Origin: Escherichia phage vB_vPM_PD112
Reading direction: 5' to 3' (one strand)
Sequence record: NC_054928.1
Length of the DNA stretch: 64,000 nt
Shown: one piece after another, positions 1 through 64,000 of the stretch
Layout: every line of letters starts with the position of its first letter
Position numbering within the stretch: the stretch's first letter is position 1
Position numbers and translations under genes: made by a program
The notes under the pieces: generated by a model
Databases searched by the model: none
The model's input: only the letters and a program-made list of their open reading frames with translations
Told to the model about the DNA's origin: nothing

Positions 1-2709
<2,709 letters not shown>

Positions 2710-2737
2710 TATTAAAGCATATTAAAGAGGATTAAAA

Positions 2738-4717
2738 ATGACTTTATTATCTCCGGGCATTGAGCTCAAAGAAACTACGGTTCAAAGCACCGTGGTTAAT
2801 AACTCTACTGGTACAGCAGCTTTGGCCGGTAAATTCCAGTGGGGTCCTGCTTTTCAGATCAAACAGGTTACAAATGAAGTAGATTTAGTTAATACTTTTG
2901 GTCAACCTACAGCTGAAACTGCTGACTATTTTATGTCTGCAATGAATTTCTTACAATATGGAAATGATTTGCGAGTTGTGCGTGCTGTCGATAGAGATAC
3001 CGCTAAAAACTCATCTCCGATTGCCGGTAATATTGAATACACAATTTCTACCCCAGGTAGTAACTACGCAGTTGGAGATAAAATCACGGTCAAATATGTT
3101 TCAGATGCTATTGAAACTGAAGGTAAAATTACTGAAGTAGACGTAGATGGAAAAATTAAGAAAATTAATATTCCTACTGCAAAAATTATCGCTAAAGCTA
3201 AAGAAGTCGGTGAATATCCGGAATTAGGTTCTAACTGGACTGCGGAAATTTCTTCATCTTCCTCTGGTTTAGCTGCAGTAATAACTCTTGGAAAAATTAT
3301 TACTGATTCTGGTATTTTATTAGCTGAAATTGAAAATGCTGAAGCTGCTATGACAGAGGTTGGCTTTCAAGCAAATCTCGAAAAATACGGAATTCCAGGA
3401 GTAGTAGCGCTTTATCCAGGCGAATTAGGCGATAAAATTGAAATTGAAATAGTATCTAAAGCTGACTATGCAAAAGGTGCTTCTGCATTACTCCCAATTT
3501 ATCCAGGCGGTGGTACTCGTGCATCTACTGCTAAAACTGTGTTTGGATATGGACCACAAACTGATTCACAGTACGCTATTATAGTTCGTCGTAATGATGC
3601 TATTGTTCAAAGCGTTGTTCTTTCAACAAAGCGCGGTGAAAAAGATATTTACGATAGTAACATCTATATCGATGACTTTTTCGCAAAAGGTGGTTCAGAA
3701 TATATTTTTGCAACTGCACAAAACTGGCCAGAAGGCTTCTCTGGAATTTTAACTCTGTCTGGTGGATTATCATCAAATGCTGAAGTAACAGCAGGAGATT
3801 TAATGGAAGCCTGGGACTTCTTTGCTGACCGTGAATCTGTTGACGTTCAGTTGTTTATTGCGGGTTCTTGTGCCGGTGAATCTTTAGAAACAGCATCTAC
3901 TGTCCAAAAACACGTCGTTTCAATCGGGGATGCTCGCCAGGATTGCTTAGTATTGTGCTCACCACCGCGCGAAACTGTAGTTGGAATTCCTGTAACTCGC
4001 GCTGTTGATAACTTAGTCAATTGGAGAACCGCAACAGGTTCATACACTGATAATAACTTTAATATCAGTTCAACCTATGCAGCAATTGATGGTAACTACA
4101 AATATCAGTATGACAAATATAATGATGTCAATCGCTGGGTTCCATTAGCAGCTGATATTGCTGGTTTATGCGCAAGAACTGATAACGTATCTCAGACTTG
4201 GATGTCTCCAGCTGGTTATAATCGTGGTCAGATTCTTAACGTTATTAAACTTGCTATTGAAACTCGCCAGGCTCAGCGCGACCGTTTATACCAAGAAGCT
4301 ATCAACCCGGTAACTGGTACAGGTGGTGATGGTTACGTATTGTATGGTGATAAAACAGCTACTTCTGTTCCTTCTCCATTTGATCGTATTAACGTTCGTC
4401 GTCTGTTTAATATGTTGAAAACGAATATCGGACGTAGTTCAAAATATCGTTTGTTCGAATTAAACAACGCGTTTACTCGTTCATCATTCCGCACAGAAAC
4501 TGCCCAGTACTTACAGGGAATTAAAGCTCTCGGTGGAATTTATGAATATCGTGTAGTTTGCGATACAACAAATAACACTCCGTCAGTAATTGATAGAAAT
4601 GAGTTTGTTGCAACATTCTACATCCAACCGGCGCGCAGTATAAATTATATCCAACTTAATTTCGTCGCAACTGCTACTGGTGCAGATTTCGATGAGTTAA
4701 CTGGTCTTGCAGGTTAA
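2738..4717 (+). CDS. 18: Tail sheath protein gp18
   Basis: 659-aa ORF, MTLLSPGIELKETTVQSTVVNNSTG..., matches T4 gp18 in length and sequence. Confidence 0.93.
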   Translation: MTLLSPGIELKETTVQSTVVNNSTGTAALAGKFQWGPAFQIKQVTNEVDLVNTFGQPTAETADYFMSAMNFLQYGNDLRVVRAVDRDTAKNSSPIAGNIEYTISTPGSNYAVGDKITVKYVSDAIETEGKITEVDVDGKIKKINIPTAKIIAKAKEVGEYPELGSNWTAEISSSSSGLAAVITLGKIITDSGILLAEIENAEAAMTEVGFQANLEKYGIPGVVALYPGELGDKIEIEIVSKADYAKGASALLPIYPGGGTRASTAKTVFGYGPQTDSQYAIIVRRNDAIVQSVVLSTKRGEKDIYDSNIYIDDFFAKGGSEYIFATAQNWPEGFSGILTLSGGLSSNAEVTAGDLMEAWDFFADRESVDVQLFIAGSCAGESLETASTVQKHVVSIGDARQDCLVLCSPPRETVVGIPVTRAVDNLVNWRTATGSYTDNNFNISSTYAAIDGNYKYQYDKYNDVNRWVPLAADIAGLCARTDNVSQTWMSPAGYNRGQILNVIKLAIETRQAQRDRLYQEAINPVTGTGGDGYVLYGDKTATSVPSPFDRINVRRLFNMLKTNIGRSSKYRLFELNNAFTRSSFRTETAQYLQGIKALGGIYEYRVVCDTTNNTPSVIDRNEFVATFYIQPARSINYIQLNFVATATGADFDELTGLAG

Positions 4718-4729
4718 TTGATTGATTGT

Positions 4730-4743
4730 GGGGCTTCGGCCCC
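4730..4743 (+). terminator. Stem-loop GGGGC-UUCG-GCCCC downstream of gene 18
   Basis: Perfect 5-bp GC stem with UUCG tetraloop; no strong U-tract. Confidence 0.5.
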
Positions 4744-4760
4744 TATTCTCGAGGAAACAA

Positions 4761-5366
4761 GTGATTATTTCTAAGTTTGTTACAATAAAACCAAGAAATC
4801 ATTCAAAAATGTGGTCGACAATTCTAGGATATAAAGTATCATATCATGATACAGTATCTGTTCCAATAGAATTAATGCCAAAGAATAGTAATAAAATAGT
4901 TGACGCTAAATGTGATTTGTGCGGTATTAAATTTAGTAGAAGCATTCAGCTTTTAAATAGAACACCTACACATGCATGTAGAAAATGTAGCATTAAACAA
5001 GTTGCTATTAAAAATTCGGAAGTTCAATCCGGAATAAGCAGACCATGGCAAAGAGGCGATAAACACCCTCGATGGACTGGTAAAAGAAAAGAGTTTGCAT
5101 TATATGCTAGTAGAGTTCATTCTATAACTAAGTCAGCTAAAATAAGAAAAATTTGGTCAAAATGGCCGAATGCTGATAAAATAGGAGTGTGCGGTGTAGA
5201 AGGTGCTTACCAACTCGATCATAAAGTATCTATCAAATATGGATTTGATAATTTAATTCCGCCGGAAATTATAGCAAGCGTAAAAAATTTAGAAATAATC
5301 ACTTGGGAATCTAACCGAGAAAAGTCAAAAAGAAATAGCGTAGATCTTTGGGATTTACTAGAATGA
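4761..5366 (+). CDS. HNH-family homing endonuclease-like protein (free-standing, between genes 18 and 19)
   Basis: CDLCG...CRKC zinc-finger pairs and HNH core AYQLDHKVSIKYGFDN...NLEIITWESNREKS; start uncertain (GTG 4761 with GAGGAA SD, or ATG 4809). Confidence 0.65.
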   Translation: MIISKFVTIKPRNHSKMWSTILGYKVSYHDTVSVPIELMPKNSNKIVDAKCDLCGIKFSRSIQLLNRTPTHACRKCSIKQVAIKNSEVQSGISRPWQRGDKHPRWTGKRKEFALYASRVHSITKSAKIRKIWSKWPNADKIGVCGVEGAYQLDHKVSIKYGFDNLIPPEIIASVKNLEIITWESNREKSKRNSVDLWDLLE

Positions 5367-5373
5367 TTCTAAA

Positions 5374-5391
5374 GGCCTGTTTCGGCAGGCC
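5374..5391 (+). terminator. Stem-loop GGCCUG-(6 nt)-CAGGCC downstream of the HNH ORF
   Basis: Inverted repeat seen directly. Confidence 0.4.
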
Positions 5392-5392
5392 A

Positions 5393-5400
5393 TATAAATA
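5393..5400 (+). promoter_or_regulatory. Late promoter box TATAAATA (distal copy upstream of gene 19)
   Basis: Exact TATAAATA. Confidence 0.5.
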
Positions 5401-5451
5401 CACTATATCCTTAATTCTTTAATTCTATATGCCCTAGGTTAAACATAGGGA

Positions 5452-5459
5452 TATAAATA
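5452..5459 (+). promoter_or_regulatory. Late promoter box TATAAATA (proximal to gene 19)
   Basis: Exact TATAAATA 15 nt before the gene 19 ATG. Confidence 0.6.
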
Positions 5460-5473
5460 CTACAGAGGCTAAT

Positions 5474-5965
5474 ATGTTTGTAGATGATGTAACACGAGCG
5501 TTTGAATCTGGTGATTTTGCTCGACCTAACTTATTCCAAGTAGAAATTTCTTATCTTGGACAAAATTTTACGTTTCAATGTAAAGCCACTGCTTTACCAG
5601 CTGGTATTGTAGAAAAAATTCCAGTCGGATTTATGAACCGTAAAATTAACGTAGCAGGCGATCGTACATTCGATGACTGGACTATTACAGTAATGAATGA
5701 TGAGGCGCATGATGCACGCCAGAAGTTTGTTGACTGGCAAAGCATTGCTGCTGGTCAAGGAAACGAAATTACTGGTGGAAAACCTGCAGAGTATAAAAAG
5801 AGCGCTATTGTTCGTCAATATGCTCGTGATGCTAAAACAGTAACAAAAGAAATTGAAATTAAAGGTCTGTGGCCTACTAACGTGGGTGAACTTCAATTAG
5901 ATTGGGATTCAAACAATGAAATCCAAACCTTTGAAGTAACTCTTGCTCTCGATTATTGGGAATAA
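5474..5965 (+). CDS. 19: Tail tube protein gp19
   Basis: 163 aa, MFVDDVTRAFESGDFARPNLFQVEISYLG..., matches T4 gp19. Confidence 0.93.
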   Translation: MFVDDVTRAFESGDFARPNLFQVEISYLGQNFTFQCKATALPAGIVEKIPVGFMNRKINVAGDRTFDDWTITVMNDEAHDARQKFVDWQSIAAGQGNEITGGKPAEYKKSAIVRQYARDAKTVTKEIEIKGLWPTNVGELQLDWDSNNEIQTFEVTLALDYWE

Positions 5966-5970
5966 AATGA

Positions 5971-5988
5971 ATGGGGAGAAATCCCCAT
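5971..5988 (+). terminator. Stem-loop AUGGGGA-GAAA-UCCCCAU downstream of gene 19
   Basis: Inverted repeat with GAAA tetraloop. Confidence 0.45.
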
Positions 5989-5997
5989 CCTGCTTAA

Positions 5998-7622
<1,625 letters not shown>

Positions 7623-7623
<1 letters not shown>

Positions 7624-7865
7624 TGGAAGGTTTAATTGAAGCTATTAAATCAAACGACCTCGTAGCCGCTCGTAAATTATTTGCTGAAGCCATGGCTGCA
7701 AGAACGATTGATTTAATTAAAGAAGAAAAAATCGCTATCGCTCGTAATTTCTTAATCGAAGGTGAAGAACCTGAAGACGAGGATGATGACGAAGATAGTG
7801 ATGATAAAGACGACAAAAAAGACAAAGACTCTGACGAAGATGACGAAGACGAGGATGATGAATAA
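7623..7865 (+). CDS. 67: Prohead core protein gp67 (acidic C-terminal tail)
   Basis: 80 aa, [20 protein letters not shown]... with poly-Asp/Glu C-terminus. Confidence 0.85.
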
Positions 7866-8290
7866 TGCTTCTGATCCCTGAAACTCATGAATTAGTTCTC
7901 GAGAATGTCGAAGCACTTATTCCTGAAGCACAGGGTCGCTTTGACGAATTGTCTTCTGCTTTAAATAAAGACGATATAAATACAATTGTCGAGAATATGC
8001 TTGATGATGAAACTGATTTAGCAGTTGCATTAGCTTCTATTAATGAAAACATGCCGTTAAATGAATTCATTGTTAAGCACGTTTCAGCTCGTGGTGAAAT
8101 TACACGTACTAAAGACCGCAAAACACGCGAACGTAATGCATTTCAAACCACTGGGCTGTCTAAAGCAAAACGTAGACAAATTGCTCGCAAAGCTACCAAA
8201 ACGAAGATTGCCAATCCAGCAGGTCAATCTCGTGCTCAGCGTAAGCGTAAAAAAGCTCTTAAACGCCGTAAAGCATTAGGATTAAGCTAA
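7865..8290 (+). CDS. 68: Prohead core protein gp68
   Basis: 141 aa; position and size as T4 gp68. Confidence 0.8.
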
Positions 8291-8928
8291 TGAATGAACC
8301 CCAATTACTAATTGAAACTTGGGGTCAACCTGGCGAAATTATTGATGGTGTGCCAATGCTTGAATCCCATGATGGAAAAGACTTAGGTTTAAAACCTGGT
8401 TTATACATCGAAGGAATATTCATGCAAGCAGAAGTCGTCAATAGAAATAAACGTCTTTATCCAAAACGCATATTAGAAAAAGCGGTAAAAGACTATATTA
8501 ATGAGCAAGTTTTAACTAAACAAGCTCTCGGAGAATTAAATCATCCTCCACGCGCTAATGTTGACCCGATGCAAGCCGCTATCATTATAGAAGATATGTG
8601 GTGGAAAGGAAATGACGTATACGGACGAGCTCGTGTTATTGAAGGTGACCACGGTCCTGGAGATAAATTAGCAGCTAATATTCGTGCCGGATGGATTCCA
8701 GGAGTTTCTTCTCGTGGATTAGGTTCATTGACTGACACAAATAAAGGTTATCGTATCGTAAACGAAGGATTCAAATTAACTGTAGGTGTTGATGCAGTAT
8801 GGGGTCCAAGTGCTCCAGATGCATGGGTAACTCCTAAGGAAATTACCGAATCACAGACGGCGGAAGCCGATACAAGTGCCGATGACGCCTATATGGCTCT
8901 CGCAGAGGCCATGAAAAAAGCGTTATAA
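8290..8928 (+). CDS. 21: Prohead protease gp21
   Basis: 212 aa, [29 protein letters not shown]... Confidence 0.9.
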   Translation: MNEPQLLIETWGQPGEIIDGVPMLESHDGKDLGLKPGLYIEGIFMQAEVVNRNKRLYPKRILEKAVKDYINEQVLTKQALGELNHPPRANVDPMQAAIIIEDMWWKGNDVYGRARVIEGDHGPGDKLAANIRAGWIPGVSSRGLGSLTDTNKGYRIVNEGFKLTVGVDAVWGPSAPDAWVTPKEITESQTAEADTSADDAYMALAEAMKKAL

Positions 8929-8931
8929 ATA
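8924..8931 (+). promoter_or_regulatory. Late promoter box TATAAATA upstream of gene 22
   Basis: Exact TATAAATA overlapping the gene 21 stop. Confidence 0.55.
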
Positions 8932-8958
8932 TTATTATCTAAACAACAGGACTACAAA

Positions 8959-9768
8959 ATGCTTAAAGAACAACTGATTGCTGAAGCGCAAAAAATTGAT
9001 GCTTCCGTTGCTCTTGATAGTATTTTCGAATCAGTTAATATTTCTCCGGAAGCAAAAGAAACTTTCGGCACTGTATTCGAAGCTACCGTCAAGCAGCACG
9101 CCGTTAAATTAGCTGAATCTCATATCGCTAAAATTGCTGAAAAAGCAGAAGAAGAAGTAGAAAAAAATAAAGAAGAAGCCGAAGAAAAAGCTGAGAAGAA
9201 AATCGCTGAGCAAGCTTCTAAATTCATTGACCATCTTGCAAAAGAATGGCTCGCTGAAAATAAATTAGCAGTTGATAAAGGCATCAAAGCCGAACTGTTT
9301 GAATCCATGCTTGGTGGATTAAAAGAGCTCTTTGTTGAACACAACGTTGTTGTTCCAGAAGAATCAGTTGATATTGTAGCTGAAATGGAAGAAGAGCTGC
9401 AAGAACATAAAGAAGAATCAGCTCGTCTGTTCGAAGAACTCAATAAGCGTGACGCATATATCAATTATGTGCAGCGTGAAGTGGCATTGAGCGAAAGTAC
9501 TAAAGATCTGACTGAGTCTCAAAAAGAAAAAGTCTCTGCTCTGGTCGAAGGTATGGATTATTCAGATGAATTCTCAAGTAAATTGAGTGCCATCGTAGAA
9601 ATGGTGAAGAAGTCTAATAAAGATGAAAGCACTATTACTGAGGGTATAAATACTCCTGATACTGAAGCAGCCGGACTAAATTTCGTCACTGAAGCTGTAG
9701 AAGATAAAGCTGCACCTGGTGCAGAAGATATTGTAAGTGTATATGCGAAAGTCGCATCTCGTTTCTAA
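8959..9768 (+). CDS. 22: Prohead core scaffold protein gp22
   Basis: 269 aa, coiled-coil and Glu-rich, MLKEQLIAEAQKIDASVALDSIFESV... Confidence 0.9.
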   Translation: MLKEQLIAEAQKIDASVALDSIFESVNISPEAKETFGTVFEATVKQHAVKLAESHIAKIAEKAEEEVEKNKEEAEEKAEKKIAEQASKFIDHLAKEWLAENKLAVDKGIKAELFESMLGGLKELFVEHNVVVPEESVDIVAEMEEELQEHKEESARLFEELNKRDAYINYVQREVALSESTKDLTESQKEKVSALVEGMDYSDEFSSKLSAIVEMVKKSNKDESTITEGINTPDTEAAGLNFVTEAVEDKAAPGAEDIVSVYAKVASRF

Positions 9769-9786
9769 TTTTAAAGGTTAACACAA

Positions 9787-11352
9787 ATGACTATCAAAAC
9801 TAAAGCTGAACTTTTGAACAAATGGAAGCCATTACTGGAAGGTGAAGGTTTACCGGAAATTGCTAATAGCAAACAAGCGATTATCGCTAAAATCTTTGAA
9901 AACCAGGAAAAAGATTTCCAGACAGCTCCAGAGTACAAAGACGAAAAAATTGCTCAGGCGTTCGGTTCTTTCTTAACAGAAGCTGAAATCGGTGGTGACC
10001 ACGGTTACAATGCTACTAACATCGCTGCAGGTCAGACTTCTGGCGCAGTAACTCAGATTGGTCCAGCTGTTATGGGTATGGTACGTCGTGCTATTCCTAA
10101 CCTGATTGCTTTCGATATTTGCGGTGTTCAGCCGATGAACAGCCCGACTGGTCAGGTATTCGCACTGCGTGCTGTATATGGTAAAGACCCAATCGCTTCC
10201 GGTGCTAAAGAAGCATTCCACCCAATGTATGGTCCAGATGCAATGTTCTCTGGTCAAGGTGCTGCTAAGAAATTCACAGCTCTGGCTGCTAGCACACAAA
10301 CCGTTGTAGGTGATATCTATACTCACTTCTTCCAGGAAACTGGTACTGTGTATCTGCAAGCTTCCGCTGTAGTAACAATTAGTTCAAGCGCAACTGATGC
10401 AGATAAATTAGATGCTGAAATTAAGAAACAAATGGAAGCTGGTGCACTGGTAGAAATCGCTGAAGGTATGGCTACTTCTATCGCTGAACTCCAGGAAGGT
10501 TTCAACGGTTCTACCGATAACCCATGGAATGAAATGGGCTTCCGTATCGATAAACAAGTTATCGAAGCTAAATCTCGTCAGCTGAAAGCTGCTTACTCTA
10601 TTGAATTAGCACAAGACCTCCGCGCTGTTCACGGTATGGATGCTGATGCTGAACTGTCTGGTATTCTGGCTACAGAAATCATGCTGGAAATCAACCGTGA
10701 AGTTGTTGATTGGATTAACTACTCAGCTCAGGTTGGTAAATCTGGTATGACCCTGACTCCGGGTTCTAAAGCTGGTGTATTTGACTTCCAGGATCCGATT
10801 GATATTCGTGGTGCTCGCTGGGCGGGTGAATCCTTTAAAGCTCTGTTGTTCCAGATTGACAAAGAAGCAGTTGAAATTGCTCGTCAGACTGGTCGCGGCG
10901 AAGGTAACTTCATTATCGCTTCCCGTAACGTAGTTAACGTTCTGGCTTCAGTTGATACTGGCATTTCTTATGCTGCACAGGGTCTGGCTACCGGCTTTAA
11001 CACTGATACTACCAAGTCAGTATTTGCGGGTGTTCTGGGTGGTAAATACCGTGTATATATCGATCAGTATGCTAAACAGGATTATTTCACTGTAGGTTAT
11101 AAAGGTCCGAACGAAATGGATGCTGGTATTTACTATGCTCCATATGTAGCTCTGACTCCGCTGCGTGGTTCCGATCCGAAGAACTTCCAACCAGTAATGG
11201 GATTCAAAACTCGTTACGGTATCGGTATCAACCCATTTGCAGAATCCGCTGCTCAGGCTCCGGCTTCTCGCATCCAGAGCGGTATGCCTTCTATTCTGAA
11301 TAGCCTTGGTAAAAACGCTTACTTTAGACGTGTATATGTTAAAGGTATCTAA
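9787..11352 (+). CDS. 23: Major capsid protein gp23
   Basis: 521 aa, MTIKTKAELLNKWKPLLEGEGLPEIANSKQAIIAKIFENQEKDFQTAPEYKDEKIAQAF... Confidence 0.96.
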   Translation: MTIKTKAELLNKWKPLLEGEGLPEIANSKQAIIAKIFENQEKDFQTAPEYKDEKIAQAFGSFLTEAEIGGDHGYNATNIAAGQTSGAVTQIGPAVMGMVRRAIPNLIAFDICGVQPMNSPTGQVFALRAVYGKDPIASGAKEAFHPMYGPDAMFSGQGAAKKFTALAASTQTVVGDIYTHFFQETGTVYLQASAVVTISSSATDADKLDAEIKKQMEAGALVEIAEGMATSIAELQEGFNGSTDNPWNEMGFRIDKQVIEAKSRQLKAAYSIELAQDLRAVHGMDADAELSGILATEIMLEINREVVDWINYSAQVGKSGMTLTPGSKAGVFDFQDPIDIRGARWAGESFKALLFQIDKEAVEIARQTGRGEGNFIIASRNVVNVLASVDTGISYAAQGLATGFNTDTTKSVFAGVLGGKYRVYIDQYAKQDYFTVGYKGPNEMDAGIYYAPYVALTPLRGSDPKNFQPVMGFKTRYGIGINPFAESAAQAPASRIQSGMPSILNSLGKNAYFRRVYVKGI

Positions 11353-11366
11353 TCTTTGACGATTTA

Positions 11367-11396
11367 AGGGACCTTCGGGTCCCTTTAGTTGTTTTT
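11367..11396 (+). terminator. Intrinsic terminator (AGGGACC-UUCG-GGUCCCU plus U-rich tail) after gene 23
   Basis: GC stem, UUCG loop, followed by TTAGTTGTTTTTA. Confidence 0.7.
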
Positions 11397-11400
11397 ATGG

Positions 11401-11408
11401 TATAAATA
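11401..11408 (+). promoter_or_regulatory. Late promoter box TATAAATA upstream of gene 24
   Basis: Exact TATAAATA. Confidence 0.6.
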
Positions 11409-11435
11409 AATCATATAAACCAAAAGGAAAGCGCA

Positions 11436-12719
11436 ATGGCTAAAATCAACGAACTTCTGCGCGAATCAACCACAACGAATAGCAACTCAATCGGTCGCCC
11501 AAATCTCGTTGCTTTGACTCGCGCTACCACTAAATTAATATATTCTGACATTGTAGCAACGCAAAGAACTAATCAACCTGTTGCTGCTTTTTACGGTATC
11601 AAATACCTTAACCCAGATAACGAATTTACATTTAAAACTGGTGCTACTTACGCTGGCGAAGCTGGATATGTAGACCGAGAACAAATCACAGAATTAACAG
11701 AAGAGTCTAAATTAACTCTCAATAAAGGCGATTTATTCAAATATAATAATATCGTTTATAAAGTATTAGAAGATACACCATTTGCTACCATTGAAGAAAG
11801 TGATTTAGAATTAGCTCTTCAGATTGCAATTGTTCTTTTAAAGGTTCGTCTATTTTCTGACGCAGCGTCAACAAGCAAATTTGAAAGCTCTGATAGTGAA
11901 ATTGCGGATGCTAGATTCCAGATTAATAAATGGCAAACCGCAGTTAAATCTCGTAAACTTAAAACTGGTATCACAGTTGAATTAGCACAAGATTTAGAAG
12001 CAAATGGATTCGATGCTCCTAATTTCCTGGAAGATTTGCTTGCAACTGAAATGGCGGATGAAATCAATAAAGATATTCTACAGTCTTTGATTACAGTATC
12101 AAAACGCTATAAAGTTACAGGAATTACTGATACTGGATTCATTGATTTGAGCTATGCATCTGCACCTGAAGCTGGTCGTTCATTATACCGAATGGTATGT
12201 GAAATGGTTTCGCATATCCAAAAAGAATCAACTTACACAGCAACGTTCTGTGTTGCTTCAGCTCGTGCCGCCGCGATTCTTGCTGCATCAGGTTGGTTAA
12301 AACATAAACCAGAAGATGACAAATATCTTTCACAAAATGCCTACGGGTTCTTAGCTAATGGTTTACCGCTTTATTGTGATACTAACAGCCCATTAGATTA
12401 TGTAATCGTTGGTGTGGTAGAAAATATTGGCGAAAAAGAAATTGTTGGATCAATTTTCTATGCTCCGTATACAGAAGGTCTTGACTTAGATGACCCTGAA
12501 CATGTAGGTGCATTTAAAGTTGTAGTTGACCCAGAAAGTTTGCAGCCATCTATCGGTTTATTAGTTAGATATGCTTTATCAGCAAATCCTTACACTGTAG
12601 CAAAAGATGAAAAAGAAGCAAGAATAATTGATGGTGGAGACATGGATAAAATGGCGGGTCGTTCAGATTTGTCTGTTTTATTAGGTGTTAAGCTACCAAA
12701 AATTATCGTTGATGAATAA
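11436..12719 (+). CDS. 24: Head vertex protein gp24 (gp23 paralog)
   Basis: 427 aa, MAKINELLRESTTTNSNSIGRPNLVALTRATTKLIYSDIVATQRTNQP... Confidence 0.92.
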   Translation: MAKINELLRESTTTNSNSIGRPNLVALTRATTKLIYSDIVATQRTNQPVAAFYGIKYLNPDNEFTFKTGATYAGEAGYVDREQITELTEESKLTLNKGDLFKYNNIVYKVLEDTPFATIEESDLELALQIAIVLLKVRLFSDAASTSKFESSDSEIADARFQINKWQTAVKSRKLKTGITVELAQDLEANGFDAPNFLEDLLATEMADEINKDILQSLITVSKRYKVTGITDTGFIDLSYASAPEAGRSLYRMVCEMVSHIQKESTYTATFCVASARAAAILAASGWLKHKPEDDKYLSQNAYGFLANGLPLYCDTNSPLDYVIVGVVENIGEKEIVGSIFYAPYTEGLDLDDPEHVGAFKVVVDPESLQPSIGLLVRYALSANPYTVAKDEKEARIIDGGDMDKMAGRSDLSVLLGVKLPKIIVDE

Positions 12720-12723
12720 AACA

Positions 12724-12750
12724 AAGGGACCTTTCGGTCCCTTTTTATTT
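12724..12750. terminator. Bidirectional terminator hairpin between convergent genes 24 and rnlB
   Basis: AAAGGGACC-UUUC-GGUCCCUUU with T-run; flanked by convergent stops. Confidence 0.7.
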
Positions 12751-13753
12751 AACTTACCAATTCAATCCAAGCCGGACGAAGTACATCTTGTACCATTTTA
12801 ACTAATTCCTTTTTAACCAAAGAAGGATTATCTGCTTGAGTTAGAGTAATACCTTCACGAGAAGTTTCTTCCAAAATATCTTGAACAGTTAGTCCCATCA
12901 CCTTTCCAAAATCTTTTGGACCAATTTCGCCAATTTTAGAAATAACGTTATTTACTCGGTTCAGTGTAACGTAGCAAGCTAAAATTCCCAGCAATTTATT
13001 ATCAGCTTCTGACAACTCAACTTTAGCTTTAATAGGTTTATCAGACTTTTTCTTTTCACTAAATTTAGAGTTCTTGCATTTGATGGCTACGCGATTGCCA
13101 TTAGGCATCCAAGAAGGATAACAAGGTTTCAATACATATCCTTCAGCAGTAAATACTTCGCCTTTTGCTTCGGCATTCCAAACGCATTTATTTGCATCAA
13201 CTAATCCAGCATGGTCTACTGTAAAATTATAATCTTGGACGACAGAATCTAAATCATTTGGCAATTTAATAAGCTCTTCAAATTTACCGCGACCCAAAAG
13301 TGGAGCCATTTTAAATTTAAATGTATTACAGAATGATTCCATCATATAATCATCGACATAAGTCACATCACCACTTTCGGTAGTAACAATAATGTCAAAT
13401 ACATAAAAATCTTTATCACCATAATCAACATTCTTCTGAATGCCAGGTCCAGCGAATTCGCCAAAGACTTGATAAGATACAACCGCTGAGGTTTCCATAA
13501 TATCTTGTACTGCTTTAATGGAATCAGCGTAATTCTTTAGAATAATTTCATACCCAAAGAAATCTTCAGCAGGAAGAATAGGACCAGTACGTTTAGCACA
13601 AGTTGCTTTATCGCGTTCAATAATCAGTGAGAAATTTGTGCCATGAATCTTTTCACGAGCTACCCATTCGCCACCAGTCAATCCTAAACTGTAGAGTTTT
13701 TCAATGAATTTAGAATTGTAATGATTTTCAAGACTGCTATACTTTTTAAACAT
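12749..13753 (-). CDS. rnlB: RNA ligase 2 (RnlB)
   Basis: 334 aa, [43 protein letters not shown]... (ligase KxHG motif). Confidence 0.9.
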
Positions 13754-13762
13754 AATTAATCC

Positions 13763-14041
13763 TCAAAATGTAATTTCTAACCAATCACCATCACGCTGAT
13801 CACTATTGACTTTAAAGCTAAATCCTTCTTTTCTCAGCCAATCACCAATTTCTTCAGTAATCAATTTATCACGAGCAGTACAATAATAACTAAAATATGT
13901 TTTACCTTGTTCAGCTGCTTTATTAGCAAGTTCCGAAAAATCTTTAATAAAACACTCTAGTTTAAACTGTTTACTTTTAAGTGCTTTTTCGCGTAATTGA
14001 TTAGCAAAAGATTCATTTTCATAAAGATCATACTGTTCCAT
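13763..14041 (-). CDS. Hypothetical protein (T4 24.2-like)
   Basis: 92-aa ORF at the T4 24.2 position. Confidence 0.6.
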   Translation of the reverse strand: MEQYDLYENESFANQLREKALKSKQFKLECFIKDFSELANKAAEQGKTYFSYYCTARDKLITEEIGDWLRKEGFSFKVNSDQRDGDWLEITF

Positions 14042-14243
14042 TTTTCACCTTCTTATTAATATGTCTTTTTCTATAGACAACTTTTTCTCGAGTCTCAAAT
14101 TTATTCTTAGCAGTCATAGCTCGAGCCCATAATACAGCCACTTCCTTTGCCTGTAAGTTCAATTCACGAGCAATTTCAATGAATGACTTTCCAGACTCAT
14201 GGAGTGTAAACACCACAACCTCAGTTCTCATAATCAATCTCAT
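14028..14243 (-). CDS. Hypothetical protein (T4 24.3-like), possible HTH
   Basis: 71-aa ORF; SFIEIARELNLQAKEVAVLWARA resembles a helix-turn-helix. Confidence 0.55.
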   Translation of the reverse strand: MRLIMRTEVVVFTLHESGKSFIEIARELNLQAKEVAVLWARAMTAKNKFETREKVVYRKRHINKKVKNGTV

Positions 14244-14312
14244 GTTATCGAGTTGGTGCCATTATATACATCGTTTTCTGATTGTGTTTTGTGTGCTTTC
14301 AAAATGAAGAAA

Positions 14313-14326
14313 GGGGCCGAAGCCCC
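14313..14326 (-). terminator. Terminator hairpin GGGGC-UUCG-GCCCC plus U-rich tail downstream of hoc
   Basis: On the minus strand: GGGGCTTCGGCCCCTTTCTTCATTTT. Confidence 0.65.
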
Positions 14327-14331
14327 TGAGA

Positions 14332-15462
14332 TTATGGATAGGTATAGATGATACCAGTTTCTAAAGCAGTTTTATGAATGATGTATCCATTACGCGATTC
14401 TTGAACATCAACTTCTGGATAGTCTTTCATCATCTTCTGAAGAGTGTAACGATGCAAGTAGTACTTACTATCTGGGTCGTCAGTTTTCCAATCTTTACCT
14501 TCTTCAGTCATTTTTTGAATTTCATCCATAACCCACCAACCGCACCAGATGTAAGCTGAAGTACGATGTGGAAGAGGATGGACATAAGGCAATTCACCTT
14601 CTGGTTCTGGAGCAACTTTATCAGTTACCTGAACTTGACCTGTTGCTGTAATAGTTTTGCTATCATAATCAGCAGCAGTAACAGTTGCAGTAACTTCAAT
14701 AGTTTGACTTCCAACAGATGAGGTATCGACAGTATATACGTTAGTTGACCCTTCTACAGGAGAAGAATCTTTCTTCCATGAGTAAGTAATTTGTGCTGCG
14801 TCAGGTGCGCCAGTAACATTAGCAGTAAATGTAGCCGAAGCATCCTGCTGAACATTAATAGAAGGAGGAGTCAATGCAATCTGTGGATTCATTGTCTTCT
14901 TATTAACTGTCAATGATACTTCATTAGAAGTAACTTCTTTTGTATCATAATCTGTCGCTGTTACTTGAGCTACACACTTAATTTTTTTAACTCCGCTTGT
15001 AGTAGGAGTGTAATTGAATGTAGCACTAGTTGCTTCGCTCACAGGAGAATCATCTACATACCACTGATATGTGGCGTTTGCGCCCGATGGCTGCGAAGCT
15101 AAAGTAGCGGTAAATTCAACAGGAGTTCCAATTACTCCAGCAGCAGGACTAGCAGGAGTTACAGCTAAGGTAGTTGTCTGTGTCTTATTTTGAACTGTGA
15201 TAGTTGTAGAAGCTTCTGCTGTTTCGGGACTACTATCGGCAACTTGATTGGTTGCAACCACTTTAATAGTCTTTTGACCGGCAGGTCCTTTTAGTACATA
15301 ATTAAAGGTTGCTTCAGCTCCATCCTGTGGAACATTATCTACACTCCAAGCATAGGTAATAGTTCCACCTTCAGTTTGACCACTGGGTGCAGCAGTAAAC
15401 TGCTTGGTTTCATCAATAACCCCCGTTGGTGTTTTAGGAGTTATATCAACTGTAAAAGTCAT
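14332..15462 (-). CDS. hoc: Highly immunogenic outer capsid protein Hoc (Ig-like repeats)
   Basis: 376 aa, MTFTVDITPKTPTGVIDETKQFTAAPSGQTEGGTITYAWSVD... Confidence 0.9.
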   Translation of the reverse strand: MTFTVDITPKTPTGVIDETKQFTAAPSGQTEGGTITYAWSVDNVPQDGAEATFNYVLKGPAGQKTIKVVATNQVADSSPETAEASTTITVQNKTQTTTLAVTPASPAAGVIGTPVEFTATLASQPSGANATYQWYVDDSPVSEATSATFNYTPTTSGVKKIKCVAQVTATDYDTKEVTSNEVSLTVNKKTMNPQIALTPPSINVQQDASATFTANVTGAPDAAQITYSWKKDSSPVEGSTNVYTVDTSSVGSQTIEVTATVTAADYDSKTITATGQVQVTDKVAPEPEGELPYVHPLPHRTSAYIWCGWWVMDEIQKMTEEGKDWKTDDPDSKYYLHRYTLQKMMKDYPEVDVQESRNGYIIHKTALETGIIYTYP

Positions 15463-15471
15463 AAGTTATCC

Positions 15472-16152
15472 TTATTTTAATGTTACGAAAGAAGAATTAC
15501 GTGTTTCACGAATTAGAACTGATCCGTCACGGTTAATGTAGTAAATTAAGCTAAATAAAGTTTGGTGTGCCGACGCGTGTTCAAAACTAGTTGGGTGAGA
15601 TTTCCAATCCGGAGTTTCAGCAATCCATTGATAAATCCACCAAGGAACAGTACAGAATCCTGGATTTTTTCCAATCAACTGAAGATTCGGGCTAAAGTTT
15701 TCCGGAAGAGTAAATACAGACGGCTTTTCAGATTCAATAATCTCAGCTACAGCCTGCTCAAATTTTTCTTCAACAAAAGGAGTATCTTCAATCAAAACAT
15801 CGATATTTTCAGGAATTTTATCCGTTTCTACCACTTCAATTTTAATGTCAGATTTAACCGGAGAATCAATCAGAAGTGCTGCTTCTGGATTGACCTCTTC
15901 ATCGTCATATTTTAATCCCTCTGCAGCATCAGCAGCATTAATTAAGTCTTTAATAGATAACCCATCAGTCTCTGGCATAGGTTCACTAGCGAGCTTCTGG
16001 AGGGCTTCTTCAATATCAATAACGATATTATCAAAAGATTTATTCTTTTTGACCTTTATACCAAACTGTTCAGCATATTCAGCTAATTTAGCCTTAGCTT
16101 CTTTATTATCATCAAGAGCCTTCAGCTCTGCAATATAATCTTTATCTATCAT
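15472..16152 (-). CDS. inh: Inh (inhibitor of prohead protease)
   Basis: 226-aa ORF at the T4 inh position. Confidence 0.75.
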   Translation of the reverse strand: MIDKDYIAELKALDDNKEAKAKLAEYAEQFGIKVKKNKSFDNIVIDIEEALQKLASEPMPETDGLSIKDLINAADAAEGLKYDDEEVNPEAALLIDSPVKSDIKIEVVETDKIPENIDVLIEDTPFVEEKFEQAVAEIIESEKPSVFTLPENFSPNLQLIGKNPGFCTVPWWIYQWIAETPDWKSHPTSFEHASAHQTLFSLIYYINRDGSVLIRETRNSSFVTLK

Positions 16153-16165
16153 AATATTTCCTCAG

Positions 16166-16173
16166 TATAAATA
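16166..16173 (+). promoter_or_regulatory. Late promoter box TATAAATA upstream of uvsW
   Basis: Exact TATAAATA about 30 nt before the uvsW ATG. Confidence 0.5.
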
Positions 16174-16202
16174 TAGATATATTTATTACATGGTATTTAG
16201 AC

Positions 16203-17714
16203 ATGACTGACATTAAAGTACATTTTTATGATTTTAGTCACGTGAGAATTGATTGTGAAGAAAGTACATTTCATGAACTCCGTGATTTCTTTAGCTTTGA
16301 AGCTGATGGGTATCGTTTTAATCCTCGCTTCAGATATGGCAACTGGGATGGACGAATCCGTCTTTTAGATTATAATCGTCTTCTTCCATTCGGCTTAGTC
16401 GGGCAAATTAAAAAGTTCTGTGATAACTTTGGCTATAAAGCCTGGATTGACCCGCAAATTAACGAAAAAGAAGAATTATCAAGAAAAGATTTTGATGAAT
16501 GGCTTTCTAAGTTAGAAATCTATTCAGGAAATAAAAGAATTGAACCACACTGGTATCAAAAAGATGCAGTGTTCGAAGGATTAGTTAATCGTCGTAGAAT
16601 TCTTAATCTTCCAACATCCGCAGGTAAATCTTTAATTCAAGCTTTGCTTGCACGTTATTATTTGGAAAATTATGAAGGTAAAATTCTTATCATTGTTCCA
16701 ACAACTGCTCTGACAACTCAGATGGCTGATGACTTTGTTGACTATCGTTTATTCAGTCATGCAATGATAAAGAAAATCGGTGGTGGAGCATCAAAAGATG
16801 ATAAATATAAAAATGATGCACCGGTAATTGTTGGTACATGGCAAACTGTAGTAAAACAACCAAAAGAATGGTTCTCACAGTTTGGAATGATGATGAATGA
16901 TGAATGCCATCTTGCTACAGGAAAAAGTATTTCATCTATCATATCAGGTTTAAATAACTGCATGTTCAAATTCGGTTTGTCTGGTTCATTACGTGATGGC
17001 AAAGCCAATATCATGCAGTATGTTGGAATGTTTGGTGAAATATTTAAGCCAGTAACGACTTCTAAGTTAATGGAAGATGGACAAGTAACTGAGCTAAAAA
17101 TTAATAGTATTTTTCTTCGCTATCCCGATGAGTTCACTGCTAAATTAAAGGGAAAAACTTACCAAGAAGAAATAAAAATTATTACTGGGCTCAGTAAAAG
17201 AAATAAATGGATCGCTAAATTAGCTATTAAACTTGCGCAAAAAGATGAAAACGCTTTTGTCATGTTTAAGCATGTATCACATGGTAAAGCTATTTTCGAT
17301 TTAATTAAAAATGAATACGATAAAGTTTATTACGTATCAGGGGAAGTTGATACTGAAACACGCAACGTAATGAAAACTTTAGCTGAAAACGGTAAAGGAA
17401 TAATTATAGTAGCTAGTTATGGTGTATTTTCTACTGGTATTTCAGTTAAAAATCTGCATCATGTTGTTTTAGCGCACGGCGTTAAATCAAAAATCATTGT
17501 ATTACAAACAATCGGTCGTGTATTACGTAAGCATGGTTCTAAAACAATCGCAACGGTCTGGGACCTCATAGATGACGCGGGCGTTAGACCAAAATCTGCT
17601 AATACGAAAAAGAAATACGTTCATTTGAACTATCTTTTAAAACACGGCATTGATCGTATTCAGCGCTACGCAGATGAAAAATTTAATTACGTAATGAAAA
17701 CAGTTAATTTATAA
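16203..17714 (+). CDS. uvsW: UvsW DNA/RNA helicase (SF2, DECH box)
   Basis: 503 aa; Walker A PTSAGKS, DECH motif MMMNDECHLATG. Confidence 0.9.
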   Translation: MTDIKVHFYDFSHVRIDCEESTFHELRDFFSFEADGYRFNPRFRYGNWDGRIRLLDYNRLLPFGLVGQIKKFCDNFGYKAWIDPQINEKEELSRKDFDEWLSKLEIYSGNKRIEPHWYQKDAVFEGLVNRRRILNLPTSAGKSLIQALLARYYLENYEGKILIIVPTTALTTQMADDFVDYRLFSHAMIKKIGGGASKDDKYKNDAPVIVGTWQTVVKQPKEWFSQFGMMMNDECHLATGKSISSIISGLNNCMFKFGLSGSLRDGKANIMQYVGMFGEIFKPVTTSKLMEDGQVTELKINSIFLRYPDEFTAKLKGKTYQEEIKIITGLSKRNKWIAKLAIKLAQKDENAFVMFKHVSHGKAIFDLIKNEYDKVYYVSGEVDTETRNVMKTLAENGKGIIIVASYGVFSTGISVKNLHHVVLAHGVKSKIIVLQTIGRVLRKHGSKTIATVWDLIDDAGVRPKSANTKKKYVHLNYLLKHGIDRIQRYADEKFNYVMKTVNL

Positions 17715-17729
17715 GGGCTTCGGCCCTTT
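17715..17729 (+). terminator. Stem-loop GGGC-UUCG-GCCC plus UUU after uvsW
   Basis: Inverted repeat with UUCG loop. Confidence 0.45.
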
Positions 17730-17739
17730 GGAGAAAAAG

Positions 17740-17970
17740 ATGTTACTAGGATTTAAACAATTTCTTTATGAAGCTTCTATTGATGAATTTATGGGTAAAA
17801 TTGCCTCTTGTCAAACATTAGAAGGTTTAGAAGAACTTGAAGCTTATTATAAGAAAAGAGTTAAAGAAACTGAATTAAAAGATACTGATGACATCTCTGT
17901 GAGAGATGCTTTGGCAGGAAAAAGAGCTGAATTAGAAGATTCAGACGATGAAGTAGAAGAAAGCTTTTAA
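17740..17970 (+). CDS. uvsW.1: UvsW.1 small acidic protein
   Basis: 76 aa from ATG 17740 (MLLGFKQFLYEASIDEF...); ORF track began at an upstream TTG. Confidence 0.75.
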   Translation: MLLGFKQFLYEASIDEFMGKIASCQTLEGLEELEAYYKKRVKETELKDTDDISVRDALAGKRAELEDSDDEVEESF

Positions 17971-18025
17971 ATTAAAAAAGGCCCAACCAAAAAGGAAGGG
18001 CCAAAACTATAGACTAAAGGTCACA

Positions 18026-18193
18026 CTATAGCAAAAGTTGTGTTTCATTTAATTGTTCTTCCGAACTTTCTGAAACTGGTAGTTCTTTGATGTAATTATA
18101 GCAAGGCCCAGGATGTACAGGACCTTTGTCTGTTTCAACAACCAATGCAGAATCGATTGGAGTTTTACAGACAACACAAATCTTATCTGACAT
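18026..18193 (-). CDS. Small Cys-containing hypothetical protein (T4 uvsY.-1-like)
   Basis: ORF under the 60-aa track cutoff: MSDKICVVCKTPIDSALVVETDKGPVHPGPCYNYIKELPVSESSEEQLNETQLLL, preceded by GAGGAGACAATC. Confidence 0.5.
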   Translation of the reverse strand: MSDKICVVCKTPIDSALVVETDKGPVHPGPCYNYIKELPVSESSEEQLNETQLLL

Positions 18194-18221
18194 GATTGTC
18201 TCCTCTAAATTATATATCTAT

Positions 18222-18446
18222 TTATATAACTCTCATATGCATATCAATGCCCATATCTTTAGAATAAAAATATTCATCAAGATATCCGGCAAATTTTCCT
18301 TTAATATAAAGTACATCTTCACCGCATGGGTGGTCGGCCAGGATACGAATATCCTGACGCTTGAGATTATACTTTTTCATTAAGAATTGAATTTCCGTTT
18401 CGAATTCTTCTTCATAATTAAAAGCATCATCAATGCTATATTTCAT
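18222..18446 (-). CDS. Hypothetical protein (T4 uvsY.-2-like)
   Basis: 74-aa ORF. Confidence 0.6.
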   Translation of the reverse strand: MKYSIDDAFNYEEEFETEIQFLMKKYNLKRQDIRILADHPCGEDVLYIKGKFAGYLDEYFYSKDMGIDMHMRVI

Positions 18447-18859
18447 TATTTTCCAGCCTCAAATGCTCGCATGTCTTGAATATGCTTAATAGCAAATCCA
18501 CGTGATTTAATAGCATCAAGAGCTCCGCTACAGAAATCCAATAAAATTCCCCAATATTGCAATGAAGTATCAACTTTTAAAACGTCCTTATCAGCTGATA
18601 GAACTGTCTTCATTTCTGATTTTTCATAACGATCCATACTAAATTCATCACCATCTCCTCGTCCCGAGTAGTAGTCTAATCTAGCTTTAAGAGCAACTTT
18701 TTTCTGTGCTTCAATTCTAAGCATTTCCTTTTTAATACTTGAATGCTTATTAAGCCATTTACTATATAACATCACATTATTAGCTGCTTCATACTGTAAT
18801 TTAGTCGAATCTATAAACACATCTTTCTTCAATTCTTCTTGAAGATCTTCTAATCTCAT
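18446..18859 (-). CDS. uvsY: UvsY recombination mediator
   Basis: 137 aa, MRLEDLQEELKKDVFIDSTKLQYEAANNVMLYSKWLNKH... Confidence 0.92.
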   Translation of the reverse strand: MRLEDLQEELKKDVFIDSTKLQYEAANNVMLYSKWLNKHSSIKKEMLRIEAQKKVALKARLDYYSGRGDGDEFSMDRYEKSEMKTVLSADKDVLKVDTSLQYWGILLDFCSGALDAIKSRGFAIKHIQDMRAFEAGK

Positions 18860-18925
18860 ATTGTTCTCTATTCAATTGTTATTGGATGGACTTAGATTCA
18901 TTATACCACGTTTACACGTGAAGCA

Positions 18926-19324
18926 TTATACTCTATTACTGGAAGCCAATTGTAGTTTTATCTGTTCAATATCATCAGGGTTATCGATGACCGAAAAGCG
19001 TATTTCTACTATCAGAGTATAATCATCATAAACTGGTATTACATTAACTGCTAATTTATCAATACGTGGCTCGTAGTTTCTTACTGCGCTTTCAATGTTA
19101 CGCTCAACAGTATCAGCAGTAAGAGGAGTCATATTCTCAAAAAGCTGATCAGATAAATCGCATCCAAATTCTGGGTCAAATGGCCTTGACCCTTTCCTGG
19201 TTGTAATAATTCCTAAAAGACTATTTTTAATTGACCTTAATCCAAGAGATCTGGAAACGTCTTTGTCCCAATCCATTTTCATTTCTGGGTCAATGTCAGA
19301 ATAAAGCTTATTAATATTTGCCAT
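18926..19324 (-). CDS. 25: Baseplate wedge protein gp25
   Basis: 132 aa, [55 protein letters not shown]... Confidence 0.92.
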   Translation of the reverse strand: MANINKLYSDIDPEMKMDWDKDVSRSLGLRSIKNSLLGIITTRKGSRPFDPEFGCDLSDQLFENMTPLTADTVERNIESAVRNYEPRIDKLAVNVIPVYDDYTLIVEIRFSVIDNPDDIEQIKLQLASSNRV

Positions 19325-19950
19325 TACAATAGCTCAAAGAATTCTTTGAGTCCTCTTATTACATGAGCGTGAGATTTTCCACACTCTGGACACTTAATTG
19401 GAACAGCCAAATAAACAGTAGGCTTTAAAAGCATATCTTTTATAGCTACAATATCTGACTCTGTGATGATAGAATATAAATCTTCCAGTTCCTTTTCATT
19501 TAAGTCTTCAACTGGAATGCTTTCCCCGTTAGCATGAATCGTTTCTATGCATGATACTATCATGTGGGCTATATTTTTATCATCAAAAATTTTAGGGTAA
19601 TGGAACTTAATTTTAATGTCACCCAGTGTATACCAGAGGTCTTCTGGTGCATCTATTTGTGTATGTAATAGATTTATATGGGTTGGTATTTCAGTTCCAC
19701 AGGTGCACTTCCAGGAGTTTTCGTGATTAACTTCTCCAAGAGAATGTGCCCATAAATGAATCAGCAGTAGTTCTGATTCTTGGCGGTTTAAATCTTTTGC
19801 ATTTGTGCAGTCTTTGATTAGCTTTTTAACAATCTCTTCTACTGAACCGTTCTTTTTAGCAGTAATAAGTTCTAGATATTCTTTAAGAGTAAATGCGCGA
19901 CAGTTGATTATTTTAGAACCAACTCTCACGTCAAATTTGTATTCATACAT
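19324..19950 (-). CDS. 26: Baseplate hub protein gp26
   Basis: 208-aa ORF at the T4 gene 26 position. Confidence 0.8.
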
Positions 19951-19975
19951 ATTTAGCTCCTTTATTTATCATATT

Positions 19976-19983
19976 TATAAATA
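19976..19983 (+). promoter_or_regulatory. Late promoter box TATAAATA upstream of gene 51
   Basis: Exact TATAAATA, followed by AAAGGAG SD and ATG 20001. Confidence 0.6.
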
Positions 19984-20000
19984 GAATAAAAGGAGCATCT

Positions 20001-20750
20001 ATGGCAAACATTATTCGTTGTAAATTACCAGATGGTGTTCATCGTTTTAAACCATTTACGGTAGAAGATTATCGAGATTTTTTGTTAGTTCGAAACGATA
20101 TAGAACATCGGTCACCACAAGAACAAAAAGAAATAATTGCTGATTTAATTGCCGATTATTTTGGAGACTATCCGAAGACTTGGCAACCATTTATATTTTT
20201 ACAGGTATTTGTAGGGTCAATAGGTAAAACTAAAGTACCGGTCACATTTGTATGTCCAAAATGTAAAAAAGAAAAGACAGTTCCATTTGAAATATATCAA
20301 AAAGAATTAAAGGAACCTGTTTTTGATGTAGCTAATGTTAAAATTAAATTAAAGTTTCCTTCTGAGTTTTATGAAAATAAAGCAAAGATGATTACTGAAA
20401 ATATTCATTCTGTTCAAGTAGATGAAATGTGGTATGATTGGAAGGAAATTAGCGAATCAAGTCAAATAGAACTTGTTGATGCCATCGAGATAGAAACATT
20501 AGAAAAAATTCTCGATGCAATGAATCCTATTAATTTAACATTGCATATGTCATGCTGTAATAAGTATGTAAAAAAATACACTGATATAGTAGATGTGTTT
20601 AAGCTATTAGTTAACCCAGATGAAATATTTACTTTTTATCAAATCAATCACACGCTCGTAAAAAGTAATTATAGTTTAAATTCAATAATGAAAATGATTC
20701 CTGCTGAGCGCGGATTCGTATTAAAACTGATTGAGAAGGATAAACAATAA
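20001..20750 (+). CDS. 51: Baseplate hub assembly catalyst gp51
   Basis: 249-aa ORF at the T4 gene 51 position. Confidence 0.8.
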
Positions 20751-21925
20751 TGAGTATGTTGCAACGCCCAGGATATCCAAATCTCAGCGTTAAATTATTT
20801 GATAGCTACGACGCTTGGAGTAATAATAGATTTGTTGAATTAGCTGCTACTATTACCACATTAACTATGCGGGATTCTCTTTATGGCCGAAATGAAGGAA
20901 TGCTGCAGTTTTATGATTCTAAAAACATTCATACAAAAATGGATGGAAATGAAATAATTCAGATTTCTGTAGCTAATGCAAACGATATTAATAATGTTAA
21001 AACACGAATTTATGGATGTAAGCATTTTTCCGTGTCAGTAGATTCAAAGGGTGATAACATCATTGCTATTGAATTGGGAACTATTCATTCCATAGAAAAT
21101 CTTAAATTTGGCAGACCGTTTTTCTCTGATGCAGGTGAATCTATAAAGGAAATGCTTGGTGTCATTTATCAAGATCGCACATTATTAACTCCAGCAATAA
21201 ATGCTATAAATGCTTATGTTCCTGATATTCCGTGGACTAGCACATTTGAAAACTATTTGTCATATGTTAGAGAAGTTGCTCTAGCTGTAGGAAGTGACAA
21301 ATTTGTATTTGTATGGCAAGACATCATGGGAGTTAACATGATGGACTATGATATGATGATAAATCAAGAACCGTATCCAATGATTGTCGGTGAGCCATCT
21401 TTAATAGGTCAATTCATCCAAGAATTAAAATATCCATTAGCATATGATTTCGTTTGGTTGACTAAATCGAATCCTCACAAACGTGACCCAATGAAAAACG
21501 CTACTATCTATGCGCATTCATTTTTAGATTCTTCATTGCCAATGATTACTACAGGAAAGGGTGAAAACTCTATTGTAGTGTCAAGGTCAGGTGCTTATTC
21601 TGAAATGACTTATAGGAATGGATATGAAGAAGCTATTCGTCTTCAAACTATGGCGCAATATGACGGCTATGCTAAATGTTCTACTGTCGGTAATTTTAAC
21701 TTGACACCTGGCGTTAAAATTATTTTTAATGATAGTAAAAACCAATTTAAAACGGAATTTTACGTTGATGAAGTCATCCATGAATTATCCAATAATAATT
21801 CAGTAACTCATCTATATATGTTCACTAATGCAACGAAACTGGAAACAATAGACCCAGTTAAGGTTAAAAATGAATTTAAATCTGATACTACCACTGAAGA
21901 AAGTAGTTCTTCCAATAAGCAATAA
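20750..21925 (+). CDS. 27: Baseplate hub protein gp27
   Basis: 391 aa, [50 protein letters not shown]... Confidence 0.9.
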
Positions 21926-22403
21926 AGAAGTTTCTATTCCTAAAATGGGTCTTAAACACTATAACATTTTAAAAGATGTTAAAGGTCCTGATGAAAATTT
22001 AAAACTTCTTATTGATTCTATTTGTCCGAATTTATCACCGGCAGAAGTTGATTTCGTTTCTATTCATTTATTGGAATTTAATGGAAAGATTAAATCTCGT
22101 AAAGCAATAGATGGTTATACTTATGACATTAATGATATTTATGTATGCCAAAGATTAGAATTTCAATACCAAGGAAATACATTTTATTTTAGACCTCCTG
22201 GAAAATTTGAACAATTTTTAACTGTGAGCGATATGTTATCCAAATGCTTGCTTAAGGTCAATGATGAAGTTAAAGAAATTAATTTTCTTGAGATGCCAGC
22301 ATTCGTTTTAAAATGGGCAAATGACATTTTTACAACTTTAGCAATTCCTGGCCCTAATGGTCCAATAACCGGAATTGGCAATATTATTGGATTATTTGAA
22401 TGA
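21870..22403 (+). CDS. 28: Baseplate hub protein gp28
   Basis: 177-aa ORF overlapping the 3' end of gene 27 in another frame. Confidence 0.75.
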
Positions 22404-24172
22404 AAAAGCCACAAGAAATGCAAACGATGCGTAGAAAAGTTATTTCAGATAATAAACCAACACAGGAAGCGGCTAAATCCGCTTCTAACACTTTATCTGG
22501 ACTTAACGATATATCTACGAAATTGGATGATGCTCAAGCTGCTTCTGAATTAATTGCTCAAACTGTCGAAGAAAAATCGAATGAAATAATTGGAGCAATT
22601 GACAATGTAGAAAGCGCAGTGAGTGATACTACTGCTGGTTCTGAGTTAATTGCTGAAACTGTCGAAATTGGCAATAATATTAATAAAGAAATCGGTGAAT
22701 CGCTCGGGAGCAAATTAGATAAATTAACAAGTTTACTCGAGCAAAAAATCCAGACAGCCGGAATTCAACAAACAGGAACTAGTTTAGCTACGGTTGAAAG
22801 CGCTATTCCTGTTAAAGTTGTTGAGGACGATACAGCTGAATCTGTGGGTCCTTTATTACCGGCTCCTGAAGCAGTTAATAATGATCCTGATGCTGATTTT
22901 TTCCCTACCCCTCAGCCAGTTGAACCTAAACAAGAATCGCCAGAAGAAAAACAGAAAAAAGACGCATTTAACTTAAAATTATCTCAAGCTTTAGATAAAT
23001 TAACAAAGACTGTTGATTTCGGATTTAAGAAATCTATTTCAATTACTGATAAAATATCAAGCATGCTATTTAAGTATACCGTCAGTGCTGCTATTGAAGC
23101 TGCTAAAATGACTGCAATGATATTGGCTGTTGTTGTTGGAATAGACCTGTTGATGGTTCATTTCAAATATTGGTCAGATAAATTTTCACAGGCTTGGGAT
23201 TTGTTTAGTTCAAACTTTACTAAATTCTCTAGCGAAACCGGAACATGGGGTCCTTTATTACAGAGCATCTTTAGTTCTATTGATGAAATTAAAAAATTCT
23301 GGGAAGAGGGAGATTGGGGCGGTTTGACGGTAGCTATTGTAGAAGGGCTTGGAAAGGTTCTTTATAATTTAGGAGAACTTATTCAGCTTGGAATGGCTAA
23401 ATTATCTGCTGCAATTCTTCGAGTCATTCCTGGCATGAAGGATACCGCTGATGAAGTAGAAGGAAGAGCACTAGAAAATTTCCAAAATTCTACTGGAGCA
23501 TCTCTCAATAAAGAAGACCAGGAAAAAGTTGCAAATTATCAAGATAAACGAATGAACGGAGACCTTGGTCCGATAGCAAAAGGATTAGATAAAATTGCTA
23601 ATTGGAAAACTCGTGCATCTAACTGGATTCGTGGCGTTGATAATAAAGAAGCACTAACTACCGACGAAGAACGCGCAGCAGAAGAAGAAAAATTAAAGCA
23701 ACTTTCACCAGAAGAAAGAAAAAATGCTTTAATGAAGGCTAATGAAGCTCGGGCCGCGATGATTCGTTTTGAAAAATATGCTGATTCAGCTGATATGAGT
23801 AAAGACTCAACGGTTAAATCAGTTGAAGCTGCCTATGAAGACCTTAAAAAACGGATGGATGACCCGGATTTAAATAATTCACCGGCAGTTAAAAAAGAAC
23901 TTGCTGCTAGATTTTCTAAAATTGATGCTACTTATCAAGAGCTCAAGAAAAATCAGCCTAATGCCAAGCCTGAAACTTCTGCTAAATCGCCAGAAGCAAA
24001 ACAAGTCCAGGTAATAGAAAAGAACAAAGCACAGCAAGCTCCTGTTCAACAAGCATCTCCTTCGATCAATAATACTAATAATGTTGTTAAGAAAAATACT
24101 GTCGTTCATAATATGACACCCGTAACGAGCACGACTGCTCCTGGTGTATTTGATGCGACCGGAGTTAATTAA
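22400..24172 (+). CDS. 29: Tail tube tape-measure / baseplate hub protein gp29
   Basis: 590-aa ORF at the T4 gene 29 position. Confidence 0.85.
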   Translation: MKKPQEMQTMRRKVISDNKPTQEAAKSASNTLSGLNDISTKLDDAQAASELIAQTVEEKSNEIIGAIDNVESAVSDTTAGSELIAETVEIGNNINKEIGESLGSKLDKLTSLLEQKIQTAGIQQTGTSLATVESAIPVKVVEDDTAESVGPLLPAPEAVNNDPDADFFPTPQPVEPKQESPEEKQKKDAFNLKLSQALDKLTKTVDFGFKKSISITDKISSMLFKYTVSAAIEAAKMTAMILAVVVGIDLLMVHFKYWSDKFSQAWDLFSSNFTKFSSETGTWGPLLQSIFSSIDEIKKFWEEGDWGGLTVAIVEGLGKVLYNLGELIQLGMAKLSAAILRVIPGMKDTADEVEGRALENFQNSTGASLNKEDQEKVANYQDKRMNGDLGPIAKGLDKIANWKTRASNWIRGVDNKEALTTDEERAAEEEKLKQLSPEERKNALMKANEARAAMIRFEKYADSADMSKDSTVKSVEAAYEDLKKRMDDPDLNNSPAVKKELAARFSKIDATYQELKKNQPNAKPETSAKSPEAKQVQVIEKNKAQQAPVQQASPSINNTNNVVKKNTVVHNMTPVTSTTAPGVFDATGVN

Positions 24173-24180
24173 GGAATAAT

Positions 24181-25275
24181 ATGGCAATTGTTAAAGAAAT
24201 AACTGCTGATTTAATTAAAAAGTCCGGTGAGAAAATTTCAGCCGGACAGAGTACTAAATCAGAAGTAGCAACTAAAACATACACTGCCCAGTTTCCAACT
24301 GGGCGTGCTAGTGGTAATGACACTACAGGGGACTTCCAGGTAACAGATCTATATAAGAATGGATTATTATTTACTGCATACAATATGTCATCTAGGGATT
24401 CTGGAAGTCTTAGATCGATGAGATCTAACTACTCTTCTTCATCTTCGAGTATTTTAAGTACAGCTAGAAACACTATTAGTAGTACAGTATCAAAACTATC
24501 AAATGGATTAATATCAAACAATAATTCAGGAACAATAAGTAAAGCTCCTGTCGCAAACATTCTTTTACCGAGATCTAAATCTGATGTTGATACATCATCA
24601 CATAGATTTAATGATGTTCAAGAAAGTCTTATCAGCAGAGGCGGAGGTACTGCTACTGGCGTGCTAAGTAATATTGCTTCAACTGCAGTATTTGGGGCAC
24701 TGGAAAGTATAACACAAGGTATAATGGCTGATAATAATGAACAGATTTATACGACAGCTAGAAGTATGTATGGCGGTGCTGAGAATAGAACTAAAGTGTT
24801 TACATGGGATTTGACGCCACGTTCAACAGAAGATTTAATGGCTATTATTAATATCTATCAATATTTTAACTATTTTTCTTATGGTGAAACGGGCAAATCT
24901 CAATATGCTGCTGAAATAAAGGGGTATTTAGATGATTGGTATCGTTCTACGTTAATTGAACCTTTATCTCCGGAAGACGCAGCTAAAAATAAAACACTAT
25001 TTGAGAAAATGACAGCAAGTTTAACGAACGTTCTAGTAGTTTCAAACCCGACAGTTTGGATGGTGAAAAACTTTGGTGCAACATCTAAGTTTGATGGAAA
25101 AACGGAAATATTTGGTCCATGCCAAATACAGAGTATCAGATTTGATAAAACACCTAATGGTAACTTTAACGGATTGGCTATTGCTCCAAACCTCCCTAGT
25201 ACATTTACTCTCGAGATTACTATGAGAGAAATTATCACGTTAAACCGTGCTTCTTTATATGCGGGGACTTTTTAA
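24181..25275 (+). CDS. 48: Baseplate-tail tube junction protein gp48
   Basis: 364-aa ORF at the T4 gene 48 position. Confidence 0.85.
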   Translation: MAIVKEITADLIKKSGEKISAGQSTKSEVATKTYTAQFPTGRASGNDTTGDFQVTDLYKNGLLFTAYNMSSRDSGSLRSMRSNYSSSSSSILSTARNTISSTVSKLSNGLISNNNSGTISKAPVANILLPRSKSDVDTSSHRFNDVQESLISRGGGTATGVLSNIASTAVFGALESITQGIMADNNEQIYTTARSMYGGAENRTKVFTWDLTPRSTEDLMAIINIYQYFNYFSYGETGKSQYAAEIKGYLDDWYRSTLIEPLSPEDAAKNKTLFEKMTASLTNVLVVSNPTVWMVKNFGATSKFDGKTEIFGPCQIQSIRFDKTPNGNFNGLAIAPNLPSTFTLEITMREIITLNRASLYAGTF

Positions 25276-26240
25276 TGTATTCTTTAGAGGAATTTAATAA
25301 TCAAGCAATAAACGCAGATTTCCAACGTAATAATATGTTTAGCTGCGTTTTTGCAACAACTCCATCAACTAAAAGCTCTTCGTTGATAAGTTCAATTAGC
25401 AACTTTTCTTATAATAACTTGGGCCTAAATTCAAATTGGTTAGGATTGACTCAAGGCGATATTAATCAGGGAATTACCACGCTAATTACTGCTGGCACAC
25501 AAAAACTGATAAGAAAATCAGGGGTTAGTAAATATCTTATTGGTGCCATGAGTCAACGTACAGTTCAAAGTTTATTAGGCTCATTCACAGTTGGTACATA
25601 TTTAATTGACTTCTTTAACATGGCATATAACTCATCTGGATTGATGATATACTCTGTAAAAATGCCAGAGAATAGATTATCCTATGAAACTGACTGGAAC
25701 TATAATTCTCCTAATATTCGTATAACTGGGAGAGAATTAGACCCTTTGGTTATTTCATTTAGAATGGATTCAGAAGCTTGTAATTATCGTGCGATGCAAG
25801 ACTGGGTTAACGCTGTTCAAGACCCAGTAACTGGATTACGTGCTTTGCCGCAAGATGTTGAAGCAGACATTCAGGTTAATCTTCATGCTCGTAATGGATT
25901 GCCTCATACTGCGGTGATGTTCACCGGATGCATTCCAATATCAGTGAGCGCTCCTGAGTTATCATATGATGGAGATAACCAAATAACTACATTTGATGTT
26001 ACTTTTGCGTATAGAGTCATGCAGGCTGGAGCAGTTGATAGACAAGCTGCGCTTGAATGGCTTGAATCTGCTGCTATAAATGGCATTCAAAGCGTTCTCG
26101 GAAATAGTGGAGGTGTTACTGGACTATCTAATTCGCTTTCACGACTTAGTAGACTAGGAGGAACCTCAGGAAGCATTTCAAACATTAATACTATGACAGG
26201 GATTGTCAATTCGCAGAGTAAAATATTAGGAGCAATATAA
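25275..26240 (+). CDS. 54: Baseplate-tail tube initiator gp54
   Basis: 321-aa ORF at the T4 gene 54 position. Confidence 0.85.
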   Translation: MYSLEEFNNQAINADFQRNNMFSCVFATTPSTKSSSLISSISNFSYNNLGLNSNWLGLTQGDINQGITTLITAGTQKLIRKSGVSKYLIGAMSQRTVQSLLGSFTVGTYLIDFFNMAYNSSGLMIYSVKMPENRLSYETDWNYNSPNIRITGRELDPLVISFRMDSEACNYRAMQDWVNAVQDPVTGLRALPQDVEADIQVNLHARNGLPHTAVMFTGCIPISVSAPELSYDGDNQITTFDVTFAYRVMQAGAVDRQAALEWLESAAINGIQSVLGNSGGVTGLSNSLSRLSRLGGTSGSISNINTMTGIVNSQSKILGAI

Positions 26241-26244
26241 CAAT

Positions 26245-26270
26245 GGGGACCGAAAGGTCCCCATATTTTT
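26245..26270. terminator. Bidirectional terminator hairpin GGGGACC-GAAA-GGUCCCC plus T-run between gene 54 and the minus-strand block
   Basis: Perfect 7-bp stem, GAAA loop, ATATTTTTATTT. Confidence 0.7.
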
Positions 26271-26559
26271 ATTTACGGAATGAAATGAAAGCAGCAACTG
26301 AAGCAACTAAACTGTCTTCAATATAAACTTCAATTTTTACCGGAGCTTCTGACTCAAATTTACCTGTTACTACACCCTGAAAAATACTTTCAGTCTGTTC
26401 TGGCTTTGAAAAATTTTCAGAAGGAAAAATTCCAAACTTTTTATCTGTTCCGAAAATTTTGATAAATTCATCATAAACCACTTCGTTAAAAGCATTATCA
26501 GCAGGAATAACGCCTTCAACTACAAGTTCTTGACCTAAAAAGCGTAAAGAAGATTTCAT
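26269..26559 (-). CDS. Hypothetical protein (T4 alt.-3-like)
   Basis: 96-aa ORF with GAGGAA SD directly downstream of an early-promoter stem-loop element. Confidence 0.6.
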   Translation of the reverse strand: MKSSLRFLGQELVVEGVIPADNAFNEVVYDEFIKIFGTDKKFGIFPSENFSKPEQTESIFQGVVTGKFESEAPVKIEVYIEDSLVASVAAFISFRK

Positions 26560-26563
26560 TTTG

Positions 26564-26610
26564 TGTTCCTCATGTTATGTCAGTAAGTCTACTATAACAC
26601 AACACGAGGG
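26564..26610 (-). promoter_or_regulatory. Early promoter / promoter-early stem-loop (PeSL)-like element, copy 1
   Basis: Minus strand GTTTACA-(17 nt)-TATAGT sigma70-like promoter over an inverted repeat; 47 nt near-identical to 40147-40193. Confidence 0.65.
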
Positions 26611-26619
26611 ACTTGTAAA

Positions 26620-26979
26620 CTACATTTTGAACTTTTTAGTACGCGTAATAGGCATGCGTCGATTTTATACTGTTTCATTGTTTGAAGAGCAGTATCAAAA
26701 CAGCATTAATGACACCAATTGGATTTCCACCCAAGTTTTTAAGCTTAACTAATGATAGTTTCTCATTAACACCTATCATTACGATATGCATCATTTTGTC
26801 GCCTGGTTTAACGTTTTATCTGTATCACCGCCAGAGGTGTATGTACAAAATCTAAATCCAGGAAGCACGCTTTCTTCGCCGGCTTGAATAGCAAAAATTT
26901 GCGGTATTTTATGCTTAGGATTTAAGTTAACAACCGGCGCCGAAGCGCCGTCAAATAATTATGTAATAAGTTCCATGAT
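26620..26979 (-). pseudogene. Decayed partial duplicate of the alt 5' region (about first 120 codons; stops and frameshift)
   Basis: Begins right after the alt stop as ATGGAACTTATTACATAA (MELIT*); translation keeps alt-like blocks NLNPKHKIPQIF...PGFRFCTYTSGGDT...KMMHIV...YKIDAC across frame breaks. Confidence 0.7.
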
Positions 26980-29031
26980 TTATCCTTGAACGAACTTGTA
27001 AGGCATGTTTGCAATATCTATGCAAGACGCAATAATTCCAAGAGATGATTCTACTTTCTGTTTAACATTTGATGAAACAAATGATGCAAAGTCAACTCTA
27101 TCTTCTATATCACCTGTTATTGTAACCAATTCACCAGTTTCCATTAAACGGTCACCGTCATAAATTGCCGATTCGGTGAGTTCTTCTGTAGTCATAACTT
27201 CAGCTTGAATAAGCTTGTTGTTAGTTCTAACTGTTCCATCGTTGTAAGATGCATCGGTTATTTTATTAACTTTGACCATTAATCCACGTGGCAAAATGAC
27301 TTCCATTTCATTTGAAGGCGCTAAACTTCCACCGGGTAAAACAACATTGACCTTATCAGCCCCAGTAATAACCCATCCAATTCCGACTAAATTATCGCTA
27401 GAATTAACAAGCCCTTCATCAGTTTTATCAATAGAAACACTTAGACGCTTTTCGTCTGGTAAAACACCTATAGATGAATCAGTCATCCAAGTACCAAAAA
27501 TATTTGGATATAATGATGTTGACACAAAGTTTCTAAAATAAAAAACTCGATTTTTTACCAATGCTTCATATATTGAAGGTAACATTCGTTGCGAACGATA
27601 TAAAGTAATACCTTTTGGCAATCGATCACCATTTTTAAAGGCTGAATCTAAATTATCGATGGCTTGTTCTATTTCGGGTGCTGTCAAAATACTTGTACGC
27701 TCATCTGGATTATATAATCCCAAAAGAGCATTATTCATGTCTACATATCCTGAACCCACATATTCACGAATTCCGCGTTTTTGAGCCGGTGTGTATTTAG
27801 ATGAATCTTTATTTTCGACTATAGAATGCAATGACCATCCAACGGTAAGAGCATATCCACGTAATTCTCTTCGAATAATCTTTGTTTTTATTGCATTCCA
27901 AGAATTTTGCACTAACTCATTTGCAGCATCTTGATTTAAATGCGAATGCTTGCTAATATTTCTTTCTAACCAAGCACTTTTATATTTTTCTAAAGTATCA
28001 TCGACTATAGAAGCAATAGTTTCTAAAGTTTTTATTGAAGTAATAGATTCTTTTCGTAATCTTTCTAAAGCTTTATTTTTTATTTCTGCATTAACATCAG
28101 ATTCTTTATCTTCAGGAATTATAGAAGCTTCTCTGAATGCCATTCCAGCTGTAACACTATTAAGAGCATTCTCTAATGCAAATCCTGAAGTAGAAATAAC
28201 GGTTAATTCGTTAGCATCAGAAATTAAAGGCGCGTCGGCGGGTTTATTTAATTCTGCTGCTGAAGCCTCAAATTTTTGAAACATTGGTGTTTCAAATCTA
28301 GAAGATTCCAATGACTGACTTTGTGCAATTGCTCTACGGGAAATTTTAACTTTAACGATTACAGCTTGGTCAGAACGTTTATCATTTTCTTGTGCAATAG
28401 ATGCTGCAATTGCCTCATTTTTAGTTACTTGAGCTCCAGTATCTTTATTGATATAAACATCACCGACCTTCGATTCAACCTTAGTAAAGAGCTCGGTACT
28501 AATTTCCGGAACCCCTGGAATGTCTTCTAGTGATACATTTTTGCGATGTATAAGAATATATGCATACTTTTTATCATAATCCCAGAGTTCCTTAAGAAGG
28601 ACGTATCTGCCACCTGAACGACTACGGATAAGTCTATCAGCAATAACTTGAATTTGTCGAGCTTGACCAGCGGTTTTAGACTTAAGAATACGAAGCATAC
28701 AAGCATCAATTTTATACTGACGCATTGTTTGCATTGCAACAGTAAAAACTGAATTGATATAATTAATTGGGCTTGGACCAAGACCTTTCAATTTAGCAAT
28801 TGAACCTTTAGCGGTTAATGTAAAAGGAACAATATGCATCATTTTATCGCCCATCTTTAAATCACGATTAGTATCACCTCCAGATGTATAGGTACATAAA
28901 CGAAAGCCTGGTTGTTCAATTGCGTCATCAACATGAACTGAAAAAATTTGCGGTATTTTCTTCTTTGGATTTAAGTTTGTAATTGGAAGAGTAGTATCTT
29001 CGTCAAATAATTCTGTAATTAGTTCCATCAT
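26980..29031 (-). CDS. alt: Alt ADP-ribosyltransferase (virion-packaged)
   Basis: 683 aa, MMELITELFDEDTTLPITNLNPKKKIPQIF... Confidence 0.9.
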   Translation of the reverse strand: MMELITELFDEDTTLPITNLNPKKKIPQIFSVHVDDAIEQPGFRLCTYTSGGDTNRDLKMGDKMMHIVPFTLTAKGSIAKLKGLGPSPINYINSVFTVAMQTMRQYKIDACMLRILKSKTAGQARQIQVIADRLIRSRSGGRYVLLKELWDYDKKYAYILIHRKNVSLEDIPGVPEISTELFTKVESKVGDVYINKDTGAQVTKNEAIAASIAQENDKRSDQAVIVKVKISRRAIAQSQSLESSRFETPMFQKFEASAAELNKPADAPLISDANELTVISTSGFALENALNSVTAGMAFREASIIPEDKESDVNAEIKNKALERLRKESITSIKTLETIASIVDDTLEKYKSAWLERNISKHSHLNQDAANELVQNSWNAIKTKIIRRELRGYALTVGWSLHSIVENKDSSKYTPAQKRGIREYVGSGYVDMNNALLGLYNPDERTSILTAPEIEQAIDNLDSAFKNGDRLPKGITLYRSQRMLPSIYEALVKNRVFYFRNFVSTSLYPNIFGTWMTDSSIGVLPDEKRLSVSIDKTDEGLVNSSDNLVGIGWVITGADKVNVVLPGGSLAPSNEMEVILPRGLMVKVNKITDASYNDGTVRTNNKLIQAEVMTTEELTESAIYDGDRLMETGELVTITGDIEDRVDFASFVSSNVKQKVESSLGIIASCIDIANMPYKFVQG

Positions 29032-29051
29032 ATCCTCTCTAGTGTTTATTC

Positions 29052-29059
29052 TATTTATA
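29052..29059 (-). promoter_or_regulatory. Late promoter box TATAAATA upstream of alt
   Basis: Minus-strand TATAAATA about 20 nt before the alt ATG. Confidence 0.5.
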
Positions 29060-29065
29060 AAATTA

Positions 29066-29083
29066 AAGGCCCGAAGGCCTTTA
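29066..29083 (-). terminator. Stem-loop AAAGGCC-UUCG-GGCCUUU upstream of alt
   Basis: Inverted repeat with UUCG loop followed by T-rich run. Confidence 0.5.
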
Positions 29084-29269
29084 ATAATCTAACGGTAAGA
29101 GAGTACGATATATTTCAAACTTTGGACCTTTTTCATAGGCATCAAATGTTTCTGTGAATTTATTATAAGCATATGCATCTACAAATTCGAGAATGACTTG
29201 TGATACAGAAGTAGAAACATCTCCACCTTCTTTTTGAGCAACGACAATTGTTTCTAAGTAAGCTTTCAT
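29081..29269 (-). CDS. Hypothetical small protein
   Basis: 62-aa ORF between gene 30 and alt. Confidence 0.5.
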   Translation of the reverse strand: MKAYLETIVVAQKEGGDVSTSVSQVILEFVDAYAYNKFTETFDAYEKGPKFEIYRTLLPLDY

Positions 29270-30726
29270 AGACCAGTTACCTCATGAAAATCACCAAATA
29301 CATCCTCGAATGTATTGGCTTTAGTTTTATCTTCGCGTAAACGAATCGCAATCGGAAGAAATAATTTAACGTAATCAGTGCGGCCATCAGATTTTAACCA
29401 ACCGTTGCATTCGCACTCTAGAATTTTTCCAATATAATAATTTTGGTTTTCCATAATGCGAGTACGGTCAAGTTCATGCGATTTTACACCGGCTTTATCT
29501 TTTAAGCCTGAACCAGCATTTACCTTAATTTTTCCACACTCTGACTCAAGAATAAATCCACCTGCTTTAGTAGGGTCTTTGCGGTGAGGATAAATTCCTA
29601 CAATTTTTAAATCAACATCAATTACTTCTTTAAATTTATAGAGATTTTTTGAACGAGCATTTTCCCATAATCCATCGATATTTTTGAGAATAATACCTTC
29701 AAGACCTTGGTCAATATACTTTTTATAAATTACCTTAGCTTCATCTAGGTTATTTACTACCTGGTTTTCAATTAAAATTACTTTATCATATCCTGATGTC
29801 ATTTGTTCTAGTTTAGAAAAACGTACATCATATTTCAAACGAAATGCAGGAAGACCGTATATTTCTACCAACGGAACATAATCCCAGACCTGAAACTTCA
29901 TACATTGGGCTTCTTTTTCAGAAATGGTTCCCTTTAAAGATTTATTGGCGATTCCATTAGAAGTAGTACGTGATTCAGCTACTTCGGCGAATTCTTTGGC
30001 TTTACTAATTTCAGGAGCATCAAAAAGAAAATCTAGGCCTTCTGGCTCCTTTTCAACTTGCTCATGGTATACCAATTCGCCATCAATTAACACACCTTCT
30101 GGATGAATCTGGCGGGCTTCAGCGGTCATTTTGATTAACTCTTCCTTAAGAAGATCTAATCCTAGGTATTCATTGCCAGCTCGTGATAAAAGACGAACAT
30201 CATCTAATTCATCGCCTCGGACTTCAGCAAAACACCGAGCTCCATCTGCTTTTAACTGCGCAAAGGCTGGAAACTTGATATTCTTACTAATGCCTTTTTC
30301 ATCATAAGAACTTGCCAGCATTTGAGGTTGTTCAGGAATTAAACCTGGCCAAACTTTGTTTGCAATAGATACTGAAGCACCGCATTCAAGGTCTCGCATC
30401 ATCACTCGACGCAAAACTTCAACATCATCTTTTTTACCATCGGTGATATATCCAGTTAATTCCTCAATTGCTGCATTTCCAGTCAATTTCCGAGTAGCTA
30501 ATGTGAATTCAATGAAGTCAAGCATATCGGTAAGAGTCAACATTCCAAAACTCTGGGTAGCAATACCAGGTTTAGGCCATTTCTTGATATAATACTGTAA
30601 CCCACGAGAATAAGTCAGACGATATACTCGTTTAAGCAATTCATTATCTTTATTCTTTTCAAGAATTGCTTGTTTCTGCTTAGTTGATCCAATAGATGCT
30701 ATTTCATTCAGAATTTTAAGAATCAT
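29266..30726 (-). CDS. 30: ATP-dependent DNA ligase gp30
   Basis: 486-aa ORF at the T4 gene 30 position with ligase-like sequence. Confidence 0.9.
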   Translation of the reverse strand: MILKILNEIASIGSTKQKQAILEKNKDNELLKRVYRLTYSRGLQYYIKKWPKPGIATQSFGMLTLTDMLDFIEFTLATRKLTGNAAIEELTGYITDGKKDDVEVLRRVMMRDLECGASVSIANKVWPGLIPEQPQMLASSYDEKGISKNIKFPAFAQLKADGARCFAEVRGDELDDVRLLSRAGNEYLGLDLLKEELIKMTAEARQIHPEGVLIDGELVYHEQVEKEPEGLDFLFDAPEISKAKEFAEVAESRTTSNGIANKSLKGTISEKEAQCMKFQVWDYVPLVEIYGLPAFRLKYDVRFSKLEQMTSGYDKVILIENQVVNNLDEAKVIYKKYIDQGLEGIILKNIDGLWENARSKNLYKFKEVIDVDLKIVGIYPHRKDPTKAGGFILESECGKIKVNAGSGLKDKAGVKSHELDRTRIMENQNYYIGKILECECNGWLKSDGRTDYVKLFLPIAIRLREDKTKANTFEDVFGDFHEVTGL

Positions 30727-30992
30727 TGTTCATCCTTTAGAGTTTGGTTTACAGCTCTATTATAAATCAATTCATCATTAAGCTCAGTCAAAGACCTGTG
30801 GTACGTGGTTCTAACTTTATTTCCTTGCATCCAGTGCTTGACGTAAATGAAACCTTGCTCTACACATTTTTTAAAAATTCGTTCGTCTTTTTGAGCTCGG
30901 AATTCTGGATTGCATCTAAAAAATTGATTTACGTGACCGTAATCACGTGTAGTATTACCTTCATTTTCATAAATAGTGTGAACGACAAACAT
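30723..30992 (-). CDS. Hypothetical protein (30.1-like)
   Basis: 89-aa ORF overlapping the gene 30 start (ATGA-type coupling). Confidence 0.6.
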   Translation of the reverse strand: MFVVHTIYENEGNTTRDYGHVNQFFRCNPEFRAQKDERIFKKCVEQGFIYVKHWMQGNKVRTTYHRSLTELNDELIYNRAVNQTLKDEQ

Positions 30993-31831
30993 TAGAATGC
31001 TCCTTGGAAAATATTATCACCACAAGTAGGTCTATTATACAAATACTCTATACCGCCGGGTTTAATATAGTTCCATGTCTGAAACGGATGCGTCTGATAT
31101 GGATGATATAGATGATTATAAGGATTAAATCCAGGAGTTCTCCAGGTAGTGTTCCAAGGAAAAGAATCGTTTTTAATCATCTTTTCAATTACATCTTTTA
31201 TAGCTTTTTCACGATCAAAACTTTCTTTATTTTCCTTCGATGGAAAAAGCTTATTCTCTACATCATTCCATGTATAAACTCGCTGCGCAGTTTTTGGAAT
31301 ATTGTCACGCTCTCCTCGAGCCATCCAATAAACCGGAACATTTAATATTTCACTCGCGTGGTCGCAGTGGTGAGCGAGATCGTCAATATAACAAATTACG
31401 TTATATTTCTCTTTTGCCTTTTTGAACAACTCTTCTTTTGAAGAATCATGACCACACATCATTACTTCTGAGAAGGCACCAGGAAAAAGAGCATTCAAAT
31501 TAAATTGACGATTCAACAGAGCGTCAATAGAATCGCCCAATGCTGTAACAGCTACAAAATTATAATCTTCTTTTAATTTGTTAATTACACACAGGGCATC
31601 TTTATACGGAGACAAGTAACGAATAAAATCTGAACGATTGTATTTTTCAATTAACTTGACGCCAAGTTCTTCGTCACAATTAAAGAGTTTACCTGGAGAA
31701 ATAAATTTCTCATCTTGGATCATTTTTAAAATATGTTCTAATGGAAGATTATATTTCTGAGCAAAATAAGGAAGGCCTGATTGCCAGCTTAAACATACTC
31801 CATCAATATCAGTTAAAATAGTAGGCTTCAT
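30992..31831 (-). CDS. Hypothetical protein with HAD-like N-terminal motif (30.2-like)
   Basis: 279 aa; N-terminal ILTDIDGV resembles the HAD phosphatase DxDG motif. Confidence 0.6.
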   Translation of the reverse strand: MKPTILTDIDGVCLSWQSGLPYFAQKYNLPLEHILKMIQDEKFISPGKLFNCDEELGVKLIEKYNRSDFIRYLSPYKDALCVINKLKEDYNFVAVTALGDSIDALLNRQFNLNALFPGAFSEVMMCGHDSSKEELFKKAKEKYNVICYIDDLAHHCDHASEILNVPVYWMARGERDNIPKTAQRVYTWNDVENKLFPSKENKESFDREKAIKDVIEKMIKNDSFPWNTTWRTPGFNPYNHLYHPYQTHPFQTWNYIKPGGIEYLYNRPTCGDNIFQGAF

Positions 31832-32292
31832 AGAGAGTCTCTTAATAGGTTTAACACATCAATAAATTCAGCTTCGGTTAGTATTGTATCATCTTTTGTT
31901 AGACCACTAGCCATGCTGTGCTTCAAAACTTTTCCTTTCGAGGCTTGTAATGCATCACGAAAGCCCTTGTTTTGGATCGCTGCTTCAAAATATGCATTTG
32001 TGTATAATTCTTTCCACGCCGGGGAGTATCTTGAAAATGGAACTCCAAGCCAGAACAACGTGCCACGGTCCTGAGCTCTAGCATAAGACCTTCCAGCTTG
32101 TTGGGCGGCAAGCCCGGATAACCCAAATATACGACGTTGTTGTTCAACATTTTTCACCTTGCACCCTTGGAGAAATCCTTCAAGACCTCCAAATTGGATA
32201 CCATCCATAACAAAAGGCCATTGAGCGAAATTACTTAATGCACATGATGGCCATCTAAAATTGCTTCTAATCTCTAACTCAGACATTTTCAA
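31828..32292 (-). CDS. YbiA / NADAR-family protein (30.3-like)
   Basis: 154 aa; LSNFAQWPFVMDGIQFGGLEGFLQGCK parallels the YbiA FSNFAAWP...SEHYFQA core. Confidence 0.6.
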   Translation of the reverse strand: MKMSELEIRSNFRWPSCALSNFAQWPFVMDGIQFGGLEGFLQGCKVKNVEQQRRIFGLSGLAAQQAGRSYARAQDRGTLFWLGVPFSRYSPAWKELYTNAYFEAAIQNKGFRDALQASKGKVLKHSMASGLTKDDTILTEAEFIDVLNLLRDSL

Positions 32293-32485
32293 TGCTTATA
32301 ATTTCAACATCAGCCCAATGACCATAGCAAGGAAGACGAAATTCAACTGGCCAGTTAGGGTCCTTTTCTAATATAATAGACTCAACTCGTGGTTCTTCAT
32401 GTTCATCAGTATATGGATTTTTATCTGTTACTTTATATGTGACCTTAATGTACTGAATTCCAAAAATCTTATTAATTATATTCAT
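32279..32485 (-). CDS. Hypothetical small protein
   Basis: 68-aa ORF. Confidence 0.5.
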   Translation of the reverse strand: MNIINKIFGIQYIKVTYKVTDKNPYTDEHEEPRVESIILEKDPNWPVEFRLPCYGHWADVEIISIENV

Positions 32486-32679
32486 ACTAATTCCTTTAAT
32501 CCGTAAATAGGAGATAATTCATCACCCATGCGAAGGTCTTCATTTCCATCTACCCAGGAAACAATATAAGCCTCTTTTATTTGAATACCACTCCATTTAA
32601 ATGGAGGTAGAACCTTAGAAATTAATCCAGGTATACCAACTCCCTTTAATTCAACAGTTTGACCTAAAAAGAATTTCAT
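32482..32679 (-). CDS. Hypothetical small protein
   Basis: 65-aa ORF. Confidence 0.5.
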   Translation of the reverse strand: MKFFLGQTVELKGVGIPGLISKVLPPFKWSGIQIKEAYIVSWVDGNEDLRMGDELSPIYGLKELV

Positions 32680-32966
32680 TAAAACCTCATCTGAAAACCA
32701 TGCGATTTAACATTACCGCCGCCAATATCAGAAATGTTAATTTCACGCGCAATTGAAGGGTCAATGTCAATTTCGCGATTGAGTTTAGTGATAGCTAAAG
32801 TATCGCGGCCATTTACAGTACGGAACTCTAAAGGGCAGACTACATTAACATAGTTTTTAATCGATTCACTAGTAGGCTGCAAATGAGCAGGAAGGTCTTT
32901 AGGTGCCTTAGAGAAAACCACTTCACAGAAATTTTTGCGGGTATCAAAATAAGTAGTCATAAACAT
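32679..32966 (-). CDS. Hypothetical protein
   Basis: 95-aa ORF. Confidence 0.5.
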   Translation of the reverse strand: MFMTTYFDTRKNFCEVVFSKAPKDLPAHLQPTSESIKNYVNVVCPLEFRTVNGRDTLAITKLNREIDIDPSIAREINISDIGGGNVKSHGFQMRF

Positions 32967-32983
32967 AGTATTTTCCTCAGTAA

Positions 32984-32997
32984 GGGGCCGAAGCCCC
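32984..32997 (-). terminator. Stem-loop GGGGC-UUCG-GCCCC (third copy of this 14-mer)
   Basis: Same 14-mer as at 4730, 14313 and 61759. Confidence 0.5.
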
Positions 32998-33007
32998 TCA
33001 TTTTATT

Positions 33008-33373
33008 TTAAATATCAAATTCGTTAAGAACTACATCAAAGATTGCTTCAAGATGCTCAGGTTTAGCTCTGTTACTCAGAATATGACGAATCCAAGTTTT
33101 AACCAGAAGCTTGCGATTAACGCCATTCCAGCAAGGATGAGTCCCTAAATCGCGTTGACGAAAATCATCATCCAATGCGATTTTAAAAGAAGAACCTTCT
33201 TTCGTGATTGAAACCGTGATGCCATTTTCAAATCGCATATAAACGTAGTTAGGAGTCATATACTGTTCAATTTCGCATACTGATCCATTTTGATGTTTCC
33301 AAAGGCAGATAGTATCAATAGAACCTGCAATACCGTTAGAAACATATTTACGTTCAAAGTTGATGTAATTCAT
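33008..33373 (-). CDS. Hypothetical protein
   Basis: 121-aa ORF. Confidence 0.55.
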   Translation of the reverse strand: MNYINFERKYVSNGIAGSIDTICLWKHQNGSVCEIEQYMTPNYVYMRFENGITVSITKEGSSFKIALDDDFRQRDLGTHPCWNGVNRKLLVKTWIRHILSNRAKPEHLEAIFDVVLNEFDI

Positions 33374-33399
33374 TTTTATTCTCCGAGATGTTTAATTGC

Positions 33400-33440
33400 G
33401 GTACAGGTATATAATATCATATCCTGTACCAAAGTAAACT
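33400..33440 (-). promoter_or_regulatory. Early promoter with overlapping stem-loop (PeSL-like)
   Basis: Minus strand GTTTACT-(16 nt)-TATTAT inside inverted repeat GGTACAGG...CCTGTACC. Confidence 0.5.
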
Positions 33441-33443
33441 ATT

Positions 33444-33812
33444 TTATGCAACTTTAATCCAATTATCTAAATTTAATTCACCTTTGGCTTTCATTTTTTC
33501 AATCAAGAGGTCAGCGGTAATACGACCATTTTGATACCACGTAACATCTTCAGAGTAACCAGTTTCTTTATCTTCATAAGTCTCACAGCGAATTTTACCA
33601 AGAATCAAAGTTTTTAATTCGTATGTATCTCCAGTAAAAAAGTTAGTTAACATTATTTTCCAAGAGAAATCATCAGAAGGACCTTCAGGAGTCATACAAT
33701 CTACGAATTCAAATTGTTCTTTATATAAATGCCACTGAAGTTCTTTAGTTTCAATAGCTTTATAGCCGTCGTGATCTTTACCTTTGATGTATGAGTTAAG
33801 ATTGATTTTCAT
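33444..33812 (-). CDS. Hypothetical protein
   Basis: 122-aa ORF. Confidence 0.55.
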   Translation of the reverse strand: MKINLNSYIKGKDHDGYKAIETKELQWHLYKEQFEFVDCMTPEGPSDDFSWKIMLTNFFTGDTYELKTLILGKIRCETYEDKETGYSEDVTWYQNGRITADLLIEKMKAKGELNLDNWIKVA

Positions 33813-33839
33813 TTTATTCTCCTTTGTTTGTGTAAGATA

Positions 33840-33868
33840 ATACTATCACAAAGGAACCATACTGTAAA
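33840..33868 (-). promoter_or_regulatory. Early promoter GTTTACA-(17 nt)-TAGTAT
   Basis: Sigma70-like hexamers on the minus strand upstream of the 33444-33812 ORF. Confidence 0.5.
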
Positions 33869-33921
33869 CAACTTTGTGCAATCTTTGGAAAATAAAAAGG
33901 ACTCCCGAAGGAGTCCTTAAC

Positions 33922-34098
33922 TTATGCTTTCTGCTTACCAAAACGAGAAGCATCATCTCGAAGAACCGCACGTGCTCGGCGCATGATCTTCTCAACAGTT
34001 TGATTGATACGAGAGTTCGACCCACGCTTGTAACCAGCGCGTTTAGAATCACCGACTTTCTTTTCAACTGCTTTCTTTGCTTTAGCTTGTTTTGCCAT
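33922..34098 (-). CDS. Small basic protein (Lys/Arg-rich)
   Basis: From MAKQAKAKKAVEKKVGDSKRAGYKRG...; ORF track began 14 codons upstream. Confidence 0.5.
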   Translation of the reverse strand: MAKQAKAKKAVEKKVGDSKRAGYKRGSNSRINQTVEKIMRRARAVLRDDASRFGKQKA

Positions 34099-34343
34099 TA
34101 TAAATTCTCTTTTAAATGAAAATGCAGGACTTATTGGCATTGCCTGCGCAAGCCCTCAAGGGGAACATAGGTTTTTGGATATTTAACGACCAGGATAACC
34201 ATAAACCCGTCATCATTCACATTCAAGAGGTACACCGTAAAACTGCCGGGGTCTTAAAACTATAATGATTCGCAAATCATTAATCAGACAGTTCGACGGC
34301 TCCTCGATTTTAGCTCACACTAAGGCAGTGAATCTCCAATGAA

Positions 34344-34592
34344 TTACTTTAGTGTTACCACAAAGTGACGAACTGCTTTTCGTGCAGCAGAAGCCAGAGG
34401 CTTAGCATATTTAAGTTCATCTTTTTCCTGAAGCTCAGCAGCTAATGCAGTTTGAGCAGGATTCAGATGTTTGAAATAACGCAGGATTTCAAGAGCTTCG
34501 GCTTCAACATCAATAGATGCGCCATAGTTTTCGTGACCATTATTCCATGCGTTTCGTTGCAGTTCAAGAGCGTGTTGTAATTGTTTAATCAT
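34344..34592 (-). CDS. rIII: RIII lysis inhibition accessory protein
   Basis: 82 aa, MIKQLQHALELQRNAWNNGHENYGASIDVEAEALEILRYF... Confidence 0.85.
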   Translation of the reverse strand: MIKQLQHALELQRNAWNNGHENYGASIDVEAEALEILRYFKHLNPAQTALAAELQEKDELKYAKPLASAARKAVRHFVVTLK

Positions 34593-34739
34593 TTAAAAAT
34601 TCTCGTTAGAGATTAAAACTCGGTAGTCACGTTCTTCTGAATTTCATCTTCTTTCGACAGATCTCTCAGTTGTAGACTACCACGTAGAATTGTTCGGTTA
34701 ACTTATTATTCCGACACCCAATTCATATTATTATTTATA

Positions 34740-35075
34740 TCACTTATAAAGACACGGAATAGCTTTATAGTGACATGTTACGAATTTTTGTTTAATTTCT
34801 TTTGGCTGCTTAAGACCCAGAGCTACAAAAGGATGCGGAACGTTTCGAATTTGACCAACTGGAAGAGAAGTCAAATCACCAACTTCGCAGAAACCTTCAG
34901 GAACATCAGGACCAACAGAGTGAATTACACACAGTTCAGGAACTTCACCTTGAACACGTTTACCGATAATAAGTCCTGATTCTGTAACTTCTTCATCACC
35001 GGCTTGTGCAGGTTCAGAAACTAAAATAACATATTCACCTACAGCACGAATTGGTAGCTGTTGTACTTCAGACAT
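34740..35075 (-). CDS. 31: Co-chaperonin gp31 (GroES-like, capsid folding)
   Basis: 111 aa, [41 protein letters not shown]... Confidence 0.92.
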
Positions 35076-35132
35076 CGTTTTTTCCTTTTTGTTAACAGAT
35101 GAATTAATAATAACAAATAATTCTTAAAGCAT

Positions 35133-35441
35133 TTATTTACCAATAAATTGAAGCAAATGCTCAACTTTCATGCCATTAACAGAAATCAATTTGTCAATAG
35201 AAAAACCTCGCCATGCACCGAGTTCAACATCAAATACCGGAATCATATCAGTAGATTCTTTCCGAGTAGATTCAGTCAATTTACCGGTTTGCATGGTTGG
35301 CATAAAGTCTGCATCACGAGTACCTTTCATAGTACGAATAGTACCATCAGACTTTTCAAAAACCACGTTTGAAATACCCATGGACAATTTAGTTTTCAAA
35401 ATTTCACGAATTGCTACTTTCTGTTCAGTCGACAGTTTCAT
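35133..35441 (-). CDS. Hypothetical protein (31.1-like)
   Basis: 102-aa ORF. Confidence 0.55.
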   Translation of the reverse strand: MKLSTEQKVAIREILKTKLSMGISNVVFEKSDGTIRTMKGTRDADFMPTMQTGKLTESTRKESTDMIPVFDVELGAWRGFSIDKLISVNGMKVEHLLQFIGK

Positions 35442-35678
35442 TTATTTACCTATCACAGTTTTAATATGGGTTGTTCCACGTTCTTTAAGTGTGGAAAGCA
35501 GTTTTTGGCATTTTTCTAAATCAGATTTCCAACTATACGGCCTATCAATACAAACCCATTCTGACTTATAATACTGCTTCCATTTAGAGAAAAAATATTT
35601 CTTATACTCTACAGCAAATGAGATGTTCTCGTTAGAATAAGAACTAATTGCTGTGAGCTTTACCAAACGAAATTTCAT
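35442..35678 (-). CDS. Hypothetical protein (31.2-like)
   Basis: 78-aa ORF. Confidence 0.55.
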   Translation of the reverse strand: MKFRLVKLTAISSYSNENISFAVEYKKYFFSKWKQYYKSEWVCIDRPYSWKSDLEKCQKLLSTLKERGTTHIKTVIGK

Positions 35679-36259
35679 TATTCACCACAGAATTCGTTGA
35701 TATTTTCCCAGTTTAACTTATTCAAGTTTTTCTTAGGAACATTAAACACTTCAATACCTGCATTTCGCAGAATATCATCCCAGCCAGGTTTATTCTTATC
35801 GTATGTTTCGCAATAAACCAGCTTTTTAATTCCAGATTGAGCTATCGCTTTTGCACAATCTGGGCAAGGAGAAAGTGTTACATACATAGTAGCACCTTCA
35901 ATTGAAGAACCATTTCGTGCAGCAAACAAAATTGCATTTAGTTCAGCATGAATTTCATTTTTAGACGACCATTCAGAGTGAGCACTACGGTGTTCTTTCG
36001 CTAAGACAAAACGATCAGTTGAACCAAACGATACACATTCGGGCTTATGACCTTGAATGATAGTATGTTTAGGTTTATTCAGCAACCAACCTTGCTCAGC
36101 AGCATAATCACAACAGTTCACACCACCTGCCGGAGAACCATTATATCCGGTAGAAATAATACGTCCATTCTTTTCAATTACTGCTCCTACCTTCCAGGAG
36201 CAACATTTGGATTCTTGTGATACTAAATATGCAATTTGAAGTACTGTACTCGCTTTCAT
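35678..36259 (-). CDS. cd: dCMP deaminase
   Basis: 193 aa; zinc-binding deaminase motifs (HAELNA...SPCPDCAKAI). Confidence 0.9.
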   Translation of the reverse strand: MKASTVLQIAYLVSQESKCCSWKVGAVIEKNGRIISTGYNGSPAGGVNCCDYAAEQGWLLNKPKHTIIQGHKPECVSFGSTDRFVLAKEHRSAHSEWSSKNEIHAELNAILFAARNGSSIEGATMYVTLSPCPDCAKAIAQSGIKKLVYCETYDKNKPGWDDILRNAGIEVFNVPKKNLNKLNWENINEFCGE

Positions 36260-36594
36260 TTCATAATCACCAGATAAGCAGATTTAGCAGTTTCAACACG
36301 ATAAATTTCATGACGAAGTTTAGTTATACTTTTAATAACAGAACTAATTATATTCTGCCCATCTTTAAAGCGGTTTTTCTTATCAATAAAAATTGCACCA
36401 GCCATCTTTTTGTGAAGCTCAACTGGATACTTCGTCACAATAATAGCATCATACACAGAAGGATGAATACTATTCACTAGAGTATCGTTCATTAAAGTTA
36501 TTCTAATGAACTGTGCTGTTTCAGAATCAAGCGCTCTATGACCGCCAGTATCATTTTCAAGACAATTATCAATTATATCAGTTAAATTCATCAT
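36256..36594 (-). CDS. Hypothetical protein (cd.1-like)
   Basis: 112-aa ORF. Confidence 0.55.
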   Translation of the reverse strand: MMNLTDIIDNCLENDTGGHRALDSETAQFIRITLMNDTLVNSIHPSVYDAIIVTKYPVELHKKMAGAIFIDKKNRFKDGQNIISSVIKSITKLRHEIYRVETAKSAYLVIMK

Positions 36595-36827
36595 AGTACG
36601 CCATACACCCTTTGTGCTTCAACTAATCCATCAAAATCCAATTTGAGATGTGTTATTTGGTCACCATCACCTGGATTCACAATTACTAATACTGAACGAG
36701 GAGTTTCGGTAATAACACGAACCGATGTTTCAGGAAATCGTTCAGAAACCTTATTTACCAATTCCTGAGCAAATAGTTTAACTTTTTCTTGAAATTCTTT
36801 AACAGTAATTGGTTTTTCACTTAGCAT
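36591..36827 (-). CDS. Hypothetical protein (cd.2-like)
   Basis: 78-aa ORF. Confidence 0.55.
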   Translation of the reverse strand: MLSEKPITVKEFQEKVKLFAQELVNKVSERFPETSVRVITETPRSVLVIVNPGDGDQITHLKLDFDGLVEAQRVYGVL

Positions 36828-36844
36828 TTCAATTTCCTCATTTG

Positions 36845-36895
36845 TTTTGGTAGAGCTATAATATCACAACTCTACCGTAAAGTAAACTATTAAAT
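36845..36895 (-). promoter_or_regulatory. Early promoter with overlapping stem-loop (PeSL-like)
   Basis: Minus strand GTTTAC...TATTAT within inverted repeat GGTAGAG...CTCTACC. Confidence 0.5.
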
Positions 36896-37165
36896 TGCTT
36901 TGAATTCTGATGTCTGCGATTCAAAACGAATGTCGCCTTTGATGACTAGCTCAGCATCAAGACCGAATACGACAATGATATGCGCGGAACCTGGATACAG
37001 CGTAATGGCGATAGAATCAACCTGGTCTGGAAGCAAAGTGTTCAATACATGAGTCACTTGAGCATGAATTCGAAGCTCAGCTGCGTTATCAAGCTTTTCA
37101 AACATATTATTAGCTATAATTTGGCTAAACACTACTTCTACGATTTTAGAATAAGTCGGAAACAT
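36890..37165 (-). CDS. Hypothetical protein (cd.3-like)
   Basis: 91-aa ORF. Confidence 0.5.
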   Translation of the reverse strand: MFPTYSKIVEVVFSQIIANNMFEKLDNAAELRIHAQVTHVLNTLLPDQVDSIAITLYPGSAHIIVVFGLDAELVIKGDIRFESQTSEFKAI

Positions 37166-37167
37166 AT

Positions 37168-37360
37168 TTACCTCACATAATTTTCTTCAAGCCAATCAAT
37201 AACATCTAAAGCATTATCAAAAATTGAGCCATCTACTTTGTCTTCTGTTTCATAATCAAGAACATCTAAGCCTACTCTTCCATCAACAATAGGCCATAAA
37301 CAAAATAAATATTTCTTTTCTTTTTCAATCTTATCGCAAAGACGATAAATCTTTTCTAAG

Positions 37361-37368
<8 letters not shown>
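37168..37368 (-). CDS. Hypothetical protein (cd.4-like)
   Basis: 66-aa ORF. Confidence 0.5.
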
Positions 37369-38761
<1,393 letters not shown>

Positions 38762-38765
<4 letters not shown>

Positions 38766-38992
38766 TTATTTTTCTCAACCAATGATTGAATATAATCATG
38801 CAGGTCTTTAGATGCTTTACCCCACTTATTTTGATATTCATTTTTGAGATTAGCACGTGATTGAGCTAATAAAACATCATTAGTTGGAGGTAAAGATTCT
38901 AATCGTTGAATCTGGCGTCCATAAATCATTGCAGCCATCTCGGATTCATAAATCAATCCTTTGAGATGTTCAAATTGATGCCATGAAATCAT
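38762..38992 (-). CDS. Hypothetical protein
   Basis: 76-aa ORF. Confidence 0.5.
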
Positions 38993-39288
38993 TTACATTT
39001 ATCCTCTTTTAGCTCTTGACGATAATAACATATCATAGTTTTCTGATCATGTACATATCGTTTTACATCATTAAGCCAAATACGAAATTCCTGGGAATCT
39101 TCGAATGGCATACCGACCCAAGCTTTACCATCAATAACTTTAACTTGCCAGGATAGTTTAGCTTCATCGTATGACTTTATTTGCACAGGCCAATTAGGAT
39201 GAACTGTTTCTTTCTTTACTTCTAGAGGCTTTGTCGAACAACCAACTAGAAGACCAATAGATAATATTACTGCTGATAGTTTAATCAT
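38989..39288 (-). CDS. Outer-membrane spanin (o-spanin lipoprotein; T4 PseT.2-type)
   Basis: 99 aa; signal peptide with lipobox LLVGC. Confidence 0.65.
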   Translation of the reverse strand: MIKLSAVILSIGLLVGCSTKPLEVKKETVHPNWPVQIKSYDEAKLSWQVKVIDGKAWVGMPFEDSQEFRIWLNDVKRYVHDQKTMICYYRQELKEDKCK

Positions 39289-39638
39289 TTAGAAAGGTCC
39301 TGGATGTCTTCTGCGAACTTGTTGAAGGAGTTGTTGATTTGTTTTTCAACCAATCCTGGCTTATGAACCACCACATCCGCCTTCTTTGCGTCTTTGCGCA
39401 GTTTTTCATTTTCACGCTCAATAGCAGCAATTGCCTCACGATTTTTATTATTCATCGCATCAATATAATTATACTGAATTCGCAAATTATTTAATGCTAA
39501 GGCGTTTTCATTGGCCGTTTTTGTAATTTCAGTAACCGATGTTTCTAATCTTTCTACCTTATTTTTTAAAATAATAGATGTTCCGCCAAATGCTATTACA
39601 AGTAATAGCAATCCAGCTGTAAAATTACTTACATGCAT
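39285..39638 (-). CDS. Inner-membrane spanin (i-spanin; T4 PseT.3-type)
   Basis: 117 aa; N-terminal TM helix (GLLLLVIAFGGTSIIL) then coiled-coil. Confidence 0.65.
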   Translation of the reverse strand: MHVSNFTAGLLLLVIAFGGTSIILKNKVERLETSVTEITKTANENALALNNLRIQYNYIDAMNNKNREAIAAIERENEKLRKDAKKADVVVHKPGLVEKQINNSFNKFAEDIQDLSK

Positions 39639-40135
39639 AAAGTTTTAATAACCTCTACAATATCGTCTTGAGAAAGACCGTTAATTAAAATATGATGTTC
39701 AGCTGGAGATTTAGAAATTTTAAAGCATGCCTCAACATCTTCTGCCATATCTGATGCGCTACGATTTGGATTACTGATTCCAAGACGATGTTTTCCCGTC
39801 AAAGGATTAACGATGATATAGCATTTACAGCTATTAATGTGAACATTAGGTTGAGTCTGATTAATGAACACATCACAATCGTATTTCGCAAGCTGATTTT
39901 CTAAAAAGACTTTCATCTCTTCAACCGCATCAGGAAGCATATCACGGGCTTGCTCAAGACGACGATTTCGATATTCTTTAATGGTCGTTTTCCGCTTGAC
40001 TTGCTTAGCTAAATCTTTCTTAAGATCGGTGATATATCCAACTCGACGATTTCCTTTGAATACAGAAATCCCATCTGTAGTATCACCGTATGCTTCAACG
40101 ACCATCTCAGTAGTAATAAGTTGTAAATCCATCAT
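39629..40135 (-). CDS. alc: Alc (inhibitor of host transcription on cytosine DNA)
   Basis: 168-aa ORF at the T4 alc position between the spanins and rnlA. Confidence 0.7.
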   Translation of the reverse strand: MMDLQLITTEMVVEAYGDTTDGISVFKGNRRVGYITDLKKDLAKQVKRKTTIKEYRNRRLEQARDMLPDAVEEMKVFLENQLAKYDCDVFINQTQPNVHINSCKCYIIVNPLTGKHRLGISNPNRSASDMAEDVEACFKISKSPAEHHILINGLSQDDIVEVIKTLCM

Positions 40136-40146
40136 AAAGTCCTCGT

Positions 40147-40193
40147 GTTATGTCAGTAAGACTACTATAACACAACACGAGGGACTTGTAAAC
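40147..40193 (-). promoter_or_regulatory. Early promoter / PeSL-like element, copy 2 (upstream of alc)
   Basis: Minus strand TTTACA (40187-40192) - 17 nt - TATAGT (40164-40169); inverted repeat CCTCGTGTT / AACACGAGG; then ACGAGGA SD and the alc ATG. Confidence 0.7.
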
Positions 40194-40196
40194 AGC

Positions 40197-41784
<1,588 letters not shown>

Positions 41785-41792
41785 AATAAAAT

Positions 41793-41806
41793 GGGCCTTG
41801 CGGCCC
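41793..41806 (-). terminator. Stem-loop GGGCC-GCAA-GGCCC downstream of nrdB
   Basis: Inverted repeat just past the nrdB stop. Confidence 0.4.
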
Positions 41807-41811
41807 ACTCC

Positions 41812-42314
41812 TTAAAAGTATTTTTTAAAACTCATCATAACTTTATCATCAACATCATTATCAATCTGTGCAACAAGGTAAGATGACAGTTCTACTTCTT
41901 GTGGCGCGGATTGAACATTATCAGAATTAAGATATTCACGAATCCAAGGATATGGGTGTTTAACCGGAGCATCGGTAATTGGGCATGGAAGACCACACTG
42001 TTTCATACGAGATACAGTTAAGTAATCAATAAAGCTCCACATGCTATTTGTATTTAATCCAGGAACATCGCCATCTTTAAATAAATGAACTGCCCAGTCT
42101 TTTTCTTGGCGGTTAACTTCCATGAAAATATCAACTGCTTCTTGTTCACACTCTTGAGCAATTTTAACCCATTCATCACCATCAGTGCCAAGTTGAAGTT
42201 GACGAATAATATATTGGGTGCCTTTAAGGTGAAGCTGCTCATCACGTGCAATGAACTTCATAATCTTGGCATTACCTTCCATGATTTCCATGTTCTTATG
42301 GAAGTTAAAGGTAC
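41812..42314 (-). CDS. nrdB: Ribonucleotide reductase beta subunit NrdB, exon 2
   Basis: Frame continues upstream of the called Met as (C)TFNFHKNMEIMEGNAKIM..., matching the R2 core [21 protein letters not shown]. Confidence 0.85.
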
Positions 42315-42618
42315 CGTTATGTTCGATTGAGCTCGCTAATTCTCAACCCGTTCTCTTATGAACTGCTACATATTACTATGCAGACCAGACTATATCACAA
42401 TCCCAGAGGGATTCTCCCCATTTCGAGTCGCTTGACCCTACGTCCGAAGACTAGTCGTTGAACCTTGCTTTGCAATTGTGCATCCTCTTAAAAGTATAAT
42501 CATTTATATTATACTAATTAAAGGTGCAAGCAAAACCTTGGCTGCTAGTTTTCCTATAAAGGACTTTCCAGCAATTAAAGGAGTTTTCGATAAACGTTAC
42601 CGTTTAAAGGCGCATTTT
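42315..42618 (-). ncRNA. Group I self-splicing intron in nrdB (304 nt, no endonuclease ORF)
   Basis: Exon 1 ends ...UCUUUUGCGU; intron ends ...ACAUAACG; joining restores SFA-C-TFNFH in frame; P7-like GACUA/UAGUC pairing in the core. Confidence 0.8.
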
Positions 42619-43294
42619 ACGCAAAAGATACATAAAAACGAATAGCTTCTAAGGCATTAATAACGTGCAAACAGAGGTAAAGAGATTTCATTAAAGCACG
42701 TTTAGCTTCGGCTTCTTGTTTAATAGCTCGGTTTAAACGAAAATCAGCATCAGGAGATTCTTTAGCTAGTTCTACAAATTCTTTAGCATTTTCCCATTCA
42801 CGGGTTTTAATAAGAACATCATCATAATAACGCCCAATGGATTCAGCACGTTTCATAATAGCTTCATCTAATACAATCTCATCAAATACCTTCGATGGAT
42901 CAGTATAAAGATTTCGCATGATATGTGTATATGAACGGCTGTGAATAGTTTCACTAAAAGTCCACGTAGCAACCCATGTATCAAGGCTTGGGTCTGAAAT
43001 TAATGACATAAGTACAGCAGACGGCGCACGACCCTGAATGCTATCCAAAAGTGATTGATACTTCAGATTATTAGTAAAAATATTTTGCTGATACTGAGGA
43101 AGCTTATTAAACTGTGCAGCATCCATCATTAAGTTTACTTCTTCAGGACGCCAGAAAAATGATAAGGACTTCTCTGTAAGTTCTTCAAATACCTTATGTC
43201 GTTGAATATCATAACGTGCAATTCCAAGACCTGAACCGAAGAACATAGGTTCTGTTAAAACATCAACTGGATTTGTATTAAAAACTGTGCTCAT
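42619..43294 (-). CDS. nrdB: Ribonucleotide reductase beta subunit NrdB, exon 1
   Basis: 225 aa, MSTVFNTNPVDVLTEPMFFGSGLGIARYDIQRHKVFEEL... ending ...IRFYVSFA. Confidence 0.88.
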
Positions 43295-43345
43295 AAATTT
43301 TCCACTTAGTTAATAGTTGGTGACTCGTCCATGAGTCAAATTATA

Positions 43346-45610
43346 TCATAATTTACAGGATGAACAATCTTCAGCTTTTGGAGTTTCTATTTCATAATCA
43401 TCAGTACCAGAACCATCACGGGTATTATGATAATAGAAATTTTTAATGCCATAATACCATCCGTATAGCATGTCATCAATCATTATTGACATTGGAACCT
43501 TTCCTTTTGGAAAAATCTGCGGGTCATAGTAAGTATTAGCAGAAGCAGATTGGCACACCCATTTCAACATAATAGCTACCTGCGTAAGATAAGGTTTATT
43601 ACCTTTCTTAGCTAATTTCCATGTATAATCATATAGATCTATGTTATGTTCAATATTGGGCACGACTTGATTAAAGGAACCCTCTTTTGACTCTTTAACA
43701 GAGACTGGTCCACGTGGAGGCTCGATACCGTTTGTACTGTTAGAAACTTGGGAAGATGACTCACATGGCATAAGTGCTGATAATGTGCTATTACGGATGC
43801 CAAAGAGCTTAAGGTCTTCCCGCAGCGCCGACCAGTCACAAACGTATTTTGGAGCTGCGATTTGGTCAATCTTTTTATTGTACCAGTCGATAGGTAATTC
43901 GCCTCGAGACCAACGAGTGTCTGAATAATATTCGCAAGGTCCTTTTTCTTTGGCGAGCTTAATGGATGCTTTAATGAGCCCATACTGTAATCTCTCAAAT
44001 AGTTCATGTGTTAAATCGTTAGCATCTTCATAAGAAGCAAAGTTACTTGCCAGCCAAGCTGCATAGTTAGTAACACCTACGCCAAGGTTTCGACGCTTTT
44101 TAGCTTTTTCTGCTTCAGGAACTGGATATCCTTGGTAATCCAACAGATTATCAAGAGCACGAACTTGAACTTCTGCCAATTCATTAATTTTATCTTGGTC
44201 TTGCCAATCGAAGTTATCAAGAACAAAGGCAGAAAGAGTGCAGAGGCCCACTTCAGCGTCAGGTCCATTCACATCATTTGTTGGAATAGCAATTTCACAA
44301 CACAAGTTACTCTGGCGAATAGGCGCCTTTTCACGAATAAACGGAGTATAGTTATTCGTATTATCAATGAACTGCACATAAATCCTTGCTGTTCCTGAGC
44401 GTTCAGTCATGAGCAATTCAAATAGTTCACGGGCTTTAATACGCTTTTTACGAATATTAGGATCTTTTTCTGCCGCTTCGTATAATTCACGGAAACGGTC
44501 TTGGTCTTTAAAATAAGAATAATAAAGTTCGCCACCCATTTCATGCGGACTGAATAAAGTAATGTAATCGTTCTTTCCGAATCGTTCCATCATTAGGTCA
44601 TTCAGTTGAACGCCATAATCCATATGACGGATACGGTTTTCTTCTACACCTTTGTTATTTTTCAAAACGAGAAGATTTTCAACTTCCAAATGCCAAATAG
44701 GATAATAAGCAGTAGCAGCGCCGCCACGAATTCCACCCTGTGAGCATGATTTAACAGCAGTCTGAAAATGTTTCCAAAAAGGAATAACACCAGTATGACG
44801 CACTTCACCTGTGCCAATCTTAGAACCTTCGGCACGAATCATACCAACGTTAATGCCGATTCCAGCTCGTTTAGAAATATACTCAACAATTGAAGCAGAA
44901 GCCTTATTGATAGACTTCAGCGAATCACCTGCCTCAATAACAACGCATGAACTAAATTGCCGAGTTGGAGTACGACATCCAGCCATAATAGGAGTTGGCA
45001 ATGAAATCTGTCGAGTAGATACTGCTTCATAAAAACGAATAACATGTTTTAATCTGTCAACAGGTTCATCTTGATGCAATGCCATTCCAATAGTCATAAA
45101 TGCAAACTGTGGAGTTTCATAAATTTGACCAGTGGTTTTATCTTTAACGAGATATTTTTCTTTTAATTGCATCGCCCCGGAATAAGTAAATTCCATATCC
45201 CGCTCATGCTTAATTTTTGATTCTAAAAATGTAATTTCTTCTGCTGAATATTTTGACAGCAGTTCAGGGTCATATTTACCTTCATTTACACAGTAAGAAA
45301 TATGGTCAATAAATGAACGTGGTTCATACTGACCGTAAACATGCTTACGAAGAGCGAACATTAAACAGCGTGCAGCTACATATTGATAATCAGGCTCTTC
45401 AACTGAAATAGAATTCGCAGCAGCCTTAATGACAATAGTCTGAATGTCATCAGTTGTCATTCCATCACGGAGATATGATTTAATATTTTCATATAATTCA
45501 TAAGGATCTACAGATGTTCCTTCAGCTGCCCAAGATAAAACTTTAATAATTTTTTGCGGGTCAAAGCTTTGAGAAACACCACTACTTTTGATAACATTAA
45601 TTAATTGCAT
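43346..45610 (-). CDS. nrdA: Ribonucleotide reductase alpha subunit NrdA
   Basis: 754-aa ORF with class I RNR large-subunit-like sequence. Confidence 0.92.
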   Translation of the reverse strand: MQLINVIKSSGVSQSFDPQKIIKVLSWAAEGTSVDPYELYENIKSYLRDGMTTDDIQTIVIKAAANSISVEEPDYQYVAARCLMFALRKHVYGQYEPRSFIDHISYCVNEGKYDPELLSKYSAEEITFLESKIKHERDMEFTYSGAMQLKEKYLVKDKTTGQIYETPQFAFMTIGMALHQDEPVDRLKHVIRFYEAVSTRQISLPTPIMAGCRTPTRQFSSCVVIEAGDSLKSINKASASIVEYISKRAGIGINVGMIRAEGSKIGTGEVRHTGVIPFWKHFQTAVKSCSQGGIRGGAATAYYPIWHLEVENLLVLKNNKGVEENRIRHMDYGVQLNDLMMERFGKNDYITLFSPHEMGGELYYSYFKDQDRFRELYEAAEKDPNIRKKRIKARELFELLMTERSGTARIYVQFIDNTNNYTPFIREKAPIRQSNLCCEIAIPTNDVNGPDAEVGLCTLSAFVLDNFDWQDQDKINELAEVQVRALDNLLDYQGYPVPEAEKAKKRRNLGVGVTNYAAWLASNFASYEDANDLTHELFERLQYGLIKASIKLAKEKGPCEYYSDTRWSRGELPIDWYNKKIDQIAAPKYVCDWSALREDLKLFGIRNSTLSALMPCESSSQVSNSTNGIEPPRGPVSVKESKEGSFNQVVPNIEHNIDLYDYTWKLAKKGNKPYLTQVAIMLKWVCQSASANTYYDPQIFPKGKVPMSIMIDDMLYGWYYGIKNFYYHNTRDGSGTDDYEIETPKAEDCSSCKL

Positions 45611-45880
45611 AAGTCCTCAACTTGAAAATCGTCTTTAAACAATCGGTTAACTATATGAGCTATTATATCACCATGACACGGCTTTGGTTTACATGTGCAT
45701 CCTAGCCTCATTCCACGTAAAGGCTCTAAATGTGCTTTAGTTATTTCTCCGGATTTAATTCGACGTATAAAATCTTTTTGAATAATTCAATGGCAGCCTC
45801 CCGGCTGCCAGCATCTTTACCGACGTAATTTCCCCCAAAATGTACCACGGTGAATATTAACATCAAAGTCGGATTTGTAT

Positions 45881-46144
45881 TTATTCACTACCCGACATAG
45901 ACGGCCCGCGCGGTGATAATTCGGCATATTGTTTTTCCGTTAAAACAGTAATATCGTAGTAACAGTCAGAAGAAGTTTTAACTGTGGAAATTTTATTATC
46001 AAAATACTCACGAGTCATTTTATGAGTATAATATTTTTTGCCATAAATGATAATAGGCTGATTTGGTCCTGGAACTTCTAGCTCACTTGGATTAGGAAGT
46101 GTAAAAAGAACTACACCAGAAGTATCTTTAAATCGTAAAATCAT
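45881..46144 (-). CDS. Hypothetical protein (nrdA.1-like)
   Basis: 87-aa ORF between td and nrdA. Confidence 0.55.
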
Positions 46145-46167
46145 ATATCCTCACAATTAATAATTAA

Positions 46168-46479
46168 TTACACTGCCATTTTTCCTTTAATAGGAGGGTG
46201 TGATTCATAACCTTTAAGAACGAAATCTTTAGGCCTGAGTTTAAGAACATATTTTAATTGTTCTTTAGTAGAAAGATAGCGGAATTTATAAGGTAGACCA
46301 CTTATTACCAGTTCACAAAGCTCTTTAGGTTCACGACGTAAAATTTCTTTACACTGTTCTACGTGATTCATATAGATATGAGTATTACCACCAGAAAATA
46401 TCAAATCTCCTGGAATAAGATTACACATCTTAGCTACAATATGAACTAACGCAGCATATGATGCAATATTAAATGGAAG
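46168..46479 (-). CDS. td: Thymidylate synthase Td, exon 2
   Basis: LPFNIASYAALVHIVAKMCNLIPGDLIFSGGNTHIYMNH...; the called Met codon is actually the intron's last 3 nt. Confidence 0.9.
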   Translation of the reverse strand, partial: LPFNIASYAALVHIVAKMCNLIPGDLIFSGGNTHIYMNHVEQCKEILRREPKELCELVISGLPYKFRYLSTKEQLKYVLKLRPKDFVLKGYESHPPIKGKMAV

Positions 46480-46741
46480 CATTATGTTCAGATAAGGTCG
46501 TTAATCTTATCCCGGAATTATATCCAGCTGCATGTCACCATGCAGAGCAGACTATATCTCCAACTTGCTAAAGCAAGTTGTCTATCGTTTCGAGTCACTT
46601 GACCCTACTCCCTAAAGGGATAGTCGTTAGGCATTTATGTAGAACCAAAGTCCTACAATTTAGCACGGGATTGTCTACTAGAGAGGTTCCCCGTTTAGAT
46701 AGATTACAAGTATAAGTCACCTTATACTCAGGCCTAAATTA
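46480..46741 (-). ncRNA. Group I self-splicing intron in td (262 nt, I-TevI ORF absent)
   Basis: 5' splice site UUGGGU|UAAUUUAGGCCUGAGUAUAAGGUGACUUAUACUUG...; 3' end ...CUUAUCUGAACAUAAUG|CUUCCAUUU; matches the T4 td intron core minus the ORF loop. Confidence 0.88.
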
Positions 46742-47289
46742 ACCCAAGAAAACATCTACAGAACGTTGATACCACTGCAAATCCAAATAGCCATTACGCA
46801 CATTAAACTGATAGAACATGTGACAAGGCGGTAATGCCATTTGCTTAAGTTCAGCTGGATTCCATGCAGAAACAATTTGACGCCTATCATTCGGCAGTTT
46901 TTTAATACGATCAATAACTTCTATAATTTGGTCTACACCGCCAAAATCACGCCATTGTTTTCCATAAATTGGACCAAGTTCACCGCTATGATATCCTAAA
47001 TCTTTTGCTTGATTTTCGTAATTTTCATCCCAGACTGTTTTGCCTTGAATTAATGAATTATGTTGAATTAATCGCAAATCATTTACGTTAGTACTTCCTG
47101 ATAAGAACCACAATAACTCAGAAATACATGCATTCCAGGCGAGCTTCTTAGTCGTTACTGCAGGAAAACCTTTAGTTAAATCCCAACGTAATTTAGTACC
47201 GAACAAAGCAATTGTTCCTGTGCCTGTTCGGTCATCGGTTTCATAACCGTTTTCCAGGATATCTTTAATTAAAAATTGGTATTGTTTCA

Positions 47290-47290
<1 letters not shown>
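46742..47290 (-). CDS. td: Thymidylate synthase Td, exon 1
   Basis: 183 aa from MKQYQFLIKDILENGYETDDRTGTGTIALFG...; exons total 286 aa. Confidence 0.9.
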
Positions 47291-48322
<1,032 letters not shown>

Positions 48323-48332
48323 ATTATTTTCC

Positions 48333-48575
48333 TTAAACAGACTTTTTCACAATTTTCCAATCAGCTTTAAACTGTTCAACGTCAGAGTGGTAAATCCAGA
48401 ATCCTGCGCTTTCTCCATCCTCATAAAGAGGGCATCCATCGCATTCATCTTCCCATCCCATGTCACGTAAAAGATGTTCAGCTTTTTCAACAAGTTCAGA
48501 ATCTTTACCTATGATATTAAAATACCATTTACCTCTAACTTCTGAATCTTTAATGCTCTGGCGTTGTAATCTCAT
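48333..48575 (-). CDS. Hypothetical protein (frd.2-like)
   Basis: 80-aa ORF. Confidence 0.5.
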   Translation of the reverse strand: MRLQRQSIKDSEVRGKWYFNIIGKDSELVEKAEHLLRDMGWEDECDGCPLYEDGESAGFWIYHSDVEQFKADWKIVKKSV

Positions 48576-48584
48576 TTTATTCTC

Positions 48585-48625
48585 CTTAGTTGATAGGGTA
48601 ATAGTATCACACTACTACCCTACTG
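48585..48625 (-). promoter_or_regulatory. Early promoter with overlapping stem-loop (PeSL-like)
   Basis: Minus strand GTTTACAG...TACTAT inside inverted repeat TAGGGTA...TACCCTA. Confidence 0.45.
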
Positions 48626-48629
48626 TAAA

Positions 48630-49031
48630 CTACTTTTTGAAAGTTTTTCGCAAAAGTTCAATGATTTCATCTACATTGTTTTCGTCTACAATGCAGTGAA
48701 TTTTTGTTACGCCAGAAATCTTGTCTTCGACTTCATCTTCTTCAGAAGTCGGTTCTTTATACTCGCGGAAACAATAAAACTCTTCTTCACTAAGTTCAAA
48801 ATAATCATCACCTATGCCATCATTATAATAGATTTCGCCATTAGCACAAATGATTTCGGTTACATAATCAAAGCCATCTAAACTTGATATTGATTTAACT
48901 TCAAACCAACCGCCATTTTCTTGAATGATGCTGACCATATTAGCATTTGATGAACTAATATCAATGAAAGATTTAATACGGTGTGGATTTAACTCATATT
49001 TTTTGCCGATTTCCATTTTGATTTTCCTCAT
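48630..49031 (-). CDS. Hypothetical protein (frd.3-like)
   Basis: 133-aa ORF. Confidence 0.5.
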   Translation of the reverse strand: MRKIKMEIGKKYELNPHRIKSFIDISSSNANMVSIIQENGGWFEVKSISSLDGFDYVTEIICANGEIYYNDGIGDDYFELSEEEFYCFREYKEPTSEEDEVEDKISGVTKIHCIVDENNVDEIIELLRKTFKK

Positions 49032-49061
49032 TTTAACGGGACTGTAATAGCCCCTTGATAA

Positions 49062-49310
49062 TTATTGTTCAATCAGTCCCATATAAAATTCTGCGTCTTC
49101 AGCATCCATGCCATCGCAATATTCATTAGCCATAAAGCGGGTGAGGTCTTCAAGAGGACCTTCAATAACGATTTGAATACTCCAAAACTTAGAATCTTGT
49201 ACGCTTGTGATACTAAGTTCAGGATAACGATTACGAATAATTTCTTCAATATATTCAAAATCAACGATGTCAATATCAACTTTAGCCATATTATTTTCCT
49301 CTTTAATCAT
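49062..49310 (-). CDS. Hypothetical acidic small protein
   Basis: 82-aa ORF preceded by a GTTTACA early-promoter-like box. Confidence 0.5.
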
Positions 49311-49392
49311 CAGCAGTATTGCCGATAGTTGTATAGTACCATAGAAGAACAGAGATGTAAACAGTTTTGTGAAAAATTTTTGAAATAAAAAA

Positions 49393-49411
49393 GGGGACCT
49401 CTAGGGTCCCC
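49393..49411 (-). terminator. Intrinsic terminator downstream of gene 32
   Basis: Minus strand GGGGACCCTAGAGGTCCCC followed by TTTTTTATTT. Confidence 0.75.
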
Positions 49412-49433
49412 AATTAATTAGTAATATAATCTA

Positions 49434-50342
49434 TTAAAGGTCATTCAAAAGGTCATCCAGATCCGTGTCATCAGCACTAGATGAACTGCCAGAGCTTGAG
49501 CTCATAAAATCATCTTCAGTTTTTGTTTTGAAGTCATCAACATTGAATGCATCCAAATCATCAGCAACTTTATCAGCTTTCTTAGCGGCAGTTGCTGCGG
49601 CACCACCCATAGCAGCAGTTCCCATAACTTGACTGAACTTAGTGCTCAGTTCTTCAAACGATTTGAATTTATCTTTAGAAGTCATTTCAGAAAGGTCAAC
49701 CATTTGTTCGAACAGTTCTTTCTGGAAAGATTCATCATCAATGTTTGGAATCGCAGATTGATTCAGGAATTTAGATTCGTCATAGTTACTAAAACCAGAA
49801 ACTTGTTTAACTTTCAGTACAAAGTTAGCACCTTCCCACGGACAAGTTACATCAACCGGAGTTTCACCCATTTCAACATCAACTGCAATCATTGCATTGA
49901 TTTTATCCCAGATTTTCTTACCGAAACGGTATTTAAATACTTTACCTTCATTTTCTGGAGCAGCTGGGTCTTTTACTACAAGAATGTTAGCCCAGTAAGA
50001 AGTTTTACGTTTAACAAGACCGTACTCTTTATTGTCAGTGTTGTACAAATCATTTTTACTGATGTACTGACATACTGGACAAGAATCGTAATCACCGTGG
50101 GTAGATGAACATGTTTCGATATACCATTTACCATTTTTCTTGAAACCGTGATTTACAAGAAGTGCGAATGGTGCTTGTTCATCATTTTTAGACGGAAGAA
50201 AACGAATTACTGCTTGGCCGTTACCCGCATTGTCGAGTTTCAGTTTCCACTCGCCTTTATCTTCAGAAGAAAAACCACCTTTATTTCCAGCCAGTTTAGC
50301 CATTTGTGCAGCGAGTTCAGCAGTAGATTTACGTTTAAACAT
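49434..50342 (-). CDS. 32: Single-stranded DNA-binding protein gp32
   Basis: 302 aa, [50 protein letters not shown]... with acidic C-terminus. Confidence 0.95.
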
Positions 50343-50441
50343 TTTTATTTCCTTTTTAATTTAATTAACAGTTGGTGCTATGACGATGTATGACCTCATA
50401 GCTGGTCAGTGAGATAATTATAATCTATTTATAATAAGCAA

Positions 50442-51095
50442 TTAATACTTACAAGATTTCACAGTTTCAATGAAAACACTTTTGGCTTTCTGCGAATCAA
50501 TATTTAAAATTTTTCTATAAGCCTTTAACTTTATAGAATAATTATTCCAGACTAAATTATCAGTCTGTTCATCATGTTTATCAATTATATTTAAAAACGA
50601 ATCAAGCAAGATAAACGTCTCAAACGAAATTATATTCGATTGAAGTAGTTTAAAAATATAACTTGATTGAACTTTTGGATTATACTCAAAGATTTCTTTA
50701 AAAGCAGAAACTTCAACTTTTTTACTAAAATAATAAATGTTGCGAATATCTTCTTCAAACTTAAATTTAATTTGCTTTAAGCGTCCGATATATTCACGAT
50801 AAAACACAAGTGCATCAGCGTCAGAGATGTCACCAATCCAAGCATCTTGGTTAGCAACAAGATTGCTTATAAAGATTAAAGCAAGTTCCTTTAATTTATA
50901 TTTTTCTGATAACTTCTGGAAAAAATACTTATCCCTTCGCTTTTGATAAGCGGCATCAGACACCCGCATGCACCAATTATACTTAATTACATCATACTTT
51001 CCATTCATATGTTGTTTTATCATTAAGTATAATTTATAAACTGATTTACCATCAATGTATCTTTCACCACCAGCAGGCATGCGGAGTTTAATCAT
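50442..51095 (-). CDS. 59: Helicase loader gp59
   Basis: 217 aa, MIKLRMPAGGERYIDGKSVYKLYLMIKQHMNGKYDVIKYNW... Confidence 0.9.
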   Translation of the reverse strand: MIKLRMPAGGERYIDGKSVYKLYLMIKQHMNGKYDVIKYNWCMRVSDAAYQKRRDKYFFQKLSEKYKLKELALIFISNLVANQDAWIGDISDADALVFYREYIGRLKQIKFKFEEDIRNIYYFSKKVEVSAFKEIFEYNPKVQSSYIFKLLQSNIISFETFILLDSFLNIIDKHDEQTDNLVWNNYSIKLKAYRKILNIDSQKAKSVFIETVKSCKY

Positions 51096-51430
51096 AGTAG
51101 AAAATCTAATGTATTAGTTTTTTCACAACGAACAACAGAAGGACGTAAAAGATTTTCGTCAATAGCTTCTGACTGAATTTTTTCAATTATACCCGAAGGA
51201 ATAAATTTAGCAAATTGAGTTTCAGGAATAGAATTTTCTTCTAAGAATGCTGTTGTAGCTTCAAGATAACTCATTCCAAACTCTTCTACCATTTTTTCAA
51301 TAATAAATCCATTTTCTTGACGATCAAGAAGCTTTGCAATTTCATCCTTTTCTTTCTTAATTGAAAGTTCTTTTTCTGAAAGACCGGTCTCATCGACCGG
51401 ACGAATATCATTTAGAGAAAACTGTGTCAT
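51092..51430 (-). CDS. 33: Late transcription co-activator gp33
   Basis: 112 aa from MTQFSLNDIRPVDETGLSEKEL... Confidence 0.85.
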   Translation of the reverse strand: MTQFSLNDIRPVDETGLSEKELSIKKEKDEIAKLLDRQENGFIIEKMVEEFGMSYLEATTAFLEENSIPETQFAKFIPSGIIEKIQSEAIDENLLRPSVVRCEKTNTLDFLL

Positions 51431-51677
51431 AAAGTTCAACTACCTCTTCGGTTTCAGCTTCAAACACATCACGGTTATCTTTATGATACAAAGCTAACAG
51501 ACGATTAAACATCTTACCATCAACGCCAAGTTCATCTTTAGCACGAATTCGAATATCTTTAATCAATTCATTATAACCAGAAATTTTCAGTTTATGATCA
51601 GATGCTTCTTTGATAAATTTAGCTAAGTCTTCGCCATGGATAGCTTCATCAAATTCAACCATTTCTTTTTTAGCCAT
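51408..51677 (-). CDS. dsbA: DsbA (double-stranded DNA-binding protein)
   Basis: 89-aa ORF at the T4 dsbA position. Confidence 0.8.
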   Translation of the reverse strand: MAKKEMVEFDEAIHGEDLAKFIKEASDHKLKISGYNELIKDIRIRAKDELGVDGKMFNRLLALYHKDNRDVFEAETEEVVELYDTVFSK

Positions 51678-51685
51678 TATTCACC

Positions 51686-52603
51686 TCAAAATTCATTAAT
51701 GCTATTAGTTAATTTAGAAAGACCCGCTTTTACAAAATATGAATAAATTTTGCCACGCGGTGGTAATTTATATGAATTATAGTAATTCACAATGTTTGAA
51801 GCAATATTATCAGGAATATAATCAAAATCAATTAGAACTAAATTTTCTTTGTATCGATTATATTCAGATTCAGTGAGAAGCACCTTAGCTTGCTCACGGT
51901 CATTAGCAATAGCTTCAACAACAGATGTTTTCATTGAAGGAGTTCGTTCACCTTCAACTCTGGTAAACCAAAAGTCAGATCGTACTTTAACTGAAGCGAC
52001 GTTATCCTTTTTGTCGCCTTTAAGGATTTTAGTCATACAGTCAATTTCAGCAGAACCGCTTTTAATTTTAACCCATTTCTTGTGCATCGGTGACCATTGC
52101 TTAACATTTGGATATTTGTGAAGCTGTGTAAAGTCACCATCCGATGAAATGATTAAAATCTTGTGTCCTTCTAAAGAGAACTTTTTAACAAGAACAGCAA
52201 TGTGGTCATCTGCTTCATACTTATCAATATCCATAACAATGTATGGCATATAAGCTTTTAATTCATCTATAACTTTATGGCTGGATTCAAAATAACCTTC
52301 CCAGTCCCAAGTAGATTCTTCTCGTGCCTTTCCGCGGTTTTTCTTATAATAATAAGCGAAATCACGACGCCAGTATCCAGATTTCGCGTTATCAATACAC
52401 AGTACAATTTTAGTGTATCCAAGCGTTTTTGCTTTTTTGACATTAAACTTAATTGAGTTCAATATCAAATGACGAACCATTGATAAATTAATTTTTTCTT
52501 TATCTGGGAAGTTTACTAGAGCAGTTGAAAGCGCAATTTGACTAAAGTCAATTAAGCAAATTCCTTCTTTGTAATCTTCATCCAGCATCATTTCTAAATC
52601 CAT
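51686..52603 (-). CDS. rnh: RNase H (5'-3' exonuclease, FEN family)
   Basis: 305 aa from MDLEMMLDEDYKEGICLIDFSQIALSTALV... Confidence 0.9.
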   Translation of the reverse strand: MDLEMMLDEDYKEGICLIDFSQIALSTALVNFPDKEKINLSMVRHLILNSIKFNVKKAKTLGYTKIVLCIDNAKSGYWRRDFAYYYKKNRGKAREESTWDWEGYFESSHKVIDELKAYMPYIVMDIDKYEADDHIAVLVKKFSLEGHKILIISSDGDFTQLHKYPNVKQWSPMHKKWVKIKSGSAEIDCMTKILKGDKKDNVASVKVRSDFWFTRVEGERTPSMKTSVVEAIANDREQAKVLLTESEYNRYKENLVLIDFDYIPDNIASNIVNYYNSYKLPPRGKIYSYFVKAGLSKLTNSINEF

Positions 52604-52663
52604 ATGAACCTCGTTCAATTAGTGAGATTTCTATTATACCATCCAAATCTTAAAGTAAACAAG

Positions 52664-52671
52664 TATAAATA
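52664..52671 (+). promoter_or_regulatory. Late promoter box TATAAATA upstream of gene 34
   Basis: Exact TATAAATA about 35 nt before the gene 34 ATG. Confidence 0.6.
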
Positions 52672-52705
52672 CTTATTATTGAAAACACAATAGGAGCCCG
52701 GGAGA

Positions 52706-55700
52706 ATGGCCGAGATTAAAAGAAAGTTCAGAGCAGAAGATGGTCTGGACGCAGGTGGCGATAAAATAATCAACGTAGCTTTAGCTGATCGTACCGTAGG
52801 AACTGACGGTGTTAACGTTGATTACTTAATTCAAGAAAACACAGTTCAACAATATGATCCAACTCGTGGATATTTAAAAGATTTTGTAATCATTTATGAT
52901 AACCGCTTTTGGGCTGCTATAAATGATATTCCAAAACCAGCAGGAGCTTTTAATAGTGTACGCTGGAGAGCGTTACGTACCGATGCTAATTGGACAACTG
53001 TTTCATCAGGACCTTATCAATTAAAATCAGGCGAATCAATTTCAGTTGATACTGCAGCTGGTAATGACATTACATTTACTTTGCCATCTTCTCCAATTGA
53101 TGGAGATACTATCGTTCTTCAAGATATTGGTGGAAAACCTGGTGTTAACCAAGTTTTAATTGTAGCTCCAGTGCAAAGCATTGTAAACTTCAGAGGCGAA
53201 CAAGTACGTTCAGTACTAATGACTCATCCAAAATCGCAGATAGTTTTAATTTTTAGTAATCGTCTGTGGCAAATGTATGTTGCTGATTATAGCAGAGAAG
53301 CTGTAGTCGTAACACCGGCAAGTCTTTATCAGGCGCAATCTAACGATTTTATCGTACGTAGATTTACTTCTGCTGCACCAATTAATGTTAAACTTCCAAG
53401 ATTTGCTAATCATGGCGATATTATTAATTTCGTCGATTTAGATAAACTAAATCCGCTTTATCATACAATTGTTACTACATACGATGAAACGACTTCAATA
53501 CAAGAAGTTGGAACTCATTCCATTGAAGGCCGTACAACGATTGACGGTTTCTTGATGTTTGATGATAATGAGAAATTGTGGAGATTGTTTGACGGGGATA
53601 GTAAAGCACGTTTACGTATTATAACAACTAATTCTAGTATTCGTCCAAATGAAGAAGTTATGGTATTTGGTGCGAATAACGGAACAACTCAGACAATTGA
53701 ACTTCAGCTTCCGACTGATATTTCTGTTGGTGATACTGTTAAAATTTCCATGAATTACATGAGAAAAGGACACACAGTTAAAATCAAAGCTGCCGGTGAA
53801 GATAAAATTGCTTCTTCAGTTCAATTGCTGCAATTCCCAAAACGCTCAGAATATCCGCCTGAAACTAAATGGGTTACAGTTCAAGAATTAGTTTTTAATG
53901 GTGAAACTAATTATGTTCCAGTTTTAGAGCTTGCTTATATAGAAGATTCTGATGGAAAATACTGGGTTGTACAACAAAACGTGCCAACTGTAGAAAGAGT
54001 TGATTCTTTAAATGATTCTACTAGAGCAAGATTAGGCGTAATTGCTTTAGCTACACAAGCTCAAGCTAATGCTGATTTAGAAAATTCTCCACAAAAAGAA
54101 TTAGCAATTACACCAGAAACATTAGCTAACCGTACTGCTACAGAAACTCGTAGAGGTATCGCAAGAATAGCAACTACTGCCCAAGTGAACCAGGACACTA
54201 CATTCTCTTTTGCTGATGATATTATCATCACTCCTAAAAAGCTGAATGAAAGAACTGCTACAGAAACTCGTAGAGGTGTTGCTGAAATTGCTACGCAGCA
54301 AGAAACTAACGCAGGTACTGATGATACTACAATCATCACTCCTAAAAAGCTTCAAGCTCGTCAAGGTTCTGAATCATTATCTGGTATTGTAACCTTTGTA
54401 TCTACTGCAGGTGCTACTCCAGCTTCTAGCCGTGAATTAAATGGTACGAATGTTTATAATAAAAACACTGATAATTTAGTTGTTTCGCCTAAAGCTTTAG
54501 ATCAGTATAAAGCTACTCCAACACAGCAAGGTGCAGTAATTTTAGCAGTTGAAAGTGAAGTAATTGCTGGACAAAGCCAAGAAGGATGGGCAAATGCGGT
54601 TGTAACGCCAGAAACGTTACATAAAAAGACATCAACTGATGCAAGAATTGGTTTAATTGAAATTGCTACGCAAAGTGAAGTTAATACAGGAACTGATTAT
54701 ACTCGTGCAGTCACTCCGAAAACTTTAAATGACCGTATAGCAACTGAAAGTTTAAGTGGTATAGCTGAAATTGCTACGCAAGTTGAATTCGACGCAGGCG
54801 TCGACGATACTCGTATCTCTACACCATTAAAAATTAAAACCAGATTTAATAGTACTGATCGTACTTCTGTTGTTGCTCTATCTGGATTAGTTGAATCAGG
54901 AACTCTCTGGGACCATTATACCCTTAATATTCTTGAAGCAAATGAGACACAACGTGGTACACTTCGTGTAGCTACACAAGTTGAAGCTGCTGCAGGAACA
55001 TTGGATAATGTTTTAATAACTCCTAAAAAGCTTTTAGGTACTAAATCTACCGAATCGCAGGAAGGTGTTATTAAAGTTGCAACTCAGTCTGAAACTGTAG
55101 CTGGAACGTCAGCAAATACTGCTGTATCTCCAAAAAATTTAAAATGGATTGTGCAGAGTGAACCTACTTGGGCAGCTACTACCCTGGTAAGAGGTTTTGT
55201 TAAAACTTCATCTGGTTCAATTACATTCGTTGGTAATGATACGGTAGGTTCAACACAGTCATTAGAATTATACGAGAAAAATAGCTATGCAGTATCGCCA
55301 TATGAATTAAACCGTGTATTAGCAAATTATTTGCCATTAAAAGCAAAAGCTGTAGATAGTAATTTACTGGATGGTCTAGATTCATCTCAGTTCATTCGTA
55401 GGGATATTGCACAAACGGTTAATGGTTCACTAACCTTAACCCAACAAACGAATCTGAGTGCCCCTCTTGTATCATCTAGTACTGCTACGTTTGGTGGATC
55501 AGTTTCAGCAAATAGTACACTAACCATTTCTAATACTGGAACAGCAACTCGTCTGATTTTTGAGAAAGGACCTCAAACTGGGACGAACCCAGCTCAAACG
55601 ATGACAGTCAGCGTGTGGGGGAATCAATTTAGTGGGGGATCAGATACAACACGTTCTACCGTATTTGAAGTTAGTGATGAAACATCTTATCACTTTTATT

Positions 55701-56575
55701 CTCAACGCGATAAAGATGGTAATATAGCATTTAGCATTAATGGTACTGTAATGCCAATAAATGTGAATGCTTTAGGTTCTTTGAATGCGAATGGCGTTGC
55801 AACATTCGGTAGTTCAGTTACTGCTAATGGCGAATTTATCAGTAAATCATCGAATGCTTTTAGAGCAATAAACGGTGATTATGGATTCTTTATTCGTAAT
55901 GATGCTGCTAACACCTATTTTATGCTTACTGCATCTGGCGATCAGACTGGTGGATTTAATGGATTACGTCCATTATCAATTAATAATCAATCTGGTCAGG
56001 TTACAATTGGTGAAAGCTTAATTATTGCCAAAGGTGCTACTATAACTTCAGGTGGTTTAACTGTCAACTCGAGAATTCGTTCTCAGGGTACTAAAACCTC
56101 TGATTTATATACTCGTGCGCCAACATCTGATACTGTAGGATTCTGGTCAATCGATATTAATGATTCAGCCACTTATAACCAGTTCCCGGGTTATTTTAAG
56201 ATGGTTGAAAAAACTAATGAAGTGACTGGGCTTCCATACTTAGAACGCGGCGAAGAGGTTAAATCTCCTGGTACGTTGACTCAGTTTGGTAACACACTCG
56301 ATTCGCTTTACCAAGATTGGATTACTTATCCAACGACCCCAGAAGCGCGCACCACTCGCTGGACGCGTACATGGCAGAAAACCAAAAACTCTTGGTCAAG
56401 TTTTGTTCAGGTATTTGATGGGGGTAACCCTCCTCAGCCATCTGATATTGGTGCTTTACCATCTGATAATGCTATAATGGGGAATCTTACTATTCGTGAT
56501 TTCTTACGAATTGGTAATGTTCGCATTATTCCTGACCCAGTGAATAAAACGGTTAAATTTGAATGGGTTGAATAA
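52706..56575 (+). CDS. 34: Long tail fibre proximal subunit gp34
   Basis: 1289 aa, MAEIKRKFRAEDGLDAGGDKIINVALADRTVGTDGVNVDYL...; internal repeated ...TATETRRG(I/V)A... motifs. Confidence 0.93.
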   Translation: MAEIKRKFRAEDGLDAGGDKIINVALADRTVGTDGVNVDYLIQENTVQQYDPTRGYLKDFVIIYDNRFWAAINDIPKPAGAFNSVRWRALRTDANWTTVSSGPYQLKSGESISVDTAAGNDITFTLPSSPIDGDTIVLQDIGGKPGVNQVLIVAPVQSIVNFRGEQVRSVLMTHPKSQIVLIFSNRLWQMYVADYSREAVVVTPASLYQAQSNDFIVRRFTSAAPINVKLPRFANHGDIINFVDLDKLNPLYHTIVTTYDETTSIQEVGTHSIEGRTTIDGFLMFDDNEKLWRLFDGDSKARLRIITTNSSIRPNEEVMVFGANNGTTQTIELQLPTDISVGDTVKISMNYMRKGHTVKIKAAGEDKIASSVQLLQFPKRSEYPPETKWVTVQELVFNGETNYVPVLELAYIEDSDGKYWVVQQNVPTVERVDSLNDSTRARLGVIALATQAQANADLENSPQKELAITPETLANRTATETRRGIARIATTAQVNQDTTFSFADDIIITPKKLNERTATETRRGVAEIATQQETNAGTDDTTIITPKKLQARQGSESLSGIVTFVSTAGATPASSRELNGTNVYNKNTDNLVVSPKALDQYKATPTQQGAVILAVESEVIAGQSQEGWANAVVTPETLHKKTSTDARIGLIEIATQSEVNTGTDYTRAVTPKTLNDRIATESLSGIAEIATQVEFDAGVDDTRISTPLKIKTRFNSTDRTSVVALSGLVESGTLWDHYTLNILEANETQRGTLRVATQVEAAAGTLDNVLITPKKLLGTKSTESQEGVIKVATQSETVAGTSANTAVSPKNLKWIVQSEPTWAATTLVRGFVKTSSGSITFVGNDTVGSTQSLELYEKNSYAVSPYELNRVLANYLPLKAKAVDSNLLDGLDSSQFIRRDIAQTVNGSLTLTQQTNLSAPLVSSSTATFGGSVSANSTLTISNTGTATRLIFEKGPQTGTNPAQTMTVSVWGNQFSGGSDTTRSTVFEVSDETSYHFYSQRDKDGNIAFSINGTVMPINVNALGSLNANGVATFGSSVTANGEFISKSSNAFRAINGDYGFFIRNDAANTYFMLTASGDQTGGFNGLRPLSINNQSGQVTIGESLIIAKGATITSGGLTVNSRIRSQGTKTSDLYTRAPTSDTVGFWSIDINDSATYNQFPGYFKMVEKTNEVTGLPYLERGEEVKSPGTLTQFGNTLDSLYQDWITYPTTPEARTTRWTRTWQKTKNSWSSFVQVFDGGNPPQPSDIGALPSDNAIMGNLTIRDFLRIGNVRIIPDPVNKTVKFEWVE

Positions 56576-56583
56576 GAGGTATT

Positions 56584-57699
56584 ATGGAAAAATTTATGGC
56601 AGAGTTTGGACAAGGATATGTCCAAACGCCATTTTTATCGGAAAGTAATTCAGTAAGATATAAAATAAGTATAGCGGGTTCTTGCCCGCTTTCTACAGCA
56701 GGACCATACGTTAAATTTCAGGATAATCCTATCGGAAGTCAAACATTTAGCGCAGGCCTTCATTTAAGAGTTTTTGACCCTTCTACAGGAGCATTAGTTG
56801 ATAATAAGTCATATGCTTTTTCGACTTCAAATGATACTACATCTGCCGCTTTTGTTAGCTTCATGAATTCTATTTCAAGCAATAGACTTGTTGCTATATT
56901 AACTAACGGAAAGGTTAATTTTCCTCCTGAAGTAGTATCTTGGTTAAGAACCGCAGGAACGTCTGCTTTTCCATCTGACTCTATATTGTCAAGATTTGAC
57001 GTATCATATGCTGCTTTTTACACTTCTTCTAAAAGAGCTATTGCATTAGAACATGTTAAACTAAGTAATAGAAAAAGCACAGATGACTATCAAACTATTT
57101 TAGATGTTGTATTTGATAGTTTAGAAGACGTTGGAGCTACGGGATTTCCTAAAAGAACATACGAAAGCGTTGAGCAATTTATGTCAGCGGTTGGTGGAAC
57201 TAATAACGAAATTGCACGTTTACCAACTTCATCCGCGATAAGTAAACTCTCTGATTATAATTTAATTCCTGGTGATGTTCTTTATCTTAAAGCACAGCTA
57301 TATGCTGATGCTGATTTACTTGCGCTTGGAACTACAAATATATCTATCCGTTTTTATGATGAATCGAATGGATATATTTCTTCAACACATGCTGAGTTTA
57401 CCGGACAAGCTGAGTCATGGGAATTAAAGGAAGATTATGTAGTTATTCCAGAAAATGCAGTAGGATTTACGATATATGCACAAAGAACTGCACAAGCAGG
57501 TCAAGGTGGTATGAGAAATTTAAGCTTTTCTGAAGTATCAAGAAATGGCGGAATTTCAAAACCTGCTGAATTTGGCGTCAATGGTATTCGAGTTAATTAT
57601 GTCTGTGAATCTGCTTCACCTCCGGATATAATGGTACTTCCTACACAAGCATCGTCTAAAACTGGTAAAGTATTTGGGCAAGAATTTAGAGAAGTTTAA
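56584..57699 (+). CDS. 35: Long tail fibre hinge protein gp35
   Basis: 371-aa ORF at the T4 gene 35 position. Confidence 0.85.
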   Translation: MEKFMAEFGQGYVQTPFLSESNSVRYKISIAGSCPLSTAGPYVKFQDNPIGSQTFSAGLHLRVFDPSTGALVDNKSYAFSTSNDTTSAAFVSFMNSISSNRLVAILTNGKVNFPPEVVSWLRTAGTSAFPSDSILSRFDVSYAAFYTSSKRAIALEHVKLSNRKSTDDYQTILDVVFDSLEDVGATGFPKRTYESVEQFMSAVGGTNNEIARLPTSSAISKLSDYNLIPGDVLYLKAQLYADADLLALGTTNISIRFYDESNGYISSTHAEFTGQAESWELKEDYVVIPENAVGFTIYAQRTAQAGQGGMRNLSFSEVSRNGGISKPAEFGVNGIRVNYVCESASPPDIMVLPTQASSKTGKVFGQEFREV

Positions 57700-57704
57700 A
57701 TTGA

Positions 57705-57730
57705 GGGAGCCTTCGGGTTCCCTTTTTCTT
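57705..57730 (+). terminator. Terminator hairpin GGGAGCC-UUCG-GGUUCCC plus U-run after gene 35
   Basis: Stem-loop followed by TTTTTCTT. Confidence 0.65.
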
Positions 57731-57738
57731 TATAAATA
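57731..57738 (+). promoter_or_regulatory. Late promoter box TATAAATA upstream of gene 36
   Basis: Exact TATAAATA about 24 nt before the gene 36 ATG. Confidence 0.6.
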
Positions 57739-57761
57739 CTATTAAAATAAAGGGGCATACA

Positions 57762-58418
57762 ATGGCTGATTTAAAAGTAGGTTCAACAACTGGAGGCTCT
57801 GTCATTTGGCATCAAGGAAATTTTCCATTGAATCCAGCCGGTGACGATGTACTCTATAAATCATTTAAAATATATTCAGAATATAATAAACCACAAGCTG
57901 CTGATAACGATTTCGTTTCTAAAGCTAATGGTGGTACGTATTTAAATAAAGTAATTTTTAATAAAGGAATGACTGTTCCTGGTGCAGGGTCAGGTGACAA
58001 TGGTATTTTTGCTGGTCCTGGTGATAATGCCACGTATGATACTACAAATATGGATATTGTTTCTTGGTATGGTATTGGTTTTAAATCATCACAAGGAACA
58101 GCAGGTAGAACTGTAGTAATTAACACGCGAAATGGAGATATTAGCTCAAAGGGTGTAATTGAAGCATCACAAATACGCGCAACTTCATTATCACCAGTAA
58201 ATAATTATGACCTTACACGGAAAGATTATGTTGATGGAGCAATAAATATTGTTACAGCAAACGCAAACTCTAGGGTATTACGCTCTGGAGACACTATGAC
58301 AGGAAATTTGACTGCGCCAAACCTTTTTTCACAGAATCCTGCATCTCAACCCTCGCATGTTCCGCGATTTGACCAAATTGTTATTAAGGATTCTGTTCAA
58401 GATTTCGGCTATTATTAA
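57762..58418 (+). CDS. 36: Long tail fibre distal connector gp36
   Basis: 218-aa ORF at the T4 gene 36 position. Confidence 0.85.
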   Translation: MADLKVGSTTGGSVIWHQGNFPLNPAGDDVLYKSFKIYSEYNKPQAADNDFVSKANGGTYLNKVIFNKGMTVPGAGSGDNGIFAGPGDNATYDTTNMDIVSWYGIGFKSSQGTAGRTVVINTRNGDISSKGVIEASQIRATSLSPVNNYDLTRKDYVDGAINIVTANANSRVLRSGDTMTGNLTAPNLFSQNPASQPSHVPRFDQIVIKDSVQDFGYY

Positions 58419-58426
58419 GAGGACTT

Positions 58427-61400
58427 ATGGCTACTTTAAAACAAATACAATTTAAAAGAAGCAAAACTGCAGGAGCACGTCCTGCCGCTTCAGTATTAGC
58501 CGAAGGTGAATTGGCTATAAACTTAAAAGACCGCGTACTTTTTACTAAAGATGACCAAGGAAATATTATTGATCTTGGTTTTGCTAAGGGCGGTAGTATT
58601 GACGGGAATGTTATTCATATAGGAAATTATAATCAAACTGGTGATTATACTTTAAATGGCACCTTCACTCAGACAGGTAATTTTAATTTAACTGGTATTG
58701 CTCGAGTAACTCGCGATATTATTGCCGCCGGGCAGATTATGACTGAGGGCGGAGAACTTATTACAAAAAGTTCAGGTACAGCGCATGTTCGTTTTTTCGA
58801 TGGCAATAGCCGCGAACGTGGAATCATTTATGCCCCGGCTAATGATGGTTTAACTACACAAGTACTTAATATCAGGGTTCAAGATTATGCTGCAGGAAGC
58901 GAAAGCACCTATGCATTTTCAGGCAGTGGACTATTTACTTCACCTGAAGTATCAGCATGGAAATCTATTTCGTCTCCACAAATTCTAACCAACAAAGTCA
59001 TTACTAATAATAAATCTACGGGCGATTATGACATCTATTCGATGGCAGACAATGTTCCACTGTCTGAAAGCACTACTGCTATTAATCATCTACGTGTCAT
59101 GCGCAATGCAGTTGGTTCTGGTATTTTCCATGAAGTTAAAGATAATGATGGAATAACATGGTATAGTGGAAATGGATTAGACGCTTATCTTTGGTCATTT
59201 ACTTGGAGCGGCGGAATTAAATCAAGTCACTCAATTTCCATCGGTTTAACATCCGGATCTAAGGATTACTCAATATTAGGACCGTCTAGTATCGCTTTAG
59301 GAGATAATGATACTGGATTTAAATGGCATCAGGACGGATATTATTTCAGCGTTAATAATGGAACAAAAACGTTTTTATTTAGTCCTAGCGAAACAACTAG
59401 CCTAAGAAAATTTGTAGTTGGATATTCTACTAACGGAACCGATTTAACGACTCCTCCAACTGAAAACTACGCTCTTGCTACTGTCGTGACATATCACGAT
59501 AATAACGCGGTTGGAGATGGTCAAACTCTTTTAGGATATTACCAAGGCGGTAACTATCATCACTATTTCCGTGGTAAAGGTACTACAAACATTAATACTC
59601 ACGGCGGTTTGTTAGTCACTCCTGGTAATATTGACGTTATTGGTGGTTCTGTTAATATTGATGGTCGTAATAATTCTTCTACGCTGATGTTTAGAGGTAA
59701 CACAACTGGTAGCAGTTCAGTTGATAATATGACAATTTCTGTATGGGGTAATACCTTTATTAATCCTAGTGAAGGCACCCGTAAAAATGTCATGGAAATT
59801 TCTGACGCAACTAGTTGGATGAGCTATATTCAACGAACAACTGCAGGTAAAGTCGAATCGGTTATAAATGGCACCCAGATTGTTAATGAAAACTTGACAG
59901 TAGTAAAAAATGCTACATTTGACGGTACAATCAGCGCAGCCGGTGAAATCGCGACAAATGCTGTAAATGGTCTTCGCATTTGGAATGCAGATTATGGAGC
60001 CATTTTTAGACGTTCAGAAGGCAGTCTTCATATTATTCCTACAGCATTTGGCGAAGGACAGAATGGTGATATCGGCCCACTTCGTCCATTTAGTATATCT
60101 TTAGATACAGGTAAGGTTGTTATTCCTGACTTGGATTTGAGTTATGCTTCTTTTGCAGCAAACGGCTATATTAAATTCGGTGGACATGGTGCAGGTGCAG
60201 GCGGTTACGATATTCAATATGCACAAGCAGCTCCTGTTTTCCAAGAAATTGATGATGACGCGGTAAGTAAATATTATCCTATTGTTAAGCAGAAATTCTT
60301 ACAAGGAAAAGCTGTTTGGTCTTTAGGTACTGAAATTAATTCCGGGACTTTTGTTTTGCATCATTACAAAGAAGATGGTTCACAAGGCCATACGTCTCGT
60401 TTTAATCAAGACGGTACTGTTAACTTCCCAGATAACGTTTCTGTCGGCGGAGGTGAAGCTACTATTGCTCGCAATGGTAACATCTGGTCTGATATCTGGA
60501 AACCGTTTACTTCTGCTGGTGATACTACAAATATTCGTGATGCTATTGCGACTCGTGTTTCGAAAGAAGGCGATACAATGACCGGTAGGTTGACTTTATC
60601 TGCTGGAAATGATGCCCTTGTTTTAACTGCAGGCGTGGGCGCTTCATCGCACATCCGTAGTGATGTAGGTGGTACAAATAATTGGTATATAGGCAAAGGC
60701 GGCGGCGACAATGGTCTAGGTTTTTACAGTTACATTACACAAGGCGGTGTATACATAACAAATAACGGCGAAATAGCGCTTTCTCCTCAAGGTCAAGGAA
60801 CATTTAATTTTAATAGAGACCGCCTTCATATAAACGGTACACAATGGGTTGCGCATCAATCTGGCGCCTGGGGCGACCAATGGGGTTTAGAAGCTCCTAT
60901 ATTTGTAGATTTTGGATCCGTCAGCAATGACTGCTATTATCCTATTATTAAAGGAAAATCTGGTATTACTAACGAAGGATATTTTTCCGGCGTAGATTTT
61001 GGTATGCGACGCATTACTAATACCTGGGCGCAAGGTATTATTCGTGTAGGTAACCAGGAAAATGGCCATGACCCACAAGCTATCTATGAATTCCACCACA
61101 ATGGAGTTATGTATGTTCCTAACATGGTTAAAACTGGAAGATTATCAGCTGGCGGTGGTGACCCTGTATGGGGCGGCGCGTGTCTTGCTATTGGTGATAA
61201 TGATACAGGATTAGTTCATGGTGGTGATGGTCGTATTAACATGTTTGCCGATGGTGTTCATATTGCGTCATGGGGGTCTCAACGTCTGGCACATGAGGGG
61301 TTATGGGATTCATACGGTGCTTTTTGGACAGAAGTCGGTAAAGCAATTGTTTCTCATGGGCATCTCGTTCAGGCAAATGATAGCTATTCAACGTTTGTCC

Positions 61401-61753
61401 GTGATGTTTATGTCCGTTCTGATATTCGCGTTAAAAAAGACCTCGTTAAATTTGAAAATGCTTCTCAGAAGCTTTCTAAAATTAACGGTTACACTTATAT
61501 GCAGAAGCGAGGCCTAGATGAAGAAGGCAATCAGAAATGGGAACCTAACGCCGGTTTGATAGCTCAAGAAGTTCAAGCTATTTTGCCAGAATTAGTTGAA
61601 GGTGACCCTGATGGCGAAGCTTTACTTCGTTTGAACTATAACGGTGTAATTGGTTTAAATACAGCTGCAATCAATGAGCATACTGCAGAAATTGCAGAAC
61701 TTAAATCAGAAATCGAAGAACTTAAAGCATTAGTTAAATCGTTGTTAAAATAA
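58427..61753 (+). CDS. 37: Long tail fibre distal subunit gp37 (T2-type, with C-terminal intramolecular chaperone / autoprocessing domain)
   Basis: 1108 aa; conserved N-terminus [13 protein letters not shown]...; C-terminal ~110 aa ...[12 protein letters not shown]...INGYTY...GLIAQEVQ...LLRLNYNGV... resembles S74-type autocleaving chaperone domains. Confidence 0.88.
61418..61750 (+). other. Putative autoproteolytic intramolecular chaperone domain of gp37 (cleavage predicted before Ser in ...YVR|SDIRVKKDL)
   Basis: Motif pattern seen directly; domain assignment is inference. Confidence 0.55.
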
Positions 61754-61758
61754 TAAGA

Positions 61759-61772
61759 GGGGCTTCGGCCCC
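61759..61772 (+). terminator. Stem-loop GGGGC-UUCG-GCCCC between genes 37 and 38
   Basis: Same 14-mer as at 4730; followed by GGAGG SD for gene 38. Confidence 0.5.
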
Positions 61773-61784
61773 TTGGAGGTTTAT

Positions 61785-62561
61785 ATGGCAGTAGCAGGAC
61801 CGTGGGTAGGATCGTCTGCAGTAGTTAATACAGGACAAAATTGGATGGGTGGCGCGGCCCAACGATTAAGAATGGGCATTCCGTTTTGGATGAGTAATAT
61901 GATAGGTCGATCTGTTGAAATAATTCACACGCTTGGAGCAGACCATAACTTCAATGGCCAATGGTTCCGAGATAGATGTTTTGAGGCAGGTAGTGCACCT
62001 ATAGTGTTTAATATCACTGGAGATTTAGTATCATATTCTAAAGATGTTCCTTTATTCTTCATGTACGGAGATACACCGAATGAATATGTTCAACTGAATA
62101 TACATGGTGTAACGATGTATGGCCGTGGCGGTAATGGCGGTAGCAATAGTCCTGGCTCAGCTGGGGGTCATTGTATTCAAAATGATATTGGTGGGAGACT
62201 AAGAATTAATAATGGCGGAGCTATTGCTGGCGGCGGTGGCGGTGGCGGTGGCGGATATTATTCTCCTTTTTCACAAATGAGATTGACCTTTGGCGGCGGT
62301 GGCGGTCGTCCGTTCGGCGCGCCGGGCGGATCTATTGATATGCAATCAGGAGCAACTGCTGGTACTATTTCTGCACCAGGCGCTGGGTCTGTGAACGGTA
62401 TCTATAGCGGCGGGTCTGGTGGTGAAGTTGGCTCCGCAGGAGGTAGATGTAATATTCGTGGTCAAGGATATGAATACGATGGCGGTGCTGCTGGTTATGC
62501 CGTCATAGGGTCTACACCGACATGGCAAAACGTTGGAGCAATATATGGTCCAAGGGTATAA
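61785..62561 (+). CDS. 38: Receptor-recognising adhesin gp38 (T2-type, glycine-rich motifs)
   Basis: 259 aa from ATG 61785 ([13 protein letters not shown]...); poly-Gly islands ([24 protein letters not shown]) between variable segments. Confidence 0.85.
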
Positions 62562-62591
62562 TTTGAATAAATATCCTTAAAAGGAGGGTCT

Positions 62592-63248
62592 ATGGCAGCA
62601 CCTAGAATATCATTTTCGCCCTCTGATATTCTGTTGGGTGTTCTAGATCGCTTGTTCAAAGATAACGCTACCGGGAAAGTTCTTGCTTCCCGGGTAGCTG
62701 TCGTAATTCTTTTGTTTATGATGGCGATTGTTTGGTATAGGGGAGATAGTTTCTTTGAGTACTATAAGCAATCAAAGTATGAAACATACAGTGAAATTAT
62801 TGAAAAGGAAAGAAATGCACGCTTTGAATCTGTCGCCCTGGAACAACTCCAGATAGTTCACATATCATCTGAGGCAGACTTTAGTGCGGTGTATTCTTTC
62901 CGCCCTAAAAACTTAAACTATTTTGTTGATATTATAGCATATGAAGGAAAATTACCTTCAACAATAAGTGAAAAATCACTTGGAGGATATCCTGTTGATA
63001 AAACTATGGATGAATATGCAGTTCATTTAAATGGACGTCATTATTATTCCGACTCAAAATTTGCTTTTTTACCAACTAAAAAGCCTACTCCCGAAATAAA
63101 TTACATGTACAGTTGTCCATATTTCAATTTGGATAATATCTATGCTGGAACAATAACCATGTACTGGTATAGAAATGATCACATAAGTAATGACCGCCTT
63201 GAATCAATATGTGCTCAGGCGGCCAGAATATTAGGAAGGGCTAAATAA
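62592..63248 (+). CDS. t: Holin T (lysis inhibition-sensitive holin)
   Basis: 218 aa, MAAPRISFSPSDILLGVLDRLFKDNATGKVLASRVAVVILLFMMAIVWY... (single TM, large periplasmic domain). Confidence 0.92.
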   Translation: MAAPRISFSPSDILLGVLDRLFKDNATGKVLASRVAVVILLFMMAIVWYRGDSFFEYYKQSKYETYSEIIEKERNARFESVALEQLQIVHISSEADFSAVYSFRPKNLNYFVDIIAYEGKLPSTISEKSLGGYPVDKTMDEYAVHLNGRHYYSDSKFAFLPTKKPTPEINYMYSCPYFNLDNIYAGTITMYWYRNDHISNDRLESICAQAARILGRAK

Positions 63249-63521
63249 TTATTTGTTCGTATACATCTCTAGATATCGATATACACCCTCAAAACCCTCG
63301 TTGAATTCGTCGATGAGGGTTTTCTTATCTTCTTGGGTTAATTCAGAAACAATTTTACGGAATGAATTCTGATTTAACTTTCTACCTTCATGCGTTACTC
63401 CAATCTCATTCAGAAATGCAATAAAATTAGCACGATTCTCAACAATATCTTCTCTGGAAAATTTAATCAAAATAGACGCAACAGTAATAATTTCACGAAC
63501 TGTATCAATGTTTTTATTCAT
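63249..63521 (-). CDS. asiA: Anti-sigma70 factor AsiA
   Basis: 90 aa, MNKNIDTVREIITVASILIKFSREDIVENRANFIAFLNEIGVTHEGRKLN... Confidence 0.9.
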   Translation of the reverse strand: MNKNIDTVREIITVASILIKFSREDIVENRANFIAFLNEIGVTHEGRKLNQNSFRKIVSELTQEDKKTLIDEFNEGFEGVYRYLEMYTNK

Positions 63522-63533
63522 TAACTATACCAC

Positions 63534-63686
63534 TCAATTAGTTGACTTTATTATAATACCATCAGACACTTGATTTGTAAACTGGTCTGTGTTATTTTCT
63601 TCAAAAATTTTTTCTACGAATTCCTTGAACGACTCGCGTTCCTGAGCTACATTATGCTCGATTACCTTTTCAAGATTATGACTCAT
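63534..63686 (-). CDS. Small hypothetical protein
   Basis: ~50-aa ORF (MSHNLEKVIEHNVAQERESFKEF...) below the track cutoff; its start overlaps the arn stop. Confidence 0.35.
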   Translation of the reverse strand: MSHNLEKVIEHNVAQERESFKEFVEKIFEENNTDQFTNQVSDGIIIKSTN

Positions 63687-63961
63687 TCGAAATAATCTTC
63701 AATTTCGTAATCATGGACATAAATCATTATAGTTTTTAATACATCATCGATACTTTTTCCTGGAGCTGGAATTACGTAAAAATATCCTGCTTTTGAGAGG
63801 TCTTTATAAGTTCCAACCAAGAAATCATTATTCTCGAGATGTAGTTCTTCAACTAATTCATTAACAATTGAGTGGTATAAATTTGGTAGAAACTTATATA
63901 GCTTTTCTAGAATATCAATTTTTATTGTATATTGAACTACAGATTGAGAATCAATAATCAT
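63683..63961 (-). CDS. arn: Probable Arn (anti-restriction nuclease) homolog
   Basis: 92-aa ORF directly upstream of asiA as in T4; identity from position and size only. Confidence 0.55.
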   Translation of the reverse strand: MIIDSQSVVQYTIKIDILEKLYKFLPNLYHSIVNELVEELHLENNDFLVGTYKDLSKAGYFYVIPAPGKSIDDVLKTIMIYVHDYEIEDYFE

Positions 63962-64000
63962 AGACCTTCCCCTTATGTTTCTGTTTGCGATTAGATTCTT

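Follow-up and report, generated by a model that had tools for sequence, protein, structure and literature searches.

A relic downstream of alt in a T4-like Escherichia phage is very probably the stump of a second, full-length alt-like gene

The sequence examined is a 64,000-nt window, i.e., the whole stretch of DNA analyzed, of Escherichia phage vB_vPM_PD112 (NC_054928.1), a Tequatrovirus (T4-like). On the minus strand, DNA ligase (29266-30726) and alt.1 (29081-29269) are followed by alt (26980-29031), an ORF annotated as alt in T4T that encodes an intact, 683-aa Alt ADP-ribosyltransferase with the Pfam domain ADPrib_exo_Tox (PF03496) at residues 375-615 (E = 2e-33). Downstream of alt lies the relic described here (26620-26976), which is on the alt strand between the alt stop codon and the alt.-3 promoter, as is the T4 relic. 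Its larger part (26631-26976, minus) corresponds to T4 alt.-1 plus alt.-2 and to codons 1-116 of the second alt-like gene, for which we use the name alt2, and ends with a single retained copy of a 9-nt repeat; the remainder (26620-26630, minus) is the last 11 nt of the alt2 3’ end after the repeat, aligned to the T2 alt2 3’ end (L004:7048-7058). An early promoter/stem-loop cassette (26566-26620, minus), identified by a promoter scan and RNA folding, then leads into alt.-3 (26269-26559, minus), which encodes an intact, 96-aa DUF5498 protein (Pfam PF17602, E = 8e-64) unrelated to Alt and is annotated as alt.-3 in T4T, T2 and PP01. The plus-strand genes gp54 and gp48 are found in the same neighborhood of the window. 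Between the convergent alt.-3 and gp54, a perfect 9-bp palindromic hairpin, ATGGGGACC-GAAA-GGTCCCCAT (26243-26264), scores as a terminator on both strands; the e11/2 record calls it a bidirectional terminator, and the G2540-3 record a terminator. An Rfam search of 26000-29400 returned nothing meaningful, the IRES_APC match at 21 bits (50-bit cut-off) being due to chance. In two relatives, the primary alt itself looks broken in the annotation: two CDS of 1731 and 327 nt in G2540-3 (L015 1-421) and only an 885-nt Alt-like CDS in Pu-Krd-SF5 (L018 1-420). The primary alt may be inactivated in these phages too, or the breaks may stem from errors of sequencing or annotation.

Directly after the alt stop codon, the minus strand reads ATGGAACTTATTACATAA, MELIT followed by a stop, just as the original prediction had it: the ATG (26976-26974) is 3 nt past the alt stop, and the TAA is at 26961-26959. 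A nucleotide alignment confirms the similarity to the alt 5’ end claimed there: in a whole-window blastn, the segment 26620-26976 matches it with 70.5% identity over 210 nt (E = 7.8e-21). A tblastn search with Alt returns three collinear matches in three frames (residues 1-63, 57-98 and 96-118; joint E = 1.3e-31), with 55-74% aa identity between Alt and the blocks of the stump over residues 1-118; this similarity is far beyond chance. The only strong matches of the fragment within the window are the alt 5’ end and the copy of the promoter element at 40140-40193. Recognizable Alt N-terminal blocks are distributed among the frames, with NLNPKHKIPQIF and PGFRFCTYTSGGDT together in one, KMMHIV in another and QYKIDAC in a third. 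The segment was thus rightly recognized as a decayed alt-like copy directly after alt, given its homology in three frames and its lesions; as for the “stops and a frameshift” ascribed to it, the interruptions are real, but their count is different, viz. two frameshifts and one nonsense codon. The frame-repaired translation matches positions 2-119 of the 674 positions of phrog_802 (E = 5e-48) and contains no Pfam domain, ADPrib_exo_Tox included. No intact conserved protein is encoded in another frame: the ORFs are short, and their matches in Pfam and PHROGs are pieces of Alt only.

In T2 and PP01, alt2 is an intact 2058-nt gene, encoding 685 aa, that lies exactly between alt and alt.-3, and the PF03496 catalytic domain of T2 Alt2 (residues 416-620) falls inside the segment that is deleted in the window. 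T4 Alt (gpAlt) has N-terminal homology to the stump; full-length Alt2, however, is only 41.7% identical in amino acids to the window Alt, and alt2 is therefore an old paralogue of alt. The stump shares about 96% nucleotide identity with T2 alt2 and about 70% with the neighboring alt, and its frame-repaired translation finds an uninterrupted match with about 95% identity in many relatives, e.g., T2, PP01, Sf21 and Ac3. The annotation of these matches varies between Alt-like ADP-ribosyltransferase (“Alt-like RNA polymerase ADP-ribosyltransferase”) and hypothetical protein; several phages have two to three Alt-like places per genome. The intact genes have the same flanking genes as the stump, and by sequence comparison the segment is an orthologue of alt2 and not a recent copy of the adjacent alt. 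We are highly confident that the segment 26620-26976 is a pseudogene, the stump of alt2 left by a 1699-bp deletion and subsequently decayed further. The idea that alt.-3 is the C-terminal part of alt2 was rejected: DUF5498 is unrelated, and alt.-3 adjoins the intact alt2 too.

The deletion can be delineated to the nucleotide. In a blastn comparison with T2, the window matches in two pieces, L004:4878-5348 (95.8%) and 7039-7478 (95.7%), which overlap by 9 nt in the query. These 9 nt, CTAAAAAGT, are present twice in T2, at L004:5340-5348 and 7039-7047, 1699 bp apart; the left copy constitutes alt2 codons 114-116, and the right copy is located 20 nt before the alt2 stop. The window has a single copy at the junction (26631-26639, minus), identical in all 19 junction-bearing sequences aligned, and T4 likewise has one copy. 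In the lineage to which T4 and this phage belong, a single 1699-bp deletion, not a multiple of three, has taken away codons 117-682, the whole catalytic domain with them; 348 nt of the alt2 5’ part and 20 nt of its 3’ part remain, the retained repeat copy being counted in both, and the reading frame is interrupted. The original TAG stop of alt2 is still present at 26622-26620, where its G doubles as the first base of the -35 GTTTAC. Because the alt2 3’ end and stop codon survive, the right breakpoint must lie inside alt2 rather than in the cassette; both breakpoints are within alt2, 11-20 nt upstream of the cassette, and the cassette is found at the same place next to the intact alt2 of T2 and PP01. 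The PeSL-like repeat pointed out in the original prediction is thus a real, repeated element (with a second copy at 40140-40193), but it is not the recombination boundary that it was proposed to be: the breakpoints are the CTAAAAAGT copies, and the cassette was rejected as the deletion boundary.

Slipped mispairing or short-homology recombination, the classical route to deletions in T4, characteristically leaves behind one copy of a short direct repeat, and deletions between short direct repeats are familiar from T4 rII deletion studies. Judging from the junction, the alt2 deletion would have arisen in this way, through slipped mispairing or short-homology recombination between the 9-nt repeats. 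With a 9-nt repeat at both ends and one copy kept, alt2 resembles the short-direct-repeat deletions of T4 and E. coli (Albertini et al., 1982). In PP01, the left repeat copy (L005 5340-5348) is CTAAAGAGT, one mismatch away from the right copy; the perfect repeat pair behind the T4-type deletion is not present in every phage with an intact alt2.

The relic itself is already known from T4. A passage of the T4T GenBank note describes alt.-1 and alt.-2 together as a deletion and further frame shift in a second alt gene copy, and the two were listed as a paralogous duplication of alt (Nolan et al., 2006). The segment is 98.3% identical in nucleotides to the T4 alt.-1/alt.-2/alt.-3 region over 900 nt, and T4 alt.-1/alt.-2 (T4p199/T4p198; UniProt P39495/P39494) have the same position, junction and A-run frameshift as the relic in the window, which is two lesions further, with codon 6 turned into TAA and one base lost from a T5 run. 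RB49ORF183c, 44RRORF188c and 44RRORF187c are also alt-adjacent paralogues, some of them truncated (Nolan et al., 2006); these alt duplicates of RB49 and 44RR share the theme with the relic and are independent events in distant lineages.

The population picture places T4 and the window in a minority. A 901-nt query across the segment matched 502 phage records. The junction is found in 88 records (81-nt junction query, at least 80% covered), which include many entries for T4 laboratory strains and some RefSeq/GenBank duplicates; an uninterrupted alt2 is found in at least 308 records (91-nt query over the intact T2 left breakpoint, at least 80% covered). An intact alt2 is what most records show, and it is T4 that departs from the norm. 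A scan of IMG/VR for the junction yielded two contigs, too few for an independent survey.

In an alignment of 19 junction-bearing sequences (the window, 16 phage records and two IMG/VR contigs) with T2 and PP01, the lesions form a nested series. The 1699-bp deletion has an identical junction in 19/19. A -1 frameshift in an A run (26814-26817, minus), A4 where intact alt2 has A5, is present in 18/19 and is the lesion that splits alt.-1 from alt.-2 in T4. A TAA nonsense codon at alt2 codon 6 (26959-26961, minus), GAA in T4, T2 and PP01, is shared by 12/19. A second -1 frameshift (26697-26700, minus), T4 where phages T4 and T2 have T5, is present in 4/19 and common only to the window, CE1, IME537 and 235Ecol030PP, all within the TAA group; at the site of this lesion, a 120-nt ORF is annotated in the latter three. 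F25 alone has lost one base from the A-run of the junction repeat. All of the nested lesions are present in the window, where alt.-1 ends at codon 6 and alt.-2 has no more than 39 codons. In T4, the two ORFs are open, with 61 codons in alt.-1 and 67 codons in alt.-2 and an ATGA stop/start overlap; neither is intact in the window because of the TAA at codon 6 and the -1 in the T5 run. Salmonella phage SG1 (L020 532-810) has the deletion and the TAA, yet also an A5 run, with a T-to-C change beside it and a 279-nt ORF annotated as RNA polymerase-ADP-ribosyltransferase; since SG1 keeps A5 although it belongs with the TAA carriers, the small lesions do not follow a perfectly tree-like order. The homopolymer may have reverted, SG1 may have recombined with an intact copy, or its sequence may contain an error.

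Substitutions point in the same direction. Private substitutions, those found in one genome and not in intact copies, fall on codon positions 1, 2 and 3 in numbers of 2, 5 and 3, respectively, whereas the shared (older) polymorphisms, most of which are also seen in intact genes, number 3, 0 and 8. The private substitutions thus show no bias toward the third codon position. Small as these numbers are, the pattern is that expected of relaxed constraint after inactivation. At about 4%, the stump does not diverge from T2 more than the flanking genes do; the deletion is therefore recent, and the relaxed-constraint signal comes from few sites. Pieces of the stump have found their way into protein families and annotations: phrog_23015 (61 positions) and phrog_15247 (67 positions), both of unknown function, match exactly T4 Alt.-1 and Alt.-2 (26675-26976, minus) and each represent one half of a pseudogene, and several records label stump pieces “ADP-ribosyltransferase.”

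Two other histories of the segment compete with a decayed, once full-length alt2. In the original prediction, only the alt 5’ end was tandemly duplicated, with the PeSL as a recombination boundary, and the copy then decayed. Such an event would fit a stump that spans only the N-terminal 118 residues and comes within 11 nt of the cassette, and PeSL elements have been reported to mediate indels in T4-like phages, but the comparison with T2 and PP01 refutes it: the stump resembles T2 alt2 (~96%) rather than the adjacent alt (~70%), the full-length alt2 predominates, the CTAAAAAGT breakpoints lie inside alt2, whose 3’ end and stop survive upstream of the cassette, and the cassette is in the same place where alt2 is intact. 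Duplication of the 5’ end is thus almost certainly not what happened. Alternatively, alt.-1 and alt.-2 could be functional small proteins, e.g., N-terminal Alt-like peptides with a MELITE... leader, maintained by selection after the deletion. A role in T4 itself, where both overlapping ORFs are open, is formally possible; their RNA is detected in T4 transcriptome/proteome data (class middle), and the stump has been kept in 88 records instead of being lost completely. Against this, the nonsense codon at codon 6 (12/19), the extra frameshift (4/19) and the private -1 of F25 break the ORFs, leaving the window with an alt.-1 that stops at codon 6 and a 39-codon alt.-2; the private substitutions show no codon-position bias; and no Alt.-1 or Alt.-2 protein was detected in the T4 omics data, so that of the transcript and peptide suggested by the original prediction as things to look for, T4 provides the former and not the latter. 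Proteins of 40-70 aa are often missed by proteomics, and the absence of these peptides is consequently weak evidence. Taken together, we consider selected small proteins very unlikely. The alt2 stump probably makes no functional protein, and we infer that its DNA is now only a transcribed trailer of alt. A C(UUCG)G hairpin is still part of this stretch, in a position that would suit a 3’-end hairpin of alt, and the unaffected early promoter cassette of alt.-3 follows.

The hairpin, CGGCGC-UUCG-GCGCCG (26935-26950, minus), has a 6-bp stem and a UUCG loop and is located 30 nt past the alt stop codon. Its sequence, GGCGCUUCGGCGCC, is invariant in 21/21 aligned sequences, while the flanking bases vary. 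In the intact T2 and PP01 alt2, it makes up codons 10-15, encoding D-G-A-S-A-P; it is non-coding in the window. Because intact alt2 has exactly these bases, the hairpin is neither an insertion nor, as had been proposed, a replacement of an internal segment, and both ideas were rejected: the hairpin is native coding sequence of T2 and PP01 alt2. The motif GCTTCGGC has 10 occurrences in the window, compared with 0.74 expected, a 13-fold enrichment. Apart from the alt2 hairpin, every C(UUCG)G hairpin whose stem has 5 bp or more is positioned -1 to 14 nt from a stop codon on the same strand. This range takes in the hairpin after alt.1, which overlaps the alt.1 stop (29081-29083); the 181-nt distance obtained for it is spurious, the alt.1 ORF having been discarded by the ORF filter. 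C(UUCG)G hairpins at 4730-4743, 11366-11385, 14312-14327, 17713-17728, 29062-29085, 32981-33000, 33897-33918, 57703-57724 and 61757-61774 all belong to the strand that is transcribed and lie only a few nt from a stop codon, often without a U-tract. With a gap of only 3 nt between alt and alt2, a 3’-end hairpin of alt would have to fall inside alt2, and the alt2 hairpin may plausibly be such a hairpin. No U-tract follows it, the terminator scan made no terminator call there, the records carry no terminator annotation at this site, and its local fold z-score is only -1.55.

The cassette in front of alt.-3 combines a predicted promoter with an RNA stem. The promoter has a -35 GTTTACA (26620-26614) and a TG-extended -10 TATAGT (26596-26591), a TTTACA-17-TATAGT arrangement that scores 10/12. 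The stem has 14 bp (-23.3 kcal/mol, z -3.8): its 5’ arm (26609-26596) is in the -35/-10 spacer, the -10 box and the expected transcription start fall in its loop, and its 3’ arm (26581-26568) contains the alt.-3 SD GAGG (26571-26568), upstream of the ATG at 26559-26557. A second copy of the cassette (40140-40193, minus), 96% identical over 54 nt, is located between rnlA (gene 63) and alc and includes an exact 30-mer (40164-40193; 0 expected by chance); its fold is -29.1 kcal/mol, with a z-score of -4.2. The 54 nt shared by alt.-3 and alc run exactly from the -35 GTTTAC to the SD GAGGA. Among 14 distinct copies of the cassette, pairing is kept by single-sided transitions (C-G to U.G; G.U to A-U or G-C), with one pairing break (C to A, L025) and no double compensatory change. 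The latter makes for weak covariation support for the stem, and evidence for a conserved RNA structure in the cassette is, at the sequence level, modest. Concerted evolution of the alt.-3 and alc cassettes appeared plausible in four genomes; it was not upheld after four IMG/VR genomes were added (the IMG/VR cassette scan gave nine stretches only) because the copies within a genome differ at up to four positions.

PeSLs were defined as promoters with a stem-loop between the -35 and -10 elements or overlapping the -10 (Arbiol et al., 2010), and the alt.-3 cassette has this layout: a predicted σ70-type early promoter, a stem over the spacer and -10, an SD and start codon at the 3’ end, and repetition. 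It differs from the stem-loop (AGNA-loop-TCNT) found just upstream of the promoter in the PST/T4 pair (Comeau et al., 2014): the cassette has no stem upstream of the -35, and its stem overlaps the promoter. Nor is the stem of the G-run/C-run type of the RB49 PeSL, and, in contrast to a PeSL acting as a crossover site, the cassette is not the breakpoint of the local deletion.

No U-tract follows the cassette stem. The position of the 3’ arm over the SD suggests translational masking rather than termination. Transcripts from the early promoter would be without the 5’ arm of the stem and have the SD exposed, and middle or late read-through RNA from alt would fold the 14-bp stem over the SD, silencing alt.-3. 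T4 alt.-3 and alc are early at both the RNA and the protein level.

These elements raise the question of why the stump has been retained. It could be kept for cis-acting RNA, with the hairpin defining or protecting the alt mRNA 3’ end and the spacing to the alt.-3 cassette preserved as well; such a role is compatible with the pseudogene reading, to which it would add a reason for retention. The invariance of the hairpin in 21 sequences amid varying flanks, the 13-fold enrichment of its motif in the window and the placement of the other hairpins next to same-strand stops (-1 to 14 nt) speak for this role, but the alt2 hairpin has no U-tract, terminator call or annotated terminator, its z-score is unremarkable, it sits within a translated gene in T2, and invariance over 16 nt at a divergence of about 4% is weak evidence; retention for a cis-acting RNA is thus conceivable, though on the unlikely side. 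A broader proposal, in which the relic has been co-opted as RNA, with the hairpin as the protected 3’ end of alt mRNA and the cassette as an early-only translational switch, also at alc, is speculative and seems improbable to us. If true, the cassette switch would mirror in time the arrangement known from the T4 genes e, soc, 49 and I-TevI, whose hairpins have a late promoter embedded in them.

The reading that we favor is that of a pseudogene, the stump of a full-length alt2. As a discovery, the relic matters little, having already been described in T4; what is added here is the exact junction (a 9-nt repeat and 1699 bp), the intact alt2 of the majority and the nested decay series. The analysis also carries a warning for annotation: phrog_23015, phrog_15247 and many “hypothetical protein” or “ADP-ribosyltransferase” calls rest on pieces of a pseudogene. 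Most relatives of T4 encode a second injected-type ADP-ribosyltransferase, which T4 itself, the model for Alt biology, does not have.

Follow-up and report, generated by a model that had tools for sequence, protein, structure and literature searches.

The nrdB intron of phage T4 is self-splicing and guanosine-dependent, and several degenerate endonuclease genes in T-even introns were reportedly described by Sandegren & Sjoberg in 2004 (J Biol Chem). The corresponding intron of phage RB3 (NC_025419) is 1091 nt long and carries an active 269-aa H-N-H endonuclease, I-TevIII. The RB3 intron with its full-length I-TevIII goes back to Eddy & Gold 1991, as cited in PMC1865063 and PMC2790892, and it homes by means of the intact enzyme (PMC2790892, PMC1865063). 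The T4 intron, at 598 nt, arose naturally from the RB3-type intron by deletion (PMC2988022). The deletion falls within the ORF, of which a defective remnant of 97 codons is left; mobE adjoins the gene, and MobE mobilises the defunct T4 intron in trans (PMC2790892). The life cycle of a homing endonuclease is described as invasion, fixation, endonuclease degeneration, and loss (PMC2988022).

The DNA analysed here, called the window below, is a 64,000-nt stretch of Escherichia phage vB_vPM_PD112 (NC_054928.1), in which nrdB lies on the minus strand. Without splicing, exon 1 is read as an ORF of 225 codons (43294..42617, starting MSTVFN) that runs into a stop, and a second ORF lies downstream, reaching to 41812. 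The 304 nt in between occupy the same gene and insertion site, with the same splice junctions, as the RB3 intron, and share with the T4 intron the site and the ribozyme (about 97% identity). The RB3 intron encodes its own endonuclease, whereas the window intron has none and no mobility of its own; T4 keeps an ORF remnant and mobE, whereas here the whole ORF and mobE are gone. With a probability of about 0.9, this is an allele of the self-splicing T-even nrdB intron (group I, IA2-type) from which the I-TevIII gene has been lost. The parts of the split gene are as follows:

42619..43294, minus strand: nrdB exon 1, 225 codons and the first base of a Cys codon, with the 3' end ...UUUGCGU; it matches E. 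coli R2 residues 3-213
42315..42618, minus strand: nrdB intron, group I (IA2-type), 304 nt, with no homing-endonuclease ORF (Rfam RF00028 at 68.6 bits, T4/RB3 alignments, covariation)
42315, minus strand: terminal guanosine (omega-G) at the 3' splice site, in the same position in RB3 and T4
41812..42314, minus strand: nrdB exon 2, in which GU completes the Cys codon, with 166 further codons and a stop

Exon 1 ends at 42619 with ATT CGT TTT TAT GTA TCT TTT GCG T. The intron starts from 42618 with AAAAUGCGCC and ends at 42315 with GAACAUAACG, and exon 2 opens from 42314 with GT ACC TTT AAC TTC CAT AAG AAC ATG GAA. Removal of 42618..42315 joins ...UUUGCGU to GUACCUUU, forming UGU (Cys) and an open frame of 392 codons. 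The junction is unique, in that a shift of one base either way alters the mRNA or its product. The spliced 392-aa NrdB matches E. coli R2 over its whole length among the PDB sequences (E about 1e-124), with no gap at the junction. The original prediction had placed the frame break and both splice points (after the U of UUUGCGU and after the terminal G) exactly, 304 nt apart and with the minus strand implicit, and it was right that an in-frame Cys codon (TGT) is restored there. It had also described the T4 intron as roughly twice as long and carrying the I-TevIII frame, which agrees with the 598 nt and the defective remnant noted above.

The 304-nt element belongs among the T-even nrdB group I introns and shows every defining feature that could be tested. 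A check against the Rfam group I covariance model, proposed beforehand, gave a match to RF00028 of 68.6 bits (E = 2.7e-15; 42635..42366, minus strand, full model 1-253), above the gathering score of 50. Folded by MFE and unconstrained, the intron has a free energy of -80.3 kcal/mol (z = -2.35) and forms P2, P3, P4/P5, P5a, P6, a long P6a/P6b arm, P7.1, P7.2, P8, P9, P9.1, and P9.2. The GACUA/UAGUC pairing that the original prediction called P7-like is present, at 42456..42452 and 42392..42388, and forms P7. The subgroup is IA2 (the type of T4 td, nrdB, and nrdD): the P7.1/P7.2 insertion between P7 and P3', which is typical of subgroup IA, and the P9.1/P9.2 extension are both present. The structural elements are listed below in 5' to 3' order of the RNA:

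42610..42622, minus strand: P1 hairpin, exon GCGU and intron A1 with U5-C9 (UGCGC), written GCGU/A-AAA-UGCGC with a slash at the splice site; from a local fold and identical in T4 and RB3
42591..42606, minus strand: P2 hairpin UAAACG-GUAA-CGUUUA, with compensatory changes in 3/6 pairs
42578..42583, minus strand: P3 5' strand CUCCUU, pairing with 42419..42414 in the MFE fold; invariant
42543..42573, minus strand: P4/P5 stem and P5a hairpin, the P5a closing pair being U-A, A-U, or G-C among the alleles
42462..42542, minus strand: P6 arm, from the MFE fold, 100% paired in 11 alleles
42542-40 with 42464-62, minus strand: P6, from the MFE fold
42536-30 with 42473-67 (intron 83-89 with 146-152), minus strand: P6a, 100% paired in 11 alleles
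42528-20 with 42488-79 (intron 91-99 with 131-140), minus strand: P6b, 100% paired in 11 alleles
42515..42493, minus strand: P6 apical hairpin, from the MFE fold
42452..42456, minus strand: P7 5' strand GACUA, 5/5 pairs with 42392..42388, invariant; in a pseudoknot with P3; the guanosine-binding helix
42425..42451, minus strand: P7.1 (GUC-UUCG-GAC) and P7.2 (GGGUC-AAGC-GACUC), 100% paired, with one compensatory P7.2 pair in DCP80
42414..42419, minus strand: P3 3' strand GGGGAG, from the MFE fold and the pair model
42399..42413, minus strand: P8 hairpin, from Rfam, the MFE fold, and the pair model
42388..42392, minus strand: P7 3' strand UAGUC, 5/5 pairs with GACUA, invariant
42366..42383, minus strand: P9 hairpin CUGCAUA-GUAA-UAUGUAG, with an A-U/G-C compensatory change relative to T4
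42325..42363, minus strand: P9.1 and P9.2 hairpins, 100% paired, with two compensatory P9.2 pairs in DCP80

At the 5' splice site, U(-1) at 42619 pairs with G6 at 42613 in the local fold, giving the wobble within P1, which is short (5 bp including the wobble), as it is in T4 and RB3. A P10 pairing of the 3' exon with the P1 loop was sought, and no convincing one was seen in the window, T4, or RB3. An alternative register for P6a (86-94 with 145-154) was rejected because it gives C-A mismatches in three alleles with A151, whereas the MFE register and P6b are 100% paired.

Covariation adds to the case for this structure. Eleven alleles were aligned, with the ORF segment cut from those that bear one, against an explicit structure of 86 pairs that includes P7, and 99.6% of the cells are standard pairs. 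Nine pairs have changed on both sides, namely three in P2, two in P9.2, and one each in P5a, the P6 apical hairpin, P7.2, and P9. None of 500 shuffles attains these values, and controls in which the 3' partners are slid by 1-3 columns have 36-44% paired and 0 double changes. P3 (6/6) and P7 (5/5) are standard pairs in all 11 alleles; they are invariant, and covariation is hence neutral on them. Many of the compensatory changes come from two alleles that are themselves ORF-less, those of phages CJY920 and DCP80, and the structure of these alleles has therefore been kept under constraint.

The history of the window intron can be read by alignment to its relatives, another of the checks proposed beforehand. 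It equals the RB3 intron minus 785 bp and minus a further 2 nt (one AT in the P6 apical loop), with 0 substitutions; over the last 165 nt the identity to RB3 is 100%. T4 has the same exon flanks and the same first 82 intron nt, but the alignment to the 598-nt T4 intron falls into two pieces, with 294 bp absent from the window. The nearest parent is thus an RB3-type intron with full-length I-TevIII rather than the T4 form, given the zero substitutions relative to RB3 and the several differences from T4. The deleted 785 bp lie between two copies of ACAATTG, at RB3 intron positions 142 and 927. The first copy holds the annotated TTG start codon of I-TevIII, and the second sits in Asp-Asn-Cys codons, nine codons ahead of its stop. 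Slippage and microhomology recombination are both expected to leave a deletion of this kind, between short direct repeats, and the 785-bp loss would fit either. The alignments locate the ORF deletion and bear out the suggestion of an endonuclease-free version of the T4/RB3 intron, with no intact endonuclease ORF overlooked. Four features remain around the junction:

42501..42508, minus strand: relic late-promoter-like box TATAAATG in the apical hairpin, TATAAATA in T4 and RB3, changed by the 2-nt loss
42483..42489, minus strand: relic I-TevIII Shine-Dalgarno sequence AAGAGGA, sequestered in P6b
42473..42479, minus strand: deletion junction with a single ACAATTG kept; TTG at 42475..42473 is the former I-TevIII start codon
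42395..42475, minus strand: 26-codon fusion ORF MQSKVQRLVFGRRVKRLEMGRIPLGL with a TTG start, crossing P6a', P7, P7.1, P7.2, P3', and P8

In the best-supported model of the RNA, the 3' strands of P6b and P6a are separated by a 5-nt bulge, and the retained ACAAUUG consists of this bulge and the pair that flanks it on either side. Since P6a and P6b are fully paired around it in all 11 alleles, the ORF was looped out of a peripheral arm. The deletion took only this peripheral loop and left helices P1-P9.2 untouched. What is left of the endonuclease is the TTG start and the last nine I-TevIII codons, out of frame; since 785 is not divisible by three, the ORF now opened by the TTG is an out-of-frame one. 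The resulting 26-codon frame is presumed to be a meaningless accident. It does exceed the limit of about 20 codons in the original prediction, being the longest sense ORF, while the substance of that claim stands: a Pfam scan of this ORF and of the antisense mechanical ORFs (55, 44, and 36 codons) gave no family above threshold. The relic Shine-Dalgarno sequence, the TTG, and a frame running through the catalytic core mean that ribosomes could in principle interfere with folding.

This mode of loss can be set beside other shortened introns. The nrdB intron of Salmonella phage SG1 (420 nt, locus 1501-1920) is another natural shortened allele, in which the deletion is inside the I-TevIII ORF, the endpoints are different, and both ACAATTG copies are kept, which makes it an independent decay event. 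In ORF-less group I introns generally, the ribozyme outlives the endonuclease gene at a conserved functional site, and the window intron does likewise; rather than gradual point-mutational decay, however, it displays a single clean repeat-to-repeat deletion with 0 substitutions relative to the parent. Full-text searches of the literature found no completely ORF-free nrdB intron described, though one may have been reported before.

Endonuclease loss in this phage extends beyond nrdB. The td gene carries a companion element:

46480..46741, minus strand: td group I intron, ORF-less, 262 nt (Rfam match 46751..46528, 73.8 bits)

By blastn, it corresponds to T4 td intron positions 1-94 and 849-1017, with I-TevI deleted. 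One-piece matches to it occur only in CE1, 215Ecol030PP, BYEP01, and CJY920, while many other phages in the collection have td introns shortened to about 320 or 445 nt. The spacer from the nrdA stop (43346) to the nrdB start (43294) is only 51 nt (43295-43345) and lacks mobE; the same spot holds mobE and nrdB.1 in T4, and mobE in RB3. Over the td-nrdA-nrdB stretch, T4 therefore has three endonuclease genes and the window phage none, with both ribozymes kept. The window nrdB intron is left without a drive of its own because both mobE and I-TevIII are absent.

The phage collection that was searched comprises 50,697 records, about 700 of which match an nrdB query and about 125 of which carry the intron. 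Most of these 125 have the full-length RB3-type ORF, and T4-type remnants, 587-598 nt long, number about thirty. Only five are contiguous across the ORF-less junction: CE1 (304 nt), BYEP01 (304), SP21535 (300), CJY920 (309), and DCP80 (309), all with GGATGC-ACAATTG-CAAA(G/A)C. The window region is 100% identical to vB_EcoM_CE1 (ON229909, Tequatrovirus) and 99.8% identical to BYEP01. The introns of CE1, BYEP01, and SP21535 have an RB3-like background; that of CJY920 has an HY03/SG1-like 5' half (97.4% to the ORF-bearing HY03) and an RB3-identical 3' half. The most diverged is DCP80 (genus Gaprivervirus), with about 88% identity over a 506-nt query of intron plus flanks; among full-length relatives, CJY920 and DCP80 are nearest to one another, at 93.5%. 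The five carriers span at least two or three intron backgrounds, and their common junction could reflect either recurrent deletion at the same repeats or one deletion followed by recombination. Exact-pattern scans of IMG/VR and of metagenome contigs returned zero copies of the junction or of a conserved core 29-mer; these nulls are uninformative on prevalence because the collections appear to be without any copy of the nrdB intron.

The allele is also present in differing nrdB genes. In BYEP01, 61 of the 225 exon-1 codons differ from the window (42820-43220), all of them 200-600 nt upstream of a near-identical intron, which is the usual T-even recombination mosaic. When T4 was crossed with T2, the recombination induced by MobE mapped to this 5' region of nrdB (PMC2790892). 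In DCP80 (PQ671644), there are Ns in nrdB exon 1 (upstream of locus position 1400) and an oppositely oriented 'DNA primase' CDS just upstream, which suggests an assembly gap or join; its exon 1 was left out of the codon counts owing to the Ns.

The window allele probably undergoes normal guanosine-initiated two-step splicing, since its first 82 nt and flanks are those of T4, its 3' half is that of RB3, and both relatives have annotated spliced nrdB CDSs. The ribozyme in the nrdB pre-mRNA would fold and bind free guanosine at P7, and the guanosine would attack the phosphate after U(-1), at the U-G wobble of P1. The freed 3'-OH of exon 1 would then attack after the terminal G (42315), and ligation of the exons would create the TGT Cys codon and with it a functional 392-aa R2 protein. 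Having neither its own endonuclease nor a neighbouring mobE, such an intron could not self-home. It would persist inasmuch as nothing short of exact excision gives back a working nrdB and the I-TevIII target is interrupted wherever the intron is present, and it may still move passively by recombination of its flanks.

One could consider instead that the element is a dead relic, with a ribozyme inactivated by the deletion or by later changes, nrdB reduced to a split pseudogene, and the host ribonucleotide reductase used in its place. The nrd genes of T4, nrdB included, are dispensable under laboratory conditions, so a viable isolated phage is no proof of splicing, and the GenBank annotation does present two separate CDSs. 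This is nevertheless improbable, as the core helices are without substitution relative to RB3, the deletion affects only a looped-out segment, and the diverged ORF-less alleles of CJY920 and DCP80 keep their pairing by compensatory changes. The coding sequence argues in the same direction. In the four ORF-less carriers open to evaluation, both exons are intact and synonymous changes far outnumber nonsynonymous ones. BYEP01, CJY920, and SP21535 keep the full spliced frame of 392 aa, with synonymous to nonsynonymous counts relative to the window of 46:15, 37:11, and 29:10 in exon 1. Exon 2 is open and its changes are mostly synonymous in all carriers (6:1, 12:1, and 9:2 in the same order, and 59:31 in the diverged DCP80).

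Another possibility is that the ORF-less intron predates the invasion by I-TevIII, the double ACAATTG of RB3 and T4 being a by-product of insertion. Direct repeats around an insert arise by insertion or deletion alike, and free-standing endonucleases invading ORF-less introns are a route discussed as collaborative homing (PMC2988022). Upstream of the junction, however, there persist a Shine-Dalgarno sequence with the helix that sequesters it, a TTG start, and a late-promoter-like box. That these signals remain, the box damaged, with nothing to express argues for a derived rather than an ancestral ORF-less state. The promoter label on TATAAATA in T4 and RB3 is putative and comes from its match to the T4 late-promoter consensus. 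The box is damaged or deleted in three of the five ORF-less alleles: the 2-nt loss affects it in CE1 and BYEP01 and it is gone in SP21535, while CJY920 and DCP80 keep it. Zero substitutions relative to RB3 imply a very recent split, and the ORF-less allele is rare (5/~125 intron-bearing records), so that an ancestral state is even more improbable than a dead ribozyme. Least credible of all is an assembly artefact, in which the intron is short because the region was collapsed or put together wrongly. The quality of certain carrier records is modest (CJY920 is marked 'UNVERIFIED' and DCP80 has Ns), but a 7-bp repeat is too short to collapse an assembly, five records agree on the junction although their isolates and hosts differ, and SG1 has its own, different short form. 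An RB3-type intron that lost its I-TevIII gene by deletion remains the preferred reading.

Any intron-bearing allele, whether or not it has an ORF, has a disrupted target, and this may plausibly help to explain why such an intron is retained; the rarity of exact intron excision is a further reason (PMC2988022). A more far-reaching and rather doubtful proposal is that the ACAATTG pair acts as a built-in excision hotspot, giving recurrent precise loss of I-TevIII on the RB3-like, HY03/SG1-like, and Gaprivervirus (DCP80) backgrounds. The nuclease-free nrdB and td introns might then be selected as "immunity alleles" that split the I-TevIII and I-TevI targets without the cost of a nuclease. The phage provides material for testing inertia against protection from the endonucleases of co-infecting phages as the cause of persistence.

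The ORF-less nrdB allele is a minor new variant, a rare natural form, in a known T-even intron family. It leaves the current understanding of group I introns unchanged and represents a late but ordinary phase of selfish-element decay. Its value lies in offering a clean natural case of the late homing-endonuclease life cycle in the classic T-even model, with the nuclease gene gone in one step, precise to the nucleotide, and the ribozyme intact, and in one phage that shows this loss in both td and nrdB, with mobE absent too. The natural minimal nrdB ribozyme of 304 nt is also useful for splicing studies. In addition, the locus exposes an annotation problem, since the public records of all five carriers have no intron annotated. 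In CE1 (ON229909, locus positions 4427-5909), for example, nrdB and td are each given as two CDSs, one per exon, and nrdB exon 2 bears the name 'major capsid protein'.

Related sequences are also found outside nrdB. The DCP80 intron, used as a query, has partial matches of 80-90% in phage records from Pectobacterium (38), Klebsiella (17), Pseudomonas (4), and Aeromonas (2); these are presumably relatives among the group I introns of other genes. In Pseudoalteromonas phage pYD6-A (NC_020849, marine N4-like, Schitoviridae), an 'ATPase' gene is annotated as split, and Rfam at the gathering threshold gave no match on its intervening sequence (locus about 1505-1590). The 3' module of this sequence is ~88% identical to the nrdB intron through J8/7, the P7 3' strand, and P9-P9.2 to the terminal G, which suggests that intron modules may have been exchanged between unrelated phage families.

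Follow-up and report, generated by a model that had tools for sequence, protein, structure and literature searches.

The td gene for thymidylate synthase of Escherichia phage vB_vPM_PD112 is interrupted by a 262-nt group I intron at positions 46741..46480, minus strand, of the window, which is the entire stretch of 64,000 nucleotides of record NC_054928.1 analyzed here. This intron is very probably a splicing-competent derivative of the T4-type td intron without an endonuclease gene. A search for an endonuclease ORF in the intron yielded as longest result a frame of 45 codons by mechanical count, which indicates that I-TevI is absent. The first-pass annotation had proposed a td intron without the I-TevI gene at exactly these coordinates and of this length, flanked by exons for a thymidylate synthase of 286 aa. 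The T4 insertion site, the T4-like core, and the open frame of the joined exons agree with this proposal, to which the minus strand, left unstated before, has to be added.

Splice sites, exons, and ribozyme core

The 5' splice site was read as ...CUUGGGU/UAAUUUAGGCC, with the U at 46741 as first base of the intron, and the 3' splice site as ...GAACAUAAUG/CUUCCAUUU, with the G at 46480 as its last base, both on the minus strand. Exon 1 ends with ...GUUUUCUUGGGU at 46742, and exon 2 begins with CUUCCAUUUAAU at 46479. The splice junctions are the same as those of T4 (…UUGGGU/…AUAAUG/CU…), so that the intron occupies the canonical td insertion site. Joining of the exons (Table 1) gives an uninterrupted frame for a thymidylate synthase of 286 aa, 275 of which are identical to those of T4 Td (96% in protein), with nucleotide identities to T4 of 92.3% for exon 1 and 93.9% for exon 2. 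Upstream of td, a 68-aa ORF (47290..47496, minus strand) is located between frd and td and overlaps the ends of both genes. It belongs to PHROG 9550 (unknown function) and is annotated as DUF4858 in phage Shinka; T4 does not contain this ORF, and its frd and td genes overlap directly.

TABLE 1 Positions of the td exons, of intron elements, and of the intron in nrdB within the window
Feature	Position	Strand	Evidence
td exon 1 (549 nt, 183 codons, ends ...CUUGGGU)	47290..46742	-	Translation and splice reconstruction
td group I (IA-type) intron, no endonuclease ORF	46480..46741	-	RF00028, 73.8 bits
Internal guide sequence GCCUGA (intron nt 9-14)	46728..46733	-	Rfam alignment, pairing read from the sequence
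P6a hairpin UGUAGGAC-UUUG-GUUCUACA	46638..46657	-	Alignment with T4, G28, Shinka, and LH2; MFE fold
Last six I-TevI codons plus stop (UGG UUC UAC AUA AAU GCC UAA)	46627..46647	-	Mapping of the T4 ORF
P7 (GACUA / UAGUC), enclosing P7.1, P7.2, the 3' strand of P3, and P8	46548..46625	-	Pairs invariant or compensated in 8 td introns
P9, P9.1, P9.2, then 3' terminal ...AACAUAAUG	46491..46545	-	MFE fold; compensatory pairs in P9.2 of SEA1
td exon 2 (312 nt, 103 codons plus stop)	46479..46168	-	Translation
nrdB group I intron (304 nt)	42618..42315	-	RF00028, 68.6 bits (42635..42366); splice sites

Both comparisons that the first-pass annotation had suggested as checks, with the Rfam group I model and with the T4 td intron, bore the assignment out. 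The Rfam model RF00028 matched the region 46751..46528 on the minus strand over model positions 1-253 of 253 with 73.8 bits (E = 7e-17), compared to a gathering score of 50 bits, and this score is far above chance. The core could be aligned with that of T4 and differs from it by four substitutions, G6U in L1, G129A in L7.1, A174G in L8, and G232A in P9.2, the last of which turns a G-U pair of P9.2 into an A-U pair.

In P1, the end of exon 1 (UUGGGU) pairs with the GCCUGA of the internal guide sequence, with a U-G pair at the 5' splice site, and the 3' terminus of the intron is a G (...AUAAUG). The MFE fold recovered P2, P3, P4, P5, P6, an 8-bp P6a, P7.1, P7.2, P8, P9, P9.1, and P9.2, with a z value of -3.6 against shuffles, and the strands of P7, the guanosine-binding helix within the catalytic core (46548..46625), were found in the intron. 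Pairs were counted in an alignment of eight natural td introns or cores, using the folded structure plus P7. All 73 of the 73 proposed helix pairs form in the window sequence; across the eight introns, 98.2% of the pair cells contain standard pairs, versus 30-43% when the 3' partners were slid by 1-3 columns. Six pairs showed changes on both sides, from A-U to U-A in P8 of three phages, two in P9.2 of SEA1, and the remainder in P6a. P7.1 and P7.2 are present, as in the T4 td lineage (subgroup IA2). Judged by its sequence, the intron retains all core helices from P1 to P9.2, including P7, P7.1, and P7.2, with no core-defining feature of group I introns damaged. Because every defining feature that could be tested was found, the intron is assigned to the group I family and to the lineage of the T4 td intron.

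Probable loss of the I-TevI gene and history of the intron

The td intron of the current T4 record comprises 1017 nt, and the 245-codon ORF of I-TevI extends over intron nt 133-870. From this arrangement, the intron in the window keeps nt 1-93 and the last 169 nt, and T4 nt 94-848 are missing. The deletion junction is between intron nt 93 and 94 (46649/46648), where T4 and LH2 possess 754-755 nt, and the deleted part comprises I-TevI codons 1-239 as well as the 39 nt of leader that precede the ORF. According to reviews, the promoters, the operator, and the ribosome-binding-site hairpin of I-TevI are situated upstream of the ORF (PMC2988022; PMC3073962). The stretch of I-TevI that is retained, ..W F Y I N A stop, supplies P6a with its 3' strand and also contributes to P6. 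This agrees with an assignment of 20 nt at the end of the ORF to P6a, P6, and P7, an overlap named “core creep” by Edgell et al. (PMC3073962). What is left of P6a is an 8-bp stem with the 4-nt loop UUUG, 20 nt in total (46657..46638), and thus smaller than the loop of “a few dozen nucleotides” assumed before. A search for microhomology at the junction GGACU/UUGGUUC found 1 nt in the comparison with T4 and none in that with LH2, which points to no particular mechanism of deletion. The clean P6a hairpin would also fit an intron that was never invaded by an endonuclease gene.

The td intron of phage LH2 (OQ378934.1) comprises 1016 nt and carries an intact I-TevI gene, annotated as an endonuclease of 245 aa, and both flanks of this gene are identical to the intron in the window, with 93/93 plus 169/169, or 262/262, positions, including all four of the substitutions that differ from T4. 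The intron in the window equals the LH2 intron minus its nt 94-847 (754 nt), and its td intron identity is 100% to LH2 and 98.5% to T4, while the introns of T4 and LH2 differ from each other at 40 positions. The ORF-less form is therefore nested within the diversity of the ORF-bearing forms. This indicates that the ORF-bearing state is older than the identity between the introns of the window and LH2, and that the deletion is the derived state.

The exons do not share this identity. Exon 1 of the window is 94% identical to that of LH2 and exon 2 about 74%, with the nearest exon mismatches at positions -19, -22, +9, and +12, so the intron and the exons have different histories. Moreover, all four allele combinations at the core sites 129 and 195 exist among the eight introns. 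Together, these two observations indicate that intron alleles were exchanged or recombined between phages, and the junction found in the window is present in three somewhat different core backgrounds. Such recombination blurs a simple history of a recent deletion from LH2. A survey of T-even introns by Sandegren and Sjoberg in 2004 reportedly arrived at a picture of a “recent transfer of old introns,” which fits an exchange of intron alleles.

A survey of td introns in related phages, also suggested by the first-pass annotation, showed that shortening of the intron is not an isolated event. The td region was matched by 641 records of the phage collection, about 230 of them with the intron and the rest intronless. 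An intron was scored as shortened when both halves of the 262-nt query were joined across less than about 630 nt; this applied to about 36-37 of the approximately 230 intron-bearing records (about 16%), with at least six different junctions (Table 2).

TABLE 2 Classes of shortened td introns in T4-like phages
Intron length	Phages	P6a region
445 nt	G28, F1, 112	ORF or leader fragments kept (G28)
319-320 nt	Shinka, HP3, PYps55T, MLP2, and others	Leader start plus 3' end of the ORF
315 nt	Klebsiella EI	Deletion between GGAAU repeats; ORF or leader fragment kept
262-263 nt	CE1, 215Ecol030PP, BYEP01	T4-type stem plus UUUG loop only
254 nt	N2, CJY920, 236Ecol005PP, HMD-9, GRNsp7	Different mini-P6a, GUUC-UUUU-GAAC
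250 nt	SEA1	Different mini-P6a, GUUC-GAAA-GAAC (GNRA loop)

The introns of the other classes (G28, Shinka, EI, N2, SEA1, and so on) are the same intron at the same site and have likewise lost the endonuclease, but their junctions differ, and what the class of the window retains is the complete T4-type stem of P6a without other remnants. The 4-bp mini-P6a of N2 and SEA1 does not result from a simple deletion in a stem of the T4 type. This multiplicity of junction classes (445, 320, 315, 263/262, 254, and 250 nt) indicates that I-TevI was lost many times and that the ribozyme was always kept intact. Within the phage collection, the junction of the window was present only in CE1 and 215Ecol030PP, as found by a 28-mer search, and in BYEP01, all of which are independently isolated, viable phages. 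CE1 (ON229909.1) is a close relative, with 98-99% identity to the window and indels in BLAST, and the td introns of both are 100% identical. The CE1 record splits both td and nrdB into two separate genes without an intron feature and mislabels exon 2 of nrdB as “major capsid protein.”

A scan of the JGI metagenomes for the td junction gave 0 matches. In IMG/VR, an 18-nt junction sequence occurred in five contigs, which do not contain td and possess an unrelated terminator hairpin, AAAGGUAGGACUUUGGUUCUACCUUUUUU, following a structural gene. In these uncultivated myovirus-like contigs (L013-L017), the P6a 18-mer GTAGGACTTTGGTTCTAC forms the stem-loop in what appears to be an intrinsic terminator (AAAGGTAGGACTTTGGTTCTACCTTTTTT), and since the contigs represent one homologous family, the recurrence of the 18-mer is consistent with chance. 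A gapped scan of IMG/VR for a td-like core with a short P6a retrieved seven further contigs (L019-L025), none with thymidylate synthase flanks. They contain ORF-less group IA introns with about 74% identity to the td core and assorted short P6a hairpins, located in genes of uncultivated phages other than those for thymidylate synthase.

Evaluation of the deletion has to consider that the 262-nt form might be the ancestral ribozyme instead, never invaded, and that I-TevI was inserted later into the UUUG loop of P6a in introns of the T4 and LH2 type. The identity at 262 of 262 positions with the ORF-bearing LH2 intron, including its four diagnostic core substitutions, makes this quite improbable, as does the existence of several other short td introns that are demonstrable deletions with remaining ORF fragments. 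The form is also very rare, as it occurs in three records of the phage collection and was not found in IMG/VR or in the JGI metagenomes. An ancestral state would, on the other hand, explain that no I-TevI-specific nucleotide is left and that a tidy loop of 4 nt closes the P6a stem. It would also agree with the related ORF-less group IA introns and their small P6a hairpins in other genes of uncultivated phages, with the differing mini-P6a (GUUC-UUUU/GAAA-GAAC) of the td introns of N2 and SEA1, and with the view in reviews that the ancestors of group I introns had no ORF (PMC3073962). The probability of an assembly or sequencing artifact that collapsed a full-length intron is practically negligible. 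The same junction was obtained in independently sequenced phages from China and Poland, the window shares the intron with CE1 despite the differences between both sequences, and no repeat able to cause a collapse is present.

If the deletion or the four substitutions had abolished splicing, td would be a pseudogene and the phage would use the thymidylate synthase of its host. The td gene of T4 is not strictly essential on thyA+ hosts, which would allow such a situation. A dead intron is nevertheless highly improbable because no core pair is broken, the substitutions being located in loops or strengthening a pair, and because the exon frames remained uninterrupted and encode a protein 96% identical to that of T4. 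In LH2, these four substitutions coexist with an endonuclease gene that is intact and presumably maintained. Moreover, engineered td introns without the ORF in the P6a loop splice efficiently. The T4 td intron is also in use as a cassette of targetron markers, where it is called “efficiently self-splicing” (PMC3898094). A splicing-competent intron that lost its endonuclease by deletion is the preferred interpretation.

Proposed biology of the intron and comparison with known systems

As such an intron, the td RNA would fold, splice with guanosine as cofactor, and join ...GGGU to CUUCC..., leading to a td mRNA that should encode the 286-aa thymidylate synthase. The intron lacks the 755 nt of the P6a loop that carry the leader and codons 1-239 of I-TevI in T4, so that neither autonomous, self-initiated homing nor ribosome traffic into the ribozyme core would be expected. 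Translation into the core has been reported to impair td splicing when translation of I-TevI is deregulated (PMC2988022). The intron probably persists because only a precise excision would restore td and a small, efficient ribozyme should be cheap.

The intron interrupts the recognition site of I-TevI, and the td allele should for this reason resist cleavage by the I-TevI of a co-infecting phage. A target site interrupted by its intron is insensitive to the respective homing endonuclease. The recipient that is cleaved by I-TevI is the intronless allele (PMC2988022). If another phage supplied I-TevI, the intron might be copied passively into such a cut intronless allele by homing in trans. Mobilization of defunct phage introns in trans is known from the MobE-driven homing of the nrdB intron (PMC2790892). 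Both steps, immunity and mobilization in trans, are proposed on the basis of the knowledge of T4. Selection may have kept the intron for two reasons, as a “vaccination” that destroys the I-TevI target in td and would thereby shield the surrounding genes of nucleotide metabolism from marker exclusion when an I-TevI-positive phage co-infects, and as a way to avoid the cost of ribosomes entering the core. The clean 8-bp stem and tetraloop would then be a selected optimum among numerous conceivable deletions, but this reading is rather doubtful.

When compared to the T4 td intron with its I-TevI gene (group IA2; 1016-1017 nt), the gene, the insertion site, and the helices are the same, and the differences are the four core positions and the 755 nt missing from the P6a loop; the 754 extra nt are the only difference from LH2. 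The td ribozyme without the ORF of the P6a loop has also been used in the laboratory, in deletion constructs and in the retrotransposition-activated markers of targetron and ClosTron systems. In contrast to these, the intron in the window is natural, with a junction that does not stem from a restriction-site deletion and with four substitutions of natural origin. The annotation of the Klebsiella phage EI labels the short td intron of this phage “intron of plasmid pMTL007C-E2.” The nrdB intron of T4 with its defunct I-TevIII, mobilized by MobE (Wilson & Edgell 2009, PMC2790892), likewise outlived its endonuclease and depends for its spread on an outside nuclease, but the td intron of the window possesses neither a remnant of the endonuclease nor a neighboring free-standing homing gene. 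Collaborative homing (cited in PMC2988022) combines a group I intron lacking an ORF with a free-standing endonuclease next to it. The td intron of the window is likewise ORF-less and located in a conserved phage gene, but no endonuclease adjoins it.

Endonuclease-less introns of T-even phages and the identical sequence of CE1 were already public. This intron is not a new kind of element, and it reveals no new mechanism. It represents a genuine though expected late phase of the selfish-intron life cycle, in which the endonuclease has decayed and the intron is retained. It provides a natural equivalent of the ORF-deleted td ribozyme of the laboratory and a clear snapshot of how the life cycle of homing endonucleases proceeds in T4-like phages, from invasion and fixation to endonuclease decay and intron retention. 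The junction classes form a natural series for asking about a gain in splicing and Td expression, about mobilization in trans, and about protection against I-TevI. Recognition of such mini-introns would also correct public annotations, as for td and nrdB of CE1.

The nrdB intron and nuclease genes of the window

The intron in nrdB has 304 nt, versus 598 nt in T4, and its removal gives a NrdB protein of 392 aa. Compared to T4, 292 nt are missing between two copies of the 7-nt repeat ACAATTG, in contrast to the td deletion. The start of the ORF leader, the Shine-Dalgarno sequence, and the ATG are kept, and the remnant of I-TevIII is deleted; the search for an endonuclease ORF in this intron found only an ORF of 10 codons. 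The earlier statement that td and nrdB both contain introns without their endonucleases is therefore correct. An intron was present in 118 of 885 nrdB records of the phage collection, in most cases with either the complete I-TevIII gene or a remnant of the T4 type. The short form is rare, with CE1 and CJY920 among the matches listed, and short td and short nrdB introns occur together in at least these two phages (CJY920 with a td intron of 254 nt). The nrdB intron is at the same stage as the td intron, and the presence of two endonuclease-less introns in one phage is the expected outcome of the decay of endonuclease genes inside retained introns.

It had also been stated that endonuclease genes occur elsewhere in the window, and this applies to one credible homing-type nuclease gene (713..1333), which is located inside a split intein of gene 17. 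In contrast, denA (41374..41808) encodes a GIY-YIG enzyme of DNA degradation and not a homing endonuclease, and mobE and segG, the homing genes neighboring td and nrdB in T4, are absent from the window. The gap between nrdA and nrdB comprises 51 nt, without mobE or nrdB.1, and that between genes 32 and 59 comprises 99 nt, without segG. No free-standing homing endonuclease gene was found in the frd-td-nrdA-nrdB region, and a regular-expression search of the ORFs of at least 90 aa, which is a weak test, gave no N-terminal GIY-YIG motif. With no endonuclease inside, the td intron does not, strictly speaking, count as a mobile intron, and with no adjacent one, it does not belong to a collaborative-homing pair.

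The 270-nt gap between nrdA.2 and nrdA was considered as a possible remnant of the free-standing GIY-YIG gene of N2 and LH2. This was ruled out by its similarity to nrdA.1 of T4, with the region 45611..45880 (minus strand) being 98% identical over 342 nt, with one indel and frameshifted. The only ORF in this region has 41 codons (45741..45866), so that it is either an apparent pseudogene or results from a homopolymer sequencing error, and the region is unannotated in CE1 and Shinka as well. In N2 (record L005, 2324..3055) and LH2 (record L010, 3239..3970), a free-standing GIY-YIG gene (“I-TevI”-like) replaces nrdA.1 on the opposite strand, about 0.6 kb downstream of td; this gene is absent from the window. 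Its position beside the ORF-less 254-nt td intron of N2 may represent a collaborative or trans-homing arrangement.

Gene 17 for the terminase large subunit (1..2706, plus strand) displays a “fractured gene” arrangement, a split intein with a free-standing nuclease gene, as described by Dassa et al. 2009 from metagenomes, including one gp17-like locus (PMC2677866). An insertion of 1020 nt (about 626..1641) is located at Cys257 of gp17, directly following the MIYIDE motif. The N-terminal piece of gene 17 extends to 747, with the frame ...IDE followed by 41 residues and a stop and with the N-intein fragment starting with CVAKDTKV.... The nuclease ORF in between encodes 206 aa and is PD-(D/E)xK/TnsA-like (Pfam TnsA-like), with a match to an endonuclease PHROG at E = 1e-102. 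The ORF of the C-terminal piece starts at 1321, and its intein part ends with ...NNVESHN/CAFIPNF; this C-intein of 107 residues matches the consensus atypical split intein CatC (PDB 6dsl_B, E = 6e-12). The possibility that the insertion is a group I intron was ruled out by the intein termini, which are in frame, and by an Rfam search that gave no match at E < 1. Of 666 related phage records, only 15 contain the insertion.

Between genes 18 and 19, at the “19.1” position, an ORF of 214 aa (4722..5366, plus strand) gave no Pfam match. It belongs to PHROG 5104 (unknown function) and faintly matches a homing-endonuclease PHROG (E = 8e-4), and may thus be a degenerate or novel mobile nuclease.
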